NCBI RefSeq assembly: GCF_009914755.1 | Contig: NC_060929.1 | Direction: 5' to 3' (one strand) | Length of the DNA: 64,000 nucleotides | From: the human T2T-CHM13v2.0 reference genome, Homo sapiens | Shown here: piece after piece, positions 1 through 64,000 of the stretch | Position numbering within the stretch: position 1 is the first letter of the stretch | How the letters are laid out: every line of letters starts with the position of its first letter | Position numbers and translations under genes: made by a program | Notes under the pieces: model-generated | Seen by the model: only the letters and a program-made list of their open reading frames with translations | What the model was told of the DNA's origin: nothing | Databases searched by the model: none

Positions 1-1216
1 AATAGCAGAGGTTTTGCTGACAACATATAGGAAATGATAACTGTGGATAAGTTCATGGAAGGGAAAGGGAACTAATATGATAGCAATCAAATAAGGAAAC
101 ATTCCTGAAAATTAATTTTAATATCATCAATCTTTGAGGTGATCTGAGCAAAGAGGTAGTTCTTTGTATCTAAATGTAATGAAAATTAGTGAGGCATCTA
201 TGAGCTTGGAGAATTTCCCCCGGGATAGTCAGAACTTGATGTTGTTGGGGGCCCACTGGCTTTTAGAATCTAGTTGAGTCTAAAAACTGAAGAGCAGGTG
301 CTCATCACAGGCATCTATTTGTATTAATTAACATGCATGAGGAGGGGGAAAGGGAACACTGACTGTTGCCATAAATATTCAGCAAATAAAACAAACAATA
401 TTCTTCCTCTTCTTAGCAAAGTGCTGATTTGGCTCTCCACAGGATCCTTCACTACATGAGAGGTGAAGTTGAAAATGTTAACCATTTCCAGTGATAAAAA
501 GGAAACTGATCTTGGCTCTGCGGGTTCAGAGTTGTCTGTCAACATTGTCAAGATGCAGTTGGAGGTATATGTGCACCATCTATTCAAGCAGAATATTTTC
601 TTTCAAAACATTCAAAATGTGTAATGTAAATACACAAAATGCAATTTTTGTATTTCCAGATACTAATAAGAAATACCAGGAATTGAAAATAAAAAATTCC
701 CTTTATATCACATATATTAGCTATTCAGGGATAAATCTGACAAACTATACATGATTCAAGTACACTGAAACCTATACAATAAAAAAATAAATTTTTAATC
801 AGTCAAATTATGCCTTTTATACTGAATAACTGGAAGCCATTTATCTATTTTATGCAATCCCATGAGAATTTAAAATTTGTAATTTGGCCTTACACATTTA
901 CAGAATGAGAAGTATACTTAAAGTTAAAATATTTTTACCCTTTTTTCTCTACCATATCCCAACAAAGGGTCAGCCACATCAATAGAGGAAAACCATTTTA
1001 TTTCTGGGAATTTCTTACTAGTAGAATTGTTTTCCTTATAGTAGGTTAAAAATTCCTCTTAAAAAATAATTCTTACCTGTTGATTTTATTTCATCTCATT
1101 AGGTCCAAAACATCTCTCGAAGACTAGACTACATCAAAAGTCTAGAAGATAATGTGCTTCACAAAGCAACAGGTCAAAACAGTTTTATTTAAATTTGAAA
1201 AATATGCAACACTTAC

Positions 1217-1271
1217 CAGATAGACTCAACAGGGCCAAGGCACTGAGAAGAAAGATGCCTGTTACCTTCAT
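1217..1271 (-). CDS. SPINK1: SPINK1 first coding exon (signal peptide MKVTGIFLLSALALLSLS-G, 55 nt). Intron 1 runs to the window start and later exons lie outside the window.
   Basis: Reverse complement reads ATGAAGGTAACAGGCATCTTT...CTATCTG|GTAAGT. This is the recognised pancreatic secretory trypsin inhibitor signal peptide with a canonical phase-1 donor at 1216. Confidence 0.97.
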
Positions 1272-1530
1272 GGCTGAAGTTCTGCGTCCAGAGGTCAGTT
1301 GAAAACTGCACCGCACTTACCACGTCTCTTCAGAAGCCTGGGACTGGAAGGGTCATATGGCAGATGGCAGCAAGGCCCCACCTACTGGGCTATATCACAG
1401 ATCTCCCTGGTTATTGATTGACTCTGTGTCATAGCCTGGCCTCCAGGTTCTGGGAATGTCACCTGTGTAAGAAAGGTGAAAGGAGCCAGGTGGGCCTGAA
1501 ACATGCAAGGCAAAGATTCTGTCAGGAAAA
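1272..1530 (-). promoter_or_regulatory. SPINK1: SPINK1 5'UTR and proximal promoter with an HNF1 site (1410-1422) and a PTF1-like E-box/TC-box pair (1451-1465)
   Basis: GTTATTGATTGAC resembles the HNF1 consensus GTTAATNATTAAC. The minus strand reads CAGGTG-ACA-TTCCCA. Bases at c.-53, -142, -147, -164, -215 and -253 match the reference alleles of the promoter variants as I recall them. Confidence 0.85.
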
Positions 1531-1610
1531 TAGTTCTAGTGGTTAGTTTGATCCCTAACTCCCTCTGTGGTTGTGGGAAAGTCATTCCCTTCTCAAGCCT
1601 GTTTTCTCAC
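1463..1610 (-). other. SPINK1: 148-nt 5'UTR intron of a longer SPINK1 isoform (upstream non-coding exon ends at 1611)
   Basis: Minus-strand donor CAG|GTGAGA at 1610 and acceptor CTCCTTTTCACCTTTCTTACACAG|G at 1463. The exon start corresponds to c.-191. Confidence 0.7.
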
Positions 1611-2035
1611 CTGTAAGATGAACTCAAAGATCCCTTCTACTCTGTAGTTCTGGATAGATGAGCAGGTATGGATAGCTACTAGAAAGAATTTTATTCCAAG
1701 TAGGGTAAAACCTCTCCATTCTTTTTTCCTTTCCTCCACTCTTCCTTTCTTATTCTTCTTTCTCTTTTCTCTATTTTTCCCTCACTCATTCACAAAACCT
1801 AAAGTAGCTGATGGAGTGGCAGATGAGAGGGAAAGAGAAAGCAAGAGAGAGAGAGGACTCAGTTCCCTAAAGCGTGTATTCTGGAGCTAGAGGGTGCTTG
1901 TTGGAGCCACTTTTGCTGTGCTTCTGTGTATTCATCTGGAAATTAAAATAATAATAACACCTAATTCAAAGGGTTACTCTTTCATCTGAGAATATGTGCT
2001 GGGTAAAAGAGAATATGTGCTGGATATCTACCATG

Positions 2036-2542
2036 TGTTATTAGAAGAGAATTCTCCATCCTCTCTCATGTTTTGGTGTGTCTTATGAGTAGAGGTACTG
2101 ATAACCTTTGTTTCAGACTATCTTTTTAAGGGTGTTTATATAACAAACGACCTTAGAAAATACGTAATGTCTCCCTCTGCACCAAAAGGCAGGTTTGTTT
2201 ACTGTTTAGTGTAATAAAGTTAATATCTCCTTCTAGGGCAAAGACCATGTTAATTGCCCTTTACAAAAGATTTCGGGTTTTTAAAAGCTTGGCCTTTCTT
2301 TCCTTTAACACACTGTACTTTCCCTGCAACTATCACTTGATGCCCCTTAAATTGGCCTGTGGAAATTGGGGCTTGGGAAACCAGAACAAATTCCAATACT
2401 CTGGCTGTTGCTATGGAATAATTAAGTCCCTTTTCTCTGAGCCAGGAGTCTGTGCCTTCTGCCAGAAACCATTATAATGTGGCAGGCTAACTTCTTAGCT
2501 TCCAAGTAGGATAAAATCTCAAACCCTTCCCAAGTCATGACA
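2036..2542 (+). mobile_element. Solo ERV1 LTR, MER31-like
   Basis: TG...CA bounded, about 500 bp. GAGAATTCTCCAT near the start and GCAGGCTAACTT...AAAATCTCA..CCCTTC..TGACA at the end resemble the recalled MER31 consensus. Confidence 0.6.
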
Positions 2543-5411
2543 AGAACTGTATTTATCTCTTAAGACAGATCAGTAAATAAAAATAACAATCTCTGTCTTC
2601 ATGGAGCTTCCATTGCCTTTTTGTTGAGGGAGGCAAGTGACAAAAAATAATAAGTGATTATAAAATATATCAGATAAATATTATGGAGAAAAGGACAAGA
2701 AGGATAAGGGTGCTGGAGGGTTAAGGAGATATGTATCATAGCGTAATCAGAGAAGGTCTTGCTTTTCAGGTGATATCACACAGAGACATGAAGGAAATGA
2801 GGATTTGAACTATGCATTTATTCCAAGGATGTGCATTCCAGACAGAGAGAATAGTAAGCGCAAAGGTTCTGAGGCTGACGCTGGTTTGACATGTTTGAGA
2901 AACATCCAGGAGGACACTCTGGCTTGAGCAAAGTGATAGAGGGCAAAATGGGAGATGAAATAATGGAAGCAGTGAGGGTCTAAATCTAGTGCAGTCTAGA
3001 GTAAGGACTTTGGTTTTTATCAAAGGGAAGCTTTGGAAGTGTTTAGTTCTTGAAATCACTATTTGGATGTTTTACAGCTACCTCAAATCTAATATGTTCC
3101 ATACTACTATTTTGATCTTTCACCACAATATTTTTGTCTCTATTCTCCCTACAGCTTCTTTTCTTTCCAGTAGATCACTCAAGCCCAAACCTCGTTGTTC
3201 TCCCTGATATTTCCCTTTCCCCTTTCTATGCATCATCTTCCACACTTAATTTGCTACCAAGTTCTCTTCTTGGATTCATGTTCAAAATAACCTCAATCCT
3301 GGACACTTCTCATTAGCTTCCACTGTCATATCTAAGACAATGCCATCCTTTCCCCCTGGGTTTCTGCATTTCCTGCAAAGAGTTTCTCAATATTTGTTGT
3401 TATTTCTTCCTTAAAGCTGCTGCCCATAGAAAGGCCCATAGGGATCTTTATGGACTGCAAATTTGATCATGTATCTGTCCAGTTTCTCATTGTTCAGAAT
3501 GCTCAGGAAGAATTTAGGTCCTGTATGACTTGGCTCCTTTCTATCTTTATTCCCCAAGAGATTCTTCCTTGCTCAATCTGGTCATTTCCTTGCTACGTTG
3601 GTCATTTCTCTGTTACCCTTTACTAGGACCAACAAAACAAAATAATACAAAACAGCTTTTCACCTTCTAAGGTTAAAAGGTTAAGTGGTATTTTCTCAAG
3701 AAGCCATTCTTTCTGGGTCTTCCTTTACTTCTTTCTGCATCTAGATTATTCCCTCCTATTGTACGATCTTCATAAAACCCTTCATTGCACTTAAAATAAT
3801 TCCAACTCTATAGCTATTCATACGATTATTATGTAATATCTTTATTTTTAGGGAGTAAATACAGTTGCTTTATTTATTGTAGCACCTAACAAAGTGTCTG
3901 GAAAATAGTTGATACTAAATAAATATTTGCTAAAAACATAAATTAAGTGATAAATGTATATATTTCTGAAGACCAAGGTTTATGCCTTGTTCACTTCTGT
4001 GTCTCCGGTGCCTCCGGTTGAGTAGCCATTCATTGGTTCACCATTCGGCCTTTTATTCATTCAACTATTAATATATTCAAATATTCATCAAGTCCTTACT
4101 ATACAAAAATTTTTGGCTGAGTGCTAGGGAAATGGATATGATGTCTGCCCTCATGGAGTTTAGTCTTAGCATTGATAGATGTTGGTTGGATCATATTTGA
4201 TTTGATTTGAGATGAAAATATATTGGTTCTTTTCATCTCAAATCATTATTTAAATAGTAGTTTTGTGACCAGTAAGAAACTTCCAATAACCACTGTTAAG
4301 GAAGGTTCATATATGAGAAAAGGATTTTTTTCTTGGGTCTCACAAGCAGTGTGGGGAGAAGGGAATTGGCTGGGATCTGGTCACAGAAACTCATTAGATA
4401 ATAATAGCAGCAGTAATAACTTTAGATTTAGGCCTGCCTGATGCCAAAGCCTGGACTTTTTTCACCAAACAGTGCTTTTTAAACATTTTGACTGTGAACC
4501 TAAAGTAAAAATTTTGAGTTATGGCCTAGCATATGCATTATATGTAGATATGTGAGCAGACAAATACAGTTGTTAAAAAATAAAACAGTCTTATTATATG
4601 TGAGGACTCTTGATAGATTTTTTTATTCTATTCCATCCCAGTTTGCCAATCCTAATCTGTGATTAGAAAAAACATTTCACTACAGAAACATATCCTATGG
4701 ACCCTAGACAATCTTGTTTTTTAAATCACTACAATACTAAGATGAATTCTAGTTAAAAACTGGCCCTAAATTTGTGATAGGGAATGGCCCTTTGCAGACA
4801 ACAAGTTAAAGAGGATAAAAAAAACCCATGGAGAAAGGGGCCTGTCTCCAATTATAAATCTGCCATTTCAACTGTGACATGAGTGGGCAAAACAGTTTTC
4901 TCAACTACAAAAATACACATCATACAGTGTTCATTTGGTGTGAGAATAAACCAAGAAACCATAAGTAAATATTGTGCAAAAATATTATTCCTCACATGTC
5001 CAGGAATTATAATTGCTAGCTAGTAATAATATCACCCTCCTTCCATGAATTAGAACAATAGAAAATATACTGAGGCCTCATACAATCAATTCTTGACAGA
5101 ATAAATATTGTTTGCCCCGGGAGATGAGGAGTGCATTGACCAGAGAAATCCTGCCACCGTGCTAGACTATTAGTCATATTGAATGTGTTTACATTGCTCA
5201 ACCTTGTGTACATTTTTTCCTTTTCTTCTTTACTGCTCTGAGTACATATTTATGCATGTCTATCTTTGGGAACTCAAGTAAACATATTATGACCTACTCC
5301 CCTCTGATTCAAGGACTAATTATTCACCTGAGTAAAGAGTGATGACAAAACTCAAGAGAACTGCTCTAATGGATGTTGATAATACATGTTGGAATGGGGA
5401 TATTGGGCTGG

Positions 5412-5429
5412 CACCTGTTGATTTTCACA
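5412..5429 (+). promoter_or_regulatory. PTF1-type bipartite site in the SPINK1 upstream enhancer (c.-4141 position = 5412)
   Basis: CACCTG-ttga-TTTTCACA (E-box plus TC-box). 1271+4141=5412 is the first base of the E-box and is G on the gene strand. Confidence 0.8.
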
Positions 5430-5988
5430 TTCTGTGCCCAAAGTTTAACTAGTAAGAAAAAAATGACAGAAACTAGAGATATACAGCTTATTATATTTAG
5501 AGACCTCCTTGACATTTGGAGACCTCCTTGACATAGCTGCAACTTAATTCTTCAACTTTTATTTTTCATTATTTAGGGAACTTCATGGCTTTTCATAAAT
5601 GACCTCTTGTTTTTATTCCACTGCTTGTTCTCCAAATAGGTTGCATGTGTACCTATTTGCTGTACCCATCCTCTACAGCTTGGGTAAAATGTCTGTGGTG
5701 CTTGATGCAATTAGGAAAGATTTACTCACTTTCCTTTGCCTCTCATAGCAGTTTGTAAAGCTATCACTTAATAATTACATTGATTACATCCTCCTCCTCA
5801 TCATTATCATTATAGCCACTACTAATATTTTTCAAAAGCTTCTATTCATCAGTCACTGCAGTATTTTATTTTCATCATTTTAATCCTGATATCATTGTTA
5901 TTTCTCTTTTATAAGAAAGGAAACTGAAGCACAGAGATTTCAGTTTTCTTGTTCCTGGTAACAGATTAACAGATATGGTATTTACTGA

Positions 5989-5990
<2 letters not shown>

Positions 5991-6024
<34 letters not shown>
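5991..6024. repeat. (TG)n microsatellite
   Basis: Direct inspection. Confidence 0.97.
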
Positions 6025-6027
<3 letters not shown>

Positions 6028-7341
6028 AAACTTAATGTCATGGTTAGAACATTGGATTAAACTCCAAGAAACCAGGATTCTTAATTTAATACTGCCACAA
6101 AGAAAGGGTTGCCCCCTCGTCTATGTAAACCCTGCACTTAAGCGTCTCTGTTACAGCACTTTAAACTGGAAATTCTAATTTTTCATTTTTCTTATTTGTC
6201 TCCTTTACTAAACTCCTGGATGTCATGACCTTTTATCTACACAGTCAAGTACACTGTTAGATCCAGTGGCACCTGATAATATGTGCGAAATCCATGCCTT
6301 CTAAGCATTTGTGGGCATAGTAGACTTTAATAAGATTGCAAAGAATTGCATCACACACTAGGCAACAAAATATTTTAAAAACATGTCAGACTTTATAACT
6401 ACTCTTAACTGGAAGTCTTTCTTGGTCATTTCCCGCCAAGCAGTAGCCAAACTTACAAATGTATGTTACTCCATCTTCATTCTCTTTTCTACTCTCTCCA
6501 GCCAGGAATGAAACAACCAGTTTCTTTCCTTGTCTAGAACAGAAACAGATGACACCTTGGCTCTGGAGATACCATATCTAACAAGTTCTTTTCAGGATAT
6601 TTTCCCAAAAAAGACAGTTCTTTCCCTAAAATAAATTCTGGTGCCAGCTGTAAAGATAATAACATTTCCAGCATGTCATTTAATGATTGAAAGTCTAATC
6701 TTTGCAGAATGACAGACCTCAGTTCAAACCTATGTGTAACTTTGAGCTAAACTTCATATTTATGACCCTCAATTTTCATAATTTTTCCTCTAAATACCCT
6801 CAGGCTGGATGGGTTTTAAAATTCAAATTTTTTTTGTAAATTTTTGAAAAGTTATATGTGCAGTTCAGAAAGCCCAGTGGTGCCTGGCACAGCACCCTTT
6901 AATCAAATACACCAATAATTCTTCTGCAAAACGTATCATGTAGAGAAAATAATTATCCTTAAATCATCTCTTGACAGATTTTGCTGTCAAATGAGTTACA
7001 AAATGAAACAAAAGAAAAACTTCTGAAACAAAACAAAAACAAAACAAACCCCTCTGTGGGGTTTGAAATGATGAATTAGGGACTGTGGACCTGTAGATAC
7101 TTCACAGAGTTGTTATGAGGAATTAAGAGGATAATGCCTTTGCATAAGGCTCATAGCTCACACCAGGACAACAAGGGGTTAATAAGTGCCTGTGCCTACT
7201 TCTACTATTGCTGCCATATGGTGGCTCATGTCAAATTTGGGATCAACTACGTGCCCTTTCTCTTTCCTTATATTGGTGTAATCTTTCCTTATTGTATGTT
7301 CAATTTATAGGAAATTTCTGAAACTGCTCTTACATTAACTT

Positions 7342-7703
<362 letters not shown>

Positions 7704-8712
7704 TAACTTTTCTTACAGGGACAAGCCATCCGTGTTGGAGGCCACCTGTCTTGGACCCACAAGAGTTTTATGAATGCCTCCCATCAGCTCTTTTCACTGA
7801 TAGACCTCTAAGTCTCGTTTTCCAGAAGCTTTGCTCTTCTCTCAATCTGGCACTGATCCCCTACAGCAATCATTAACTAAATGTTCAAACATAAGACAAG
7901 GAAGCATCCAGTTGAGAAACGTGTTTACTGGAAGAAAAAACAAATGTTTCTTGTAACCTATGAAAATCAAAGAAGAATTCTGTAGCTAAAGGTAGTAGTG
8001 TATATCTGGGGACAAAAGGTCAATTAATGAATAACCACATTTCAGATAAGGAAATATAGAATGCTGTGGAACAACTATAGCAAGAGGGAGAGTGTATGAA
8101 GATCATAAAAACAATTTCAGTAGATTCTGGCTTCTGGTCCCATACTCTTAACCAAACCTCTTATGTCTTATTAATGAATTTATTCTTGCCAATTCATATG
8201 ATCTTTTTTACTTTTTCTCACTTTTCTAGATGTGTTGTATATGTCTCCAGACTCTAGTTGGCTTCACTGTACTGTGAAACATTTCCATATAATGCCCTGA
8301 TATCATTTCAAACTTTTATACTTTATAAAATATATCTGATTATTTTTTAACAATTCTTCTTTCCCAAATTTCTCCAGTTCTCTTGAGAGCATAGCCATTA
8401 TTTCAAATCTTTGGTTTAGAGTCTCCTGGGGTCTTGTTCTTTGCTTTTCCATGGCTCTTGATCTAATCCATCATCAACTTTCCTAATTCATCTTTCATCT
8501 ACATTCATCTTTCTATTCATCTTCCATCACTCTAGGCCTACAGTATTCCCCCACGGTTCCCCATGGTCTCTCCTACTTGCTATAGGCTATCCATCTCATG
8601 GTCCTGAAGAGGGAGAGGACCTGGATTGATGACTTGATCTGCCTCTCACCAACACTGTGATCCCTGTCTCCTCTTTCCCTCACCAGCCTCCTATTTCCCC
8701 TAACATAGTCAC

Positions 8713-9089
8713 TGGATTAGTCTGCTCTCATACTGCTAATAAAGACATACCCAAGACTGCGTACTTTATAAAGGAAAGAGGTTTAATTGACTCACAGTTC
8801 CACATGGCTGGGGAGGCCTCAGGAAACTTACAATCATGGCAGAAGGAGAAGCAAACACATCCTTCTTCACATGGCAGCAGCAAGGAGAAGTATTGAGCAA
8901 AAGGGAGAAAAGTCCCTTATAAAACTATCAGACCTTGTGAGAACTTACTCACTGTCACAAGAACAGCATGAGGGTAACCACACCCATGATTCAGTTACCT
9001 CCCCACTGGGTCCCTCCCATGACACATAGGGATTATGGGAACTACAATTCAAGATGAGACTTAGGTGGGGACACAGTCAAATCATATCA
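8713..9089 (-). mobile_element. THE1-family MaLR solo LTR
   Basis: Reverse complement begins TGATATGATTTGACTGTGTCCCCACC. Near-perfect 5-bp TSD GTCAC/GTCAT. Confidence 0.9.
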
Positions 9090-9209
9090 GTCATCAAACC
9101 ACGTTAAACCTACTTGACTCTATCTCCATATTTGTTTTGCTGATTCTTCCTCCATTCAGATGATTATCAACTTGTTGAAGTTGCCTAACTGTTCATTGCA
9201 TCCTGCTAT

Positions 9210-10275
9210 TTTAAAAATATGAAAGTATTTTAGGATAGTTTTAGATTTGTCAAAAAATTGTAAAGTTTGTACAGAAAATGTATGGATATCCCTAACCCAG
9301 TTTTCCCTATTCTTAACATTTTACATTACCTGGGTACATTTTTCAAAACTACAAAACAAACACTGGCATATTACCATTAATTAAACACTATACTTCACTG
9401 TGATTTCAGTAGTTTTTCCACTAGTATTCTTTTCCTGTTCCAGGATCTCATCTAGGATATAACATCACATTTAGTGATTGTGTTTCCTTAGTCTCTCTGA
9501 TCTGTGACAGAACAGACTAAGAAAACACAACCATTAAATGTGGGAAAAAATAACTGATTGTCCTTAGTCTCTTCTGTCACAGATTAGAAAATATTAAGGA
9601 AAATCAGTTATTCCTCGTTTTTCATTACCTGGACAAGTTTTGAGGAGTAGTCAGGTATTTTTTCAAATATCCCTCAATTTTTTAAAAATGTTTTTCTCAT
9701 GAGTAGACTGGAGTTAGGGATTTGGGGAAAGAACCTCTAAATTAAAGAGATCAGATACCTTTCTCATCAGATATTATGGATACATGCTATTAATATGACA
9801 TCACCCGTGATGCTAAACTTTATCATCTGGTCCAGGTGGTGTTTCTCAACTATAAAACTAATTTTGACCCCCTTTTCATAGCCCATTATTTGGAAGAAAG
9901 CCAGTAAGTGCAGCCCACATTGGGGAATGAGGAGTTAAGCTTCAACTCTTTGAGAACAGAGTATCTCCATAAACCATTTCAAATTCCTCTATAAGGAACA
10001 TATGTCTCTTTCTCTTTATTGATATATTCATGTACTTAGAAAAGGATTTATATCAGTATAAATATTGAGATAGAGAAGTACAAAGTCTCGTGAATATGTA
10101 TTTAATATTTTGGTTATAATTCAATAATACACTATTTATTTTGGTGGTCAAATTGTTCCAGGTTTGGTCATTCCATTGGGTGAGCTTTCAGACTGGCTCC
10201 TATAGCACTTTGACATACTTTTATTTTGTGTTTATTTTGTTTGTTGAAAATTTTGTTTTTGGGCACTACGAGATG
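9210..10275 (-). mobile_element. Old L1M 3'-end fragment
   Basis: T-rich antisense L1 3'UTR-like motifs (ttagattt..aaaaattg, ctgttccaggatc). Boundaries approximate. Confidence 0.55.
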
Positions 10276-10278
10276 CTC

Positions 10279-10280
<2 letters not shown>

Positions 10281-10337
<57 letters not shown>

Positions 10338-10345
10338 ATATATAT
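10281..10345. repeat. Compound (CT)n(AT)n microsatellite
   Basis: Direct inspection. Confidence 0.95.
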
Positions 10346-10582
10346 GTTTTAAGAAAACATTTAAAAATTGTTATATATTTTAAGGTGTACAACATGTTTT
10401 TATATACATAGTTAAACGACTACTACAGTCAAGCTAATTAACACATTCATCATCTCACATTGTTACCTTTTTTAAAAAAATGATAAGAATGCTTAACATC
10501 TGTCTACTCTCTTAGAAAATTTCTGGTATACAATGAAATATTATTAATTATAGTCCTCATGCTGTATGTTAGATATTCAGAC

Positions 10583-10880
10583 TTTTTTTTGTTGTTGTTG
10601 GAGACGGAGTTCTGCTCTGTCGCCCAGTCTGGAATGCACTGGTGCAACCTTGGCTTGCTGCAACCTCCGCCTCTTGGGTTCATGAGATTTTCCTGCCTTA
10701 ACCTCCCGAGTAGCTGGGATTACAGGCACCCGCCACAATGCCCGGCTAATTTTTGTATTTTTAGTAGAGATGGGGCTTCACCATGTTGGCCAGACTGGTC
10801 TTAAACTCCTGACCTTGTGATCCACCTGCCTCGGCCTCCCAAAGTACTGGAATTACAGGCATGAGCCACCGTGCCTGGCC
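10583..10880 (-). mobile_element. Alu inserted in an antisense L1MA-type 3' end (about 10350-10920)
   Basis: Dimeric Alu with imperfect TSD GATATTCAGACTTTT / GATATCTAGACTTTT. L1 motif tgtataactttgtacccttt continues after it. Confidence 0.9.
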
Positions 10881-13800
10881 GATATCTAGACTTTTTCATC
10901 TGTATAACTTTGTACCCTTTGGCCTCCCTATTCCCAGTTTAATCCTGCAACTACCTTACTTAAAATTCCTTTTTGCAATTATGATAAAATGCAAATCCCT
11001 AGCATTGCATAAGAGATCCTTTGTGATTTACTCCTTACTTATGAACAAATTCATCTGTATCTCAGTTTAAATTTCAGCTATTCTGAGAAGACTTCTTTTA
11101 TCAGCTGCCCCTTCCCATTAAAACATGGGTTTAGAAATCTTTCTATGTATTTCCGTAGTGTGCTGACCACATGGTAGCAGACTCTGAATAAACTATATTG
11201 AATGAATAATATTGTGATCTTCACAATGGCAATTAACCACAGTGTCTTCATTTGTAAAACAAATGTGATGGCTTTTTAGACATTAATAGTTTGGATGCAA
11301 TGAAATAAGTTTTTGAAAATGCTATGTGAATTGTTATCAATTCACAGATATAAATTATGTTAGAAAATCGGGGTGAGAAAGGAAACAAATTACATTAATT
11401 TGAATCAACTCTCCCCCACGCCTCTCCAATGCAAAGCTCAAGACAAGTAGTTTACTTGGCAGCAAGCAGGAGTAGGAAACCAACTGTAAGTCAGGAAAAG
11501 GAGAAAAAGGGGTGCATCATTGTTCTGATTACATTGTGAGCAACTTGGGCTTCTTTTACACGGGAAACTTGCTATTTCTTTTACTGTTGTGAACAGTGGA
11601 CTTAACATTCAATGCATGCAGGAGTGGATACGAGCAGTAAAGAAGACCTCAAGCTTATAGAAAACCTTTTTATATGTCTAACATCCCTTAAGTATCTACT
11701 TAGTATGAGGAGAATGTGAAAGTGAATGAGATATGGCCTTTCCCCAAGTTTTGGTGCTTAAATGAAGCATATGCAGTCAGAGAATAAGGAGGAAAACCAA
11801 ATTCTACAAACCAGATTGGAAAGGGTCTTGCTTGAATACCAGGCTACAAAATTTGGGCTTCACTTATCATATAAAGGACACATAGCGAAGATACTTAAGC
11901 AGGAGAGTTACGAGTTACCTGATCAAAGCTGTATTTTAGGAATATTGTTTTGGTGGGGATTTGAATGGATTACAATTGGGAGGGAACATTGGTAGGTGAG
12001 AAATAATTTGATGTTAACTATTGGGAGCCTGAACTGGGAGGACAGAATGGAGCATTTCAGGGTATTTCAATGTAAATGAGAAAATAGCGTGGTCAGGGCT
12101 CAGAATCTCTGAAGCTGACTAAGGATGAATGATTTGGAGGCTATATGCCACCCAGTTGTCTCCTTTTATATTTGATAAGGAGCCAGAGGTCCTCGTTAAC
12201 TTTAATTTTTTCCAGACATATTTTCATATAGCCCTTTAAATTAGATCTGCTGAACATCTGAGTCTTTTTCAAAGTTCCATCAAAGTTCACAGTGAAAGGG
12301 TTTTAGGATACATCTGTATGGTATTTCCTTGTGGAACAGTGGAGCTACTTTGTAGGCTCTAGCATGCAAAGATTTTGTTTTTTTTTTGAGTTGTGTATTT
12401 GTTTACGAGTTTATATCCCCCTAATAAATGTAATGCTTCTTTAGGGGGGCAATTTGGTTTTATATATCTTTATGGCTGCTACAGAAGCTAGCATAGTACT
12501 TATCACAAAGTACTTTAAAAAGGCTTATTTTCATTGAATGAATAGTATGTTCACTTAGGATTAAAAATGGGCAAATTCTGTTCTAGGAAATATGCAATGT
12601 GTAGGGTTTGCCAAATATCTTTCAGGAAAGAGACAGATTTTAGACAGTGAGAAAGACTTAATCATTCCCAAAGAGAGTGTTTACCCAGTAAGCTGCATTC
12701 GTTCTAGGGTCCTCAGTTCTGTTTTTGGAAACTCTTGGACACTTTGAGACCTAATCAATCAGGCTCTCCTTTGTGTTCCCAGTACCGCTGAATAGCTTCT
12801 ATTATAGCTTTCCATGTGAACCAGGAGGTCCCTGGAATGCAGAGTCTGCAGCTTCCTTTTCCCAGTACCTAGTAGATCATAGGTCTTTAAAAAGTAAATG
12901 ATGTGCCAAACACATAGTAGGTTCTTAAAAAGTAAATGACTGAACCAAGTAAAATTGTGTTTAAAAATTATTACCTTATTCTCAGATCTTTACCTGCTTA
13001 CATTAAAGAGCCCCATGTTGTATTGTGAAATAAATAAGTTACAGGATGATCCCATTTATGTATAAAACATTGCAAATGGTTATTAACAGAAGGCTTGAAT
13101 ATAATTGGGTCAGAGTCAAGCAGTAATTTCACTGTGTAGTACAGTTTGGATTTTTTGAAGCAATAAGAATGTTTTCCTGTATTATTTTTTATCATGAAAG
13201 TAACATTTTAAAATATGAGAAAATTATCCTAAATGCAATTTTATTTTTGAAGTACGGCCCATAGCACTAATCATTTTGCAAAGCCTGCATTTGGAAAGAG
13301 TCTCCTATAATGGCTAATTAAGCCCTTGTAAAGTGAGAGGGAACAAGCTAATAGGAGGTATCGGGAACAAGCTAATAGGAGGTATCAGAAACAGTGAACT
13401 CAGCCTGGAGACCTCTGTCTCAAGAGAGAGGAATTATAATTGAGTTTAGTACAGCGCCAGAACCTTGAAAAGAGTGGGCAAAAGCAACTGAGTCAAACAA
13501 TGATTTATCCAATATTAAGGCTGCTCTAAAATACTGCAGAGGTCCTCCAGTTGATCCTGTCACCTTTCAGATGAGGATGCTAAAGCTGAAATCAAGTAAG
13601 AAGCAAGAACACTTGCTTCCCACTTGAGGTAAAAGGAGCTGTAGAATAAAGTTGTGGGTAGAAGGTTGAGAAATTCATCAAATGCACAATCAAGACCAAA
13701 ATAACAAAAAATTACTGCCTAAATCCAAGAAGTCAGTCCCCTAATTGCTTCCATTCTTGGCTGTTATGATGAACAGGTGACCTCTGCAATTTTTTCCATC

Positions 13801-15294
13801 CTCTCAGTTTTATCCAGTTTAGCCACATTATCTCCATCTCAACCCCAGTTGCCACATTTTATTATTACCTTTAGTGAGCTCCAATATATTATGGAGGATG
13901 GATACTCTCTTTGCTGCCATTCTCAGATATACCCAAACCCATATTGTTGATTCTTTCAGGACCCAATTTTGTCATTCCTCAACAGAATATCAAATCTTAC
14001 TCTAGGAAGAGACCTTAGGCATTTATACAGTTTCCCTCTAACAAATTTAACATTGCCATTGCCACAGAAATCACTGTACTATGAGGCGAACATCATCGTT
14101 GATTACATTTAGTTGTTAGAAAGCCTTCCTTGTGTAAGCCCTCATGGATTATAACCTTTATCTCTTTCTCCTGGACTAGGCTTCTGGAGATATATGGAAA
14201 AAGCCCATTCTCTAGCTTTTATGATAGCTCATCATGTAACTGCAGGCAATGACCCATTCTTCTATGTCCTTGCCAATGTAAGTCTTCTCTTCTGCAGTCT
14301 AAACACGATAATAATAAAAATGCGTTGAACTGAGATTTTTGGCTTTAAAGAAACAGAGACTTAAAAGAAAGAGTCATTCAATAGGAGGGCTTCAAGTTGG
14401 CACTGGAAAGTCATCAGAAGCTGAGATTGCTTCTGGGATCAGCTCCTCTTTCTTCTCTCTTTTGTGGGCCACTGGCTTGCTGGTCTTTTAAGGTAACTCT
14501 GCATTATCCCTCCTCTGCTCTTTCTTTCCAGATATTAGCCTCTCTATATTATTTTTCTTATTTTTCTTAAAATTTCTACTTTCTTATGATTTCACCTTGC
14601 CATGTCCCCTGTTGGCTCAAGGCAGACTTTTATTTTTAGCTTCAACCACCTGCTGCTTCATTTTCTTGTATTAGCACTTTCATCGTCCTAAAATACAAAC
14701 TCTGACCTAGTTCAGTGTGTGTGCATGCATGTGCATGTGTATATCAGGTTATGCCACAGTCCTACGGCTGTCTGTAGCTCGTCTACTCTGGAGCCATTGG
14801 AGTGGGGTTTTGTGGTGTGCCTCATGGTCTTCTAGTAATAGGGGCTGTTGGGGTAGTGGGCAGCTTCCCTCAGGTATCCTGAGACTCAGCCTGTCCAGTA
14901 CAATAATCCCTTACACTGGCTTAAAGCCTTTTACAATTTTTTTATTTTAATTCACAAATAAAAATTGTATATATTTATCGCGTATAAAATTTTGTTTTAA
15001 ATATATATACATTGTGGAATGGCTAAATAGATCCAATTAACATAAGCATTACTTCACATACTTATTTTGTTTGTGTGTGGTGAGAACACATACCTTGAAA
15101 GCTTTCTGTGTACAAAATGCTTTTGAATACACATGACTTATCTAATACTCACCAACACTGTAAGGTAGCTACTCTTAAGTTTTAAAAGACAGAGCAACTA
15201 ATATGAAGTATCTGATCCAAAGCCACCCTGTTAACAAGAGTTGTCTAGAATCATGGTCTATTTCATCTTAAGACAAGCATTATTTCTTCTCTAT

Positions 15295-15480
15295 CAGAGT
15301 TTCTCAAAATTAGGCATGTATCAGACTAACTTGGAGGGATAATTAAACCACAAATTGCTAAGCTCCACCCCCAGGATTTCTGATTTAGTTTGTCTACAAG
15401 GGAGCAAAAGAATTTGTTGACAAATTTCCAGGAGAGGACCTTGATGTTGGTCTGAGGACCATGCGCTGAGAACCACTGTT
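15295..15480. mobile_element. MER5A-like hAT DNA transposon fossil
   Basis: CAGAGTTTCTCAAA...TGAGAACCACTG terminal inverted repeats, about 185 bp. Confidence 0.7.
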
Positions 15481-16159
15481 CGACGTAAGTGGCTTCATCT
15501 GAGGCTCTCACTGATAAGCAGTTGTAAGATGCAAATGTTTTTAGCAGCTGAGTAAGCTGGAACCAGGTGACCGGCAGATATAATTCTATTTCAGTTGCTC
15601 CTTGTTATTTGGGACCTCATGACCTTTTGTTTTTCCTGGAAGAGAATATAGACCCAGTCATTTACAAGGCTGGATCAGGGACATGGGGGCTTCCCTAAAT
15701 AGCATTTTAATGTGATCAATCTAATCAATTACCTAGACCAGTATAGGTCACTTAGATTTGAGGATGGTCATAGGTTACTGGGAAATAGCCTGATGATGAG
15801 TTTGGTCTCGTGGGTATTGGGAAGAGCTATAAATTGAGATCCCAGTGATCTGGATTCTAATCCCAACTACTGACTCACTGTATGACATTGAGACCACTTC
15901 AAATAAACACCAAACCTGTTTCTTTGTCTGCATAATGGATATATTTATGCTGACCACATTCCTGTATTTTTGTGAATATTACATGAAATAATATATATAT
16001 AAAAATAAACTTTGTAAAGTATAAAACTTAAATCCTAATAATGGTTATGATAATGGAATAATAATGTTGCTCCTTGAGCATTCCCATTCTGCTCTGCAAA
16101 CAGGGATGTCAGAAAAAAGTTAGAGATCATAAAGGAAATTCAGATGTTAGGATAGCCAT

Positions 16160-16840
16160 TACCACAAATCATAAAATAACAAGTATTGGAAAGGAATGGA
16201 ACCCTTATGCATTGCTAGTTGGAATGTAAAATGGACAGCTACTATGAATAACAGTATGATGGTTCTTCAAAAAAAATTAAACACAGAATTACCATATGAC
16301 CCAGCAATTTCACTTCTGGGTCTATACCCAAAGAATTGAAATCAGGAACTCAGAGTTTTTACACTCATATTCACAATAGCATTATTCACAATAAACAAAT
16401 GTGGCAACACCCAAATGCCCATCAAAAGAAGAAATGATAAATGGAATATGGTATATACATGCAATGGAATATTATCCAGCCTTAAAAGAGAAGAAAATTC
16501 TGACACATGCTAAATATGGAAGAGTCTAGAAGACATTATGTTAAGTGAAAAAAAGCCAGTTACAAAAGACAAGTATTTTATTATTTCAATTATATGAGAT
16601 AACTAGAATAGTCAAATTTATAGAGACAGAAAGTAGAATGTCGATTACTAAGGGGTGGGGGAAATGGGGAATTATTTTTTACTAGACAGGAGTTTTACTT
16701 TGGGAGGATGAAAATGTTCAGGTAATGGATGATGGTGATGGTTTCATAGCAATGTAAATGTACTTAATGCCATTGACCTGTATACTTAAACATGATTAAG
16801 ATGGCCACTTGTATGTTATGTGTGTGCTACCAAAAGAAAA
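16160..16840 (+). mobile_element. L1MB-type 3' fragment (ORF2 end and 3'UTR)
   Basis: Motifs gaattaccatatgacccagcaattt, caatggaatattat, gaagacattatgttaagtgaaa. Confidence 0.85.
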
Positions 16841-19800
16841 TCTGAGAGTTGGTAAATTTGGGATAGTTATGAGAATCTAGGGAAACAGTCTGGCTGCTTT
16901 TGCCCAGTTCAGAATAACTTATCCTAGAAATGCTGTGTGCATGCCAGCTGTGTGCCAAGAGTTTTGTCTTGGGGCTCATGAAATAGCAAGTCCCATTGGG
17001 GAAGATTTGTTGGATCAGGGGAATTTGCTAGAAGAAAACTGACAGGAGCTTAGAAATTGGCAGTTGTCAGTCTCAGGGCATCTGTGGCTCTCCACATTCT
17101 TTGTCAGACACCAGTTACTTTTTTTTTTTTTTTTTGAGACCTCCAATTTTTTTGATCCCAAAGGAAAAGCTTAGAAGATTGAGTGTTGAGTCAGGGGAGA
17201 CAGGGATCTGTAGATGTCTAGAATGTTAGAGCCATAAGGAAGCTTATGATTTATCGAACATGGGACCCTTCATTTGAAAACCCCTGCCCAGAAAAAATGT
17301 CTTGCCTAAGGTTAGTCAGCTACTCTTAAGGGGAACAGGGATTAGAAACAAATGGCCCTGTGTCCTAAATTCTTTCCACAACAGCAGGCTGCTTCATGGA
17401 TCAACAACACATAATTCAATTCCTTTTCAAAGAAGAACCAAGATAGAAATTATAGATGTTTTTGTTATTGTTTGTCTCTTCTTACTCCTTCTCTACCCAC
17501 CACCACTATTCACTCCTGCCCTGCCTCCCCGTAGTTCACATAGTTGCTAGAATAAGCTTCCCTGAACATGGTTCTCATCTCACCACTTAACACCCAAAAA
17601 CTTCTCGTGGCTCCTTAGTGCCTTTAGGGAACACGTGTGTTCTTCTGATTAAGACATTAAAATCCAAAATCTTGTCCTTAGTAATGAAACTGCAATGTAT
17701 CCCTACACTGGAAAAATATACAACTGAAACAGGGTTAATGAAGAAGTTCCCTGTGTATTAATCGGAAAGAGCTCCAGGTCATATTGTTAAGTGGGGGGAA
17801 AAGTAAGGTGCTGGAACGTTTATATAGTATGCCACCATTTGTGTATGAAAGAGGAGGAATAATACAATTTATTTTTTATTTACTTTTGTTTACATATAGA
17901 AATGATCCAAGGATAAATAAAAAAGGCTAAGAAAGTTTTTTGTATTATTCAAACCATGTAAATAAATGTGGTAATTTTGCAAAAATAGAATAAAATCTGA
18001 CCTTGCCTAGCCCTCTTTCTCTCTCACCATTCCCTGCAAAAACCTAGAACTCCCACAGCTTTAGAATTTTCAGTTTCTCATAATCCCAAGTATCTCATGA
18101 AGCTAACTTTCACAACAATACTCTCTCTCTCTTTTACCTATCAATTTCCTATTTAATTTTTCATGTCTTGCTTAGACACATCTGCTCTGTGAAACTTTTC
18201 TTGCCTCCCCAGATGAAATTTAGTCCTACCTTCCTTGGTTTCTTAGCTTTTTGCTCTTTTCCCATTATTACTCTCTCCTGTTAGTTCCAGAAGTTGAACA
18301 TTCATATACAGAAAAATGAGTCACTGAAGACAAAAGATCTGATTTCCAGCCCCTGGGACACTGCTAACCCAAAGTACAGGTAAAGCATCCATTTGTTTCC
18401 TTCGTTCACAGCACTGGCTTTAACTGAAAATTCTTTTGCAAAAAATATTTATTACTCAGCATTTATTTGTCACCATAAATGATGTTTTCCAACATTCATT
18501 GAAAGTGGCCTTCAATGTTGGTTATTTCATATAATATTTTTAGCTGTAACCCTTGTTGAGAACATATCTTAAAAAAATGCATTCGTCTTTGTTCCAAGTT
18601 ACTATATAGAATGGAATGAGCTTCCTTTTCTCTTCCTTTGAGGACGAAACACTAGCTAATTACGAGGAACTGGTATGAGGGTGGGGTAAGTGAGATGGAG
18701 TTGTTCAAGCACAGGGTTGAATCCTGTCTTTATTTAAAATGTCACATTTTGTTTATCATGATGTGTTCGTATTAATTCTGACTACATTGAAGTTTTATTT
18801 ATCCTGGTTGCTTGAGATTTTGGTGTCCTTTTAGATTTTGCACCTGAGGCAGGTGTCTTGCTAGCTGCTTCACCCCAGTATCTGCCCTGCTGTTGTTCTG
18901 ATTACCAAATACCATTATCTTAGTTGCTTGGGTGTTTCTGGCACAAATTTAAATGAATATGAGATCCAACTGGTAGTTGTGCTTTTGACAACATTTCCAT
19001 GGAAGCTACAGAGACGATGTGTAGGTGGAAATTCCTTGTGCCTTTCTTGCTTCTTCACTTAGACATTCCTAGGTTCTTCTTATCTCTCCAGGACTGGGCA
19101 AAATTCCTACTCTCCCTGAGGGCTTTCTCAGGCTTAGCCTGCATCCTTCATCTACCTACTCTCGGGGCCACTTATCCCACTTCCCATCCCAGCACTCACA
19201 ATTGTTTTGCCAGGACCATGGCTGTGCTCTCCTTCCAACTTCTATTTCTTTTGTATTTAGTTCTGTCTCTGAAACTTTGACTTACAGATTTTCAAGTGTT
19301 TTCTTAGCAATAAGTCTGAATTGAGGAACAACTATCATGACTGGTTAGTTCATTTAATTTTGCCCAGGAACTCTTCTCCTTAGTTTCTAAAATTATGTAT
19401 TTCAAATGTTTATCCTTTTAGGTTTTATCTATCCTGGCATAGGCCCAAATCTTGAGATTGCTGCTTACCCACGTATATCATTCTTGATAAGACAGGGCTC
19501 TCTTTGAAATGGCAAATGCCTGCTGTCTTACCTCCTTCCTATCCATTAAGGAGTTAGGTCTTCATTTTAGTATTCAATCTATTTTCTACCCTCTAGGTTT
19601 TTTCTCTTTATTGATTTAACAAAAGCTAAAATAAAAAGCTGAATCACTATCACTTCCACAGGAGATGTATTACTTCTAACCCAAAGGGAATTTGTGATAT
19701 CAGATATATGAAGGGCTCCCATTTCTTTAGGCCTTGGCAGATTTGGTGTTCATTAAGCTTCCCTCTTCGTGCCCTCCCCAAACCCGTCATTTAATATATC

Positions 19801-20299
19801 AGAACTCTGGTGAATAGCAAAAAAAATGATCAGAGCCTGGTACCCTGGTCCTATATTGATTTATAAATACTTGTTCTAGTGACTCCCAGTTTTTCTATTA
19901 TGAACAGCTTTGTGGTTCCTATAGAAGGGGAAGTCTATCACTGTCCCTTTATTTATGGGTTGGGACAAGAAAGAATGGGAGCTGACTCCTCTTCTACCTG
20001 CTGTAAGATGGAAGGGGTGGTGACTCCAGCTTCTGAGTCTACTTCAGGCAGCCAGATGGCAGCCACTTTCATAATATACATTAGTGTCCCAAGTAAGCCT
20101 GGGAGGTGGAGAGTTAAAACTGTCAAGGAACCTTGAATTTAGAAGGAAAATGCATCTTTACCATTTATCTTTTGCGGAGTACCTCCTTAGTAACTCTGGG
20201 CTTCGAACCAGGACCATTTCCAGAATGCAAAGAATTACTCCTATTAGAGAAAAATGAACAGTAGATTTACAATCCTTATATTTATAAAGATTGTTAAAA

Positions 20300-20301
<2 letters not shown>

Positions 20302-20340
<39 letters not shown>

Positions 20341-20487
20341 AAGAACATGCATTGAGATTTTGAAACATGCCCATGGACTACAACGAAAGGTTCTTTTTTT
20401 AAAAAACAAGTTTTCTTTTGTTTTTAATTAGCTCATAATCATTGTACCTATTTATGGGGTGCAGTGTGATGTTTATATATATGTATA

Positions 20488-20525
<38 letters not shown>
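20302..20525. repeat. (TG)n at 20302-20339 and (TA)n/(TG)n at 20473-20525, next to an antisense L1MA 3' fragment (about 20410-20690)
   Basis: Direct inspection. Confidence 0.85.
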
Positions 20526-20530
<5 letters not shown>

Positions 20531-21345
20531 ACAATAAAATCAGAGTAAATACCATATCCATCACCTCAACACTCCTCTTTTCTAGCTATTTTAACTTATA
20601 ATACATTATTGTTGAGTACAGTCACTGCTTTGCAACTGAGCATGAGAATTATCTCTCCTAACTGTAACTTTGTACCCATTGATACCCATTGATAAAGGTT
20701 CATTTAATGTTGGGCACGACTGAGGTTTCTTGCTAATTTTTACCCCACTCCTTTTCCTCATTACACATTCACCAAGTGCTTAGCATGTAACATACACAGA
20801 AGCAGAGTGTTGGCCCATTTTTCAAGTTCCTTGGTTCAAAAACATCCTATTAACCTCAAGTCATCAAAAGGATCTTGATGACATTGAGCTATCCCTTGAA
20901 GTTTTAAAATCAAGGTAGCTCATCTCTGCTAGGTTTTACCTGACACGTATGTCCAAACTTGACTTTGATTAAGTAAAATTTAAGCAGTTTCCTGCTAGTG
21001 CTCTGGATTCTAGCATAAAGTCATTGCTGCAGGTCCTGACCCAATTTTATGACTTGTTTTGTCACAAGATAACTATCTTTTTTTCTGTTTGAGTCTTGGT
21101 GAACTGTCTTCCTCTAAAGAATGAGACCTTGTTTGTTTCTTGCCTCCATCTTCCAGGCACTTAAGGTTGTATTCTAAAACATGACCTAGCACATAGAGCT
21201 CACTTAAAAGTTGTGGTTTATTCTCTTAAATTCTGTTGGATGTTGGATTATGGTAGAGCTGTTTGGGAAGAGGATTGAGTGGTGGGAAAATGGAGTAGGA
21301 AATTGGGTCATGTTATAAAGGACTCATCTGCCTGGGAGCTGGGAT

Positions 21346-22368
21346 TCAGGCACTATCTGGCTCCTCACTAAGTGCCCGTTCTAAGGCAGCTAGCAGGGAG
21401 TGGAGCAAGTGCTCCCAGAAATCATGCCCAATGAAGACATAGAGAACTGGATTGAGACAGCTGTTGATAAAGGCCATAGACAAGGCCAGGGGTCTTAGGA
21501 GTAAGGCCACCTGGTTCAGGCCCTCTCTGTCTTCCCGAAATGATGTGAAGTCCAGCCACAGGGACACTTGCAAGGGCAACCAGCAGAGGAAGAAGGTGGT
21601 TACCACAGTCGCAAGGACCTGGAAGGGTCAGCTAAACTTAACCAGCTGCCTTTCTCTTAACTTCAAGGCTACAAGGATGTAGTAGCCAGTGATGATAGCC
21701 AGAGGGAGAAAGAAGCCAAAGAAAAAGTGGGCTGTTGTGACCAGCGTTTGGTGCCATGGAATGATAATCTCTTTCCAAAGTTGGTGACTTCCTTGAGTTT
21801 CATTCTGCAGATCATACTGGTTGTACAAAGAGGGTGACACTTTCCACCACGAGTTTCCTTGAAGATCAAGTAGGGAACAGAGAAACAAATTGCCAAAAGC
21901 CAGGTCCTCAAGGGCCCCAGAGTTGCCTTTGCTGGTGTGCAATTGTTCCAGGACTAGATTGGCCACAGGATCACAAGTCAGTGGTCCATGGAGATGAGGG
22001 TCAGAAGGAAGACACTGGCCAGAAAGTTAAAAATAGACATGGTGCTATTGAGTTTACAGAGCAGCTGGCCAAAGGGTTACAGAGCTACCATAACCAGCTG
22101 GAGAAGCAGTGGGAAGATGATGATGAAGTCAGCCACGGGCAGGTTGAGGTACCACCCACACCGTGTTGACTGTGCAGGACATGTGGAATCCAACTACCCA
22201 AATGACAAGGCCATTGCCAGCCAAGCCTAGGAAGAAAGTCACTGTGTAGATGATCATGGAAAAGATGTCAAGAGCAGACTTGACCCTCTCCAAAGAGTCA
22301 TCACAATAGTCAAACATGGACGTGGGACTCTCCACAGTCAACAGTGACAATGCAGACACATTCTCCAT
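21346..22368 (-). pseudogene. Disabled class A chemoattractant GPCR, formyl-peptide-receptor/CMKLR-like, single coding exon
   Basis: Stitched frames give TM1 [23 protein letters not shown]2 [12 protein letters not shown]3 LLCKL...ASVFLLTLISMDH*, TM5 FGFFLPLAII, TM6 FFLCWLP, TM7 FINSCLNPVLYVFIGHDF and the tail SLLAALERALSEE. Four internal stops and two frameshifts. Confidence 0.95.
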
Positions 22369-25300
22369 GCTACCTAAAAATAGCCAAGGTATATTTAGGC
22401 TCAAACTTTCAAACTACATAAACTGCTTAAATTATCACCACTTCCTTTCTTATGATGACTGCAGACAGCTTTCATGTCCCTGCTTTAGGATGTGCCATTC
22501 TCTGTTGGTGATATTCCTCCTCCTCCCCCATGTGCTCTTGCTCCTCTTCCTCCTCTTCTTGTTTTCTTATCCATATTCTTAACCACAGTTTTCACCACTT
22601 ATTCTATGCCAGCCACTATGCTAGCTATGTTCCATATATTGCATATCATGAATTAAGCAGCTACTAGGAGTCCAATGTTCTGTTCATATATTGCATTTAA
22701 TTTATTTCCCATAACAAATCTGTCATATGGAAAAGAATTATTATGAATGAGAAAACTAAGGTAAAGGGAGGTTACTAAATTACTGAAAATCAAACATTCA
22801 GCAGTAAAAAAGCAGAAATGAATTTTGACGTTAGTTCTGCTTAATTAAAAATTCATATACTTTACCTGATTTTTTTCTTTTTACTGTATATTCCTCCTTC
22901 AATGGGCTGAAGGGGGGCTCATATTCGTATTTTTAATTTAGTTTACAAAAGGGCTTTCCTGTGCTTCACACTATTTAATAATTTCCAAAATGCCATGTTA
23001 GCTACGTAAGACAAATGTTTTATTATTGAAGTGATTTTTGACATATATGAAAGCAAAGACTGAAAAAGGTTGTTTTCTTTGAGCTGTAGCTCACTGCCTT
23101 AGGAACTAGCAGACCTGGTTCTTGAACCCAAACCTCCTGAAACCAAATCTTATCTTTTCCTCACCTCATTACAATGCTCTTTTTTATGGGTAAAGGACAT
23201 CAGGAGGTGGGTGTCCACCCTGGAGGAAGTGGGATCTCTCCTGGTGACTGACCCTCCAAACTCTCTTAAGGGAAGATGGTCACGTCAGCTGCATTTAGGG
23301 GCCACATGAATTATTGTCTAACCCATATGAATTATTGTTTTCTCATTTCCTTATGGGAAATGCCTGCTGCATATTGTTGGCATTGCTATCTGTTTCTGTC
23401 CTATTTTCCTGTTTCAATTTTTAAGTTCCTCAATGTGTGGGGCCAGTCTTCAATTCTACCTAATGCCTGCTTTTGTTTATGCTGTTCTCGCTACCTAGAA
23501 TGCCTTCCCCTCCACCATTTTCTGTTGGTGAAATCTTGCACACACACATCCTAGTAGACTTACTTGCTTCTTTCTCTGTTTGTTCATAGCACCGGATGTC
23601 TGTTTAATTCTAGCAGTCTTGCCTGCATATTAGAAATGGTTGCTTTGATATCTATCTCAGGAGTCACAGCTTATTCTACTTCTACCACTAAATACCTTAG
23701 GCAAGGCATTTACCCTCTCTGAGCTTTACAGCCTTAATTTTTAAAAGCAATATATAATATTAATACATACCTCAGAGGGTTGTTGTGGTAATATAAGGAA
23801 ATATTTCAGTGAAATATTTAGAAATATATCTGATACATCAAAAACACCCAGCATGTTGGTTATTATTCTTTTTATTGATACCATCATTACTATCCTAATT
23901 TTTGTTTCATGCACCACATTTGATTTATATTAACATTCCATAAACACTTGTTTAATTATTATAGTGCTGATAAAGGATAAAGATTCAATGAGATGATACC
24001 TGTGAGTATAAATTATAGAATCAAGAGTTATATAAAGCAGAATCCTTTTTCTTGAAGGAACCAGTTATTTCCCTTGTTTTAGATGCTTACTTATTTAAGT
24101 GAAGTTTTCCTCTTCTTGCACAATCTCTTCCCAACTTTTCACCCTTCATCTGGCCCCAAATGGCCACCCCCAGACAACTGTGAAACCTGCCTATGCCTCT
24201 CTCAGTAGTGGAACCCCACACACTCACCTTCACCAGCTTGGAGCTCTGCTTCCCTGCTGGGGTTTTATAGCAGCCAAATCCATTTTGGAGGCTTTTGAAT
24301 CTATGGGGCCAAGGGACTCTGAAGGCATCTGTGTCAGTTATCAGACTGGTGAAGTCTCTGTGCTAGGACCTAAGTAATACAGTCGAAAGGAGGAACCTGG
24401 GGGCTCGTGTTGAGGTTTGTCTAAACGCCTAGAATTCTTTTAGGGAGGGAGCTTGGGATACAAACAATTTTTATTCATCAGGGCCTTGAAGTTCAGTGAT
24501 CACTGGTCCGGATAATTAAGACTTTAGGAAATGTGACCTCATCTTTGATGAAATTTATGTCTAAGATTTTGAAACAAATATAAAGACAATTTAAAAGTGC
24601 ATGAGCATAGTAAAGCTTGACGTTAATTACAACAGCAACAGCTAATATTTATGGAGTGCTTATTATAGAGCAGGTTTAACCCCTTCACTATTCTGTACTT
24701 TGGAATCAGAAGGGTGTGATGATAGGATTTTGTAAAAACCACGTCAGAGGATCCCCTGTGGAAACGGAAAGGGTGGTTGCTTAATCACAGACGGCAATGA
24801 GATGATTGAACTTTGTAGGCTTAGTGTTGAGTCTAAACTGTGAGACCAGTCTGTAAAATGAGCTTAATCTAATTGAGCTTTAGCTATAAAATCCGTATAT
24901 ATTCCTCTGAAGCTTAAATAAACCCAGTAAATAAAGGTAATTGGACAACCAGAAAGCATAATACAAATGTGTGATTTACGATTTGGTTTAAAATAGTTGG
25001 ACATTATTAGGATGCAATATTATTAAATAGTATTTGGAAAGGCCGTCCGCATGGGACACTGTGGTAGATGAGAAAACTGATGCTCAGAGAGCTCCTGTCT
25101 GTTTATGGCTTGGTTGTGATGGTGAGGGATCTCCCCCATGTGCAGAAAGTCAGAAGTGGATGCTTCCTCAATGATGAGAGGGGCAACTTTGTGGGAGGAA
25201 CAAAGAGTGAGTGAAGTTTTAAAATTGCAAGACAGGGGAAAGGATAGTGTTGGAGGTAAATGTTGAATACAAATATATGAACGTAAATCTGAATTTAAGT

Positions 25301-25371
25301 ATTAAATGAAATATATTTACATAAACCTGGCACATTCCTGTTAACAATAGCTCAGAACAATCTCTAGTGTA

Positions 25372-26130
25372 CAGTAGCCTTTTTGATCCCCAGTTTGCTT
25401 TTCTCGGTTTCAGTTACCCATGGTCAACTGGAGTTCAAAAATATTACACGAAAAATTTCAGAAATATACAACTCATAAGTTTTAAATTTCACACTGCTCT
25501 GAGTAGCACGATGAAATCTCATGCCCAGGGACATGACTTGTCCCTTTGTCTGGAGTACCCGTGCTGTGGATGCTGCTTGCCTGTTACTCACTTGGCAGCC
25601 AACTCGGTTATCACACTGACTGTCTCAGTATCACAGTGATTATGTTCAAGTCACCCATATTTTATTTTGTAATGGCCCCAGAGTACAAGAGCAGTGATGC
25701 TGGCAATTTGGAAATGCCAAAGAGAAGCCACGAAGTGCTTCCTTTAAGTGAAAATATAAAAGTTCTTGACTTAATAAGGAAAGAAAAAAATAATATGCTG
25801 AAGTGGTTAAGATCTATAGTAAGAACAAATACTTTATCTGTGAAACTATGAAGAAGAAAAAATTGTGCTAGTTTTTCTGTCACACTTCAAGCTGCAAAAG
25901 TTACAGCCACAGTGCATGATAACTTTTATTTCAGTACGTTGTTATAGTTGCTCTATTTTATTATTAGCTGTTGTTGTTAATCTTTTACTGTGCCTAATTT
26001 ATAAATTAAACATTATCATGGATAAGAATGTGTAGGAGAAACAGTATATATAAAGTTCAGAACTATTCGAGGTTTCAGGCATCCACTGGGGGTCTTGGAA
26101 TGTATCCCTTTTGGATATGCAGGGACTCTG
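25372..26130 (+). mobile_element. MER44/Tigger7-type DNA transposon
   Basis: TA-CAGTAG start, ggtttcagttacccatggtcaac, and the end motif ggtttcaggcatccactgggggtcttggaatgtatcc. Confidence 0.8.
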
Positions 26131-27965
26131 GTACAAAGCCTCTTCCATTATATCATCATAATGGCCATGATTACACACCCAAGGGGTCATATATCTTTGA
26201 ATTGAACTTTCATCCAGAACTCTTAAAAAACAAAATATGTTGGTAAATACTTAGATGCCTAAGTATTTATTATCTCTTATCTCTTCTGACTCTTCTACCT
26301 TCCAGCAGAAGACCATGGAAGAAAGATAAACTTTTAAAGCACAGCCTTATAGGAAAGTTGTGTTAATAGATGGTAGCAGGTTTTGTAATTATTCCAATAG
26401 GTAAAATGAAAATAAACTTGGGGTCAAATAAATACTCTTAGGCCAAGCCAGTACTAGGCTTGTCTGATGCATATTCACACACCAATACAATTTTATTCTT
26501 TTAAGCTACTTTTTGTTAGTCTGATATTTTAATATTGTTTATGATGTGTTAGAACTTGATTCTGGCAGCCATTCTCTGAACTAAAAAAGCTTAATGTGAT
26601 CTGGGGCCATTAATAAACTCTGATGTCTTCTTCAAAGAAGCTGATAGACCTGCTCTGCTCTGTGCTAGGCAAGACCTAAATAGTATTACATTTAGCTATG
26701 GCACCACTTTGGAGATTCTTGGAAACACTTCTGGTTGTGTTGAGGAGGTGACAATGGTTGACCTTAGGCATCCAAATGTGACCTGTACATCTTATTATTA
26801 GTGCTGCTTTCTAAGTTTCTGTCCAGGACATAAACTTAGTTCTGTCCTTTCTAAATGCTTTCCACAATTTTTGATGACAATATGTTGGAATTTCTGGAGT
26901 TGGCACTCATGGACTAAGGAATGCAAGGAGGGCTGAGTAGCAGCCTGTGTCGACCTAAATGTCTGTTGATTTATCAAAATCCTAGTGTGACAGAAGGATC
27001 CTGATGATCCCCCCTATACTGCTGAATATTTAGGGGATGCTATGAAATCTCCTAAGATTAGAGGCCTCCAGGTCTTCAAGGTACATCAGCCAATTTGAGT
27101 ACTTTGTCTTTACTCTTAAATTCTCCATATTCCCAAATCCAATATAAAAGTTTCTAAGCCTCTGAGTTTCTCCATACCCCCAAATTCAATATAAAAGGTC
27201 CTAAGCCTTCTGCAGCATTTGAGGTAGTATTTCTTTTAGCTGGCTTATCATCTGAGAAGTAAAACAAAAACTAAAAACAATATTTCTTCCTCCTCTTTAA
27301 ACATATATTTTTTTTCCTTTTTCAATTCATTATTTTCTTCTAGCACAGGATGTGGCACAAAGATGGCCATCACTAACATTGCCTGTTAGGTTGCTTTTGT
27401 TTTGTAAACTGTAGCACAATCCCGGAAATGGCCACAAGAGGGCATTTGTGCACCACTTTGAAAGTTACTCTTGTTCAACATCGCATTCCACAAACATTCA
27501 TAGTTTCCCATGGTTTGAACTTTAATAATTCCACCCTGAAAGAAAGAAAATGAAGCTGAAGTCATATCAGACATAATCTAATCCATATTGTCATTCCAAA
27601 GATTCCAGATCTCAGGACCTGTGATAGTGTAACTCTTTAAAATATTGAAGCATTGTGAATGATTTTAAACATTTCAAAAAAAGAAATGTTTTAAATATTT
27701 TAATTAGTGTTGAGGCTTAAGTAGCTGTACTTTTGACTTAGATTATTATAGATTTGACAGTCAAAACCTTAAAATATTGAGACCCATGGGGGAAAATAAT
27801 GTGTGCATCAACATTTATTGAATTTGATACTTTTTGTGATAGAGTCCCAGAAATGATATGTGAGAAGCTTAATAAGGTTTAAAGTGCTTTGTTTATTGCA
27901 GTTTTAAGTGTCTTCTTCTTGAATTAAATCTTAGGTTAAGGAGGCTGTTGGAGTCATATGATGAT

Positions 27966-28005
27966 ATTATGGTGCAAAATTAATTACCTTTGCACCAACC
28001 TCATA
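27966..28005. mobile_element. MADE1-like mariner MITE remnant (short palindrome)
   Basis: ggtgcaaaa-ttaattac-ctttgcaccaacctcata. Confidence 0.6.
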
Positions 28006-28342
28006 GACTTGGAAAGTGTAATGAAGATAATCTCATCTATTCTTATCTATTACAAGAGCCTTTTCCACAGTAAATTTGGTATTAGCTAACCTTTATTTGT
28101 AGGATTCAGTATGGAGCCATTAAACTTTATTTTCTTGTAATTTGTAGTCACATTTCAAAAACCTCTCAAATTCAATCCTAAATTCATATCTATTTTTGCT
28201 TCATGATGATAGCCCTCCAAATATCTGAACAATCTCTTAAGGGTTTCTTGGTTTATCTTCTCTCCAGGCTGGTGTCACCAAGTTTATTAACTGTCTCTCA
28301 TATGATCCTTCAAAAGCCTGGATAATCTTCTTATTATGGGTT

Positions 28343-28785
28343 TGTTGTGAATTAAATATGACCACACATTCTTTGCAATTCCTCCTACCAAGAAGTAGAG
28401 TTTATTTTCTCTCCTCTTGGCACTGGGCACGTCCTATGGCTTCATTTGAATAATAGAATGTGGCTGAAGAGATGCCATGTGTCTTTTGAGGCTAAACATT
28501 AGGACATCTAGGGTTTTAATTTTCATATCTTGGAATGCATTTTCCTGGAACTCATGAATTACCAGATGCTTTGCAAACTGCCTCCACTGAGCTCATAGCC
28601 AAAGCCAATCACAAAATGCCAGTATTCTGGCTCTCCAGCCATCCCAGTGCCCCAGTAAACATCAATCAATGAAACAGGTGAAGCAGCTATATGGTATTTT
28701 TAAAGAATCATGAAAAAAGTACACTGTGCTTGTTTTGAACCACTGAATTTTGGAGTATTTTGTTATATGGCATTAGACAACTGAG
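28343..28785 (+). mobile_element. MLT1-family MaLR LTR
   Basis: Ends gccactgaattttggagtattttgttatatggcattagacaactga-like. Boundaries approximate. Confidence 0.6.
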
Positions 28786-30398
28786 AGGTCCAGGTTGCAA
28801 ATGATCTCACTGGGTTGAGTTCAGATCTAAATAGAATGTGTTGACTGTGACTAATAACCTGTAAAATAGATTTTTTTCTTATTTGATTTTGATGGCACAT
28901 TTTCATAGTAACATATTTTTTCAGCCATATTTTCATAACCTGTGATATTTGAAATGATTTGAGACCAGAGCTGTTGTTGCTTATCTTGACTTAAAAAGAA
29001 AGACCACTGAAATAGAGCCTGTGACTTTTTCCCCAGTTCCTCAGTTTTTTCTGACAGCCAAAAAATAAATCCTGAATTTTTCTAGACTTGATGGAATGAC
29101 AAACATGATTTCATTAATACAATACTTAACTGTAAACCAAGGGTTTGCACATACATCATCTCACTTAATCCACACAAACGTATATGGCAGCATTAATAAC
29201 CCTTTAACACACACTGAAGTATTTGTGAGTGATAGGACATTGGCTAGCAATTTACTCTCCAATGGTTCTGAAAAAAAGAGTTCTATGTACTGTATTCAAA
29301 TCTTTTCTGTAAGTTTGAAATTGTCTCAAATTTAAAATCTTATACCAAAAAAAATCTTATAATTTGTTCACTGGATGCAGTGATTATCCATTCTCCTACT
29401 TCTATTCTGTGTACAAGCTAAAGAAAGGTAAAATTCTTCAAAGAGAAATTACAAATAAAACTCCCCAAACATCACTCAAAATTAAAGTGTTGAGAAGTAG
29501 TTCATGAGCTTGGTGATTGTGGCTGCTCTGACTGAGGTTATAATTATGAAGCTGGATAGCTAAAAGTAAAGATAGAGAGGGGATAATAATAATAATAGTG
29601 TAACGTATCTTGAGTGTTCATTCCCAGGTACTAATTTTTGTAAGCATTTTGCATATGTTAACTTATTACTTATAACACCCTTAGAAGGAAGGAAGTTTGT
29701 TAGCCCAACTATAAAATAGTTGGTAAAACTGAGGCCCAGCAAGGTAAATAACTTCCCCATTGGAAAAGCTGTGCCATGAATACAGACAGGCTGGCTTCAG
29801 GACCTGTGCTCTTTGTCACTAAACAAAGAACAAGGGCACTGAAAGCACAAAAGAGCAGCCTCAACCCTAGAAAGATGTGGAGAAGCTGGAGACAGTGTTT
29901 AGCAAACATCAAGCTTGTCAGGAGCCCACACACCTCAGTAAAAAGGCCTCCTCCACCCTGTACTACCAAAAGAATCATAGCGCATGTTGTTAAATCAAAC
30001 TAAATATGGCCTGAGAAAGCCTCCATACTTCCATATTTGAATCCTTGTGGATGAACTATAACCACCTTAGTAGGTAGACAAGACTGAAGTATGCTTCTGT
30101 AACAATAGGTGAGTCTCAGCCAATCCCAGAAGCTATACTTAACCACTCATATGCCGCTGACTGTTCAAACTATGCTCAAATAAGACATGCACCAAGCTGT
30201 AACCAATCCATCTGTTTCTGTACCTCACCTCTGTTTTTTTATACATCACTTTCCTTTTATTGTTCTGACCGTGAGGCATCCCTGGAGTCACTCTGAATCT
30301 GCTGTGATTCTGGAGGCTGCCCAATTTTTTTCTTTTTTTTTCCCTTGCTCAATTAAACTGTTAAATTTAATTTGTCTAAAGTTTTCTTTTAACAGATC

Positions 30399-30415
30399 TG
30401 GTGTCAGAGTGGGAT
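30399..30415 (+). other. Primer-binding site complementary to tRNA-Leu
   Basis: TGGTGTCAGAGTGGGAT versus expected TGGTGTCAGAAGTGGGAT (1-nt deletion), just after the 5' LTR. Confidence 0.8.
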
Positions 30416-30690
30416 TAAAAGTAAAACTCCAGCAACCCCCAGGAACACCAGGTGACCAGGTGAGGTACCTGAGGAGACTATTGTGCTCACTGCTCTCTTG
30501 ATTGTAGCTGGAGGTCATGGGTGAGTTTGCTCTCAGATTCCGAGCTCCACCAACTTGTGTTCTGAGCTCTATGTGTTTATTTGAGCAATAGTTAGGCTGG
30601 ACTGAGTCCAGGATTGAATTGGATTTGATAATTAACTGAACTGGATTCAGTTAGAGGTCTCAGGCCTCAGGAAGGTACTTTATTTTTAAA

Positions 30691-32470
30691 ATGGGATCTT
30701 TTGAATCCAAAGAGTCTGGGACTCCACCTTCCAGGACTCCATGTAAATTTTATGTATAAAAATTATGGACCCAGAACATGTGCATTTTTAGAAAAATGGG
30801 TTAACCGCACTAGAGAAAACTTAGAATTAAGATGGCCACAATGGGGAAGTTTTAATTTGGATAAAATTATTTGTGAGGCACATTAGAAAAGGGGGGATCA
30901 AAAGCCCCATGAAAACAGTGGGACGTATTCTTTCATTGGTATGCAGAGGCCTCTAAAAGACCACATGAATCAAACATTGCTTCCTTAAAAGATTCTTTGC
31001 AAAAAACAAATGAAAAGCTTAAGCAAAAGACCAAGAATGTGATAAAAGAGGACTGTACTCTGACTGAACTAACCTCAACTATTCCTTCTCTTTATGTATC
31101 TCTACCTACATAGTCTGAGTCCACTAACCTTTTTGGTAAATTACCCTTTCGCCCTGACGATGATGAAAAAAAAAGAAATCAGACAGATGTCTTACAAAGT
31201 GAGACCTTCTGACCAGCTGGGCCTGCCTGCTGTAACTACTTTCACTCCATGGTCCAAAACTAAGCTTAGAGCCATTGTGAAGTACTTTCTTGATCCAAGT
31301 GAAAATCCTCAAAACTTTACTGAGGAATTTAGAATCCTCATACAAGCTTACAATCCAGGACTTCCTGACCTTTATCAATTTATTCACATGATGTTGGGGC
31401 CTGGTGAAGCTTGGGAATGGATGGCAGCAGCAGACTGGGACAAACCTGAGGCGGATGTTAAAGACCCCTCCAAAAGTTCTTCATGAGAAGGACAAAAAGT
31501 AGCTCTAAAAATTGGTAAATACCCTTTAAATTTAATTCCTAAAATTTGTCCACAAAAAACTGATTGGCCCATCATACAATCTTGTAAACAGAAAAAGGAT
31601 GAACCAGTTTCAGATTACAGAACTCGCTTAGAAACACTGTGAAACATGTAGGGCTCAAAGTATAGCAAGGAGTATTTCCTGCAGGGACTGAAACAGCGTT
31701 AACTGCTCTGTTCATACATGGACTCCATCCTGAACTTAACAGTTTGATTAGAACACATAAACTGGAATAGGAAGTTACAGGAATGACTGAATTGGTGGTC
31801 TTAACTGAACATTTGGAGATGACTCTAGAGGAAGGAAAAACTCAAAAGGCTAACAAACTTATGACCCTTCAACTACAATAGTTACAGGGGCTGGGAGCAA
31901 AAGTATGGAAGGGACCTTCTCATTCTCATTTTAAATCACAACCAAAAGGACCTAGAACAAGAAGTTCTTTACCGCAAGATGTCTGCCTTCATTGCAGACA
32001 ATCAAGACACTTGAAAAGAGATTGTCTGCTTTTATTTCAGTATGCCAATAAGCCTCCCTTTAGGCCGACTGTTTCCACCCTAAAAAGAACCCAAGAGACC
32101 TCAGCCCTTCTGATAAAAATCAACATTGATGAGGCTCCAAGGGATTCTCTGGTAAATTTCTCCCTATAATACCTTTAAATAAACATGGAGAAACAAAGGT
32201 TAAAATAAATGGGGAGTCATGTACAGTCATGGTGGATACCAGAGCTACCCTATCTACCGTAAACTCCACTTCAATAAGCCAACAAATCCCTTGGAGTAAA
32301 AAGGTCATTCCTGTGGTGGGGGTTTCAAATCAAGTACAAGAGGATCTCTTATCTGAATCCATCCAATTAACTTTGGGGCCTTTTCATAATAACAAACTTT
32401 TTACTATGTGATACTGCTCCAGTAAATTGGCTAGGGCGAGATTTACTTTCAAAACTAAAAGGGCACATGC
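30691..32470 (+). pseudogene. Degenerate gammaretroviral gag-pro
   Basis: ATGGGA (MG) start, WPQWGSFN matrix motif, capsid-like ORF 31094-31486, zinc knuckle CLHCRQSRHLKRDC (31984-32025), protease VDTRAT and LGRDLL. Many stops. Confidence 0.85.
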
Positions 32471-34364
32471 AATTTTCCTTGCTCCTTTCAAATAGCTTCT
32501 CCTGAAAATTCTCATGATAGTACTTATAATCAGAGGCCAAGGGTTTTAATCTTTATATTTTTTCTAGAGGCTTTCCAAGTTATTATGGCTTGTATTACCA
32601 GGGTAACAGTAAAAATGAGATCCTCTTTAAATCAGGCCACTTTACGGAGCGCTATGATCCTTAACTGTTCTCACTCTCTGAGCAAGGACTATGACCAATT
32701 TGACCCTAAGACTGTCGAACTGCTTATATTGTCTGAACCTTCAGTTGGTTAATTTGGTTCAGTTCATTTTCACAAGAACTCCTGTTAAGAAGTATACCTT
32801 GGTATTTTGGTATAATCCTCTTTATAGTCCTAATAATAGTCCCCTTGGTGCACTGTATCTCTCAAGTCCTAAATGTCTTGTACGTGGCTATCCATTGAGA
32901 GTTAAATGGTCTCACTCCAACTGTGTCAGCAACAACATAAACATTCAGCTGGTACAAAGCTGCGACTTGTGAATTTCCTACTGACATTAAAGAAGACTTG
33001 TGAATTCCGTAATGAGACTGAAGAAGTCTTTCATGATGGTGACAGAGAATGGTGTCAATTCCTAAAGTTTGGTCAATCTCTCTAAATGGAGAGACTGACC
33101 AAAAATGGGGAATTGTTAAATCGAACTAAATATGGCCTGAGAAAGCCTCTGTAACTCCATTTTTGAGTCCTTGTGGATGAACTGTATCCTACCTTAGTGG
33201 GTAGATAAGATTGAAAACCTAACTTAGGAATATGCTTCTATAGCAACAGCTGAGTCTCAGCCCATCCCATCAGCCATACTTCAACCACTCATATGCTGCT
33301 GACTGTTCAAACTGTGTTCAAATAAGGCAGACACTAAGCTGTAACCAATCCAGCTGTTTCTGAACCTCACTTCTGTTTTCTCTACGCCACTTTCCCTTTT
33401 TTTGTCTATAAATTTGCTGTGATCACGAGGTATCCCTGGGGTCATTCTGCATCTGCTGTGATTCTGGAGGCTGTCCAATTCATTAACCTTTTTTTTCCTT
33501 GCTCTATTAAACTCTTTTGAATTTAATTTGTCTCAAGTTTTCTTTTAACAATGTAAACATTTAGCAATGGGGAAATGATTTGTAGCCAAGACACTAATCC
33601 TGGACCTATAACTTGGCAAAGTAAAACACAAACTTTTGTTCTTCTTTGATTTGCACCCACATGATGGATGTGCAGTCTGGCATTTTTTTTGGAAGGGTGT
33701 GGAGCTTACATATACAAGACATTAGGGCCAAGGTCAAAGCCTGACTGATTACACTGGTAAAGATGCAAGAAGACACTTTTAGATTTAGCGTTTATTACTT
33801 AGATAGATATCAAAAGAGTAAACCAAAAGTGCCAAACCCCTCTCATTCATATTCCACACATCAGAAAAGACCACACCCAAACAAAAGGGCCCAATAACTG
33901 CACTGGGAACTGCTGCTGCTGAGGAGCGAACGGTAGACTTCAGCTAAAAGGTTTTGGATCAGTAGTGGGTGGGGCCAGAGTCTTCCCGGACACTGAAAAA
34001 TCTTCCTGTCTTGTCTTACACTAATCTGCTTTATAATCCCCATGAGCAGATACTCCTGCTTGAGAATTCATATTTATTCCCAGTGATCAAGTCATTCCAG
34101 ATCAAGGACAAAGCTTATCAGTCAATCAGAGTTTAGGGTTCTGGAGCCAGACCCTCGCATCTAACTCATCTTACACACTCTTGGCTTGTCTGATTGTAAA
34201 CTAAACATTGTTCGATATCTGTCATGGGCAGATGCTATGCATGAAGAGTGGTGGGCATAGAAAAGTGAAAGACACTGTCCCATGCAGCTTTCTTGGCATA
34301 CCTTATTGTCTCTGTTTGTTTTCTAAAATAAGCCTTTGTGAATTCTAATGTTATTTCTCATCAA

Positions 34365-37300
34365 ACAAACTTGACAGTAGTTCCAAATAGCCAGAAAATG
34401 GCACTTTGAATTTTTCCATCCTGCAAGATCTAAATAATTCTTATAATAAAATAGGCAAATGGTCTGAGGTGCCTGACATCCAGGCATTCTTTTACAAATC
34501 AGTCCCTTCCTAGTCTCTGTGCCCAGTGCAACTCGTCCCAAGTCTTCCTTCTTTCCCTCCCGCCTGTCCCCTCAGTACCATCCCAAGCGTTGCTGAGTCT
34601 TTCTAATCTTCCTTTTCTACAGACCCATCTAACCTGTCCCTTCCTCCCCAGGCTGCTCCTTGCCAGGCCGAGCTAGGTCCCAATTCTTCCTCAGCCTCCG
34701 CTCCTCCACCCTATAATCTTTTTATCGCCTCCCCTCCTCACGCCTGGTCTACCTTACAGTTTCCTTCTGTGACTGGCCCTCCCCGACCTGCCCAGCAATT
34801 TACTCTTAAAAAGGTGGCTGGAGCTAAAGGCATAGTCAAAGTTAATGCTCCTTTTTCTTTATCCCAAATCAGATAGCGTTTAGGCTCTTTGTCATCAAAT
34901 ATAAAAACCCAGCCCAGTTCATGACTTGTTTGGCAGCAACCCTGAGACGCTTTACAGCCCTAGAACCTAAAAGGTCAAAAGGCCGTCTTATTCTCAAAAT
35001 ACATTTTATTACCCAATCTGCTCCCGACATTAAATAAAACTCCAAAAATTAAATTCCGGCCCTCAAACCCCACAACAGGATTTAATTAACCTCGCCTTCA
35101 AGGTGTACAATAATAGAAAAAAGTTGCAATTCCTTGCCTCCACTGTGAGACAAACCCCAGCCACATCTCCAGCACACAAGAACTTCCAAACACCTGAACC
35201 GCAGCCGCCAGGTGTTCCTCCAGAACCTCCTCCCAGAGGAGCTTGCTACACGTGCCGGAAATCTGGCCACTGGGCCAAGGAATGCCCGCAGCCTGGGATT
35301 CCTCCTAAGCTTCGTCCCATCTGTGTGGGACCCCACTGAAAATCGGACTGTTCAACTCACCTGACACCCACTCCCAGAGCCCCTGGAACTCTGGCCCAAG
35401 GCTCTCTGACTGATTCCTTCCCAGATCTTCTCGGCTTAGTGGCTGAAGACTGACACTGCCCGATCACCTCGGAAGCCCCCTAGACCATCACGGACGCCGA
35501 GCTTCGGGTAACTCTCACAGTGGAAGGTAAGCCCGTCCCCTTCTTAATCAATACGGAGGCTACCCACTCCACATTACCTTCTTTTCAAGGGCCTGTTTCC
35601 CTTGCCTCCATAACTGTTGTAGGTATTGACAGCCAGGCTTCTAAACCTCTTAAAATTCCCCAACTCTGGTGCCAACTTAGACAATACTCTTTAAAGCACC
35701 CCTTTTTAGTTATCCCCACCTGCCCAGTTCCCTTATTAGGCTGAGACACTTTAACTAAATTATGCACTTCTGTGACTATTCCTGGACTACAGCTATATCT
35801 CATTGCCGCTCTTCTTCCCAAAGAAGGCTCTTCCCAAAGCCTCTTTTGCCTCTTCCTCTTGTATCCCCCCACCTTAACCCACAAGTATAAGATACCTCTA
35901 CTCCCTCCTTGGCGACCGATCATGCACCACTTACCATCTCATTAAAACCTAATCACCTTTACCCCACTCAACGCCAATATCCCATCCCGCAGCACACTTT
36001 AAAAAGATTAAAGCCTGTTATCACTCGCCTGCTAGAGCATGGCCTTTTAAAACCTATAAACTCTCCTTACAATTCCCCCATTTTACCTGTCCTAAAACCA
36101 GACAAGTCTTACAATTTAGTTCAGGATCTGCGCCTTATCAACCAAATTGTTTTGCCTATCCACCCCATGGTGCCAAACCCATATACTCTCCTATCCTCAA
36201 TACCTGCCTCTACAACCCATTATTCTGTTCTAGATCTCAAACATGCTTTCTTTACTATTCCGTTGCACCCTTAATCCCAGCCTCTCTTCGCTTTCACTTG
36301 GACTGACCCTGACACCCATCAAGTTCAGCAATACCTAGGCTGTACTGCCGCAAAGCTTCACAGACAGCCCCCATTACTTCAATCAAGCCCAAATTTCTTC
36401 CTCATCTGTTACCTATCTCGGCATAATTCTCATAAAAACACACGTGCTCTCCCTGCCAATCGTGTCCAACTGATCTCTCAAACCCAAGCACCTTCTACAA
36501 AACAACAACTCCTTTCCTTCCTAGGCATGGTTAGCGCGGTCAGAATTCTTACACAACAGCCAGGACCACACCCTGTAGCCTTTCTGTCCAAACAACTTGA
36601 CCTTACTGTTTTAGCCTAGCCCTCATGACTGCGTGCAGCGGCTGCCGCTGCTTTAATATTTTTAGAGGCCCTCGAAATCACAAATTGTGCTCAACTCACT
36701 CTCTACAGTTCTCATAACTTCCAAAATCTATTTTCTTCCTCATACCTGATGCATATACTTTCTGCTTCCCGGCTCCTTCAGCTATACTCACTCTTTGTTG
36801 AGTCTCCCACAATTACCATTGTTCCTGGCCCAGACTTCAATCTGGCCTCCCACATTATTCCTGATACCACACCTGACCCCCATGACTGTATCTCTCTGAT
36901 CCACCTGACAATCACATTTCCCCAAATTTCCTTCTTTCCTGTTCCTTACCCTGATCACGCTTGATTTATTGATGGCGGTTCCACCAGGCCTAATCGCCAC
37001 ACACCAGCAAAGGCAGGTTATGCTATAGTACAAGGCACTAGCCCGCCTCTTAGAACCTCTCATTTCCTTTCCATCATGGAAATCTATCCTCAAGGAAATT
37101 ACTTCTCAGTGTTCCATCTGCTATTCTACTACTCCTCAGGGATTATTCAAGCCCCCTCCCTTCCCTACACATCAAGCTCCAGGATTTGCCCCACCCAGGA
37201 CTGGCAAATTAGCTTTACTCAACATGCCCTGAGTCAGATAACTAAAATACCTCTTAGTCTAGGTAGACACTTTCACTGGATAGGTACAGGCCTTTCCTAC

Positions 37301-38742
37301 AGGGTCTGAGAAGGCCACCGCAGTCATTTCTTCCTTTCTGTTAGAGACATAATTCCTCAGTTTAGCCTTCCCACATCAATACAGTCTGGTAACAGTTGAG
37401 CCTTTATTAGTCAAATCAGCCAAGCAGTTTTTCAGGCTCTTAGTATTCAGTGAAACCTTTATATCCCTTATGGTCCTCCATCTTCAAGAAAAGTAGAATG
37501 GACCAAAGGTCTTTAAAAAACACACCTCACCAAGCTCAGCCACCAACTTAAAAAGAACTGGACAATACTTCTACCACCTTCTCTTCTCAGAATTCAGGCC
37601 TGTCCTCAGAATGCTACAGGATACAGCGCATTTAAGCTCCTGTATAGATGCTCCTTTTTATTAGGCCCCAGTCTTATTCCAGACACCAGACCAACTTAGA
37701 CTGTGCCCCCCAAAAAACTTGTCATCCTTACTATCTTCTGTCTAGTCATACTCCTATTCACCGTTCTCAACTACTCATACATGCCCTGCTCTTGTTTACA
37801 CTGCCGGTTTCCACTGTTTTTCCAAGCCATCCCAGCTGATATCTCCTTGAGATATCCCCAAACTGCCACTCTTAACTCTTGAAGTAAATAAATAATCTTT
37901 ACTGGCAAGACTATGCTGAATCTCCTTAGGCACTCTCTAATCAGATATCCTGAGTCATCCCAATTCTTAGACCTTTTATACCTGTTTTTCTCCTTCTGTT
38001 ATTCCATTTCGTTTCTCAATTCATCCAAAACCGTATCCAGGCCATCACCAATCATTATATACGACAAATATTTCTTCTAACATCCCCACAATATCACCCC
38101 TTACCACAAGACCTCCTTTCAGCTTAATCTCTCCCACTCTAGGTTCCCACGCCGCCCCTAATCCCGCTTGAAGCAGCCCTGAGAAACATCGCCCATTCTC
38201 TCTGCATACCACCCCCCAAAAATTTACACCGCCCCAACACTTCAACACTATTTTGTTTTATTTTTATTATTAATATAAGAAGGCAGGAATGTCAGGCCTC
38301 TGAGCCCAAGCCAAGTCATCGTATCCCCTGTGACTTGCACGTATACGCCCAGATGGCCTGAAGTAACTGAAGAATCACAAAAGAAGTGAATATGCCCTGC
38401 CCCACCTTAACTGATGACATTCCACCACAAAAGAAGTGTAAATGGCTGGTCCTTGCCTTAAGTGATGACATTACCTTGTGAAAGTCCTTCTCTTGGCTCA
38501 TCCTGGCTCAAAAAGCACCCCCACTGAGCACCTTGCGACCCCCACTCCTGCCCGCCAGAGAACAAACTCCCTTTGACTGTAATTTTCCTTTACCTACCCA
38601 AATCCTATAAAATGGCCCCACCCCTATCTCCCTTCGCTGACTCTCTTTTCGGACTCAGCCCGCCTGCACCCAGGTGAAATAAACAGCCATGTTGCTCACA
38701 CAAAGCCTGTTTGGTGGTCTCTTCACAGGGACGTGCATGAAA
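34365..38742 (+). mobile_element. 5'-truncated HERV-H (gag to pol/env remnants) with 3' LTR7 at 38290-38742
   Basis: Zinc knuckle CYTCRKSGHWAKEC, protease-like LINTEATHS, RT motifs YNSPILPV, LVQDLR and VLDLKHAFF, PPT aagaaggcaggaa then TGTCAGGCCTCTGAG...GCATGAAA. No 5' LTR or PBS found. Confidence 0.95.
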
Positions 38743-39290
38743 AAAAGCTTTTCACATAACTCTTGACCCATTGAAAAGAAGAAAAAAAAACCCAACTTAA
38801 AGTGCAGGGCTGTGTTAACTGCTGACAGGGTTGAGAAAAGGAAAAAAAAAAAAAAAAAAAAAAACCCTCAAAGTGCGGGGTTGGAAAGATGCCTGAGGGA
38901 AGAAGCTCTTATTCTTATGCAAATGGTTTCTCCAAGAGGGAGAGAAACTTAATTGCTGTTTGTTCCCTGGGGTTCGCATGGAGCTGGATCCCTCAGCCAG
39001 GAGAGGGGAAGACACTGTGGATGTGTGGCTAGGAACACTGGCCAGCCTGCCACATGTGGCCTTTGGGCCATGAGCCCCAGTCTCTTCCGGGAGGGGAGTG
39101 GGGCAGAGAGCTGCTGCTCACCTGTTCATTCCAAACAAATCAGGAAAATGTCATAGAAAGCCTGGCTTGGACTGAGGCTGATATCCCCAACCACCAAGAG
39201 TGATGGCGGGATGGGGGACAGTTTCCTTTACCCTCAGAAGAAGCCTGAGGGAAGAAAGACTCTGAAACAAAAGGGAAACAACACCCCTAC
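38743..39290 (-). mobile_element. Probable ERV1 internal (leader-like) fragment between the two HERV-H elements
   Basis: Resembles MER4-group/HUERS internal leader in antisense. Contains octamer ATGCAAAT at 38917-38924. Family uncertain. Confidence 0.5.
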
Positions 39291-39536
39291 TTCCCCTTCT
39301 TGCCTGGGGGCTAGAATGTCTTTCTAGGACTAACATTAGCCAAAAGATTAGAAATTATGATTTAGCAGTCATGTACCTGGAAGTTACAAGATTCTGACTC
39401 TCCCCAAATTGCCCCTGGGGATAACATCACTATTGTAAAACCTGAGATCAGTGCTTGAGATATTTTGCAGACTCTGCACTTGATGGATCAGTTGGCACCA
39501 CCCACATGGATAAACTGGCTCATCTGATCTTGTAGC

Positions 39537-42500
39537 TTTCATGCGCGTCCGTGTGAAGAGACCACCAAACAGGCTTTGTGTGAGCAACATGGCTGTTTAT
39601 TTCACCTGGGTGCAGGCAGGCTGAGTCCGAAAAGAGAGTCAGAGAAGGGAGATAAGGGTGGGGCCGTTTTATAGGATTTGGGTAGGTAAAGGAAAATTAC
39701 AGTTAAAGGGAGTTTGTTCTCTGGTGGGCTGGAGTGGGGGTGGCAAGGTGCTCAGTGGGGGTGCTTTTTGAGCCAGGATGAGCCAAGAGAAGGAATTTCA
39801 CAAGGTAATGTCATCACTTAAGGCAAGGACCGGCCATTTACACTTCTTTTGTGGTGGAATATCATCAGTTAAGGTGGGGCAGGGCATATTCACTTCTTTT
39901 GTGATTCTTCAGTTACTTCAGGCCATCTGGGCGTATACGTGCAAGTCACAGGGGATGCGATGGCTTGGCTTGGGCTCAGAGGCCTGACATTCCTGCCTTC
40001 TTATAGTAATAATAAAAGTAAAATAAAATAGTGTTGAAGTGTTGGGGAGGCGAAAATTTTTGGGGGGGTGGTATGCAGAGAGAATGGGCGATGTTTCTCA
40101 GGGCTGCTTCAAGCGGGATTAGGGGCGGCGTGGGCACCTTGAGTGGGAGAGATTAAGATTTTAGTTTCCTGACTCCGGACAAGTTGAGTAAAGCTAATTT
40201 GCCAGTCCTGGGTGGGGGCAAATCCTCGAGCTTGATGTGTAGGGAAGGGAGGGGGCCTGAATAATCCTTGAGGAGTAGTAGAATAGCAGATGGAACACTG
40301 AGAAGTTATTTCCTTGAGGATAGATTTCCATGATGGAAAGGAAATGAGAGGTTCTAAGAGGCGGGCTAGTGCCTTGTACTATAGCATAACCTGCCTTTGC
40401 TGGTGTGTGGCGATTAGGCCTGGTGGAACCACCATCAATAAATCAAGCGTGATCAGGGTGAGGAACAGGAAAGAAGGAAATTTGGGGAAATGGGGTGAAT
40501 GTCAGGTGGATCAGAGAGATACAGTCATGGGGGTCAGGTGTGGTATCAGGAATAATGTGGGAGGCCAGATTGAAGTCTGGGCCAGGAACAACGGTAATTG
40601 TGGGAGACTCAACAAAGAATGAGTACAGCTGAAGGAGCCGGGAAGCAGAAAGTATATGCATCAGGTATGAGGAAGAAAATAGATTTTGGAAGTTATGAGA
40701 ACTGTAGAGAGTGAGGTGAGCACAGTTTGTGATTTTGAGGGCCTCTAAAGTATTAAAGCAGCGGCAGCCGCTGCACGCAGACATGAGGGCTAGGCTAAAA
40801 CAGTAAGGTCAAGTTGTTTGGACAGAAAGGCTACAGGGTGTGGTCCTGGCTGTTGTGTAAGAATTCTGACCGCGCTAACCATGCCTAGGAAGGAAAGGAG
40901 TTGTTGTTTTGTAGAAGGTGCTTGGGTTTGAGAGATCAGTTGGACACGATTGGCAGGGAGAGCACGTGTGTTTTTGAGAATTATGCCGAGATAGGTAACA
41001 GATGAGGAAGAAATTTGGGCTTGATTGAAGTAATGGGGGCTGTCTGTGAAGCTTTGCGGCAGTACAGCCTAGGTAATTTGCTGAGCTTGATGGGTGTGTC
41101 AGGGTCAGTCCAAGTGAAAGCGAAGAGAGGCTGGGATTAAGGGCGCAACGGAATAGTAAAGAAAGCATGTTTGAGATCTAGAACAGAATAATGGGTTGTA
41201 GAGGCAGGTATTGAGGATAGGAGAGTATATGGGTTTGGCACCATGGGGTGGATAGGCAAAACAATTTGGTTGATAAGGCGCAGATCCTGAACTAAATTGT
41301 AAGACTTGTCTGGTTTTAGGACAGGTAAAATGGGGGAATTGTAAGGAGATTTTATAGGTTTTAAAAGGCCATCCTCTAGCAGGTGAGTGATAACAGGCTT
41401 TAATCTTTTTAAAGTGTGCTGCGGGATGGGATATTGGTGTTGAGTGGGGTAAGGGTGATTAGGTTTTAGTGAGATGGTAAGGGGTGCATGATCGGTCGCC
41501 AAGGAGGGAGTAGAGGTATCTTATACTTGTGGGTTAAGGTGGGGGGATACAAGAGGAAGACGCAAAGGAGGCTTTGGATTGGGAAGAATGGCGGAATGAG
41601 ATATAGCTGTAGTCCAGGAGTAGACAGGGAAGCCGATAATTTAGTCAAAGTGTCTCAGCCTAATAAGGGAACTGGGCAGGTGGGGATAACTAAAAAGGAG
41701 TGCTTAAAAGAGTACTGTCTAAGTTGGCACCAGAGTTGGGGAGTTTTAAGAGGTTTAGAAGCCTGGCCGTCAATACCTACAACAGTTATGGAGGCAAGGG
41801 AAACAGGCCCTTGAAAAGAAGGTAATGTGGAGTGGGTAGCTTCCATATTGATTAACACGGGGACGGACTTACCTTCCAGTGTGAGAGTTACCCGAAGCTC
41901 CGCGTCCGTGATGGTCTAGGGGGCTTCCGAGGTGATCGGGCAGTGTCGGTCTTCAGCCGCTAAGCCGAGAAGGAGTCAGAGAGACTTAGGCCAGAGTTCC
42001 GGGGGCTCTGCGAGTGGCTGCCAGGTGAGTTGAACAGTCCGATTTCCAGAGGGGTCCTACACAGATGGGACACGGCTTAGGAGGAATCCTGGGCTGCAGG
42101 CATTCCTTGGCCTGGTGGTCAGATTTCTGGCACTTGTAGGAAGCTCCTGGGAGAGGAGGTTCTGGAGGAACACCTGGCGGCTGCGGTTCAGGTGTTTGGA
42201 AGTTCTTGTGTGCTGGAGATGTGGCTGGGGTTTGTCTCACAGTGGAGGCAAGGAATTGCAACTTTTTTCTATTATTGTACACCTTGAAGGCGAGGTTAAT
42301 TAAATCTTGTTGTGGGGTTTGAGGGCCGGAATTTAATTTTTGGAGTTTTATTTAATGTCGGGAGCAGATTGGGTAATAAAATGTATATTAAGAATAAGAC
42401 GGCCTTTTGACCTTTTAGGGTCTAGGGCTATAAAGTGTCTCAGGGTTGCTGCCGAACGAGCCATGAACTGGGCTGGGTTTTTATATTTGATGACAAAGAG

Positions 42501-44229
42501 CCTAAACGCTATCTGATTTGGGATAAAGAAAAAGGAGCATTAACCTTGACTATGCCTTTAGCTCCAGCCACCTTTTTAAGGATAAATTGCTGGGCAGGTG
42601 GGGGAGGGCTAGTCACAGAAGGAAACTGTAAGCCGGACTAGGCGTGAGGAGGGGAGGCGATAAAATGATTATAGGGTGGAGGAGCGGAGGCTGAGGAAGA
42701 ATTGGGACCTAGCTCGGCCTGTCGAGGAGGGGAGAGGTCAGATGGGTCTGTAGAAAAGGAAGATTAGAAAGACTTAGCGACGCTTGGGGTTGGTACTGAG
42801 GGGACAGGCGGGAGGGAAAGAAGGAAGATTTGGGTCAAGTTGCACTGGACACAGAGACTAGGAAGGGACTGATGTGTAAAAGAATGCCTGGACGTCAGGC
42901 ACCTCAGACCATTTGCCCATTTGACGACAGTTTGTATTGGGGTCAAGCGGCATTGCAGAAGAAAATAAGACATTTAGGTTTTAGGTCAGGTATGAGTTGA
43001 AGAGGTTTTAAATTTTTGAGAACACAGGCTAAGGGAGAAGGAGGAGGAATGGAAGGTGGAAGCTTACCTATAGTGAAGGAGGCAAGCCCAGAGAAAAGAG
43101 TAGAGACACGGAGGAGGGGTTGCAGGGGGGTGGTTCTTGCCCTCCAGAAAAGCAGAGAAGGGGTAGGGGCATGGAAATAAGGGATTGGGGCACAGAGATA
43201 AGAGGTTGGGGTGTGGAAATAAGCGATTGGGGGTTCTTGCCCCCTAGGAAACTGGGACTTGCCGCTAAGGGTGAAGGAGAAGGGGTTGAGGGGTACTTGC
43301 CCCTGCCCCAGGAAAGCGGGACTTGCCGCTAAGGGTGAAGGACCAAGGCAGGCGTCCCTGCGTGGTCTGACACCCTTGAAACGTGAGTGTAAAATCAGAG
43401 AGGCGTCCCTGCAATGATTAAACACCAAGGGAAGGCTGCCTTCCCAGTCGGTGACCGGTGCCGGAGTTTTGGGTTCACGGATAAAACATGTCTCTTTTGT
43501 CTCTACCAGAAAATGAAAGGAATTGAAATTAAGATAAGGGAGAGACTGAAGTGTGGCGCCAAGATTGAAAGGAGAAAGAGGTTGAGGGATAGTGAGGGAG
43601 GTTGGAGAAGAGAGTAAAAAGAGGCCGCTTACCGGATTTGAAATTGGTGAGATGTTTCTTGGGCTGGTTGGTCTGAGGACCTGAGATGGTAGGTGGATCT
43701 TTCTCACGGAGCAAAGAGCAGGAGGACAGGGGATTGATCTCCTAAGGGAGGTCCCCCGATCCGAGTCATGGCACCAAATTTCATGCGCGTCCGTGTGAAG
43801 AGACCACCAAACAGGCTTTGTGTGAGCAACATGGCTGTTTATTTCACCTGGGTGCAGGCGGGCTGAGTCCGAAAAGAGAGTCAGCGAAGGGAGATAAGGG
43901 TGGGGCCGTTTTATAGGATTTGGGTAGGTAAAGGAAAATTACAGTTAAAGGGAGTTTGTTCTCTGGCGGGTAGGAGTGGGGGTGGCAAGGTGCTCAGTGG
44001 GTGCTTTTTGAGCCAGGATGAGTCAAGAGAAGGAATTTCACAAGGTAATGTCATCACTTAAGGCAAGGACTGGCCATTTACACTTCTTTTGTGGTGGAAT
44101 GTCATCAGTTAAGGTGGGGCAGGGCATATTCACTTCTTTTGTGATTCTTCAGTTACTTCAGGCCATCTGGGCTTATACGTGCAAGTCACAGGGGATACGA
44201 TGGCTTGGCTTGGGCTCAGAGGCCTGACA
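39537..44229 (-). mobile_element. Two-LTR HERV-H provirus. 5' LTR7 at 43779-44229, 3' LTR7 at 39537-39989, with internal deletions.
   Basis: 5-bp TSD GTAGC (39532-39536, 44230-44234), PBS-His, gag/pro/RT ORF fragments in the track. Confidence 0.97.
43759..43776 (-). other. tRNA-His primer-binding site
   Basis: TGGTGCCATGACTCGGAT, one mismatch from TGGTGCCGTGACTCGGAT. Confidence 0.92.
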
Positions 44230-44599
44230 GTAGCCCCACCCAGGAGTTGACTCAGTGCAACAGGGCAGCTTCAACTCTGGTTTCATCTCCAACCTAACCA
44301 ATCAGCACTCCTGACTCACTGGCCCCTCACCCACCAAGTTATCCTTAAAAACTCTGATCCTTGAATGCCGGAGGAGACTGATTTCAGTAATAATAAAACT
44401 CCAGTCTCCTCCACAGCCAGCTCTAAGTGAATAACTCTGTCTCTATTGCAATTCCCCTGTCTTCATACATTGGCTCTGTCTAGGCAGCAGGCAAGGTGAA
44501 TCTATTGAGTGGTTACAGTAACAATACCATAACAAAGGCACAAGAAAAGGCTACATGGCTGTTTTAAAATGTAGATTCTATTCTTCTTGTGAACAGATC

Positions 44600-45080
44600 A
44601 GGAGTTGACTGCTGTTGAAAAGAGATTTTAGTGTGCTCAGATCCCAATACAAGGGGCCATGACACACCATGGGGCTGGAGGCACACGGGAAGCACCAGGG
44701 TTATTCAAGAGACAGATGGAGTGGAGGAAAATGTGAGCAGGAGTCTTTATTGTGGTTTCTGAAGGAAGACAGGAGAGATGGGGTAAGCAGGTTTTAAATG
44801 GGCTAGTGTGAATAATTTTGGTGGGCTCTGGGATCTTGGGGCTGTCCCTAGTTGGTCATGGGGTGATTAAGGCATGGGAATAATGGCCCACAGTGCACAA
44901 GCCCAATAAAGGTCGTTGGGGCTTTGGGCTCTGGATTGGTTAATTTGCATATGAAAGGCATGCTCCTGGTGATATCTCTAGGAATTAGCTAGTCCTGGGA
45001 AGGGCAGTCCTTTCAAGGTCAGCAAGGCCCCAAGGGGTCAAAACGTTAAAAATACAGAATTAAAAGACATGATTAATACA
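44600..45080 (-). mobile_element. Probable solo LTR, family not assigned
   Basis: Antisense TGTATTAATC start and antisense AATAAA (tttatt near 44746-44751). Confidence 0.45.
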
Positions 45081-46422
45081 GTGGCTCAAAACATAGGAAG
45101 CCCAGAAGTGAACAAGTCCAAGTATGTTTTCAATTCTGAGCATACCCCCAATCCACTTGTTGTCTTTCACAGCTTTCTATTTGCTTCTTCAACAGCACTA
45201 ACCACTAGTGTTTTCTGTTTGTTTACATGTTTCTTGCCTGTGTATCTCACTACATTGTCAGCTCCAGGAAGGCAAGAAATTTGCTTGTCTGGTTTTCTGC
45301 ACTAGTCCTAATTGCTGACACAGTGCCTGAGACACAATGGATACTCAATAAACATTTGTTGAACAAATGAGTGAAAACAATAGTGTTTGATGGTTATCTG
45401 TGTATGCATAATATGATTTGCATGTACACACACATACATACTACTATTCATATATGTATATGTATGTGGATATTTGTGGGTGCTTTTGAGTTGATGTTTT
45501 TCATGTACATTCCAGTCAAGACTGCATGGCTGGCTGACTACTAGATAGACCCAACAGAAATCTATTTGCCCAGGGGTCTCAGGAATCTCCTGGAAAGAAC
45601 TTGCCCTCTAGGACCAGCAGAGAAGCCTGATACAGTACCAATCATTTCAGAGGTTAAAAGAGAGAAGCATTTCTGCATGTATAATGCTATATTTCACCTG
45701 AGGAGGCCTCGGTCCTATCCCTCATGGATTTATAACTTGGCTTTTATAAGAAGTCAGTTTAGAAACTGGAAAACCTATTTTTTATTGAAAGCGCTACAAT
45801 ATTTTAGGATGCTGTGTCAGTCAGAGTCCAGCCAAAAAGTTAAAACCATACCAAGTGACCACACAGAAAGAATTCAACATGTAGGGTAATTTACAAAGTG
45901 CTAGAAATGCAGTTAAAGCAACCAAGCAGAAGATGAATCAACTCTGAGATTAGAAAATGCAGAAAGTTGTTACTCCTTCTAGGTCAGGAAGGACAGTGAT
46001 GAGAAGGTGGGGTCTAGGAGCTGGGGCCATGCAGTAAAAGCTGGAACAATGTTGGCCTGTGTGGCACAGGGGGAACCACAGATAAAGGACCTTTCCAAAA
46101 GGAGATGAGCCTTGGAGAGGGTGCAGCCACTACCCATGATAGCTCCTGAATTGGAGAGAGGGAGACATATCCCTTCTCCTTTTCTCTCTCTCTCCACTCT
46201 TTCACCTGTGCCTTCCCCTGGCTTAACTTAATCAGATGCAGTTGGCAAGGAAGCCTGGAAGCAAGGAAGCCTGGAAACCACATTTTAAAAAGTCAACTTT
46301 CTATAATACAGAGCCAGGAATGAAAGTGAAGAGAAAGGATTTAAAAGCAAGCAAACAAATTTGAGGGCAGCACTGGTTTAGTATTCCAAAAGAGACCATA
46401 ATAAAAAACTAAAGGGCGTCAT

Positions 46423-46912
46423 TGTGGCAGGCTGGATCTCCACAAGCAACCAAGTCTCCATAAGCCCTTTGCTGTAATGATGAATGTGTAAGTTAAACAT
46501 TGAAGAACTAGAGAAACTGGTGCCTGAGTAGGAGACCTGGAATGCAGAAACAAACCCGTTAAGACCCTACCTGGGCTTTCTCATCCTCAAACCTGATTGA
46601 GTGATAAAAGCATTCATGCACATACAAACCATACCAGGACCCATGTAAAATTAAGAAACTTTCCAGCCCACAGACCACTAGTTAAAGATTAGATTTAGGC
46701 TAAGTAGAAATACTCCTGCATATAGGCATAGAGCTTGAAATTCATTTATATATACTAAAGGAAAAACTCATAACTTTTAGTTGGTCTGGTAAATTACTCC
46801 GACCTTCTCCCTGTGGCTGGTTACAAAAATAAACTCGCTTCTTTCCCAGTTCACCTGTATCTCATCATTGGACCACGAGAGCAAGCAGCTGGACCCTGTT
46901 CCTCCGGCAACG
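46423..46912 (+). mobile_element. MER84/LTR29-like solo ERV1 LTR
   Basis: TGTGGCAGG start, TATA-like tatatata, AATAAA, and the end cccagttcacctgtatctcatcattggaccacgaga. Confidence 0.7.
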
Positions 46913-48219
46913 GCATCAATCTTACCACCAACCTTGGCTCTTTGAGGGGCTTGGTATATTAATATCACTGGCATCAGTGGGAATATGTGGGAGAAATGGA
47001 AGCAGTACTGGTAGAGAAAGAAGGAGAAGTGGCAGGATTGAGGTGCATGGCAGGCATTCATGGTGTCTTTCATGTAGTTTATAAAGTAGTTTATAAAGTA
47101 GCAGAAAGATAAAGAAATGACAGTTACAACATGGTAACATAAAAATTAGTAAAATGTGACATAAATTAGATATTAATTTTGGTTTGGCATAGCAGAATGC
47201 TCTGTCTGCATAATTTTATTAGATCTTCATTACAATACCACACCCTCAGATGAGGACAAATAAAGCCCCAACCTCTGGCCTTACATCTTAAGGTGTGTTT
47301 TCTCAAAATTTTCTGGGTTCCACTTTGGTGGTGGGAATGGCTGGAGCCAGCAGTACCACGTGGCCGGGGAGCCCTGAGCTGGTCCTGTGCCCATATGGAC
47401 TCCGCTTTCTATTTCACCCCTTCATGGTTCTTTCTTACCCTCTTCCTTGCATGTCGGGCCCACTCGATGCCCCAAAGAACTCCAGGACTTCTGCTCACAA
47501 ATGAAGTTGTCCTGAGGTCCTGTGGCTGAACCCTGGATCCAGAAAGACAGCCTTGGAAACAAATTACTACTCCTGTAGCCAGTACCTTACAATTACGTAT
47601 TTTTGAATGATTTTATCGGATTTGATTGCCAAAGAATCTTGCAAAAACAATTTTTTCCCCAAGCTACACACCTTATGGTTGGTTGTGTTATTTATGTTCC
47701 CATTTTAGATGAGAGGACCAATATCCTAGATTAAAAATGTCAAATCCAAGATTACACAAACAGTGAAAATTGAATCCCAGGTTTTTCAAAAGACACTCTG
47801 ATTTTAGATCTTAAGCCTATTATTCTATCCAAAGGCTCAGAGAAGACATGCTCTGAACATACTCAAAGTAACTGACACTGGAAAAGGTAACAGAGGTGTG
47901 AAAATCTTACCATAGTAGATGTGTGAGTGGGCTGGGGGCAGGTGAATTCCAGAGAAATGTGGCACTAAATGTCATGAAGCTGACTCTGTATTATACCAGA
48001 GTGGCCTCCAGATTGCTTTCACAACTGGGTAGTTCATCAGCTAATGTGATTCTCCAAACTTTAAATGATTAGAAAACTGGGGAAAAATGTAGAAAACCAG
48101 AGGAAAACACTCCTTCTAATCCAAATATAAATTCTTCACTTCTTTTCAATGTTCTTCCAGGAGAAGGATTCGTTGGGCTCTTTGCCTTCTGCTTTTATTT
48201 CTGTGCAAGGGTTTATGCA

Positions 48220-48410
48220 AGAGGTACTTGAGAATGCTGTACTGTAGAGCTTTGTTTCTCATGGGAACACACGGGGAAGTGGAAAACCCTCCAAATTGTT
48301 TGGTGAGAAAACATAACATTTATCCCTTTCTTTGGTGGGGTGAGTCAAGTGGTAGGGACTAGAATTCAGGTCCTCAATGGGCATATAAATATGTGTGTGC
48401 AAAAGCAGCC
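48220..48410 (+). promoter_or_regulatory. SCGB3A2: SCGB3A2 promoter: TATA (CATATAAAT 48382-48390), NKX2-1-type TCAAGTG (48345-48351) overlapping AP-1 TGAGTCA (48341-48347), FOXA/CEBP-like region near 48295-48312
   Basis: Motifs seen directly. SCGB3A2 is an established NKX2-1 target. Confidence 0.75.
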
Positions 48411-48506
48411 ATCACACTTTGTATGGCAAGTGGAACCACTGGCTTGGTGGATTTTGCTAGATTTTTCTGATTTTTAAACTCCTGAAAAATATCCCAGATA
48501 ACTGTC

Positions 48507-48561
48507 ATGAAGCTGGTAACTATCTTCCTGCTGGTGACCATCAGCCTTTGTAGTTACTCTG
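48507..48561 (+). CDS. SCGB3A2: SCGB3A2 exon 1 CDS (MKLVTIFLLVTISLCSYS-A)
   Basis: ATG at 48507, signal peptide, donor TCTG|GTAAGT. Confidence 0.96.
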
Positions 48562-51148
48562 GTAAGTAACTGGAATACATCTGGAATATGTGACATTTCT
48601 TTACTTTTCTGTTAATAAGAGCACAACTAGTAAGCCTTGCCTCACTGACAGTGGAATATGGTGGTAGGAATTGTATTTTTTTTTATTTTACTTTTAACTG
48701 ACACATAATAATTGCACATATTTGCAGGGTTGGAAGAAGTTTTGGAATCACAGAAAATGGTGATGTTGGAAAGTATTTCAGATCCCCACCATCTAAGCTC
48801 TAGCCCAATATAAGTATTCTAATACATCCTACATAGGAAGTTAGCCAACTTCCACGGAGGGTCAACAAAGCACATTTCACTGCTGGATATTGGTCACCAT
48901 TCGTTTTTCTTATTTTCCTCAATTTTGAGTTAAAATTTGACTTTATAATTTCTTTTGTGCTTTTGAACTATATGGAGTCATTCTTGCTATCATCTCCAGT
49001 TATCCAATTTGCTAGCTTGGTTCTCCTGAGATAGCTACATTCATCTGTTTATCCACTCAATGGATATTTATTGAATGGCTACAATTTGTTGGGCACTGGA
49101 TAGGCATTGGAAGATTTAGACATGAAGCAGTCATAAATATTGTTCTTAAGGTGCTACTCTGGTAGGATAGATAGGGCTTCTGCCTAAGTTACTATAATTC
49201 TAGACTACTGTAAACGTACTGTGAGATATCCAGATAGAACTCTTTTAGTGTATTGGTGGGTGATTAGTTTAATTTTCAGGTAAGGGTATAGAAGCTGGCT
49301 TCTTGGAGGAGAATGGGAACTGATTTATTTTTTTGGAAGGAATCATTGTAACTATCAGGAAGACAGTGTGGGCACATGGGAAAAAGAGATTTCATGATAG
49401 CCACTGCTCATTGAGAGAACAGAAGGCTTTGAAGATCTTCTCCCAGGAAGCTGTAAACACATACAGAGAAGATATTTACCAAAATGTCTGAAATAAGAAG
49501 TATGGAGATTAATAATGAAAAATTGATTGCCGCCCACACCTACAATGGCAACTTTGGCTTTTGATGTTTATTGAATTTCTGAAGGAATTTGTAACTTCAC
49601 CAGTTTTGGATATTTCACTGTTCTCTAATGTCCAGGGACAGGTATCTATGGGCAAAGTGGCAGCAGAAAGGAGGTGGGGAAAATAAATACCGCCCCCTCT
49701 GGGTGAGAATTTTGGAGGGACAATAGGTGATTGAAAATTTAAAAAAATATATACAGGCTCCATTTTAATAATTTGAATGGGGAAATAATAGGTTTCCAAA
49801 GGAAAATAAACTATGGCAGGTCTTAGCCAGTAGGAGGATGTGTGTTCTTACGTGTGTGCTCACATGCATGTGTGCATTTATATATCTGCACATGTTTTTG
49901 TAAAAAATACATCGTACATATTTTCCTCAATCTCTACTTTTTCCCACCATTCATCTTCTACGGGAAAGTTATCTTCCTAAAGCCAAAGATATAAAACGTA
50001 ATTTTCCTATGTAAAAGCCTTGATAGCGCCCCACTGCCCTCAGGAAAAAAAAATCCAAACTCCTTTGTGTGACATCCAACACTTTAAAAAATCTGACCTC
50101 ACTCAACTTTTGCAGCCTCACTCCCTTTATCTTCCATCCTTTGGTCATAGCCTATTGGAAATCTGCACTCCAGCCTTCTGGGCAGAAGGCTCACCATCCT
50201 GTGTATGCACTTTTATCCTAATGGTTCCGTGCCTTTATTGGTCATGTTTCTAAAATGCTTCTCCTCTTCTTTACCTTATGATCCTGACATTTGCCTCAAG
50301 ACATAGCTCTAACAGCACTTCTGGAAAATTCCTGCAGCACTCTTTCATGTTAGAATTAGTCATCCCTTTCTTGTGTTTCCATGGAGCTTTGTCCATAATG
50401 TTAGCATAGCACATGCTACACTGTGGCATACACAGATCTTCTATCACCAACTGGACTGTGTGAAGTCTCTGAATGGGCATCCTTGTCTTATTTGTCTATG
50501 TATCTGCACAGACTAGATAGAGTTGGTGCTCAATTATGTTTGTAGCGTTGAGTTGAATTGGTTGGGAGCAGTTTCTTGGGCTGTGGTTGGGTCCATTCCT
50601 GTCTTTATGTGGAGATTCACTATAGCATCTCTCCTTTAGCCTCAAAGCTGTGAGCTGTGGAGACAGTCACATACAAAATACCATCGCCTTCAGACAATCA
50701 CAATGATCTGTTGAATGCTTACGCTGCCAGGGTCAGTTGTAGGCATGGGTGCATTAGCGAAAAAACACACATTCCTTGTTCTCATGGAGCCTCCATTCTA
50801 ATGAGAAAATAAAGACAATAAAAACAGCAAATGAAGAGTTGCTTTTTTTAGGTAATGGTAAGAAAAAATAAATGACGGAGAGTGACTATGGCCATTGCAG
50901 GCTTCTCCGAGGAGGTAATATTTGAAGAGAGACCAAATAATGTGAGAAAGAAAGGTAAGTAGCTAGCTAAGGAAAAAAAGTTCTAGGGAGATGGAACAGC
51001 AGGTGCAAAGGGCCAGAGGTAGAAGTTTTCAATGGAAGTAAGATGAGTGGATCTGGAATGGAGCTATTGATGGACACAGGGAAAGAAGATGAGGTCATAG
51101 TCTGGGCCCAGATGTGCCTGTCTCACCTGGTTTCTCTTTTTCCTGCAG

Positions 51149-51351
51149 CTACTGCCTTCCTCATCAACAAAGTGCCCCTTCCTGTTGACAAGTTGGCACC
51201 TTTACCTCTGGACAACATTCTTCCCTTTATGGATCCATTAAAGCTTCTTCTGAAAACTCTGGGCATTTCTGTTGAGCACCTTGTGGAGGGGCTAAGGAAG
51301 TGTGTAAATGAGCTGGGACCAGAGGCTTCTGAAGCTGTGAAGAAACTGCTG
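51149..51351 (+). CDS. SCGB3A2: SCGB3A2 exon 2 (TAFLINKVPLPVDKLAP...AVKKLL)
   Basis: Acceptor ttttcctgcag|, donor |gtaacc, 203 nt, secretoglobin/UGRP1 sequence. Confidence 0.97.
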
Positions 51352-51729
51352 GTAACCACAGCTTGGGAGGCTAATCTGCCAAAGGGGAGGCATACTCACC
51401 CTGAATGTCTAGCTCCTCTTCTTGTCCCTTGTAAATGTGCATTTCCACTTTACTGATTATATTCATAGGAAGTTTGCACATCCTGGAATCTCAGGAAAAA
51501 TACAATTTCTACATTTCTGGGAAGGGTTTTTGAATGATAGTGACATGTGTTATAGTTGTGACAATACCATTTACCACCTTCGTGATTTTGGATGAGACGT
51601 AATCACTCTGAGTTTTTGTTTCCCCATCAGTAAAATAGTGGCCAAACAGGACACTGGAAGTGAATATGTTTTGAAACATGCGAATTACATGTAAGCTGCT
51701 CTAAATTTTGTTGTCCTTCTACATTTCAG

Positions 51730-51753
51730 GAGGCGCTATCACACTTGGTGTGA
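51730..51753 (+). CDS. SCGB3A2: SCGB3A2 exon 3 CDS (EALSHLV*). Joined CDS is 282 nt, 93 aa.
   Basis: Acceptor acatttcag|GAG, and 55+203+24=282. Confidence 0.95.
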   Translation, partial: EALSHLV

Positions 51754-51876
51754 CATCAAGATAAAGAGCGGAGGTGGATGGGGATGGAAGATGATGCTCC
51801 TATCCTCCCTGCCTGAAACCTGTTCTACCAATTATAGATCAAATGCCCTAAAATGTAGTGACCCGTGAAAAGGACA

Positions 51877-51882
51877 AATAAA
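51877..51882 (+). terminator. SCGB3A2: SCGB3A2 polyadenylation signal
   Basis: AATAAA about 125 nt after the stop, followed by a T-rich downstream element. Confidence 0.85.
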
Positions 51883-54344
51883 GCAATGAATACATTTTCA
51901 GTCGTCCTATTTTTATTTCTGGGGACTCTATTCAGAAGGACGTATCCAGATTAGTTTTCCCTTGGTTCATAAACTCGAGAGAGCCTGTTTTTATAAAGAA
52001 AACCTGGAATCTTAAGTAAGACATAATCATTCCTTCTCCTTTCCTTATCTCTAATTTAAACATCTCTATTTTTCCCAAATGTTTTATCTCACGGTGTTTT
52101 CAGACCCTTCACTTTCCTATCCCCCATCCTAAATAAATTTTTACATTTAAAAAATGAAAAAATAATTTTCAAAATATTGTCTGATAAGACTAGCATCTTA
52201 CTAACTTCATTGGTTTGGCTTCTGTTTCACTAGAATGCTAGTTCTTAAGTTTGTAGTTAAGCTATGGCCACTCAATAGCTTTCACCAATCCTTCCACCAA
52301 GTTAGGCCTTTACTACATCATCCTTAGGCAAATGGGTGATGAACTATCTTTTCTTTCCTTTACTCTGTCATCTACAGTGATGACAGAATTATCTTTCCAA
52401 GGAATTATTCTGGTAATATCATGACGGCCTGTAGAGCAGATTTCAAGCTTCTGAGCATGGCATGCAAGGCTGTTCATGATCTGGCTTTTGGTTACACGTC
52501 TAGTCTTCTTATCTACATTCCTTTCTTCACATGCGCTCTACTCCAGCCACACTGAACAGATAACTAAATCCTTTTCCCTCTAACACTCTTACACCTTAAT
52601 GAAAAATCAAGTTTCTTCCTACCTAGAATGTCTGCCACCATCGACCTTCAGACCTGGCCTGTGTCAGTCTTTGGACTGTTTGCTGTCAGGTCCATTTCCT
52701 CCACTTCCCCTGTTCTGCTCTGCTCTGCTCTGCTGTGTGTTGAGGCAGGACAGGAAACATGATACTGATTGCTGCAGCTTGCATTTCTCAGGTTCCCAAA
52801 TCAGCTGACATTTGGGCTAGGTTCTGCCCCTGGGAGGCGCAGGCAGTAGATAGGAAGTAGGAAAAGAGGAAAACTATTGTATGACCCTTTCTGGCTCTGT
52901 ATTAGGGAGAAGTCTCTGGAAATGACTGTACCACGTCTGAGCTCCAGGTCCTGCTAGATAGGCCTGCCTTGGTCCCAGCTTTTGCTGGGTGAGTCCAGCC
53001 TCTGGGCTCTGGTTACACCACCTCCTTTCTTTTTCTCTCCAGCTGAAGTTAGTGGTTTCCTCCTGTTGTCAGTTTCTGGGTGCCTTACCATCACCTACTT
53101 GACTTTTAGCTCTTCTAATGTCTATTCAATCAATTCTTTGCATTACATTCCTTCTGTTGTAAGTACTTTGAGTAGTTTCTGTTTCTTAATTGGTTTCTGA
53201 CTAAGATGATGTTAAATGTTATCTCTAGGGATATTATCTTAATTTCCTTCCATTGCTTGACTTCCATTTTTTGGCAACTAAAATAGCTTTCACTCTGTGA
53301 AATTTCCTACTTTATTTCCTTATTTTACCTATGCCTATAATGATAGATTAGGTTGCCCAGCTGCAGTAATAAATAATCCCAAATCTCAGTGGCTTACGTG
53401 CACAGTGTGTCACTTGTTCCTCACAGTATGTGGCCATCTTTGGTTGGCTGTAGCTATGATCAATGTTTTATGAATTCTATACAGGAGCTGATGGAATAGT
53501 CTCTCTTGTGCATTTTGCTTATGTTTACAGGGAAAGAGAACTTGGTGAACAATGAGCTAACTCTTAAAGCTTCTTCTTAAAAGTGAAGTATATGACTTCC
53601 AATCATGTTTAATTGGCCAGAGCAAGTCATTTGACCATGTTTGACTTCTTTAGGAAGGGGATGTATAATTATCCTATAGGAAAGAGCAGTGCCAAATATG
53701 ATTAATGTAATGTAATTGACCACATTACTTGATGACTTCAAAGTAATTGTCACCTTAGATGACTCTCATACTTGCAATTTTCTTTTCTATTGAATTACAT
53801 GCCATCTTTCCGCCTACCTTAGTTTTCTGCTATTTGACCACTATTTTTCAGTTTCTTTAAATGGCCCTTATTATTTTTGACTTCCCTTGGACATTGATAC
53901 CTCCAAAGATACTAAACTTGATTCCCCTTCTATTTTTACTCTGTGTATAACCTTTATTGGAGAATCTTATGTACTACCATGGACGCCAATATAATCTTTA
54001 TGTTAGGAACTCTAAAATCTATGGCTACAATCTATACCTTTTTTTTTTTTTTAAAGAAGAGATTTAGTTACCTATAAGACACCTCCAAGGGATGCTCTTT
54101 TTTAGGTTCAACTCAAACATTTTTACCTGAACTCATTGTCTCTCTTTCAAAACCCACTCCTATGTTTTAATTTGCTATTCAGTTTACAGCACAGACATTT
54201 TAGTGGTTGCCTGAGACAGAAACTTGGGAATAATCCTAAGTACTCTCTGTCATCAGCCTCCTTTCTGATTGGTAAGCAAGCCTTATCAACCCTTTTCACA
54301 ACTATTGCACACATTTTTCATGATCACCACTGGTACTGTTCCTA

Positions 54345-54705
<361 letters not shown>

Positions 54706-55364
54706 TAATCTCTCAAGTGACTTTTGTATTCCCAAAGGTCCCCTTCTAATCCATCATCCATACACAGAAGGAGACTTCCTAAAATACAGGAATTATTCCC
54801 CAACTTCAAATTCATCCATAGTTTTTTAATGCTGATTGAAAAAAAAAGAGTCAGACACTATGTTAAATCAATAGACACATTAATAATATAAGTTTAAACG
54901 TATTTGTTTTCATACTTATTTCAAAGTCTCTTTTCTAGACTGTCAAGTTAAATGGTTAGTGACTCTAATGTACATGTCTGTATCCTCAGCACATCGCACA
55001 GAGCCTGAAGATAGTCGGTGTTGGTTCTGTTGAATAAATGGGATTGTTTCTGTTAAGTTGTATCTGATTGGGTTGGCCCCTTTGTTTTGTTCCACTAGTC
55101 ATATTATTAAGCCTTTCATTGCTCTCTCTCTCCCAGTGTTTTGCATATTTGAGAAGGATGCCTCTCTATGTCTTCACTAAGGTATTAAATGGAAAAGATT
55201 GGGGATAAAGTTCTCTGCCATTGTACTCTGAGTAATAGCAGTAATCTGACAGTTTACTGGGTTGGAAGGTTTTTTTTCCAGGGGTGTATCAAACAGAGGG
55301 ATTAAGAAGGAATCTGGGGACAAATTATGTTTGGGAAGGCAGGCAGAAACTGATGATAAACATT

Positions 55365-56115
55365 ATCATAAAAGTGACAACACCAAATGCTGGTGAGGAT
55401 GTAGACAAGCTGGATCACTCACACATTGCTGGTGTGAAAGTAAAACAGTACAGCTACTCTGGTAAAATAGTTTGACATTTTGTTAAAAAACTAAACATGC
55501 AACTACCATAAAACCCAGCAATTGTACTCTTGGGCATTTATCCCAGAGAAACAAAAACTTATATTTATGCAAAAACCTGTACACAAATGGTCATAACAAT
55601 TTTATTTTAGTAGCCAAAAACTGGAAACAACACAGTTGTTCTTCAGTGGATGAATGGATAAATTTTGGACATCTTTGTAAAGAAATACTATTCAACAAAA
55701 AAGGAGAACAAACTATTTATATACACAGTAACCTGGATGCATCCTTAGAGAATTATGCTGAGTGAAAAAATGTCAAACCCCAAAGGTTAAATTTTGTATA
55801 CTTTTATTTATGTAACATTCTCAAAATGACAAAATTATAGAAATAAAGAACAAATTTGTAATTTCCAGGGGTTAAGGAGACGATGGGGGCAGGAAGGAAG
55901 TGAGTGTGTTATATAAGAGCTGTATGAGAGATCCTTATGAGGACAGAAATATTCTGTGTTTTACCTGTATCAATGTCAGCATACTGGTTTTGATGTAGCA
56001 GCATAGTTTTGCAAGATACTACCATTGGAGGAAACTTGGTAGAAAATATGCTGGATTGCTCTGTATGATTTCTTAAAACTTCATGTGAATCTATAGTTAT
56101 CTTAAAAAGTTTAAA
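55365..56115 (+). mobile_element. L1MC/MB-type 3' fragment
   Basis: caccaaatgctggtgaggatgt, aaaactaaacatgcaactacc, gaattatgctgagtgaaaaaa. Confidence 0.85.
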
Positions 56116-59100
56116 AATTATTTTAAAGATCATCAGAATATAGAAATATATACATATAATTATCATATAATCATATGGAATATAATTAACATGTTATATA
56201 TAATTATATACAACTATAATTATGTATAACTGTAGTTACATATATGCATATATGTAACTTTCATTCTCTTCATCCATAAATTCCACAAATTAGAGGAAAC
56301 CACTGTTCACATTGATGTGCTTTTTTCAAGACATTTTCTAAATATTTACAAACATACATGAATGATACATTGCACATATGAATGACATATGCCTTATTTA
56401 AATTGTTATCTATGTGAATATTAATTTAATTTATATAATGTATATTATATTGTTTCTAATATCTAATTATATTTTTTGTTATTATAAAAAGTGCTATAGT
56501 GAGCATGCATATTTTGCATACATTTTTGTCTTTATGTCTTCAGAAAAACCTTGAAAGTGGAAATGCAAGGTCCAGAATTACATGGTGTCTAAAATTTTGA
56601 TAACTAGTCACACATTTCAATGGGGAAGAACAGTTGGTATCTCAGGTGACTGAGGTCGGAGAAGTGCCATTTCCAAAGATGGGATTAGGGACCCAAGACA
56701 ATGCCTAGGGTATGATTGTTCTCCCTAAGCTAGCTGTAAATCCCTTTTTATTATGTGCTGGAGGGTCAAGCCATGCAAGGTATGAATTATATGATTTCTT
56801 AGTTTCATGTCTAAGATAGGCAGTACAACCAGACAGGTAAGTACAATTTATTTGCTACATTATTTTTTATTTTAGAAAGCAACCAGATGAAGAGCTCGCA
56901 GGCTATTGAGGCAGATTAAAGACAGCAGAGGGCGCTCATTATTAGCAAAATCAAGGAAAACATTTGTGTATATATGCAAGGTAGATAATGAGAAATATCA
57001 GCACCTTCTATTGCATTAAATTTTTCACTGGGGATTCACAACTAAATGGCAACTACCTGATGCTCCCCCTTTCTAGTAACTACCTCTGACTTCATTTCAA
57101 GCATTGTTAAATGGTGCATTCTTTGTTCTGTCCTTAACTCTCTCATTATCAAATGAGAACTTGTTTTCTGATACTGACAATGACCATAATAACAGTGATA
57201 GCTATTGGTCATTCATTGTTTCCTCCATATATTTTCGATTCAGCAAATAATTATTGAATATTAGTTGCAGGATCTTTGCTGGACAGGAAGCATACAGTAA
57301 TAAATTGTCATGACCCATATCTCCATAGATTTCACAGTGTAAAGGGAGAGATAGAAACCACACAAATAAACATGGGTAAAAGGATAATTATAAGTTATGA
57401 TAATAACAATAAAGGAAAAGAATAGGATCCTAAGAAAGGTCACAGTGACAAGAGATTGCCTGTTTATTTTAGGTCATTTCTATGGACATGCCAAGTTGGG
57501 ACTTGAGGTTGGAAGAACCCATCTTAACCAAATAATATTCTGTGTGGAAGGTACTAAGTGCATGAATATCCTGAGGATAAGGAGAACTTGGCTTCTTCAA
57601 AGAACTGAAACATCACCTGTGTTTCAGTGCACAGGTGGCAGCAGGAGCACAGGGACACAAGCCAAGGTCAAACCATGCATTAGGTGTCATGGTCATGGCC
57701 CTGTATTTATCCTAAGAGCCCAGAAAAGCCTTGGGAAATTTTGTATCCAATGTTCTCCATATACCTGAGTGGCAACACTGCATATGCAACCATATCCACT
57801 TGCATTAGTCAGACTCCTACGAGTCATTCCTGATACTTCCCTCTCCCTGACACGTCATGTAGAACTAATCACCATGTCCTGTCAACCTAATGTCTTAATA
57901 TTCTCTTGAATCCTTCCACATGGTTCTGTCTGCATTGACCCTCCCTTGCTCAAGAGCTTTTGGCTGGCTTCTTGCTTTACTCTGGACCCCTCTGTCTAGC
58001 CTGCACAACAGCCAACTGATATTTTTAAAATGCAACAATGATCATATGTGTTCCAATGCTCAAAATCCTTTGGTGGCTTTCCATTGTTCTTGGATTTAAG
58101 AATAAAATCCTGACCATAACCTATGAGGTCCTGTAAGACTTACTTTCTTCCTTCTTATTTGCTTTCCAGCCACCTTGACGTTTCTTCATGGCTAGAGAAC
58201 AGTATACCTAGCACAGGGCTTTTGCAAATGCCATTCACTCAACTATAAATGCCTCTTCTCCTTCATTGCCTTATGAATTTTGTCCTATTCAACCACTTTA
58301 TTATTTCTCTTTTGAGATCTCAGCACATGTCTCCCTTCCTTAGGAACCTTCCTTCACCCAGTTGATACACATCTGTGACAGCTTCCAAGAGAACCATCTT
58401 CCTTCCTTCCCAAGCAAGTCTCTCAAAATGTAATTATAGGTTTATGTAGGATTATCTGATGATTTTTTGTATCTCCCACTTATTTGTGAGCTCCAAGATT
58501 GTTCAGTATTTAAATTGTGTGGTTTTGGGAGTATATGCATATGTTTAAATTCTTTAAGTGTATACTTTAAATGCATGCAGTTTTTGTACATCAGTTATAA
58601 GTTTAGAAAATTACTTATATGCTGTGAGTCCATAAAGTGTCCATTTGGGCCAATAAGGGAGTGGCTACATTTTGAAGGCTTTTTCACAATGTCCATTAGC
58701 ATTTTTTAAAATGCCCTTTGATCTTGCAATTCAATTTTTGAAAACCTTTTATAAAAACATTAAATAAAAATATTTATATATAAATATTAGTGCATGTGCT
58801 TATACATATAAGCTTGTTTATTGCAGAATCCTTTGAAAAGCTGAAAAAATAGAAATGATATGAAAGTCTATCAATAGGGAAATAATGAGATATTGAATAG
58901 CTTTTTAAAGATTTCTATCTGTTTACCTAAACTAAATGCCATGAGAAATTATTCAGTGACAGTCAAGCTGCAGAGTAAAGCACTCACCCAAACCCCACTC
59001 TACATGTGAATATGTTTGGATATGTTTGAACAGTCAGGGACAACAGCAACAATATTGGTTGCTGATATGGCTGGTTTGGGAATAATCGGATTAGTGTGGG

Positions 59101-59254
59101 AGATTGTTAACTTTTAGAAGTATATACACATTTCCATATTCCCCTCATTTTTCCCTCTCACATGGTAACATATGCCACTTTAATAATTTTTGGATCTAAA
59201 TTTTGAAGAAAACATTCTGTCAATTAGTACATATTAAAAAGTAATTCCTCTCAC

Positions 59255-59373
59255 CTAGGTAATGGGTTGATAGATACAGCAAACCACCATGGCACACGTT
59301 TATCTATGTAACAAACCTGCATGTCCTGCACATGTATCCCAGAACATAAAATAAAATTAATTTTCTTAAAAAG
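59255..59373 (+). mobile_element. Very short 5'-truncated L1PA 3' end
   Basis: caaaccaccatggcacacgtt...aacaaacctgca, with 17-bp TSD AAAGTAATTCCTCTCAC (59238-59254, 59374-59390). Confidence 0.92.
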
Positions 59374-62300
59374 AAAGTAATTCCTCTCACTCTCAAAATA
59401 AATACAAAAGGAAATCAGTCACACAGACTTTTGTTCGAGTTTGGCTCCAGCGTTACTCAACTGGGTGATCTTGTCAGATTCTCAATTGCATCATTTCAAA
59501 AGGGAATAATCATATCTAATTTTTGTACTAAGTATGAGGATTCAATGAGGTAGCATTTATGCAGGACCAAGCATGGAAGGTATCCTAATGAAATCTGTTT
59601 CTTAATAAAGGTAGGTAAGTTTGAAGGATTATAAGGCTATCCTTGAATGTCAAGCATTGCCATAGTCTGAGTTTTGGTTTAAGCTTTCTTCTGTGGTTGA
59701 AATGCCCTTCCTTCTCCTTCTCCATGTCTTCAAATCCTTTATCATTCATCAAGTCATGGATCAAATATTATTACATCAGAGAAATCTTTCCGGATTTCCG
59801 AGGGAGCATGAATGGTTCTTTGTGCTGGTTCCCATGTTCCCATGTCCGTGCCTCTGTTATGCTGCACCGTGTTGAGTATGTTTAGTTGGTTATGCACGCA
59901 TATCTTCTGCATCAAGACTGTGAGGCACTTGAAAGCAAAAATCATGAGATATTCAACTGTGTACCCTTACTATCTTGCCCTTGGGTAGAAGCTCTATCAT
60001 TTAAATTTCTTCACTTTTTGCAAAATACAAGAAACATTTACAGAACAGCTGCTCTCTGCTAGACACTGTTCTAATTGCTCATGATTGCACCAGAAACATT
60101 GAACAAAAAAGGCCAAATTCTTGCCTCGTGGAGATTACATTTTAATGAAGGTAGGCAGAAAAAGGAATGAAATAAATAAAGTTTTAACATTGTGTTAAAA
60201 GACATATATTAAAAAATATATATCCATAGGAGGAAAAATTAAGCAGCCAAAGAATATAGACGTATTAGGGCAGAAGATGCAGTTTTAAATAAAATGATCA
60301 ATGAAGGCTTCACTGAGAAGGTGATATTTAGTACAAGACCTTAAGAAATGAAGGAGCAAGCCATGTGGCCACCTCGCGAAAGAGTAATTTAGGCACAGGG
60401 AAGAGGAAATGTAAGGCCCTATAAAAAGAACATACTTGGACTATTTAAAGACTGACAAGGATCCCAATATGGCTGGAGTGAAAAGAGAAAGCTAATGAGT
60501 AGGAGAAAGGAAGGGAAGTGAATAACTCAGGTAGGATCTTTGCCACATTGTAAAGAAATTTTTAAATGAAGTGTTTGTTTCAAATGAGATGGGAAATGGC
60601 AGAAGGAATTAATCTGAATTGAATTTTATTTAAATAGAATTACTCTATCTACTCAGCATTTCTGTAAAAAGTCAAGCATAAATTCCCTCAAGCACTTGAG
60701 TCATGATAGAAAGTTTGGGATTTGGGACAGAATAGTGATGATGTAGATTGTGTCCTCAGCATGTCACAGGGGAATTCTCTGCTGGGAGTTAGACACACTT
60801 GGCTGGAGCTCCCATGTAGCCTCTACCAATTTTGGTATCTTAGGCATGATACCAATCAGCCTCCTGAGCCTCAGTTTCTTCACCTGTCATATGCAGAAAA
60901 CAATACCTCCCTAATTCACTTCAATCGCATTGCAGTTATGAGATTACAAGGAGATGATACTGGGAAAGAGTCCCAAAAGAAAAATTCTATGCAGATGAAA
61001 GAGATTCTTGATCTTTAAGAACAGGTGTACCTGCTGGCTGAAGACATGGGTCTTATTGGAGGGTAGGGGAAGAAGGCAATGAAGGGGAGGAAGAGGAAAC
61101 ACACATTGTAAAGCAGTTGGGAAATCTTCAAAATCTCTATAGATCGTTGGAGATCTTTGTCAGCGACCCGTTAGGAATTTACCAAATCTTGTATTGATAT
61201 GGCACTTTCCCAACCCTCAACATGAAAAAGTGATTTCAAAATGTACAATAGACAGGTGAAGATAAAGGCAGGAAAGTTCTGGTAGAGTATGTTTCTCACA
61301 TATAAGTAGTGTATTAATTAATATAGTTGTAGTAAATATGTTATCTAGGCACAAATCAGTGAGTCAACATTGGAAAAGAGATTTTGCAGCCACATTTGAT
61401 GGGGAGAAGCAGTTTGTGTGCCAGATACTGAATATAATAGACATTCTAAGTAATTTAGTTAAGTGGGATGTGATATTTGAAATTGACACAATCCCTAGAA
61501 AATGCAGAGTGTGAGTTGTCTGAATTTATTGTAGAAAGTAACATGCATTTTTCAACATTTAGTAGGAATTCACTCTTGGTTTATCTACCTGTATTATTAA
61601 AATTATTTGTGCTGCATGCACACCTCTTCTGGCTAAGTAAAAACAGGAAGACAGACAAACAAAACATTTATTAAACATACATTTGAGTTACTTTCAGAGT
61701 TTATGTGTTTGGGAAGGACAAAACCCAAGATAGCTTTTGAGAACTCAGTAGAAGCACATAGAAACTTTATTCTAGATTAGAGCACTGCTTTAACTGGCAT
61801 CTTGCTCTATAATAAGATTTCAGTCTTGTCTTACTGTCCACAGTAAACAATTCTGGGAGATTACTGTATTTCTAGCTCTGCTATGTCACATTTTACTTCT
61901 GGTAAGTGGGCAAGAACCATAGCCATGGCTGCAGAGGATCCACCTCTGTGTAATAAGGTGGTGGCACGAAAGGCCTGCAACTAAACATTTCAATGACTCT
62001 TCCATCCCTGACACTGCTATTTTATGAGAAAAATAGTGACTCTGTGGGAAGGCAATGATTTTATTAATTTTAAAAAGGTCAGTTTTTAAGTTTACTAGCA
62101 TAGGAGAGTGGGCTCAGATAGTTTTAAAATACTTTCTAAAAAAGATGTGTAAAACTTTTAACTCTGAAATTGCATACATTTTTAGGAGTTGAGAGCTTGT
62201 TTTGAGGTCAGGTTTTAATCCTCTTTCTGTCACTTATTGGCTCTGTGAATTCGAACTTGCTACATTATCTGGGCTTTAGTCCTCTTATTTTGAACCATTC

Positions 62301-62419
62301 TTTGGTTATCCTGTTGAATATATAAATATATAAATATTCACCAAGAGATATATATTTGCATCATTAAAACTTTAAACATGGCCAGAAAAAATTACTAATA
62401 GCAACACAAATCCTCTCCA

Positions 62420-62642
62420 TCAACTATGTGATCCCAAAGCGCCATATTTATTCTAACTTTCTAAAAGCAAAAATGCAGTCAGGGTGTTCAAAATGAGTTC
62501 TGTTTGGTTGAAGCCAGAGCCTGAATCCTGAGAACTCGTTGGGAGTTGCTTTGAGGGCTCTGTCCTGGAGGACTTGTGGAGCCAAACTGGAAAAGCAGGA
62601 TTTGGCTGCTCTTGGATTGTCCAGGAGCCACATGGGTGTGTC
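62420..62642 (-). other. C5orf46: Probable terminal (3'UTR) exon of C5orf46. Left boundary approximate and upstream exons lie beyond the window.
   Basis: Minus-strand acceptor TTTTCCTCTCTTTGGCTTGTGTTTCAAAG|GACAC and AATAAA at 62452-62447. Gene identity inferred from gene order. Confidence 0.65.
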
Positions 62643-62984
62643 CTTTGAAACACAAGCCAAAGAGAGGAAAACAATTACCAAGTAGAGCTGGTTTAAGACG
62701 TTAAATAAACCAAATAACTTTTAACCTTTCCCTTAAAATTTTTATGCTTCTGCACTTTAAAATAGAAGAGGTTTCATAATAAAATCAACTATAATACATT
62801 CTTGAGGAAATGAGCAACAAAAACAACAAAGCAAAAATTCAGAGTATATAAAGAAAGAATCAGAAACAAGAATGAAGGGAGAATGTACATTGAATAAACT
62901 CCTAAGGATAAGTTGAGTCACCAGTTTCACTGAGTTTCTGGATAGATAGGTGATGAAAAAGAAAAAAACTAAGTCACATAAATC

Positions 62985-63557
62985 TTTTTTTTTTTTTTTT
63001 TTTTGAGACAGAGTCCCTCTCTGTTGCCCAGGCTGGAGTGCAGTGGCTGTGATCCTGGCTCACTGCAGCTTCTGCCTCCCAGGTTCAAGCGATTCTTCTG
63101 CCTCAGCCTCCCGAGTAGCTGGGACTACAGGCACCCGCTACCACACCTGGCTAATTTTTTGTATTTTTAGTAGAGACAGGGTTTCACAGTTTTAGCCAGA
63201 ATGGTCTCGATCTCCTGATCTCATGATTTGCCTGCCTCAGCCTCCCAAAGTGCTGGGATTACGAGCCACAGTTTCGCTCTTGTTGCCCTGGCTGGAGTGC
63301 AGTGGCTTGATCTTGGTTTACCACAACCTCTGCCTCCCTGGTTCAAGCGATTCTCCTGCCTCAGCCTCATGAGTAGCTGGGATTACTGGCATGTGCCACC
63401 ATGCCCGGCTAATTTTGTATTTTTAGTAGAGACAGTGTTTCTCCATGTTGGTCAGGCTGGTTTCCACCTCCCGACCTCAGGTGATCTGCCCGCTCGGCCT
63501 CCCAAAGCGCTGGGATTTGGTAGGCACCTGTAATGGCATGAGGCACTATGCCCAGCC
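62985..63557 (-). mobile_element. Two fused Alus (four monomers) within one TSD
   Basis: TSD TCACATAAATCTT at 62974-62986 and 63559-63571, junction near 63269. Confidence 0.9.
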
Positions 63558-64000
63558 ATCACATAAATCTTATAAGCAGAAAAGAGGAATCTGACTTTAG
63601 GGAAGGCATATTTTTTTTTTTTTTGCCTGATTTCTAAAAGAAAAATTTTCCATAAGACTTCATGAAAACGTAATCAAGTGACATTGTGGCCACGGGCAAT
63701 TTTGCTTATCAGGTGCACTGGAATTTCCTGTCTGACTTACTTATTCCTAGATCCCTCCCTAGGAAGTTCTGACTGAGCAAGTCTAAGCATAAAAGTCTAG
63801 TGTGTCCTATAGTACATTTTGCCTTAATCCAAAACACTTGTATAAAAATTAAGAATTCATAAAGTGACTTTCTATCCATTACCTCTTTTGATAATTTTAG
63901 TAATCTAGTGAGGTTTGTCCAAATTTGTTTTTAAGCAGGAAAGAAAATTTATACTTAAAATATCAAATGACTTAAGACACAAAAAAAGATGACTTGAATT

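What the first reader, a model, noticed from the sequence alone, without database searches (positions are those of the whole stretch)
21346..22380. Fossil FPR-like chemoattractant receptor: candidate lost gene rather than retrocopy
Seen: a full 7TM span of about 340 codons with a 4-bp duplication (ccac ccac, 22152-22159), stops at 22077-79, 21978-80 (D-H-stop at the DRY/DRC position), 21954-56 and 21628-30, and a frameshift near 21830-21850. TTTTTAG|GTAGC-ATGG places a splice acceptor 5 nt before a good Kozak ATG, and I see no poly(A) tail or TSD. Known: [11 protein letters not shown] and NSCLNP.LYVF.G.DF...LERALSE are typical of FPR1/FPR2, whose coding exon follows a 5'UTR intron, but the human FPR cluster is on chr19. 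Inference: this is a once-functional paralog at its native site between SPINK1 and SCGB3A2. It may be intact in other mammals, which would make it a poorly described innate-sensing receptor lineage.
Basis: partly seen in the sequence, partly recalled or inferred. Interest (0 to 1): 0.8.

Follow-up and report, generated by a model that had tools for sequence, protein, structure and literature searches.

The report
Dead human copy of unnamed FPR-like receptor
This is the decayed human remnant of a chemoattractant-receptor gene that is a separate old branch of the formyl-peptide-receptor family, still looks intact in marsupials, and is mislabelled as a copy of FPR1.

Summary
Window 21346-22368 (minus strand) is a 340-codon class A GPCR remnant with four in-frame stops, a 4-bp duplication and a 1-bp deletion, at the stated places. 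It is annotated (LOC100288484, "FPR1 pseudogene"), but it is not a copy of FPR1. It is 36% identical in protein to human FPR1 and FPR2. At DNA level it matches chr19 FPR loci only in 82-94-nt patches. In trees it groups with a macaque and a lemur gene model, and that group is sister to five full-length marsupial "FPR2-like" proteins (98/98 and 98/95 support). It lies apart from FPR1-3. AU tests of the rival placement with FPR1-3 are borderline (p 0.080 and 0.043). No full-length placental member turned up in two large protein searches. An acceptor-like site lies 5 nt before the ATG, as in paralogues, and there is no poly(A) tail or target-site duplication. Best reading: a unitary, unprocessed pseudogene of an unnamed therian receptor lineage (about 0.7). 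Synteny was tested only at chromosome level in one marsupial. Living members keep one of three formyl-binding residues. Moderate interest.

The parts
21346..22368 (-). Whole remnant of the single coding exon: 340 codons when read through with X at each break, all seven TM segments recognisable
   Evidence: Pfam 7tm_1; solved-structure searches; tblastn of six relatives covers 22368-21316 in three segments
22369..22380 (-). Acceptor-like site tttttag|gtagc ending 5 nt before the ATG
   Evidence: Comparable pyrimidine tract plus AG lies 3-14 nt before the ATG at six human paralogue loci I take to be FPR1, FPR2, FPR3, CMKLR1, CMKLR2 and C3AR1. Control: 140 of 2396 ATGs in the window have such a site
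22366..22368 (-). Start codon (MENVS...). Aligns with MENMT/MENMS inside marsupial models and with MEKVS at the start of unnamed fragment P0371
22152..22159 (-). gtgg|gtgg 4-bp duplication (+1 frame). The macaque and lemur models read straight through this point
22077..22079 (-). In-frame TAA plus a three-codon deficit: human VAL*PFG against macaque VALQYHWPFG
21978..21986 (-). GAC CAC TGA = D-H-stop at the DRC motif. His is shared with the macaque model (DHC). The lemur, marsupial and echidna rows have DRC
21954..21956 (-). In-frame TAG where relatives have Trp (PIWS / PVWS / PLWA)
21825..21852 (-). Zone of the second frame switch (-1, my placement near 21843). The macaque model stays in the shifted frame to 21828, so this change is probably shared with macaque
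21628..21630 (-). In-frame TGA where relatives have Arg or Gln before PF(R/Q)V at the start of TM6
21346..21348 (-). Terminal stop after ...LERALSEEPDSA
21217..21222 (-). AATAAA 124-129 nt after the stop codon, with no A-run behind it. Possible native polyadenylation signal
   Evidence: read directly; not tested further

Best explanation
This is a unitary, unprocessed pseudogene: the dead human copy of an unnamed branch of the FPR family of class A, presumably Gi-coupled, chemoattractant receptors. The branch separated from the FPR1-3 line before placentals and marsupials split. It is still encoded as full-length receptors in marsupials and has decayed in primates. In the human lineage it cannot make a receptor. 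It carries four stops and two frame changes. It has also lost the Arg of DRC, the ECL2 disulfide Cys and three codons at the HWPFG turn. Shown: the lesions, the family, the distance from every human paralogue, the tree position. Inferred: past function, timing of death (at the latest before the human-macaque split), the native site, and that the ligand was not an N-formyl peptide.
For: (1) No parent gene in the human genome. The best non-self protein matches are 42-45% identical on chr19, 40% on chr12 and 36% on chr19 and chr14, among 64 matches at E<=0.001. Over the full length it is 36% identical to FPR1 (117/322) and FPR2 (116/322). DNA similarity is limited to three patches of 82-94 nt at 74-78%.
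(2) Tree position. Human, macaque model and Prolemur model form a clade at 100/100. That clade is sister to five marsupial proteins at 98/98 (46 rows) and 98/95 (52 rows). FastTree on 76 rows gives the same topology at 94. The three chr19 loci I take to be FPR1-3 group with other marsupial proteins instead (91/84, 96/91).
(3) Marsupial members. They are 360-393 aa, 76-86% identical in 10 of 10 pairs across four named genera plus one unnamed row, and carry the class A motifs. The motif LW[KQ].I.IPR[YC] is in 5 of 5 of them and in Prolemur. It is in 0 of 2 monotreme group-A rows and 0 of 4 human FPR1-3/GPR32 rows.
(4) Decay looks independent among placental copies. At the ECL2 Cys (FPR1 C176) the lemur keeps C, human has L, P0260 has R and P0349 has Y. 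DRC is kept in lemur. D2.50 is lost only in P0371.
(5) Unprocessed features. There is an acceptor-like site 5 nt before the ATG, as at six paralogue loci, against a 5.8% background. There is no A-run after AATAAA and no target-site duplication.
(6) In two marsupials the member lies on a different contig from FPR-type genes: Trichosurus 445,409,394 against 463,068,544, Dromiciops 701,582,917 against 670,775,900. The Gracilinanus member shares its contig length with Gracilinanus GPR151. GPR151 was found here about 1.3 Mb from the pseudogene.
Against: AU tests do not clearly reject holding the primate copies with FPR1-3: the cost is 18.3 lnL with p 0.080, and 14.0 lnL with p 0.043 when P0267 is added. 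The groups were named after the tree was seen. The bootstrap of the 52-row tree had not fully settled.
Synteny is not shown beyond one chromosome-level coincidence. Macrotis has an FPR-type gene and GPR151 on one 934-Mb contig, so such coincidences are cheap.
Monotreme relatives lie on other contigs than GPR151.
No intact placental member was found, so past function in placentals is inferred, not seen.
All non-human rows are gene predictions. The macaque and lemur rows are gapped models. No DNA of other species was available, so there is no dN/dS. Human-macaque protein identity of 88% (257/292) is about what I would expect for neutral drift (recalled divergence), which says nothing about earlier constraint.
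Confidence: 0.7

Rival explanations
1. Functional retrogene that later died. A spliced mRNA of an ancestral FPR-cluster gene was reinserted at this chr5 site in the therian stem. It acquired expression, served as a receptor for a long time and then decayed in primates. It would still be a lost gene, but processed in origin rather than a DNA-level paralogue.
For: The coding region of the whole family is one exon, so an intact retrocopy is easy to make (ORFs). The copy lies far from the chr19 cluster. In monotremes all relatives found share one contig: echidna 21,663,010 (P0010, P0029, P0031) and platypus 110,293,030 (P0025, P0030). That fits a single ancestral cluster from which this copy left.
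Against: A pyrimidine tract plus AG sits 5 nt before the ATG, where six paralogue loci have theirs. A processed copy should carry 5'UTR exon sequence there. This is a 5.8% coincidence by my control. There is no A-run after the AATAAA and no target-site duplication, though both would have faded over more than 100 million years.
Confidence: 0.15
2. Dead-on-arrival duplicate. A placental-stem copy (DNA or processed) of the ancestor of FPR1-3 never functioned and drifted neutrally. Its grouping with the marsupial proteins is a tree artefact of long branches.
For: AU tests leave this placement open or only marginally rejected (p 0.080, 0.043). The FPR1-3 stem is long, at 0.80-0.86 changes per column. 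No intact placental member was found. The location is outside the cluster.
Against: Support of 98/98 and 98/95 for the marsupial sister group in two row sets. The shared LWK.I.IPRY motif. Only six disabling changes in 1023 nt. My rough estimate, from recalled rates, is more than twice that for 100 million or more years of neutral drift. The lemur model keeps DRC, D2.50 and the ECL2 Cys, and the other copies lost that Cys by different substitutions. None of the lesion sites I checked is shared between the lemur and human rows.
Confidence: 0.1
3. The database label is right: it is a pseudogene derived from FPR1 itself.
For: The best solved-structure match of the C-terminal 167 residues is FPR1, at 1.1e-28, with FPR2 at 1.9e-28. 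The LERAL(S/T)E tail is shared.
Against: The middle piece matches SSTR5 and the chemerin receptors better than FPR1. The N-terminal piece matches C3aR best. Full-length identity to FPR1 is 36%. DNA identity is 74-78% over fewer than 100 nt. The three chr19 loci form their own 100/100 clade without it.
Confidence: 0.02

Closest known systems
FPR1, FPR2, FPR3 (human chr19 cluster)
   Same: Same superclade in the trees (98/97 and 99/100). Single coding exon with an acceptor a few nt before the ATG. Shared [25 protein letters not shown] and LERAL.E.
   Different: 36% identity and a different chromosome. A three-residue longer ECL2. Two of the three residues that bind the N-formyl group in FPR1 are absent in every member examined: D106 is I/L/N/G and R201 is L/F/V, while R205 is kept except in human, P0260 and P0349. 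The triad is taken from the abstract of PMC9445081.
Marsupial 'N-formyl peptide receptor 2-like' proteins P0006 (Trichosurus), P0008 (Gracilinanus), P0009 (Petaurus), P0023 (Dromiciops) and unnamed P0007
   Same: Sister group of the primate copies. 45-46% identical to the human read-through. Shared LWK.I.IPRY motif. MEN start aligned.
   Different: Full-length and motif-complete, with a predicted 25-residue N-terminal extension. Orthology rests on the tree and on one chromosome-level coincidence.
GPR32 and GPR32P1 (chr19)
   Same: On the same side of the FPR superclade in the 46-row tree (96/84). [quoted passage not shown]
   Different: GPR32 sits on a very long branch (1.98; a stem of 1.44 once P0283 is added). 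It groups with monotreme or unnamed rows, not with the chr5 copies. Identity is 36% over the C-terminal piece.
GPR33 (chr14), a chemoattractant receptor inactivated in humans
   Same: The same kind of event: a chemoattractant-receptor gene dead in the human genome. The chr14 locus here has one in-frame stop (segments of 163 and 193 aa). That it is the known GPR33 pseudogene is recalled.
   Different: GPR33 falls near the chemerin receptors, outside the FPR superclade. It has one lesion here, against six in the chr5 copy.

Membership tests
Class A (rhodopsin-like) GPCR, Pfam PF00001 7tm_1 | Profile match above the curated cut-off | tested here: met
   Middle piece 58.2 bits and C-terminal piece 55.8 bits, against a cut-off of 30.5. 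The 71-residue N-terminal piece has no hit.
Class A (rhodopsin-like) GPCR, Pfam PF00001 7tm_1 | Intact reading frame with D2.50, DRY/DRC, the TM3-ECL2 disulfide, CWxP and NPxxY | tested here: not met
   Four stops and two frame changes. DRC reads D-H-stop and the ECL2 Cys is Leu. D2.50, CWLP and NPVLY remain.
FPR family (FPR1-3 / GPR32 superclade) | Falls inside the superclade in a tree with CMKLR1/2, GPR33, C3AR1, C5AR1 and PTGDR2 as alternatives | tested here: met
   Superclade support is 98/97 and 99/100. The names of the human rows are recalled from place and sequence.
FPR family (FPR1-3 / GPR32 superclade) | N-formyl recognition triad D106, R201, R205 (abstract of PMC9445081) | tested here: not met
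   Position 106 is I, L, N or G. Position 201 is L, F or V. Position 205 is R in lemur, macaque, marsupials and echidna, but H in human and P0349 and L in P0260.
FPR1-derived pseudogene (the RefSeq label) | FPR1 is the nearest paralogue, with extended DNA similarity | tested here: not met
   36% protein identity. DNA patches of 82-94 nt at 74-78%. FPR1-3 form their own 100/100 clade.
Processed pseudogene (retrocopy) | Poly(A) tail, target-site duplication, 5'UTR exon sequence fused upstream | tested here: inconclusive
   No A-run and no flanking repeat. An acceptor-like site stands where 5'UTR sequence would be. At this age a tail and a target-site duplication would have decayed anyway.
Unitary pseudogene (lost gene) | No functional copy of the same lineage elsewhere in the genome | tested here: met
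   The next best protein match in the whole genome is 45% identical. There is no second DNA copy.
Unitary pseudogene (lost gene) | Intact orthologue in another species | tested here: met
   Five full-length marsupial proteins form the sister group. Orthology is by tree only, and AU p for the rival placement is 0.080 and 0.043.
Unitary pseudogene (lost gene) | Conserved synteny of the orthologue | tested here: inconclusive
   One of one testable marsupial species (Gracilinanus) has the member and GPR151 on contigs of identical length. The other Australidelphian GPR151 entries were merged into one cluster. Monotreme relatives are on other contigs than GPR151.
Unitary pseudogene (lost gene) | Purifying selection before the loss (dN/dS below 1) | not testable with these tools
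   No DNA of other mammals can be fetched here. Only protein-level branch lengths are available.

The most novel reading that the evidence does not exclude
Therian mammals had, and marsupials still have, a further FPR-family receptor besides FPR1-3 and GPR32. It does not read N-formyl groups in the FPR1 manner, having one of the three contact residues. It was lost several times independently in placentals rather than once, with the human copy dying before the human-macaque split. A bolder and much less likely extension: its position next to the secretoglobin gene SCGB3A2 reflects a ligand-receptor pairing. I recall reports of a secretoglobin acting on FPR2, but no call here tested this.
Probability: 0.35. 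Interest if true: 0.5.

Novelty: new member of a known kind. Interest (0 to 1): 0.38.

Why it matters
The locus itself is already annotated, so its existence is not new. Three things change. First, the label 'FPR1 pseudogene' is misleading: the sequence records the loss of a separate receptor lineage, not a spare copy of FPR1. Second, marsupial proteins now named 'FPR2-like' would have a placental counterpart and deserve their own name. One survey had tentatively hung marsupial and monotreme genes on GPR32 (PMC6504862). Third, the living members lack two of the three formyl-contact residues, so they are orphan receptors worth deorphanising in marsupial immunity. For human biology the practical effect is small. 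The gene is thoroughly dead, and no close paralogue exists that it could be confused with in read mapping.

Tried and rejected
1. Recent FPR1 copy: rejected by identity, DNA search and trees.
2. A search for intact placental orthologues found none. The fragment search gave 19 proteins at E<=1e-10 among 2626 candidates. The profile search gave 803 at E<=1e-30 among 8000 scored, with the top 120 seen. An exhaustive phmmer run against 1.84 billion representatives gave 129 at E<=1e-30, with the top 150 seen. Only the macaque and Prolemur models and three unnamed fragments of 123-171 aa are close. Limits: representatives stand for clusters at 50% identity, so longer members hidden behind P0005 cannot be excluded. 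Species annotated as pseudogenes leave no protein.
3. Synteny by contig-length fingerprint with GPR151 as probe. It was informative for Gracilinanus only. Trichosurus, Petaurus and Dromiciops GPR151 were not listed separately.
4. An ECL2 three-residue length difference was considered as a marker of the lineage. I dropped it, because marsupial FPR-type proteins (for example P0011) have the longer form too.
6. Literature (full-text library of the tool only). 'LOC100288484' gave 0 papers. 'formyl peptide receptor' plus 'unitary pseudogene' gave 0. 'FPR1 pseudogene' gave 2 papers with 1 listed, about FPR1 loss on chr19 in New World monkeys (passages read). Searches gave nothing on this locus. Supplements were not opened.
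7. One search was a frame slip on my part, corrected.
Full report
WHAT IS THERE. On the minus strand of window 21346-22368 lies the remnant of one coding exon of a class A GPCR. It reads in three pieces. Piece A runs 22368-22156 (71 residues, MENVS...TVNTVW). Piece B runs 22154-21834. Piece C runs 21846-21346. A gtgg|gtgg duplication at 22159-22152 separates A from B. A -1 change separates B from C: tblastn of six relatives brackets it between 21852 and 21825, and I place it near 21843. A and C are the same frame, so the two changes cancel. In-frame stops are TAA 22079-22077, TGA 21980-21978, TAG 21956-21954 and TGA 21630-21628. The closing TGA is at 21348-21346. The TGA at 21980 follows GAC-CAC, so the DRC motif reads D-H-stop. 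Pieces B and C match Pfam 7tm_1 at E 1.1e-15 and 6.2e-15; piece A has no Pfam hit.

IT IS NOT A COPY OF FPR1. Against solved structures, piece C matches FPR1 and FPR2 best (1.1e-28, 1.9e-28). Piece B matches SSTR5 and the chemerin receptors best (about 1e-14), with FPR1 only at 1.4e-10. Piece A matches C3aR and FPR2 (about 5e-9 to 9e-9).

A six-frame search of the window's own genome with piece C gave 64 matches at E<=0.001. Apart from itself, the best are three chr19 loci at 44, 45 and 42% identity. Next come chr12 at 40%, and chr19 and chr14 at 36%. From place and sequence I take these to be FPR3, FPR2, FPR1, CMKLR1, GPR32 and GPR33. These names are recalled. The FPR1 row is supported by the RGIIR motif at residues 201-205 and by D106.

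Over the full length the human read-through is 36% identical to FPR1 (117/322) and to FPR2 (116/322). A DNA search of the genome found only three patches of 82-94 nt at 74-78% identity in the chr19 loci. So the RefSeq name 'formyl peptide receptor 1 pseudogene' describes family resemblance, not descent.

RELATIVES ELSEWHERE. Searching 5.8 billion proteins with piece C (longer proteins only) gave 19 hits at E<=1e-10 among 2626 candidates.
- A partial Macaca fascicularis model (P0004, 303 aa, 85% identical).
- A Prolemur simus model (P0005, 315 aa, 64%).
- Marsupial 'FPR2-like' proteins (49%).
- An echidna protein (46%).

A profile of seven of these (A1) gave 803 hits at E<=1e-30 among 8000 scored candidates. 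The top ten were five marsupial proteins (Trichosurus, Gracilinanus, Dromiciops, Petaurus and one unnamed), echidna, platypus, one unnamed row, and the macaque and Prolemur models. No other placental protein came near.

An exhaustive phmmer run of P0005 against 1.84 billion cluster representatives gave 129 hits at E<=1e-30. It added only three unnamed fragments: P0260 (171 aa, 75% to the human read-through), P0371 (123 aa, 70%, starting MEKVS) and P0349 (141 aa, 58%, visibly mangled).

The macaque and lemur models have internal gaps at or near the human lesion sites. They look like gene predictions stepping over damage.

TREES. I read the human gene through with X at each break, inside scripts only. 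I built trees with the human paralogues, the hits above and chemerin-receptor outgroups.
- The careful 46-row tree gives human plus macaque 100/99, plus Prolemur 100/100. That clade is sister to the five marsupial proteins at 98/98. FPR1-3 form their own 100/100 clade, which joins a second set of nine marsupial proteins at 91/84. The whole FPR superclade has 98/97.
- A 76-row FastTree with 30 unnamed representatives added keeps the topology (94).
- A careful 52-row tree gives 98/95 for primates plus marsupials, 96/91 for FPR1-3 plus the other marsupial set, and 99/100 for the superclade. Its bootstrap had not fully settled.

Against this, AU tests of the rival placement are borderline. Holding the three primate rows with FPR1-3 costs 18.3 lnL, p 0.080. 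With P0267 added to break the long FPR stem it costs 14.0 lnL, p 0.043. I named the groups after seeing the tree. The rival is disfavoured, not excluded.

OTHER SUPPORT FOR A ONCE-LIVING GENE. The five marsupial proteins are 360-393 aa and 76-86% identical in all 10 pairs. They carry GN..V, LA.AD, the TM3 and ECL2 cysteines, DRC, CW.P and NP..Y; strict patterns missed one motif each in two rows. The motif LW[KQ].I.IPR[YC] after ECL2 is in 5 of 5 of them and in Prolemur. It is decayed to IPWH in human and macaque. It is absent from 2 of 2 monotreme group-A rows and 4 of 4 human FPR1-3/GPR32 rows.

Damage differs between placental copies. At the ECL2 Cys the lemur has C, human L, P0260 R and P0349 Y. 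DRC is intact in the lemur and reads DH in human and macaque. D2.50 is lost only in P0371.

Compared with the macaque model, the 4-bp duplication, the TAA with its three-codon deficit, the TGA at DRC and the TAG are on the human side. The macaque model follows the shifted frame to 21828, past the point where lemur and possum leave it. The -1 change is therefore probably shared, and the gene was dead before the human-macaque split. This is inference from protein models, not from macaque DNA.

Human-macaque identity of 88% (257/292) is about what neutral drift would give, by recalled divergence figures.

PROCESSED OR NOT. The ATG is preceded by ctatttttag|gtagc. Six human paralogue loci have a pyrimidine tract plus AG 3-14 nt before their ATG: FPR1 11, FPR2 14, FPR3 10, CMKLR1 3, CMKLR2 7 and C3AR1 10. 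GPR32 shows none. That these are the real acceptors is recalled for FPR1 and inferred for the rest. As a control, 140 of 2396 ATGs in the window (5.8%) have such a site by my rule. An AATAAA at 21222-21217 is not followed by an A-run. No flanking direct repeat looks like a target-site duplication among the 20 shown of 33 families. This favours an unprocessed gene. A very old functional retrogene cannot be excluded.

SYNTENY, THE WEAK POINT. No vertebrate DNA other than the window's own genome can be reached, so I used contig lengths in the protein tables as fingerprints.
- In Trichosurus and Dromiciops the clade member and the FPR-type genes lie on different contigs: 445,409,394 against 463,068,544, and 701,582,917 against 670,775,900.
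- I took GPR151, a single-exon gene, from chr5:147.05 Mb of this genome, about 1.3 Mb from the pseudogene. I chose it because I recall that its linkage to SPINK1 is kept in mouse.
- Gracilinanus GPR151 lies on a contig of 725,203,407 bases, the same length as that of the Gracilinanus clade member. This is chromosome-level agreement in the one species that could be tested.
- The other Australidelphian GPR151 entries were merged in one cluster.
- Macrotis has GPR151 and an FPR-type gene on one 934-Mb contig, which shows how cheap such agreement is.
- Platypus and echidna relatives are on other contigs than their GPR151 (110,293,030 against 125,040,914; 21,663,010 against 136,327,385). All monotreme relatives share one contig per species.

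LIKELY WORKING OF THE LIVING FORM. By family it would be a chemoattractant-type class A receptor, presumably Gi-coupled like its solved relatives (inference). In FPR1 the N-formyl group is held by D106, R201 and R205 (abstract of PMC9445081). In this lineage position 106 is I or L (placental copies), N (marsupials) or G (echidna). Position 201 is L, F or V. Only R205 is kept: lemur, macaque, marsupials and echidna have R, while human and P0349 have H and P0260 has L. So the ligand was probably not an N-formyl peptide read in the FPR1 way. The human copy can make no receptor.

IN PRINT. 'LOC100288484' gave 0 papers. 'formyl peptide receptor' with 'unitary pseudogene' gave 0. 'FPR1 pseudogene' led only to a paper on chr19 FPR1 loss in New World monkeys (PMC10566242, passages read). 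[quoted passage not shown] It does not mention a human chr5 counterpart in the passages I saw. Its supplements were not opened. The searches cover only the tool's library.

VERDICT. This is an annotated but mislabelled unitary pseudogene of a separate therian FPR-family lineage with living marsupial members (confidence about 0.7). Native-site synteny, selection history and the pattern of placental loss remain to be shown. Interest is moderate.

Noticed in passing
window 21358-22251 versus 21346-22368: The RefSeq pseudogene span given by the hub omits the first 117 nt of the reading frame (including the ATG at 22368-22366) and the last 12 nt.
   Followed up: yes
window 22152-22159 and about 21843: The two human frame changes (+4 and -1) cancel, so the N-terminal 71 codons and the C-terminal 166 codons are in the same frame and only the middle third is offset.
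   Followed up: yes
window 20302-20527: A (TG)n run followed by a (TA)n-rich microsatellite, about 0.8 kb downstream of the pseudogene's stop codon (family D1).
   Followed up: no
window 22495-22560: A CCTCCTC-rich low-complexity stretch about 130 nt upstream of the ATG. On the minus strand it reads as a Glu/Gly-rich open frame. No function tested.
   Followed up: no
proteins P0010, P0029, P0031 (echidna); P0025, P0030 (platypus): All monotreme FPR-like proteins found share one contig per species (21,663,010 and 110,293,030 bases). This suggests a single cluster in monotremes, whereas therians have the lineage studied here on a separate chromosome.
   Followed up: partly
L007 (own genome, chr14:25.68 Mb): The receptor frame at this locus is split by one in-frame stop into 163 and 193 residues. 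From memory this is the known human GPR33 pseudogene allele.
   Followed up: no
L040 (own genome, chr5:147,140,001-147,150,000): Two long open frames of 393 and 886 residues that look like LINE-1 ORF1 and part of ORF2. The label is recalled and not tested.
   Followed up: no
L006 (own genome, chr19:53.86 Mb): Unlike six other family loci, the locus I take to be GPR32 shows no pyrimidine tract plus AG within 14 nt upstream of its first ATG.
   Followed up: no

What the first reader, a model, noticed from the sequence alone, without database searches (positions are those of the whole stretch)
34365..44229. Two HERV-H elements form a multi-kb inverted repeat with a 0.8-kb spacer
Seen: a plus-strand HERV-H (34365-38742) and a minus-strand HERV-H (39537-44229) face each other 3'LTR to 3'LTR, 794 bp apart. 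Homologous RT ORFs are 115/121 aa identical. Inference: read-through past either 3' LTR would fold into kilobases of dsRNA (an ADAR/MDA5/Dicer substrate), and the DNA is a substrate for inversion by ectopic recombination. The intact GTAGC TSD and continuous LTR8 show this allele has no net inversion.
Basis: partly seen in the sequence, partly recalled or inferred. Interest (0 to 1): 0.7.

Follow-up and report, generated by a model that had tools for sequence, protein, structure and literature searches.

The report
Convergent HERV-H provirus pair near SCGB3A2
Two decayed copies of an ancient retrovirus sit tail to tail just upstream of the human SCGB3A2 gene, forming a real multi-kilobase inverted repeat whose arms appear to have copied a short stretch from one another, while its proposed role as a source of double-stranded RNA remains untested.

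Summary
A 5'-truncated plus-strand HERV-H (34365-38742) and a complete minus-strand HERV-H (39537-44229, 5-bp duplication GTAGC) face each other 3' LTR to 3' LTR across 794 bp. The arms align over 3,449 columns at 94.9% identity.

They are independent insertions, not an inverted duplication. The right element lacks 874 bp at a junction shared with three copies on other chromosomes, and in 35265-35864 the arms are among the most divergent of 465 copy pairs.

The spacer has no net inversion. The two halves of the repeat split by the right element are collinear, as in 7 of 7 intact copies examined.

New here: a 0.57-kb core (36062-36627) differs between the arms at 2 of 564 sites. The nearest other genomic copy differs at 9. 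This is the best window of any of 465 pairs. I read it as arm-to-arm gene conversion, so the arms have recombined.

The dsRNA idea is only inferred. Both 3' LTRs keep AATAAA, the left arm has no 5' LTR, and antisense AATAAA hexamers lie just beyond each LTR.

The locus is the published LTR7/HERV-H cluster driving SCGB3A2 chimeric transcripts in pluripotent cells. I found no paper discussing its inverted layout. It is an ordinary kind of feature with one modestly new detail.

The parts
34365..38742 (+). Left HERV-H provirus remnant. It is 5'-truncated, lacking the 5' LTR and about 0.77 kb of leader. It keeps a gag zinc knuckle, a protease and an RT-like frame, all broken by stops.
   Evidence: Homology to 9 other copies starts exactly at 34365. 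Pfam zf-CCHC hits 35034-35339, RVP hits 35484-35744, and RVT_1 hits 35891-36274 below the cut-off. No LTR copy lies upstream in the window. The upstream flank 33565-34364 is essentially unique.
38290..38742 (+). Left 3' LTR (LTR7 type), with TATAAAA at 38606-38612, AATAAA at 38678-38683, and the octamer AAAAGAAG twice.
   Evidence: The octamer is the 8-bp insertion described for LTR7up/7u1 in passages of PMC8912925.
37249..38122 (+). 874-bp block present in the left element and in most HERV-H copies but absent from the right element.
   Evidence: The junction was also searched genome-wide.
38743..39536 (.). 794-bp spacer. Its last ~245 bp (39292-39536) are the first half of an older interspersed repeat that the right provirus split. 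It contains no AATAAA or ATTAAA on either strand.
39537..44229 (-). Right HERV-H provirus with both LTRs, the 5-bp target duplication GTAGC, a PBS-like 18-mer at 43759-43776, and an inherited 874-bp deletion with its junction at 40157/40158.
   Evidence: The same junction occurs in 3 of 39 non-self scored hits, on C4, C7 and C3.
39537..39989 (-). Right 3' LTR, with TATAAAA at 39667-39673 and AATAAA at 39596-39601.
43779..44229 (-). Right 5' LTR, with TATAAAA at 43909-43915 and AATAAA at 43838-43843. It lies 4.2 kb from the SCGB3A2 start and points away from the gene.
   Evidence: plus the hub annotation for SCGB3A2.
36062..36627 (+). Left copy of the near-identical core, the proposed gene-conversion tract, in the RT-like region.
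   Evidence: It differs from the partner at 2 of 564 sites, rank 1 of 465 pairs in this region (next 9), and is the lowest best-window of all 465 pairs (next 6). The partner is the best non-self hit genome-wide, and the closest other copy differs at 9 sites.
40782..41349 (-). Right copy of the near-identical core.
44230..44517 (.). Second copy of the GTAGC duplication, followed by the second half of the interspersed repeat split by the right provirus.

Best explanation
Two HERV-H proviruses of the young LTR7 type inserted independently and by chance in convergent orientation, 794 bp apart and about 4 kb upstream of SCGB3A2. The right one is complete in outline: two LTRs, a 5-bp duplication and an inherited 874-bp internal deletion. 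The left one later lost its 5' LTR and leader. Both are non-coding relics.

Together they form an imperfect inverted repeat of about 3.4 kb of alignable sequence at about 95% identity. Since insertion the arms have interacted at the DNA level at least once. A patch of about 0.57 kb in the RT-like region was copied from one arm to the other without crossover (gene conversion), long after insertion. No net inversion of the spacer exists in this haplotype.

At the RNA level the layout places two LTR promoters and two poly(A) signals face to face. Any transcript that escapes the poly(A) signal of one 3' LTR would at least carry the antisense of the other LTR and could fold into a ~450-bp stem. Longer stems need further read-through.

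Shown: the anatomy, the independence of the insertions, collinearity, and the near-identical patch. Inferred: the conversion mechanism and its timing. Untested: all RNA consequences.

The confidence given is for the whole statement. For the parts, I put the anatomy and independent insertion at about 0.95 and the gene-conversion reading of the core at about 0.7.
For: Anatomy.

Independent insertion:
- The right element's deletion junction is shared by 3 dispersed copies (3 of 39 non-self scored hits), while the left element keeps the 874 bp, as do 8 of the 9 other copies.
- In 35265-35864 the arms differ at 46 of 574 sites, rank 459 of 465 pairs.
- The left LTR has genomic LTRs that are closer or as close as the right LTRs.

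No inversion: the GTAGC duplication and collinear repeat halves in 7 of 7 intact copies.

Conversion patch:
- 2 of 564 mismatches in 36062-36627. Flanking values are 7/197 to the left (rank 221) and 11/436 to the right (rank 18).
- When every pair is allowed its best 564-column window, left-right is first of 465 with 2 mismatches; the next four pairs have 6.
- The arms are reciprocal best genome-wide hits in this tract (with 7, 30, 65).
- The nearest other copy is 9 mismatches from both arms.
- The tree of 35865-37064 puts left and right in the only starred clade, support 100/98.
- Outside the core, the right element's nearest relatives are other copies, including the deletion-sharing copy L004.

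Clock argument: the right element's own LTRs differ at 10 of 451 sites. The same rate predicts about 12.5 differences in 564 bp. Two were observed, and my Poisson arithmetic gives P of about 3e-4.

Locus activity (passages read in each paper):
- HERV-H-driven SCGB3A2 chimeric transcript in human ICM, epiblast and hESC (10.1101/318329 and 10.1101/485961).
- Three POU5F1-bound, great-ape- or human-specific LTR7 elements near SCGB3A2 (PMC13371563).
Against: Sampling: only 29-32 other copies were aligned. Each genome search scored 40 of about 1,100-1,250 candidates, so a closer third copy could have been missed.

A strict longest-identical-run permutation test gave only 788 of 20,000 (p about 0.04), and other pairs had longer runs under that scoring.

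The core still contains three 2-bp indels private to one arm or the other. These raise the event count to 5 and are unexplained.

Recombination between HERV-H lineages before integration is common (PMC8912925, passages read) and produces mosaics. If the left element were much younger than the right, the clock argument weakens; my arithmetic then gives P of about 0.05.

Of the 11 variants shared only by the two arms among the sampled copies, the 2 in the LTR are also in the right 5' LTR. Those two were inherited, not converted.

No outgroup species could be examined.

For the RNA part, no expression, editing or dsRNA data were available. Both poly(A) signals are intact.
Confidence: 0.7

Rival explanations
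1. The near-identical core reflects shared descent rather than exchange at this locus. On this view both proviruses came from sister source elements, or from a recombinant source that carried the same RT-region segment, and there was no post-insertion gene conversion.
For: HERV-H lineages recombined often before integration (PMC8912925, passages). Sister pairs on different chromosomes exist in the same tree, for example L046+L063 and L007+L057 at 94/91. The two LTR variants shared by the arms are also in the right 5' LTR, so they are inherited. The strict run test is only p of about 0.04.
Against: Two copies resident since insertion should have diverged about as much as the right element's own LTRs, 10 of 451 sites. 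The core shows 2 of 564. No other genomic copy shares the haplotype; the nearest is 9 mismatches from both arms. The one closest relative among more than 1,100 candidates lies 0.8 kb away, which exchange at the locus predicts and shared descent does not. Divergence returns to ordinary levels abruptly on both sides of the core.
Confidence: 0.2
2. The pair is an inverted (palindromic) duplication of a single provirus, so the arms are copies of one another.
For: The elements are adjacent and inverted, the left arm is partial, and 11 variants are private to the two arms among 31 aligned copies.
Against: The 874-bp difference is a lineage marker shared by the right element with three dispersed copies, and there is no microhomology at its edges that would favour recurrence. 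The arms differ at 46 of 574 sites in 35265-35864, rank 459 of 465, and at 38 of the first 100 aligned sites. The left LTR is no closer to the right LTRs than to a dozen other genomic LTRs. The right element has its own intact target duplication.
Confidence: 0.03
3. One reading: in cells where LTR7 is active, the locus produces long hairpin or sense-antisense dsRNA that is edited by ADAR, sensed by MDA5 or diced.
For: The arms are complementary; 600 of 621 inner-arm bases pair in a folded 2,035-nt model RNA. The exact runs of 205 and 194 bp are long enough for dsRNA-binding proteins. Three LTR7 elements of the 7up/7u1 type, carrying the AAAAGAAG octamer, are reported as POU5F1-bound and open in iPSC. 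The two 3' LTR promoters face each other. The spacer has no poly(A) hexamer.
Against: There are no RNA data. Canonical AATAAA is intact in both 3' LTRs, and more hexamers lie just beyond each LTR on the read-through strand. The left arm lacks its own 5' promoter. Searches for HERVH with inverted repeat and dsRNA, or with ADAR1 and A-to-I editing, returned only reviews and unrelated work, none naming this locus. The dsRNA-catalogue papers I opened do not mention ERVs or LTRs in their main text. Their supplements were not read.
Confidence: 0.25

Closest known systems
LTR7/HERV-H loci that drive chimeric transcripts in human pluripotent cells (ESRG, ABHD12B, SCGB3A2, LINC-ROR type)
   Same: This is that SCGB3A2 locus. 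The papers read describe a HERV-H-enforced start site for SCGB3A2 and three POU5F1-bound LTR7 elements nearby. All three LTRs here carry the AAAAGAAG octamer of the ESC-active 7up/7u1 lineage.
   Different: Those papers treat the LTRs as promoters or enhancers. In the passages I read, none discusses that the two proviruses are convergent, or that SCGB3A2 (+ strand) lies behind the right element's 5' LTR, so the only plus-strand LTR is the left 3' LTR. Which LTR starts the chimera could not be settled here.
Ectopic (non-allelic) gene conversion between endogenous retrovirus copies (Trombetta et al. 2016, PMC4921805, abstract read; Hughes and Coffin 2005, cited in PMC11359688, not read)
   Same: A short patch of near-identity between paralogous ERV sequences that conflicts with the rest of their history.
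   Different: Published cases concern mostly LTRs, and donors are often on other chromosomes. Here the patch lies in the internal RT-like region, between two neighbouring proviruses in inverted orientation.
Arm-to-arm gene conversion in large palindromes of the sex chromosomes (recalled, not looked up here)
   Same: Inverted arms with a short spacer, homogenised by non-crossover exchange.
   Different: Those palindromes are duplications with above 99.9% identity along the whole arm. Here the arms have separate origins, about 95% identity and only one short homogenised patch.
Inverted-repeat Alu pairs and other retroelement hairpins as endogenous dsRNA (viral mimicry; review PMC11359688, passages read)
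   Same: Two retroelement copies in inverted orientation, close enough to be in one transcript.
   Different: Inverted Alu pairs lie inside introns or 3' UTRs of expressed genes and are documented to be edited. This pair is intergenic, each arm ends in a working-looking poly(A) signal, and no editing evidence was available.

Membership tests
HERV-H provirus (LTR7 - HERVH-int - LTR7) | Paired LTRs flanked by a 5-bp target-site duplication | tested here: met
   Right element: the LTRs are 97.4% identical and GTAGC lies on both sides. Left element: only the 3' LTR remains, so this cannot be assessed there.
HERV-H provirus (LTR7 - HERVH-int - LTR7) | Internal sequence homologous to the genomic HERV-H family, with gag zinc knuckle, protease and RT in order | tested here: met
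   Each tract has 1,141-1,246 first-look candidates in the genome, and the 40 scored hits are 94-98% identical. Pfam zf-CCHC and RVP score above the cut-off in the left arm. In the right arm RVP is above the cut-off (21.6 bits against 20.7) and zf-CCHC is below it (16.8 against 20.8). RVT_1 is below the cut-off in both arms.
HERV-H provirus (LTR7 - HERVH-int - LTR7) | Primer-binding site for tRNA-His next to the 5' LTR | tested here: inconclusive
   An 18-mer beginning TGGTGCC lies 2 bases after the right 5' LTR (43759-43776). Its match to tRNA-His is recalled, not tested.
LTR7up/7u1 subfamily (ESC-active lineage, Carter et al. 2022) | 8-bp insertion AAAAGAAG in the duplicated block 2b | tested here: met
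   The octamer is present twice in each of the three LTRs. The motif was taken from passages of PMC8912925. Full subfamily assignment by phylogeny was not done.
Ectopic gene-conversion tract | A patch of near-identity bounded by ordinary divergence on both sides | tested here: met
   2/564 in the core, 7/197 to the left and 11/436 to the right. The core is the best window of 465 pairs.
Ectopic gene-conversion tract | Divergence in the patch lower than the time since both copies were present | tested here: met
   The right LTR pair differs at 10/451 against 2/564 in the core. The Poisson arithmetic is mine. The left element's age is not independently known.
Ectopic gene-conversion tract | Absence of the patch in orthologous loci of outgroup species, or polarity of donor and acceptor | not testable with these tools
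   No primate genomes are held. Both arms are equally distant from every other copy in the core, so no direction can be read.
Inverted segmental duplication / palindrome | Arms derived from one another, with roughly uniform identity | tested here: not met
   A lineage-specific 874-bp deletion is present in one arm only. Identity ranges from 62% to 99.6% by segment.
Inversion polymorphism by recombination between inverted repeats | Spacer found in both orientations | tested here: not met
   This haplotype has the ancestral orientation. Other haplotypes are not available here.
Endogenous dsRNA from inverted retroelements | Both arms present in one transcript, with A-to-I editing clusters | not testable with these tools
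   Only complementarity could be shown. The poly(A) hexamers argue for limited read-through.

The most novel reading that the evidence does not exclude
The inverted HERV-H pair is an active recombination and RNA element rather than a passive accident. On this reading the arms keep exchanging sequence and occasionally flip or delete the spacer in human and ape populations. That would change which LTR faces SCGB3A2, and so whether the pluripotency-specific chimeric transcript is made; the reported difference between gorilla and human iPSC lines would fit this. In cells with active LTR7, the face-to-face 3' LTRs would give a hairpin or convergent transcripts that feed ADAR or Dicer and dampen HERV-H RNA in trans.
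Probability: 0.08. Interest if true: 0.7.

Novelty: new member of a known kind. Interest (0 to 1): 0.35.

Why it matters
The locus is one of the textbook cases of a retrovirus-derived promoter rewiring a human gene in early embryonic cells. Knowing that it consists of two convergent proviruses, only one of which has a plus-strand LTR facing SCGB3A2, bears on which LTR actually drives the chimeric transcript.

The short converted patch shows that internal regions of neighbouring proviruses, and not only LTRs, can exchange sequence. This affects dating of such elements by sequence divergence. It also marks the pair as a plausible site of structural variation.

If read-through RNA exists, this would be one of the longest natural hairpins available in pluripotent cells. 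That remains a hypothesis.

Tried and rejected
Inverted duplication of one provirus was rejected.

Splicing or microhomology as the cause of a recurrent 874-bp deletion was rejected. The edges show neither GT-AG nor a direct repeat.

Whole-arm sisterhood was considered because 11 variants are private to the two arms. It was rejected as a general claim. Outside the core the arms are ordinary or even distant, the LTR searches show no special kinship, and the two LTR variants are also in the right 5' LTR.

The strict longest-run permutation test was weak (788 of 20,000). It was replaced by a fair best-window scan over all pairs.

A genome-wide census of convergent LTR7 pairs failed. The pattern search lists only the first 100 of 2,917 matches, all on contig 1. 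Among those 100, no plus-then-minus pair lies within 1 kb; the nearest is 5.9 kb apart.

The family name LTR8 for the split repeat could not be checked.

The Nature 2014 paper that first described the SCGB3A2 chimera is not held, so the transcript's start site could not be read.

Literature searches for this locus as an inverted repeat or dsRNA source found nothing specific. The supplements of the dsRNA catalogues and of the HERV dimorphism paper (PMC6298018) were not read and may list the locus.

ARAGORN found no tRNA in 33000-46000.
Full report
**What is there**

The window is human chr5 (T2T-CHM13), and the interval lies between SPINK1 and SCGB3A2. Self-comparison confirms a large inverted repeat.
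- The repeat finder reports 14 inverted pairs tiling 34396-38742 against 39537-42975.
- blastn joins them into 34449-37248 vs 42922-40158 (94.06%, 2,809 columns) and 38123-38742 vs 40157-39537 (96.1%, 621 columns).
- In a MAFFT alignment the arms share 3,449 columns, of which 3,274 are identical.
- GC skew flips sign at the spacer, as expected for two copies of one element on opposite strands.

**Anatomy**

The right element (39537-44229, minus strand) has two LTRs, at 39537-39989 and 43779-44229. They differ at 10 substitutions and one 2-bp indel. It also has the 5-bp duplication GTAGC on both sides and a PBS-like 18-mer two bases after the 5' LTR.

The left element (plus strand) ends at 38742 with a 3' LTR (38290-38742). 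Its homology to nine other HERV-H copies begins abruptly at 34365. No other LTR copy is in the window, and the upstream flank is essentially unique DNA. The left element has therefore lost its 5' LTR and about 0.77 kb of leader. How this happened cannot be told here.

Both arms carry, in order, a gag zinc knuckle, a retroviral protease and an RT-like frame, all interrupted by stops. The RT-like frames are 127 aa with 121 identical.

The spacer is 794 bp.

**Independent insertions, not a duplication**

The left arm holds 874 bp (37249-38122) that the right arm lacks. Eight of the nine other copies have this block.

A genome search with the right element's junction found three other copies, on C4, C7 and C3, that match straight across the same junction. 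The other 36 non-self hits stop at it. The edges show no direct repeat or splice signals that would make the deletion recurrent. The right element therefore descends from a deleted source lineage and the left one does not.

In 35265-35864 the arms differ at 46 of 574 sites, rank 459 of 465 pairs among 31 aligned copies. At the first 100 aligned bases they differ at 38 sites.

The left LTR has one genomic LTR at 98%, and about a dozen are as close as the right element's LTRs.

**No net inversion**

The last 245 bp of the spacer and the 285 bp after the right element's second GTAGC each match thousands of candidates of one interspersed repeat. In 7 of 7 other copies examined, the two halves are adjacent and in the same orientation. 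In the cleanest case the join is exact once the 5-bp duplication is allowed for.

A crossover between the arms would have carried the GTAGC-bearing half to the left LTR in reverse orientation, and it has not.

**Evidence that the arms have exchanged sequence**

I aligned the two arms with 29 other full or near-full copies plus one fragment. These were chosen as the best genome-wide matches to the left arm's pol region, so they are biased towards similarity to the left arm.

Identity between the arms varies strongly along their length. In 36062-36627 they differ at 2 of 564 sites. The next-closest of 465 pairs in that region differs at 9, and the median is 3.35%. Immediately to the left the arms differ at 7 of 197 sites (rank 221). 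To the right they differ at 11 of 436 (rank 18).

To avoid choosing the window after the fact, I let every pair take its best 564-column window anywhere. Left-right is still first with 2 mismatches. Four pairs have 6, and most have 10-16.

Genome searches give consistent results.
- Searches from the right tract and from the left core each return the other arm as the best non-self hit.
- For the left tract the tool did not list the partner. My blastn places it above the nine fetched copies.
- The closest third copy differs from both arms at 9 sites.
- A maximum-likelihood tree of 35865-37064 is star-like except for one strongly supported clade, left plus right (100/98).
- Outside the core the right element's nearest relatives are other copies, including the deletion-sharing copy L004.

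The right element's own LTRs, identical at integration, now differ at 10 of 451 sites. The same rate predicts about 12.5 differences in the core, and two are seen. My Poisson arithmetic gives about 3e-4, or about 0.05 in the extreme case that only one arm has been ageing. With a recalled rate of about 1e-9 per site per year, this puts the right insertion near 11 million years and the exchange near 2 million years, with a wide range of 0.2-6.

I read this as a gene-conversion tract between the arms.

**Results that weaken the conversion reading**

- A strict longest-run permutation test gave only 788 of 20,000, and other pairs had longer runs under that scoring.
- The core contains three 2-bp indels, one private to the left arm and two to the right. 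All lie within a central ~170 bp, between perfect blocks of 205 and 194 bp. I cannot explain them.
- Of 11 variants private to the two arms among sampled copies, the two in the LTR are also in the right 5' LTR, so they are inherited.
- HERV-H lineages are known to have recombined before integration (PMC8912925, passages).
- Each genome search scored only 40 of more than 1,100 candidates.
- No outgroup genome was available.

**RNA potential**

All three LTRs keep a TATA-like TATAAAA, an AATAAA and two copies of AAAAGAAG. AAAAGAAG is the octamer that Carter et al. tie to the ESC-active 7up/7u1 lineage.

The two 3' LTRs point at each other. The spacer has no AATAAA or ATTAAA on either strand. Further AATAAA hexamers lie just beyond each LTR on the read-through strand, at 38257-38268 (minus) and 40011-40027 (plus).

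A model read-through RNA of 2,035 nt (38123-40157, minus strand) folds with 600 of 621 arm bases paired to the other arm, which merely restates the complementarity.

The most likely hairpin, if any, is therefore the LTR-spacer-LTR part. Kilobase stems need several termination signals to be ignored. No expression, editing or dsRNA data could be consulted.

**What is known about the locus**

From passages read in each paper:
- SCGB3A2 is a 'well studied' HERV-H chimeric transcript (10.1101/485961).
- It marks human ICM and epiblast and uses a HERV-H-enforced start site (10.1101/318329).
- Three POU5F1-bound LTR7 elements lie near SCGB3A2, all great-ape- or human-specific. The chimera was expressed in gorilla but not human iPSC lines of that study (PMC13371563).

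None of these passages mentions the convergent layout. Searches combining HERVH with inverted repeat and dsRNA, ADAR1 and A-to-I, or SCGB3A2 with HERVH, HERV-H or LTR7 found no paper that discusses it. The supplements were not read.

One point follows from the anatomy. SCGB3A2 is on the plus strand, and the right element's 5' LTR points away from it. The only plus-strand LTR is the left 3' LTR, whose transcripts would have to cross the right provirus in antisense. Which LTR starts the chimera is open.

**Comparison with known kinds**

Ectopic gene conversion among ERV sequences is established (PMC4921805, abstract; review PMC11359688, passages). dsRNA from inverted retroelements is also established. 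This is one more instance of both kinds at a well-known locus. The particular feature here is that the exchange lies in the internal region, between two neighbouring inverted proviruses.

**Verdict**

The DNA-recombination part of the interpretation gains support from the converted patch. The RNA part remains a reasonable but untested inference that the termination signals temper. Interest is moderate to low.

Noticed in passing
window 36267-36433 (left) and 40975-41145 (right), inside the near-identical core: Three 2-bp indels, one private to the left arm and two private to the right arm, cluster within about 170 bp. The other copies compared show no indels there.
   Followed up: partly
window 42922-43006 (right element), against 34365-34464 (left): Over the first ~100 aligned bases the right element is only about 62% identical to the left and 82-84% identical to other copies. 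The left element matches other copies at 94-95%. The right element therefore carries a divergent segment in its leader/gag boundary.
   Followed up: no
window 42943-43938, minus strand: A stop-free frame of 331 codons runs from the right 5' LTR through the leader. It has no Pfam match. It is probably chance in pyrimidine-rich sequence or a gag remnant.
   Followed up: no
window 33113-33550 and 29987-30394: A direct repeat pair at 80% identity over 439 columns lies upstream of the left element. It is presumably two copies of an older interspersed repeat.
   Followed up: no
G000 contig 1: 217828750(+)/217834678(-), 94505559(-)/94508313(+), 212153326(-)/212155453(+): Other opposite-strand pairs of the LTR7 end motif lie within 2-6 kb of each other among the first 100 matches listed. 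They may be further inverted HERV-H or LTR7 arrangements.
   Followed up: no
G000 C4:23705065, C7:145522534, C3:115139913 (loci L034-L036, L065): Three dispersed HERV-H copies share the right element's 874-bp deletion junction. The C7 copy holds only about the last 0.94 kb of the element. Together they mark a small deletion-variant lineage that was still able to spread.
   Followed up: partly
window 38743-39291: The rest of the spacer holds an A-rich stretch next to the left LTR and an older repeat that matches a contig 21 sequence at 76%.
   Followed up: no
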